Shown: positions 1 through 4,974 of the stretch, piece by piece
How positions within the stretch are numbered: position 1 is the stretch's first letter
How the letters are laid out: every line of letters begins with the position of its first letter
DNA from: a virus
Lineage: Duplodnaviria > Heunggongvirae > Uroviricota > Caudoviricetes
IMG/VR virus record: IMGVR_UViG_2654587568_000009
Direction: 5' to 3' (one strand)
Length of the DNA: 4,974 nt
Notes under the pieces: generated by a model
Databases searched by the model: none
What the model saw: only the letters and a program-made list of their open reading frames with translations
What the model was told of the DNA's origin: nothing
Made by a program: the position numbers and the translations under genes

Positions 1-252
1 GTGCCGTTGTCAGCGGCGCAGCCGGGCGATGTGCTGCTGTGCTGTTTTGGTTCATCGGTGCCGAATCACGCCGCAATTTACTGCGGCGACGGCGAGCTGC
101 TGCACCATATTCCTGAACAACTGAGTAAACGAGAGAGGTACACCGACAAATGGCAGCGACGCACACACTCCCTCTGGCGTCACCGGGCATGGCACGCATC
201 TGCCTTTACGGGGATTTACAACGATTTGGTCGCCGCATCGACCTTCGTGTAA
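1..252 (+). CDS. K: Tail assembly protein K, C-terminal 83 codons (5' end lies upstream of the window; the GTG at position 1 is not a real start)
   Basis: Frame-1 ORF runs open from the window edge to TAA at 250-252. The translation (...DVLLCCFGSSVPNHAAIYCGDGELLHHIPEQLSKRERYTDKWQRRTHSLWRHRAW...) matches my recollection of the C-terminus of lambda gpK (NlpC/P60-type tail-tip assembly protein). It overlaps the start of the next gene exactly as K overlaps I in lambda. Confidence 0.85.
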   Translation: MPLSAAQPGDVLLCCFGSSVPNHAAIYCGDGELLHHIPEQLSKRERYTDKWQRRTHSLWRHRAWHASAFTGIYNDLVAASTFV

Positions 253-791
253 AAACGGGGGCCGAAGCTATCCGTGCGCTGGCCACACAGATCCCGGCGT
301 TTCGTCAGAAACTGAATGAGGGCTGGTATCAGGTGCGCATTGCCGGGCGTGATGCAGGCGAAACCGAATTATCTGCCCGTCTTAATGAGCCGCTGGCAAA
401 TGGTGCCGTGATCCACATTGTGCCGCGTCTGGCGGGTGCCAAAAGTGGCGGTGTTTTTCAGGCAGTGCTGGGTGCGGCGCTGATTGCTACGGCAATCTGG
501 ATGCCGGGAATCAGTATCGCTTTCAGTGACATTCTCTTTTCTATGGGGGCAGCGATGACGCTTGGTGGTGTTGCACAGATGCTGGCTCCTAAACCCCAAA
601 CCCCCCGAACGCAGACAACGGATAACGGCAAACAGAACACCTATTTCTCCTCACTGGATAACATGGTTGCCCAGGGCAATGTTCTGCCTGTTCTGTACGG
701 TGAAATGCGCGTGGGGTCACGCGTGGTTTCTCAGGAGATCAGCACGGCAGACGAAGGGGATGGTGGTCAGGTTGTGGTGATTGGTCGCTGA
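150..791 (+). CDS. I: Tail assembly protein I (tail tip assembly), 213 aa
   Basis: ATG at 150 preceded by a purine-rich GAGAGAGG (131-138); stop TGA at 789-791. The translation (MAATHTLPLASPGMARICLYGDLQRFGRRIDLRVKTGAEAIRALATQ...VAQGNVLPVLYGEMRVGSRVVSQEISTADEGDGGQVVVIGR) is recognisably lambda gpI-like at both ends. The start overlaps the K reading frame by 103 nt in a different frame, as in lambda. Confidence 0.9.
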   Translation: MAATHTLPLASPGMARICLYGDLQRFGRRIDLRVKTGAEAIRALATQIPAFRQKLNEGWYQVRIAGRDAGETELSARLNEPLANGAVIHIVPRLAGAKSGGVFQAVLGAALIATAIWMPGISIAFSDILFSMGAAMTLGGVAQMLAPKPQTPRTQTTDNGKQNTYFSSLDNMVAQGNVLPVLYGEMRVGSRVVSQEISTADEGDGGQVVVIGR

Positions 792-809
792 TGCAAAATG
801 TTTTATGTG

Positions 810-839
810 AAACCGCCTCCGGGCGGTTTTGTCGTTTAT
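810..839 (+). terminator. Terminator-like hairpin in the I-J intergenic region (function uncertain: weak intrinsic terminator or RNA stability/processing structure)
   Basis: Perfect inverted repeat AAACCGCC (810-817) / GGCGGTTT (822-829) with a 4-nt loop TCCG (818-821), followed by a T-rich tract (TTTTGTCGTTTAT, 827-839). It lies wholly in the 60-nt gap between the I stop (791) and the J start (852). Confidence 0.35.
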
Positions 840-851
840 GGAGCATGACGA

Positions 852-3800
852 ATGGGCAAAGGAAGCAGTAAGGGGCATACCCCGCGCGAAGCGAAGGACA
901 ACCTGAAATCCACGCAACTGCTGAGTGTGATTGATGCCATCAGCGAAGGGCCGATTGAAGGTCCGGTGGATGGATTAAAAAGCGTGCTGCTGAACAGTAC
1001 GCCGGTGCTGGACAGTGAAGGGAATACCAACATCTCCGGTGTCACGGTGGTGTTCCGGGCCGGTGAGCAGGAGCAGACACCGCCGGAGGGATTTGAATCC
1101 TCCGGCTCCGAGACGGTGCTGGGTACGGAAGTGAAATACGACACGCCGATCACCCGCACCATCACGTCGGCAAACATCGATCGTCTGCGCTTTACCTTCG
1201 GTGTGCAGGCACTGGTGGAAACCACCTCAAAGGGGGACAGGAATCCGTCGGAAGTCCGCCTGCTGGTTCAGATACAACGTAACGGTGGCTGGGTGACGGA
1301 AAAAGACATCACCATTAAGGGTAAAACCACCTCGCAGTATCTGGCCTCGGTGGTGGTGGATAACCTGCCGCCGCGCCCGTTTAATATCCGGATGCGCAGG
1401 ATGACGCCGGACAGCACCACAGACCAGCTGCAGAACAAAACGCTCTGGTCGTCATACACCGAAATCATCGATGTGAAACAGTGCTACCCGAACACGGCAC
1501 TGGTCGGCGTGCAGGTGGACTCGGAGCAGTTCGGCAGCCAGCAGGTGAGCCGTAATTATCATCTGCGCGGGCGTATTCTGCAGGTGCCGTCGAACTATAA
1601 CCCGCAGACGCGGCAATACAGCGGTATCTGGGACGGAACGTTTAAGCCAGCATACAGCAACAACATGGCCTGGTGTCTGTGGGATATGCTTACCCATCCG
1701 CGCTACGGCATGGGGAAACGTCTTGGTGCGGCGGATGTGGATAAATGGGCGCTGTATGTCATCGGCCAGTACTGCGACCAGTCAGTGCCGGACGGCTTTG
1801 GCGGCACGGAGCCGCGCATCACCTGTAATGCGTACCTGACCACACAGCGCAAGGCGTGGGATGTGCTCAGTGATTTCTGCTCGGCGATGCGCTGTATGCC
1901 GGTATGGAACGGGCAGACGCTGACGTTCGTGCAGGACCGGCCATCGGATAAGGTGTGGACCTATAACCGCAGTAATGTGGTGATGCCGGATGATGGCGCG
2001 CCGTTCCGCTACAGCTTCAGCGCCCTGAAAGACCGCCATAATGCCGTTGAGGTGAACTGGATTGACCCGAACAACGGCTGGGAGACGGCGACAGAGCTTG
2101 TGGAGGATACGCAGGCCATTGCCCGTTACGGTCGTAACGTCACGAAGATGGATGCCTTTGGCTGTACCAGCCGGGGGCAGGCACACCGCGCCGGGCTGTG
2201 GCTGATTAAAACAGAACTGCTGGAAACGCAGACCGTGGACTTCAGCGTGGGCGCAGAAGGGCTTCGCCATGTACCGGGCGATGTCATTGAAATCTGCGAT
2301 GATGACTATGCCGGTATCAGCACCGGTGGTCGTGTGCTGGCGGTGAACAGCCAGACCCGGACGCTGACGCTCGACCGTGAAATCACGCTGCCATCCTCCG
2401 GTACCACGCTGATAAGCCTGGTTGACGGAAGTGGCAATCCGGTCAGCGTGGAGGTTCAGTCCGTCACCGACGGCGTGAAGGTAAAAGTGAGCCGTGTTCC
2501 TGACGGTGTTGCTGAATACAGCGTATGGGGGCTGAAGCTGCCGACGCTGCGCCAGCGACTGTTCCGCTGCGTGAGTATCCGTGAGAACGACGACGGCACG
2601 TACGCCATCACAGCCGTGCAGCATGTCCCGGAAAAAGAGGCCATCGTGGATAACGGGGCGCACTTTGACGGCGACCAGAGCGGCACGGTGAATGGTGTCA
2701 CGCCGCCAGCGGTGCAGCACCTGACTGCCGAAGTCACCGCAGACAGCGGGGAGTATCAGGTGCTGGCGCGATGGGACACACCGAAGGTGGTGAAGGGCGT
2801 GAGCTTCCTGCTCCGTCTGACCGTAACAGCGGACGACGGCAGTGAGCGGCTGGTCAGCACGGCCCGGACGACGGAAACCACATACCGCTTCACGCAACTG
2901 GCGCTGGGGAACTACACGCTGACAGTCCGGGCGGTAAATGCGTGGGGGCAGCAGGGCGATCCGGCATCGGTATCGTTCCGGATTGCGGCACCGGCAGCGC
3001 CTGTCACTATTGAACTGATACCAGGGTATTTTCAGATAACAGCGGTCCCGAAACTGGCTGTATATGACCCGACGGTGCAGTTTGAGTTCTGGTTCTCGGA
3101 AAAGCGGATTATCGATATCAGGCAGGTTGAAACCAGCGCGCGTTATCTTGGTACGGCGCTGTACTGGATAGCCGCCAGTAGCAATATTAAGCCGGGTTAT
3201 GATTATTACTTTTATATCCGCAGCGTGAACACCGTAGGTAAATCGGCATTTGTGGAGGCCGTCGGTCGGGCGAGCGATGATGCGGAAGGTTATCTGAATT
3301 TTTATAAAGGGTTGATCAATAAAACGCATCTCGGCAAGGAACTGCTGGAAAACTTTGAGCTGACGGAAGATAACGCCAGCAAACTGGAGGAGTTTTCGAA
3401 AGAGTGGAAGGACGCTAACGATAAATGGAATGCCATGTGGGGCGTCAAAATTGAGCAGACCAAAGACGGCAAACATTATGTCGCGGGTATTGGCCTCAGC
3501 ATGGAGGACACGGAGGAAGGCAAGCTGAGCCAGTTTCTGGTTGCCGCTAACCGTATCGCGTTTATTGACCCGGCAAACGGGAATGAAACGCCGATGTTTG
3601 TGGCGCAGGGCAACCAGATATTCATGAATGACGTGTTCCTGAAACGCCTGACGGCCCCCACCATTACCAGCGGTGGCAATCCACCGGCATTTTCCCTGAC
3701 ACCGGACGGAAAGCTGACTGCTAAAAATGCGGATATCAGTGGCAGTGTGAATGCGAACGCCGGGACGCTCAACAACGTCACGGTAAATGAAAACTGTACG

Positions 3801-4265
3801 ATTAAGGGCATGCTGGAGGCGACCCAAGTCAGAGGGGACTTCGTTAAAGCTGTATCCAAATCATTTCCGAAACAGGCTGGTACGTGGGGTAACACGGAAA
3901 CACCAAACGGGACGGTTACAGTCACCATCAGCGATGATCATAACTTTGACCGTCAAATCATTATTCCGCCCATTATCTTTAACGGAATAGCGTATAGCTA
4001 TCCGGGAAGTGGTAATAACCCGGGAGGTACAAGGTACACGGGTTATGGTTTTGAAGTTCGCAAAAACGGTGTATTAATCGCATCCAGAGAAACTAAAGGG
4101 GCCATTCCCGGTAGTTACAGTGCGGTTATTGATATGCCGAGTGGCAGGGGAAGCGTCACTCTGGAGTTTAAGATTTTCCAGAAAGGCAATCAGGGGGCAG
4201 GCAATATCACCGACTGTACGGTGATTGTGACCAAAAAAGCGGCTTCCGGCATCAGTATTCGTTGA
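852..4265 (+). CDS. J: Host specificity protein J (central tail fibre / tail tip), 1137 aa
   Basis: Uninterrupted 3414-nt ORF. ATG at 852 is preceded by GGAG (840-843) with an 8-nt spacer; stop TGA at 4263-4265. The N-terminus ([45 protein letters not shown]...) and most of the length match my recollection of lambda gpJ (about 1132 aa). The central region contains fibronectin type III-like repeats, and the C-terminal ~160 aa occupy the position of the receptor-binding domain. Confidence 0.95.
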
Positions 4266-4286
4266 AATTGTTATAACCCATATAAG

Positions 4287-4312
4287 GGCACCAGAAATGG
4301 TGCCTTTTTTAT
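4287..4312 (+). terminator. Rho-independent (intrinsic) terminator downstream of J
   Basis: 7-bp stem GGCACCA (4287-4293) / TGGTGCC (4298-4304) closing a GAAA (GNRA-type) tetraloop (4294-4297), followed immediately by TTTTTT (4305-4310) and ATT. It sits 22 nt after the J stop codon. Confidence 0.75.
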
Positions 4313-4334
4313 TGCAGAAAAGCGAGAGGTAATT

Positions 4335-4934
4335 ATGCGTAAAGTTTGTGCAGCCATTTTGTCCGCAGCCATCTGTCTGTCCGTATCCGGTGCGCCTGCA
4401 TGGGCGTCTGAACATCAGTCCACACTGAGCGCGGGGTATCTTCATGCCCCGACGAACGTTCCCGGCAGCGATGATCTGAACGGGATTAATGTGAAATACC
4501 GTTATGAGTTTACGGACACGCTGGGGCTGGTGACGTCATTCAGCTATGCAGGAGACAAGAATCGCCAGCTGACCCGTTACAGCGATACCCGCTGGCATGA
4601 AGATTCTGTGCGTAACCGCTGGTTCAGCGTGATGGCGGGGCCATCTGTGCGCGTGAATGAATGGTTCAGCACGTATGCGATGGCGGGTGTGGCTTACAGC
4701 CGTGTGTCGGCTTTTTCCGGGGATTATCTCCGCGTAACTGACAACAAGGGGAAAACGCACGATGTGCTGACCGGAAGTGATGACGGTCGCCACAGTAACA
4801 CGTCTCTGGCGTGGGGGGCTGGCGTGCAGTTTAACCCGACCGAATCCGTGGCCGTTGATGTCGCTTATGAAGGCTCCGGCAGTGGTGACTGGCGCACTGA
4901 CGGTTTCATCGTGGGTGTCGGTTATAAATTCTGA
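4335..4934 (+). CDS. lom: Outer membrane protein Lom (Ail/Lom/PagC/Rck family 8-strand beta-barrel), 199 aa
   Basis: ATG at 4335 with RBS GAGAGG (4324-4329) and a 5-nt spacer; stop TGA at 4932-4934. The N-terminus MRKVCAAILSAAICLSVSGAPAWA-SEHQ is a typical Sec signal peptide with an AxA cleavage motif. The C-terminus ends in ...GFIVGVGYKF with a terminal Phe, the beta-barrel outer-membrane protein signature. The sequence is recognisably lambda Lom-like, and its position immediately after J matches lambda. Confidence 0.93.
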   Translation: MRKVCAAILSAAICLSVSGAPAWASEHQSTLSAGYLHAPTNVPGSDDLNGINVKYRYEFTDTLGLVTSFSYAGDKNRQLTRYSDTRWHEDSVRNRWFSVMAGPSVRVNEWFSTYAMAGVAYSRVSAFSGDYLRVTDNKGKTHDVLTGSDDGRHSNTSLAWGAGVQFNPTESVAVDVAYEGSGSGDWRTDGFIVGVGYKF

Positions 4935-4974
4935 TTAGCCAGGTAACACAGTGTTATGACAGCCCGCCGGTTCA

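Follow-up and report, generated by a model that had tools for sequence, protein, structure and literature searches.

Does the fall in GC content within gene J of a lambda-type prophage mark the joint of a recent exchange, or is it a property of the gene? The question is raised by a stretch of 4,974 nt (called the window below; the term covers the whole stretch that was analysed), which comprises the 3' end of K, I, J, a terminator-like hairpin and lom. A first-pass annotation of these letters had pointed to a GC drop in the 3' third of J, from about position 3000 onward, and had read it as suggestive of a mosaic recombination joint. The features to which the analysis refers are as follows.

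1–252, plus strand: 3' end of the tail-tip assembly gene K (C40 peptidase family); ORF, named K or C40 family peptidase in the aligned records
150–791, plus strand: tail assembly gene I; ORF, named after matching records; GC 0.567, GC3 0.556
852–4265, plus strand: gene J, tip attachment/central tail fibre protein of 1137 aa; ORF, Pfam series and alignment with lambda gpJ
852–2984, plus strand: GC-rich part of J (aa 1–711), hub domains and FNIII-1; GC 0.595, GC3 0.73
2982–3383, plus strand: divergent patch that covers FNIII-2 and runs into the first part of the alpha-helical shaft; GC 0.49, the left edge coinciding with the GC change point
3384–3803, plus strand: lambda-like allele of the alpha-helical shaft and the beta-prism fibre; Pfam Phage_Tail_Tip at aa 845–972, GC about 0.52
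3804–4265, plus strand: receptor-binding domain (RBD) cassette of the 434 type; Pfam Ig_GpJ_C at aa 1001–1136, GC 0.48, GC3 0.49
4284–4317, plus strand: terminator-like hairpin between J and lom; hairpin proper at 4284–4307, with a T-run
4335–4934, plus strand: lom (Ail/Lom outer-membrane protein); ORF and annotation of matching records, GC 0.56

Gene I overlaps the end of K, as it does in lambda, and in mEp460 a rho-independent terminator is annotated at the place of the J/lom hairpin. Lambdoid phages matched the whole window over its full length at 93–95%. In a search of 5,426 complete E. coli genomes, a prophage of EPEC E2348/69 and two other strains matched best (98.5%); about 16,500 matching places turned up in 4,987 E. 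coli genomes. Downstream, the E2348/69 prophage carries nleH and a truncated cif pseudogene.

Assignment of J to the Lambda gpJ Family

Six Pfam families were detected above the cut-offs in J, arranged as in lambda gpJ and spanning aa 86–1136 (FNIII-A_GpJ, Phage-tail_3, Ig_J, Ig_J_second, Phage_Tail_Tip and Ig_GpJ_C). The alignment of aa 1–1136 with residues 1–1131 of the solved lambda gpJ chain 8iyk_J gave E = 0 and 2283 bits. On the grounds of the domain series, the full-length homology and the K-I-J-lom gene order, J is assigned to the lambda gpJ family. The structural domains described for gpJ are the hub domains, FNIII-1, FNIII-2, the alpha-helical shaft, the beta-prism fibre and the RBD (PMC11101478).

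The likeness to lambda gpJ (PDB 8IYK and 8XCG–8XCK) includes the K-I-J-lom order, the Pfam series and a GC step at the FNIII-1/FNIII-2 boundary, with 95.3% nucleotide identity over nt 1–2970 of J. The two differ in the FNIII-2 patch, diverged by about 14% in the window, and in the RBD, which is unalignable at the DNA level (about 50% identity in the codon alignment); the protein encoded here is also 5 aa longer.

GC Content along J

The drop near position 3000 was confirmed by sliding-window GC and GC3 as well as by change-point tests. Calculated over 200 nt, GC varied between 0.52 and 0.66 in the 852–3000 part, with a local peak of 0.635–0.66 at 2600–3000. Past this point, it was 0.46–0.495 (3000–3500), 0.54–0.555 (3500–3800) and 0.445–0.49 (3800–4300), so that the drop was uneven, with two troughs and a partial recovery between them. 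The maximum-likelihood single change point for the GC content of J was position 3001 (0.598 on the left and 0.493 on the right, LLR 17.7) and that for GC3 was codon 702 (0.73 vs. 0.56, LLR 17.8); for the latter, 300 shuffles of the codons gave a mean LLR of 2.6 and reached 8.2 at most. The mean GC per 60-nt line was 0.594 to the left of 3000 (n = 34) and 0.494 to the right (n = 21; Mann–Whitney p = 1.2e-6). Two such lines quoted in the first-pass annotation were found as written, with GC of 0.40 and 0.42. Its wording that many lines past 3000 have 40–45% GC was right about the presence of low-GC lines and slightly overstated their extent, since the range was 0.40–0.60.

The GC Step in Related J Genes

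For comparison, J and 19 other lambda-type J genes were aligned codon by codon, the resulting panel of 20 covering three deep N-terminal lineages (lambda-like, Stx-phage-like and Salmonella Fels-1) and about ten receptor-binding ends. The hub part of the deep lineages showed 56–92% nucleotide identity to J per 40-codon window. The GC step was present in all 19 relatives, lambda and Fels-1 included, with GC of 0.62–0.65 over aa 560–711 and 0.51–0.56 over aa 712–839. In the aa numbering of the J studied, the genes' own change points fell at 716–725 in 14 of the 20 and at 741–808 in the remaining six. The best change point in these 6 of 20 genes lay 25–90 codons further downstream, which was counted against a step at one place. 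Lambda, profiled independently, fell from 0.62–0.63 to 0.51–0.54 at the matching place. Six further intact copies (Shigella flexneri, E. ruysiae, Escherichia sp. and E. coli) all carried the step as well, with change points at 716–725; the sample sharing it, 20 panel genes and 6 copies, is small beside the thousands of J genes available.

Because the same step was found in lambda and in all the relatives examined, it is ancestral to the clade and the view of the drop as the joint of a recent exchange was not borne out. The step predates the divergence of all the Escherichia, Shigella and Salmonella copies examined. The explanation that we favour, and consider likely as a whole, is that the GC step is an ancestral trait of the lambda-type J genes of these three genera and not a recombination scar, that the distal part of J reassorts among phages and that two exchanges have affected the J studied.

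Outside the clade, a universal GC drop after the hub of J-like genes was rejected as mEp237 (HK97-like), Serratia Bigdog and Tls-like Mishu gave flat profiles. Edwardsiella J displayed a weak drop only (LLR 6.5). Xenorhabdus J genes with a homologous FNIII-2 (38–42% aa identity) displayed none and their GC rose distally in most cases, indicating that the fold does not dictate the step. No earlier description of a family-wide intragenic GC step in J was found in the literature searched, which does not prove it undescribed, and the family-wide step is a small descriptive point. It carries a caution, in that a GC step within a gene is not in itself evidence of recent exchange; the real joints in J emerged only when relatives were compared.

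Amino Acid and Codon Contributions to the Step

The difference in GC between aa 1–711 and aa 712–1137 amounted to 0.097, of which 0.044 was due to amino acid composition and 0.053 to codon choice. The distal part contained more Ile, Lys, Asn, Phe and Ala and less Val, Arg, Leu, Gln and Asp, and its two-fold codons were AT-richer. When composition was followed as GC3 by codon class, the GC3 of four-fold families was 0.79 in the hub and remained nearly level up to aa 984, at 0.70 and 0.78 in the two segments that follow (lambda 0.77 and 0.83). The GC3 of other degenerate codons changed from 0.62 to 0.39–0.49 across the step and GC1+2 from 0.53 to 0.46. The RBD was the only segment with a lower four-fold-family GC3 (0.56 here, 0.69 in the lambda RBD). 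Being almost constant as far as aa 984, four-fold-family GC3 speaks against a simple 'foreign DNA' origin of that part. We conclude that the GC step is a clade-specific, domain-linked property of mixed causes.

A Divergent Patch in FNIII-2

Over 2982–3383, J diverged from lambda, Perceval and PhiR49_1 by 14–15% (57–60 of 402 sites), compared with about 3% elsewhere. A likelihood scan for this patch gave LLR of 37–39 vs. a maximum of 10.8–12.5 in 200 permutations and placed its left edge at 2982–2985 and its right edge at 3368–3383 (3443 against lambda). Within 128 codons, lambda differed from the patch at 57 nucleotides and 18 amino acids. A domain boundary is the common location of the left edge and of the GC change point, which explains why they lie no more than 20 nt apart. 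Typing of segments put J, on either side of the patch, into type A along with lambda, Perceval and mEp460, but in aa 712–840 it stood alone. The clustered divergence and the incongruent allele types identify the patch, at the level of sequence, as a recombinant mosaic segment within J.

Compared with the common allele, the patch was AT-biased (28 vs. 11–13 sites), which made the GC step in this gene the largest of the panel (0.150, with 0.069–0.127 in the others). Only about 0.04–0.05 of this step is added by the patch; without it, a step of about 0.10 would still be there.

The E2348/69 prophage carries the same patch allele, with zero mismatches over 2925–3449. Its gpJ (WP_000515449.1) also has the same RBD type and its DNA is 98.5% identical over the whole window; it differs by 48 scattered substitutions in J (76 in the whole window) and comes from a different strain. 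Of 4,517 E. coli records, about 212 carried an allele at least 95% identical to the patch and 4,242 had alleles of 80–90% identity. The FNIII-2 allele is therefore a minority type, common to this prophage and to the EPEC prophage with nleH and the truncated cif pseudogene. Among the phage matches listed for the patch none exceeded 89.1%, and three further records fell in the 90–95% band. An exact 28-mer of the patch had no match in a collection with one genome per species. In a protein scan of the one-genome-per-species collection, the best match outside the E2348/69-like group was 89% (Shigella and E. coli). Many protein matches to the patch at 86% were lambda itself in unrelated assemblies and say nothing on origin.

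Beyond the patch, identity over the 3384–3803 region, measured in 40-codon windows of which the last started at aa 941, was 90–98% with lambda and 92–99% with Perceval, Stx2c and PhiR49_1.

The RBD Cassette and Its Predicted Receptor

Homology to lambda stopped at 3772–3821 and homology to five other phages at 3797–3809 (aa 982–986). The RBD, aa 985–1137, was 93.5% identical in amino acids and 91.6% identical in nucleotides to that of lambda h434, and the cassette was common to the Perceval, mEp460, cdtI, PhiR49_1 and Stx2c phages at 89–100% nucleotide identity. By sequence, the RBD is of the 434 type and not of the lambda type. The J gene of 434/lambda h434 has the same length (3414 nt) and its hub part is 97.5% identical to that of J, whereas identity in the patch (2985–3368) is 85.4%. 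Since 434 J directs binding to OmpC (PMC3509688), the 434-type RBD predicts OmpC, not LamB, as the receptor of the J studied.

Reassortment of Distal Segments at Domain Boundaries

The GC step coincided with the junction of the Pfam domains Ig_J (610–714) and Ig_J_second (716–818), corresponding to the FNIII-1/FNIII-2 boundary (aa 714/716). The soluble fragment gpJ713, used in the complex with LamB, begins at residue 713 (PMC11101478). Distant homologues, such as the F2 pyocin fibre and T1-like and other siphophage J-like proteins, aligned to aa 4 to about 700 only. Allele typing of the panel revealed just three types in complete linkage over aa 1–580 and 5–10 types per segment, reassorting among phages, from aa 581 on. 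The GC-poor third of J is a mosaic zone in the whole family. The general idea of a mosaic 3' part was thus correct, with the divergent patch from 2982–2985 and the non-lambda RBD cassette from about 3772–3809, and the intuition behind the first-pass annotation has a basis in this loose sense.

Homologous recombination that gives mosaic blocks with edges by domain boundaries is established for lambdoid phages, which, according to the modular genome hypothesis and relaxed homologous recombination, swap tail-fibre and host-range segments. The pattern in J resembles this exchange in its segment-wise reassortment and in joints at conserved stretches and domain edges; it is unlike it in that the compositional step marks no single exchange. 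The hub-coding part, which has a high GC3 like the K fragment and unlike gene I, would be inherited as one linked block, and homologous recombination at conserved stretches would allow phages to swap the distal segments (FNIII-2, helical shaft, beta-prism fibre and RBD) freely. Such recombination between lambdoid phages and prophages that reside in, or infect, the same cell probably produced the near-identical flanks around diverged blocks, with selection then retaining only those joints that keep domains intact. Exchange with a lower-GC pool may help to hold the distal part AT-richer. Chi sites were rejected as the reason for the joint, GCTGGTGG being absent from both strands of the 4,974-nt window.

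Possible Origins of the Step

Import of the whole 3' third (3000–4265) from a lower-GC donor in one recent event, with the GC drop as the footprint of a single joint, would account for an AT-biased patch that starts at 2982–2985, within 20 nt of the change point, and for an RBD unlike that of lambda. It is nevertheless very improbable, as all the panel members, lambda and Fels-1 among them, have the step at this position and the patch explains only about 0.04–0.05 of the 0.15 step. Moreover, the 3384–3800 region is 90–99% identical to lambda-type alleles and was not imported with the patch or with the RBD, so the 3' third did not arrive as one piece. An old event, in which a hub gene rich in GC was fused once to an AT-richer fibre gene in the ancestor of the clade and left the step as a compositional fossil, agrees with the different ancestry depth of the two parts, since the homology of distant siphophage and F-pyocin proteins is confined to aa 4 to about 700, and with the flat profiles of the HK97-like, T1-like and Serratia J-like genes. 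Yet four-fold sites differ by 0.44–0.62 (JC 0.66–1.3) between the deep lineages (J or lambda vs. Fels-1 vs. the Stx type), a heavy load of substitutions, if short of full saturation, under which most of a passive fossil should have been erased. As far as aa 984, the GC of four-fold sites also hardly differs between the two sides, and the distal segments are many reassorting alleles and not one old block, which leaves the fusion with hardly any likelihood.

A constraint acting purely on the protein, under which the distal domains need amino acids with AT-richer codons and recombination is irrelevant to composition, fits the location of the step exactly on a domain boundary and the 0.044 of the 0.097 drop that stems from amino acid composition. 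The lower GC1+2 (0.53 to 0.46) and the smaller share of four-fold-family codons (0.55 to 0.45–0.48), whose GC3 is almost level to aa 984, point the same way. This constraint is, on the other hand, at odds with the Xenorhabdus J genes, in which a homologous FNIII-2 (38–42% aa identity) occurs with no drop. For the same amino acids, AT-richer codons are used distally (0.053 of the drop; GC3 of other degenerate codons 0.62 to 0.39–0.49), and four-fold-family GC3 also falls, to 0.56, in the 434-type RBD. As the sole cause it is considered unlikely. The FNIII-1/FNIII-2 boundary might also separate, throughout the family, a hub passed on vertically from a set of freely exchanged distal cassettes, whose low GC would be actively maintained by recurrent exchange with a broader, AT-richer phage gene pool. 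We regard this as a tentative and rather doubtful idea; if true, an intragenic compositional step would predict where host-range modules of siphophage tail tips can be swapped.

With the step taken as an ancestral trait, the exchanges detected in J conform to what is well known of lambdoid phages, namely a mosaic distal J and a swapped host-range end, and the finding is one of ordinary lambdoid J mosaicism. The reassortment zone at the domain edges (aa ~712, ~840 and ~985) may help in the design of chimeric J proteins, although it adds little to the known modularity of J.

A long antisense ORF running across the step was also considered as a hidden gene and rejected. It is in phase with J and is explained by rare TTA, CTA and TCA codons, and it is broken in the Stx-type and Fels-1 genes.

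Composition and reading frames of J

The highest GC of the window (0.635-0.66, with GC3 up to 0.83) was found at 2600-3000, in the FNIII-1 domain of J, immediately ahead of the GC drop inside the gene at about 3001 (the GC step). A climb in GC across FNIII-1 before the drop was common to all members of the panel of 19 other lambda-type J genes, and this local peak therefore accounts for part of the contrast at 3000 that the first-pass annotation had noticed by eye.

The opposite strand of J carries a long open frame, exactly in register with the J codons, with the GC step falling inside its span:

Window 1782-3860, minus strand: antisense open frame (681-aa ORF at 1782..3827; stop-free run of 692 aa)

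A gene in this frame was considered and rejected: the frame, although long in lambda too (705 aa), was interrupted in the Stx-type and Fels-1 genes (232-433 aa). The sense codons TTA, CTA and TCA were nearly missing from the window J (six in the whole gene), which explains the length of the frame. Given this rarity and the interruptions in the Stx-type and Fels-1 genes, the antisense frame is a by-product of codon usage.

Length of the alpha-helical shaft

A length polymorphism of the shaft at window position ~3359 (J aa 836) was noted in L004, L006-L012, L014, L015, L017 and L018. In most of the cdtI/Stx-type J genes the shaft was longer by about 22-28 residues, which include a repeat-like motif (…EIRTSITDVSNEITQT…), and in the PhiR40_1 J by about 95, whereas the window J, like lambda J, has the short shaft. 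Since this part of the protein refolds in the course of infection, its length may matter.

Gene surroundings of J

The I-J intergenic space served in relatives as a landing site for extra genes, whereas in the window it spans only 60 nt. A terminator-like element was present on the other side of J:

L006 840-1367, reverse strand: sodC in the I-J space of Stx2_EH1846
L016 832-1356, reverse strand: ORF similar in size to sodC in the I-J space of Fels-1
L010 1-1386: IS66 transposase genes in the I-J space of Stx2a_1447
Window 4284-4317: 10-bp hairpin followed by a T-run, between J and lom

In mEp460, a rho-independent terminator is annotated at the position matching this hairpin. Despite the element, lom begins 18 nt after the T-run in unchanged orientation.

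Relatives and copies in public genomes

No full-length match of at least 99% to the window was detected in 5,426 complete genomes, the closest chromosomal relative being the E2348/69 prophage (98.5%). After its tail genes, this prophage carries nleH, which encodes a type III effector, and a cif pseudogene that is truncated (L020 9689-10974); thus, the window may derive from an effector-carrying prophage of attaching-effacing E. coli.

J segments 86% identical to the diverged patch of the window J (2982-3383), the identity that lambda's own allele also has to it, were found in L027-L041 (e.g., L031, L032 and L036), in assemblies of the unrelated genera Neobacillus, Kitasatospora, Pseudomonas, Shewanella, Bradyrhizobium and Paenibacillus. 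Several sit on contigs of ~48.4 kb and some on contigs whose names give ~1x coverage, which looks like contamination of public assemblies with lambda control DNA.

In several J copies of Shigella flexneri and E. coli (L047, L050, L066 and L026), the stop-free frames around FNIII-2 were short (33-650 aa), marking these copies as decayed prophage remnants. Such remnants keep recognisable distal J segments and could be donors for their exchange.

Follow-up and report, generated by a model that had tools for sequence, protein, structure and literature searches.

The distal tail operon and its J-lom region

The window, by which we mean the whole stretch of 4,974 nucleotides that was analysed, covers the distal end of a lambdoid tail operon. 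According to its open reading frames it holds the 3' end of K (1-252), I (150-791, a match to the Pfam family Lambda_tail_I), J (852..4265, + strand) and lom (4335..4934, + strand). J, the tail-tip attachment and host-specificity gene, encodes 1137 amino acids and matches six J-specific Pfam domains, including the C-terminal receptor-binding domain PF12421. A 123-aa open reading frame on the minus strand (4074-4445) lies antisense over the J-lom junction, and nothing supports it as a gene.

Over positions 1-3821 the window shares 92.5% nucleotide identity with lambda. The similarity ends at 3821, is absent over the receptor-binding end of J, the J-lom spacer and most of lom, and is back at 4807-4970. 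In nucleotide comparison, the receptor-binding end of J (3822..4265, + strand) is of the phage 434 type and diverged from lambda, and it has a GC content of 47% versus 56% for J as a whole. Of 5426 complete E. coli genomes, 4987 contain sequence that matches parts of the window, with a prophage of EPEC E2348/69 as the best match (98.5% over the whole window). The best phage match is cdtI (97.8% over 3900-4974). Lambda h434 imm21 (OM418627) is 96.1% identical at the nucleotide level over 4200-4974, and its J-lom spacer is identical to that of the window. Its J shares 93.3% of the last 150 amino acids and its Lom 94.5% amino acid identity with their counterparts here, so that the two phages are separated by point differences only across the J receptor domain and Lom. 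The central tail fibre of phage 434 targets OmpC (PMC12502783). Based on the likeness of the J end, Lom and the spacer to those of h434, the window carries the phage 434 version of the J-lom block, and the region is, by sequence, that of a lambdoid prophage of phage 434 type.

The order J, terminator, lom, terminator and side-tail-fibre gene (stf) recurs in cdtI, Ayreon, the E2348/69 prophage and h434. This arrangement is ordinary and already present in annotated public records, and nothing in the window itself is new, given that annotated phages and prophages match the region at 96-98.5% identity. The stretch in which lambda is different (3822-4806) opens at the receptor-binding end of J and extends over lom up to its last quarter. 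Lambda homology restarts within the 3' end of lom, which may explain how the h434 hybrid comes to have a non-lambda lom together with the 434 host-range region. Among the loci collected for comparison, lambda-identical J-lom sequences were found in low-coverage contigs (L013-L019 and L021-L024) from assemblies labelled Neobacillus, Kitasatospora, Pseudomonas, Shewanella, Bradyrhizobium and others; these are most likely lambda DNA contamination.

The lom gene begins with ATG and encodes a 199-aa precursor of an Ail/Lom-family outer-membrane beta-barrel. The first-pass annotation had assigned it to this family, and the assignment holds: residues 1-199 match the full length of the PF06316 (Ail_Lom) profile (1-199/199, E = 2.7e-121, 403 bits against a cut-off of 23). 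Lom is 45% identical to lambda Lom (PDB 9wso_C, E = 2.2e-50). Its whole mature chain is also alignable to OmpX (E about 6e-18) and Ail (3e-17), of the OmpX/Ail/PagC eight-stranded barrels, and the mature chains of these two align from about residue 25-29 of Lom onward. A signal peptide, MRKVCAAILSAAICLSVSGAPAWA, is predicted from the translation at 4335..4406 (+ strand), with probable cleavage after AWA to leave an N-terminus that begins SEHQ. Another likeness to these barrels is the C-terminus (...VGYKF), with the aromatic end typical of outer-membrane barrels. A single-sequence AlphaFold2 model of Lom was of unusable quality (pLDDT 37), and the Foldseek matches of that model in the PDB (entries to 2026-04-08) were noise, with 9wso absent among them. 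Alignment to the Lom, OmpX and Ail chains supports the eight-stranded fold, and the predicted product of lom is an exported 8-stranded outer-membrane barrel.

Lom segments are longer than those of OmpX at the positions of external loops 1-3. The first-pass annotation had proposed comparing lom alleles for variation in the extracellular loops. Across four Lom clades, 43% of the columns at OmpX-strand positions are invariant versus 23% of the other (loop) columns of the mature chain, a split that uses the OmpX strand limits as we take them to be. Lom-specific insertions occur at external loops 1-3 in the four clades, and variation is concentrated there.

The probable J terminator and the lom cassette

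Scanning, folding and covariation all identify a stem-loop between J and lom (4284..4307, + strand; core GGCACCA-GAAA-TGGTGCC at 4287-4304). It starts 19 nt past the J stop codon and consists of a 10-pair stem, of which 7 are core pairs, and a 4-nt GAAA loop, followed by UUUUUUAUU; the T-run, TTTTTTATT, occupies 4305..4313 (+ strand). The scan returned three terminator-like sites in the window, a number that is not above chance (mean of 4.1 in shuffled sequence), and the J-lom hairpin has the longest stem of these by far. The 30-nt hairpin element folds at -15.2 kcal/mol (z = -4.7), a stability that none of 200 shuffles attains. In lambda the hairpin upstream of lom is weaker: it has 5-6 pairs, its U-run is interrupted, and it folds no more stably than shuffles.

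Covariation was assessed in 22 distinct J-lom spacer variants from related loci. In these, 88.6% of stem cells pair; after a shift of the 3' arm by 1-3 columns the figure is 62% or less. The pair changes at two stem positions, among GC, AU and GU at one and among CG, UA and UG at the other, and 16 stem cells have changed on both sides, a number reached by none of 500 shuffles. The stem arms occur as GGCACC/GGTGCC, GGCGTC/GACGCC, GGCGCC/GGCGCC, GGCACCTC/GAGGTGCC and AGCGCTC/GGGCGCT. Larger samples yielded further hairpin variants that preserve the stem, including one with an inverted loop: in L390 and two other loci the apex reads GGCGCCATTTCTGGCGCC in place of GGCGCCAGAAATGGCGCC, and the stem is kept. 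One further lom locus (L385:1410-1503) has unrelated sequence in place of both the hairpin's 5' arm and the end of J; only the 3' arm, T-run and leader still precede lom.

Because relatives keep the pairing by compensatory base changes, the hairpin is a selected structure. It is a predicted, conserved intrinsic terminator, and it is annotated as a terminator in phage Ayreon. The strong intrinsic terminator that had been placed ahead of lom is thus borne out by the length of the stem, the folding energy and the covariation. The sole Rfam match in this region, STnc50 (a Salmonella sRNA family; 4234-4314), scores 21.8 bits against a gathering score of 55; its end coincides with the terminator, and we rejected it as a generic terminator resemblance.

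Two short elements flank the hairpin. Between the J stop codon and the stem lies TTATAACCC (4271..4279, + strand), which is nearly invariant in the spacer alignment and is conserved beside unrelated J 3' ends, in lom-containing and lom-less junctions alike. Behind the T-run comes the 21-nt lom leader (4314..4334, + strand), with a Shine-Dalgarno sequence, GAGAGG, at 4324-4329. This places the ribosome-binding site 5 nt before the lom ATG and confirms the earlier description of it as good and as belonging to lom. The previously given spacing of 24 nt is also correct, counted from the end of the T6 run at 4310 to the ATG at 4335. The leader is the same in every distinct spacer variant that precedes a 199-aa lom, and is unchanged in two loci, L012 and L033, where the lom-like sequences are 62% and 42% identical to this Lom. 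It differs in Citrobacter, in L020 and in lambda.

A sensitive search with positions 4200-4974 brought up phages that match the J end and the hairpin only and have no lom. In ev207, Lambda_ev245 and PhiR63_2, annotated J is followed directly by stf. The lom-less junction reads J stop codon, TTATAACCC, the same hairpin, TTTTTTATT and then TGTGGAGTGAATATG, which belongs to stf. At the lom junction, TTTTTTATT leads into GCAGAAAAGCGAGAGGTAATT, the ATG and the body of lom, AGCCCGCCGGTTCAGGCGGGCTTTTTT and then GTGGGGTGAATATG, again of stf. The two kinds of phage therefore part immediately after the T-run, where those with lom read GCAGAAAAG... and those without it TGTGGAGTGAATATG. Exact matches to the lom-less junction occur in 86 IMG/VR contigs, and the lom junction occurs in at least 120. 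Identical variants of the J end plus hairpin are found on both kinds of junction, and the variant of the window itself is one of them. In L205, stf follows directly on a 300-nt stretch that reaches up to the junction and has 98.7% identity to window positions 4014-4313.

Comparison with these lom-less relatives (ev207, Lambda_ev245, PhiR63_2 and L205) defines lom as part of a present/absent cassette (4314..4974, + strand), whose left junction is the 3' end of the T-run and whose 3' end is incomplete in the window. The cassette of Ayreon is 674 nt long, from GCAGAAAAG to GGCGGGCTTTTTT. It is made up of the 21-nt leader, which carries the ribosome-binding site, followed by lom and a second terminator. 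In the window, this downstream terminator (4961..4974, + strand) is represented by its 5' arm, AGCCCGCC (4961-4968), and the loop GGTTCA, and is then cut by the window end. Homologues that are 96-98% identical complete it as AGCCCGCC-GGTTCA-GGCGGGC-TTTTTT and continue past the window end with GGCGGGCTTTTTT and then GTGGGGTGAATATG, of stf. The downstream terminator and the start of stf are present in nearly all lom loci, and the terminator is annotated in Ayreon, where the region that contains it (65 nt) folds at -22.6 kcal/mol in all, with an 8-bp GC stem at this position.

Since the same J end and hairpin stand directly before a virion gene, stf, in phages that have no lom, the hairpin is best read as the terminator of J. 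By these comparisons, lambdoid tail operons of this group have it as a constant feature, with or without lom. The first-pass annotation had taken it to insulate lom from the tail operon, a reading that does not survive the finding of the same hairpin before stf. One and the same 199-aa Lom clade follows three different clusters of J receptor domain, so that lom reassorts as a unit of its own. The junctions are no guide to whether lom was inserted or deleted. One locus (L248:4200-6405) has J, the hairpin, lom, a second terminator broken by an N, a 241-aa C-terminal J fragment, the hairpin again and a second lom; this is either a duplicated block of receptor domain and lom or an assembly error. 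Two Lom features are likewise annotated in phage PhiR49_1.

Moron status and transcription of lom

A consensus promoter scan found no promoter-like site on the + strand of the window. In a weight-matrix scan for sigma-70 promoters over 3900-4340, the best score was 8.7 bits, below the mean best score of 9.8 bits in shuffled sequence. Consensus scans of this kind miss weak, activator-dependent and alternative-sigma promoters. The best-scoring site, TTGAAG (4051) -16- TGtATTAAT (4073), was rejected, as it lies inside J and scores below the shuffled maximum. Two candidates downstream of the terminator were rejected as well: TTGCAG (4312-4317) is without a usable -10, and TTTATT-17-AATTAT would start transcription past the lom ATG. 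TTGAAA (4262-4267) and TATAAG (4281-4286) are both present and 13 nt apart, as previously reported, and the scans agree with the earlier judgement that the region contains no convincing sigma-70 pair. In the window, TTATAACCC reads TGtTATAAC and resembles an extended -10, with a score of 5.9 bits; the TG is absent in most variants. The conserved TATAAC, TG-extended here, could be a -35-independent promoter. With a leader of only 21 nt, the cassette itself is too short for a promoter. Our literature search returned no mapped lom transcription start or promoter, beyond a statement that the lom promoter is little known.

Published expression data come from other phages. Lambda lom is cited as expressed in lysogens, and one microarray study did not detect lom in the lysogen and called its promoter little known. 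In a 2025 study, plasmid-expressed lambda Lom protected strongly against lambda-vir and not against T7. The same study, citing ribosome profiling, describes lambda Lom as constitutive from the prophage and as rising dramatically late in infection. If so, lom of lambda is not uncoupled from late transcription. For the short-tailed phage Phi24B, equal lom expression has been reported in lysogens and induced cells, so that some lom genes are expressed independently, though the genomic context is another one. The earlier proposal that lom is expressed from the prophage independently of late transcription is not sustained, as the layout is no proof of it and lambda Lom, according to the study just cited, rises late in infection.

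So, is lom a moron? A canonical moron is flanked by a promoter of its own on the upstream side and a terminator on the downstream side (Juhala et al. 2000, in the summary given by PMC3594210). In relatives (ev207, Lambda_ev245, PhiR63_2, L205 and the 86 contigs) J and stf are neighbours, and lom is an additional gene set between them. The lom gene has its own factor-independent terminator downstream, as completed in the 96-98% identical homologues. The 440 nt upstream contain no sigma-70 match that scores above shuffled sequence. Base composition does not set lom apart from its neighbours: its GC content (56.0%) equals that of J (55.9%; I has 56.7%), with no sign of foreign origin. Thus lom shares with lambdoid morons of the HK97 gene 15 type the extra gene, the downstream terminator and dispensability for the virion, and differs from them in having no detectable promoter or room for one and no GC difference. 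On sequence features, lom is a moron by position, with two classical features, the promoter and the GC difference, missing. The usual moron layout claimed in the first-pass annotation therefore stands in part. The facultative insertion between J and stf and a downstream terminator belong to it; the upstream terminator is that of J, no promoter was found, and the GC content is the same. The downstream terminator could not have been seen in that annotation, since it begins at 4961 and the window stops within it.

In lambda, polymerase modified by Q reads through the terminators of the late operon. We consider it probable that the hairpin is a conserved J-distal terminator and that lom is a promoter-less cassette behind it, expressed mainly with the late operon, with lysogenic expression coming from unmapped upstream initiation or from leak. 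The J terminator would stop ordinary RNA polymerase, and Q-modified polymerase would pass it, as in lambda. Late transcription must pass this terminator, because the virion genes stf and tfa lie downstream. The lom cassette (~674 nt) sits exactly between the T-run of the J terminator and the ribosome-binding site of stf. Given that the cassette has no promoter, lom is most likely made mainly on the late read-through transcript. In the lysogen, weak upstream initiation and leak through the terminator would presumably supply a trickle of lom. By comparison with lambda Lom, the protein so made is likely to work at the surface of the cell, where the receptor pathway used by the phage itself is a possible target. 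We infer both the Q read-through and the low lysogenic expression from lambda.

A dedicated promoter that overlaps the 3' end of J and the terminator, the arrangement considered in the first-pass annotation, would instead make lom an autonomous moron. Its -10 could be TATAAC (4272-4277) or TATAAG (4281-4286), transcripts would originate at the hairpin or within it, lom would be shielded by the terminator from transcription upstream, and prophage expression would not depend on Q. The reported expression of lambda lom in lysogens and the uncoupling of lom expression from induction in Phi24B speak for such a promoter, as do the near-invariance of TTATAACCC beside otherwise unrelated J ends and the extended -10-like TGtTATAAC of the window. 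A start within the loop would drop the 5' arm of the hairpin and so might escape termination. However, no site scores above shuffled sequence, most variants lack the TG, and the second AT block takes many forms (ATAAAG, ATATAC, AGAAC and others). Transcripts that began at about 4284 would still include the entire hairpin. Moreover, TTATAACCC and the hairpin stand equally before stf where lom is absent, and so are not a control region specific to lom. We therefore regard a dedicated promoter as unlikely.

Two further explanations concern the hairpin rather than the promoter. The conserved spacer (TTATAACCC, hairpin and leader) could serve mainly as a recombination joint at which J receptor domains, lom alleles and stf are exchanged, with termination secondary. 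In favour of this, the stop codon of J is where different J types become similar, Lom clades combine freely with clades of the J receptor domain, the junctions of the cassette fall in both T-runs, and the leader is kept in L012 and L033 despite the divergence of their Lom. A joint at the DNA level, though, predicts neither compensatory changes in RNA pairing nor a T-run after both hairpins, and any functional element conserved in a spacer would be expected to gather mosaic joints as a side effect; we think it quite improbable that recombination is the main role. Even less probable, to the point of being hardly credible, is that the hairpin is an RNA-stability element, either a 3' stem that protects J mRNA or a processed 5' stem-loop that stabilises lom/stf mRNA. 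Conservation through covariation and the position at a gene boundary in a long polycistronic transcript would suit it, but a GC-rich stem that runs straight into a U-run is what marks a terminator, and a stabiliser has no need of the U-run.

Lom and a possible link to the receptor pathway of the phage

The lom gene of lambda (NC_001416 18965-19585) occupies the same position between J and stf, with a hairpin and a T-rich run upstream and a strong terminator downstream. It shares the GAGAGGT ribosome-binding site with lom of the window, and its last 160 nt and the downstream region are homologous. The lambda protein differs in length (206 aa vs 199 aa here) and is 45% identical. The receptors differ too: lambda J binds LamB, and 434-type J binds OmpC. 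PDB entry 9wso contains lambda Lom and a maltoporin chain of the same sequence as that in the J-LamB complex 8xcj, which indicates that a Lom-LamB assembly has been solved. The recent entries 9wca/9wcb hold an 'A8 gpJ' fragment with OmpC. A literature search found no paper describing 9wso or 9wca/9wcb.

Small genes that block the receptor of the phage lie beside the receptor-binding gene in T5 (llp) and in phi80 and N15 (cor), and Llp and Cor are lipoproteins. The likeness of lom to these systems is in the arrangement, a gene for a small exported outer-membrane protein immediately after the host-range gene. In addition, lambda Lom has been deposited together with the lambda receptor LamB and blocks lambda-vir. 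In contrast to Llp and Cor, Lom is a beta-barrel, and the Lom clades seen here do not track the J receptor-domain clades. The 199-aa Lom clade follows three J receptor-domain clusters that are mutually 40-61% identical (66, 25 and 87 loci). The 207-aa lambda-like Lom clade mostly follows an A8-like J domain and twice a lambda-like domain. Among the lom loci compared, no Lom residue is diagnostic of the type of J. An association of Lom type with J receptor-domain type, as expected of a receptor-specific blocker, was thus not clearly seen in a sample dominated by closely related prophages, which makes this weak evidence.

A tentative and rather doubtful extension of the terminator reading is that lom encodes a surface protein that serves the phage, with its dose set by the J terminator and acting on the phage's own receptor pathway, and not primarily a factor of lysogenic conversion. 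If this were true, unmodified polymerase would give a trickle of Lom in the lysogen and Q antitermination a late flood. The target would be LamB for lambda Lom and OmpC for 434-type Lom, and the effect would be to curb superinfection or wasteful adsorption. Such a role would explain why lom comes immediately behind the receptor-binding part of J.

In view of the recent reports on lambda Lom (its block of lambda-vir, its late rise and its deposition with LamB), lom may be better read as a passenger of the late operon with a phage-directed role than as insulated virulence cargo. It is a textbook case of a prophage gene expressed in lysogens without a defined promoter, and the present comparison narrows the question. 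As lom is a mobile unit that brings no promoter and the terminator ahead of it is resident, lysogenic expression of lom has to come either from J-side sequence that lom-less phages have in common or from leak through the J terminator.
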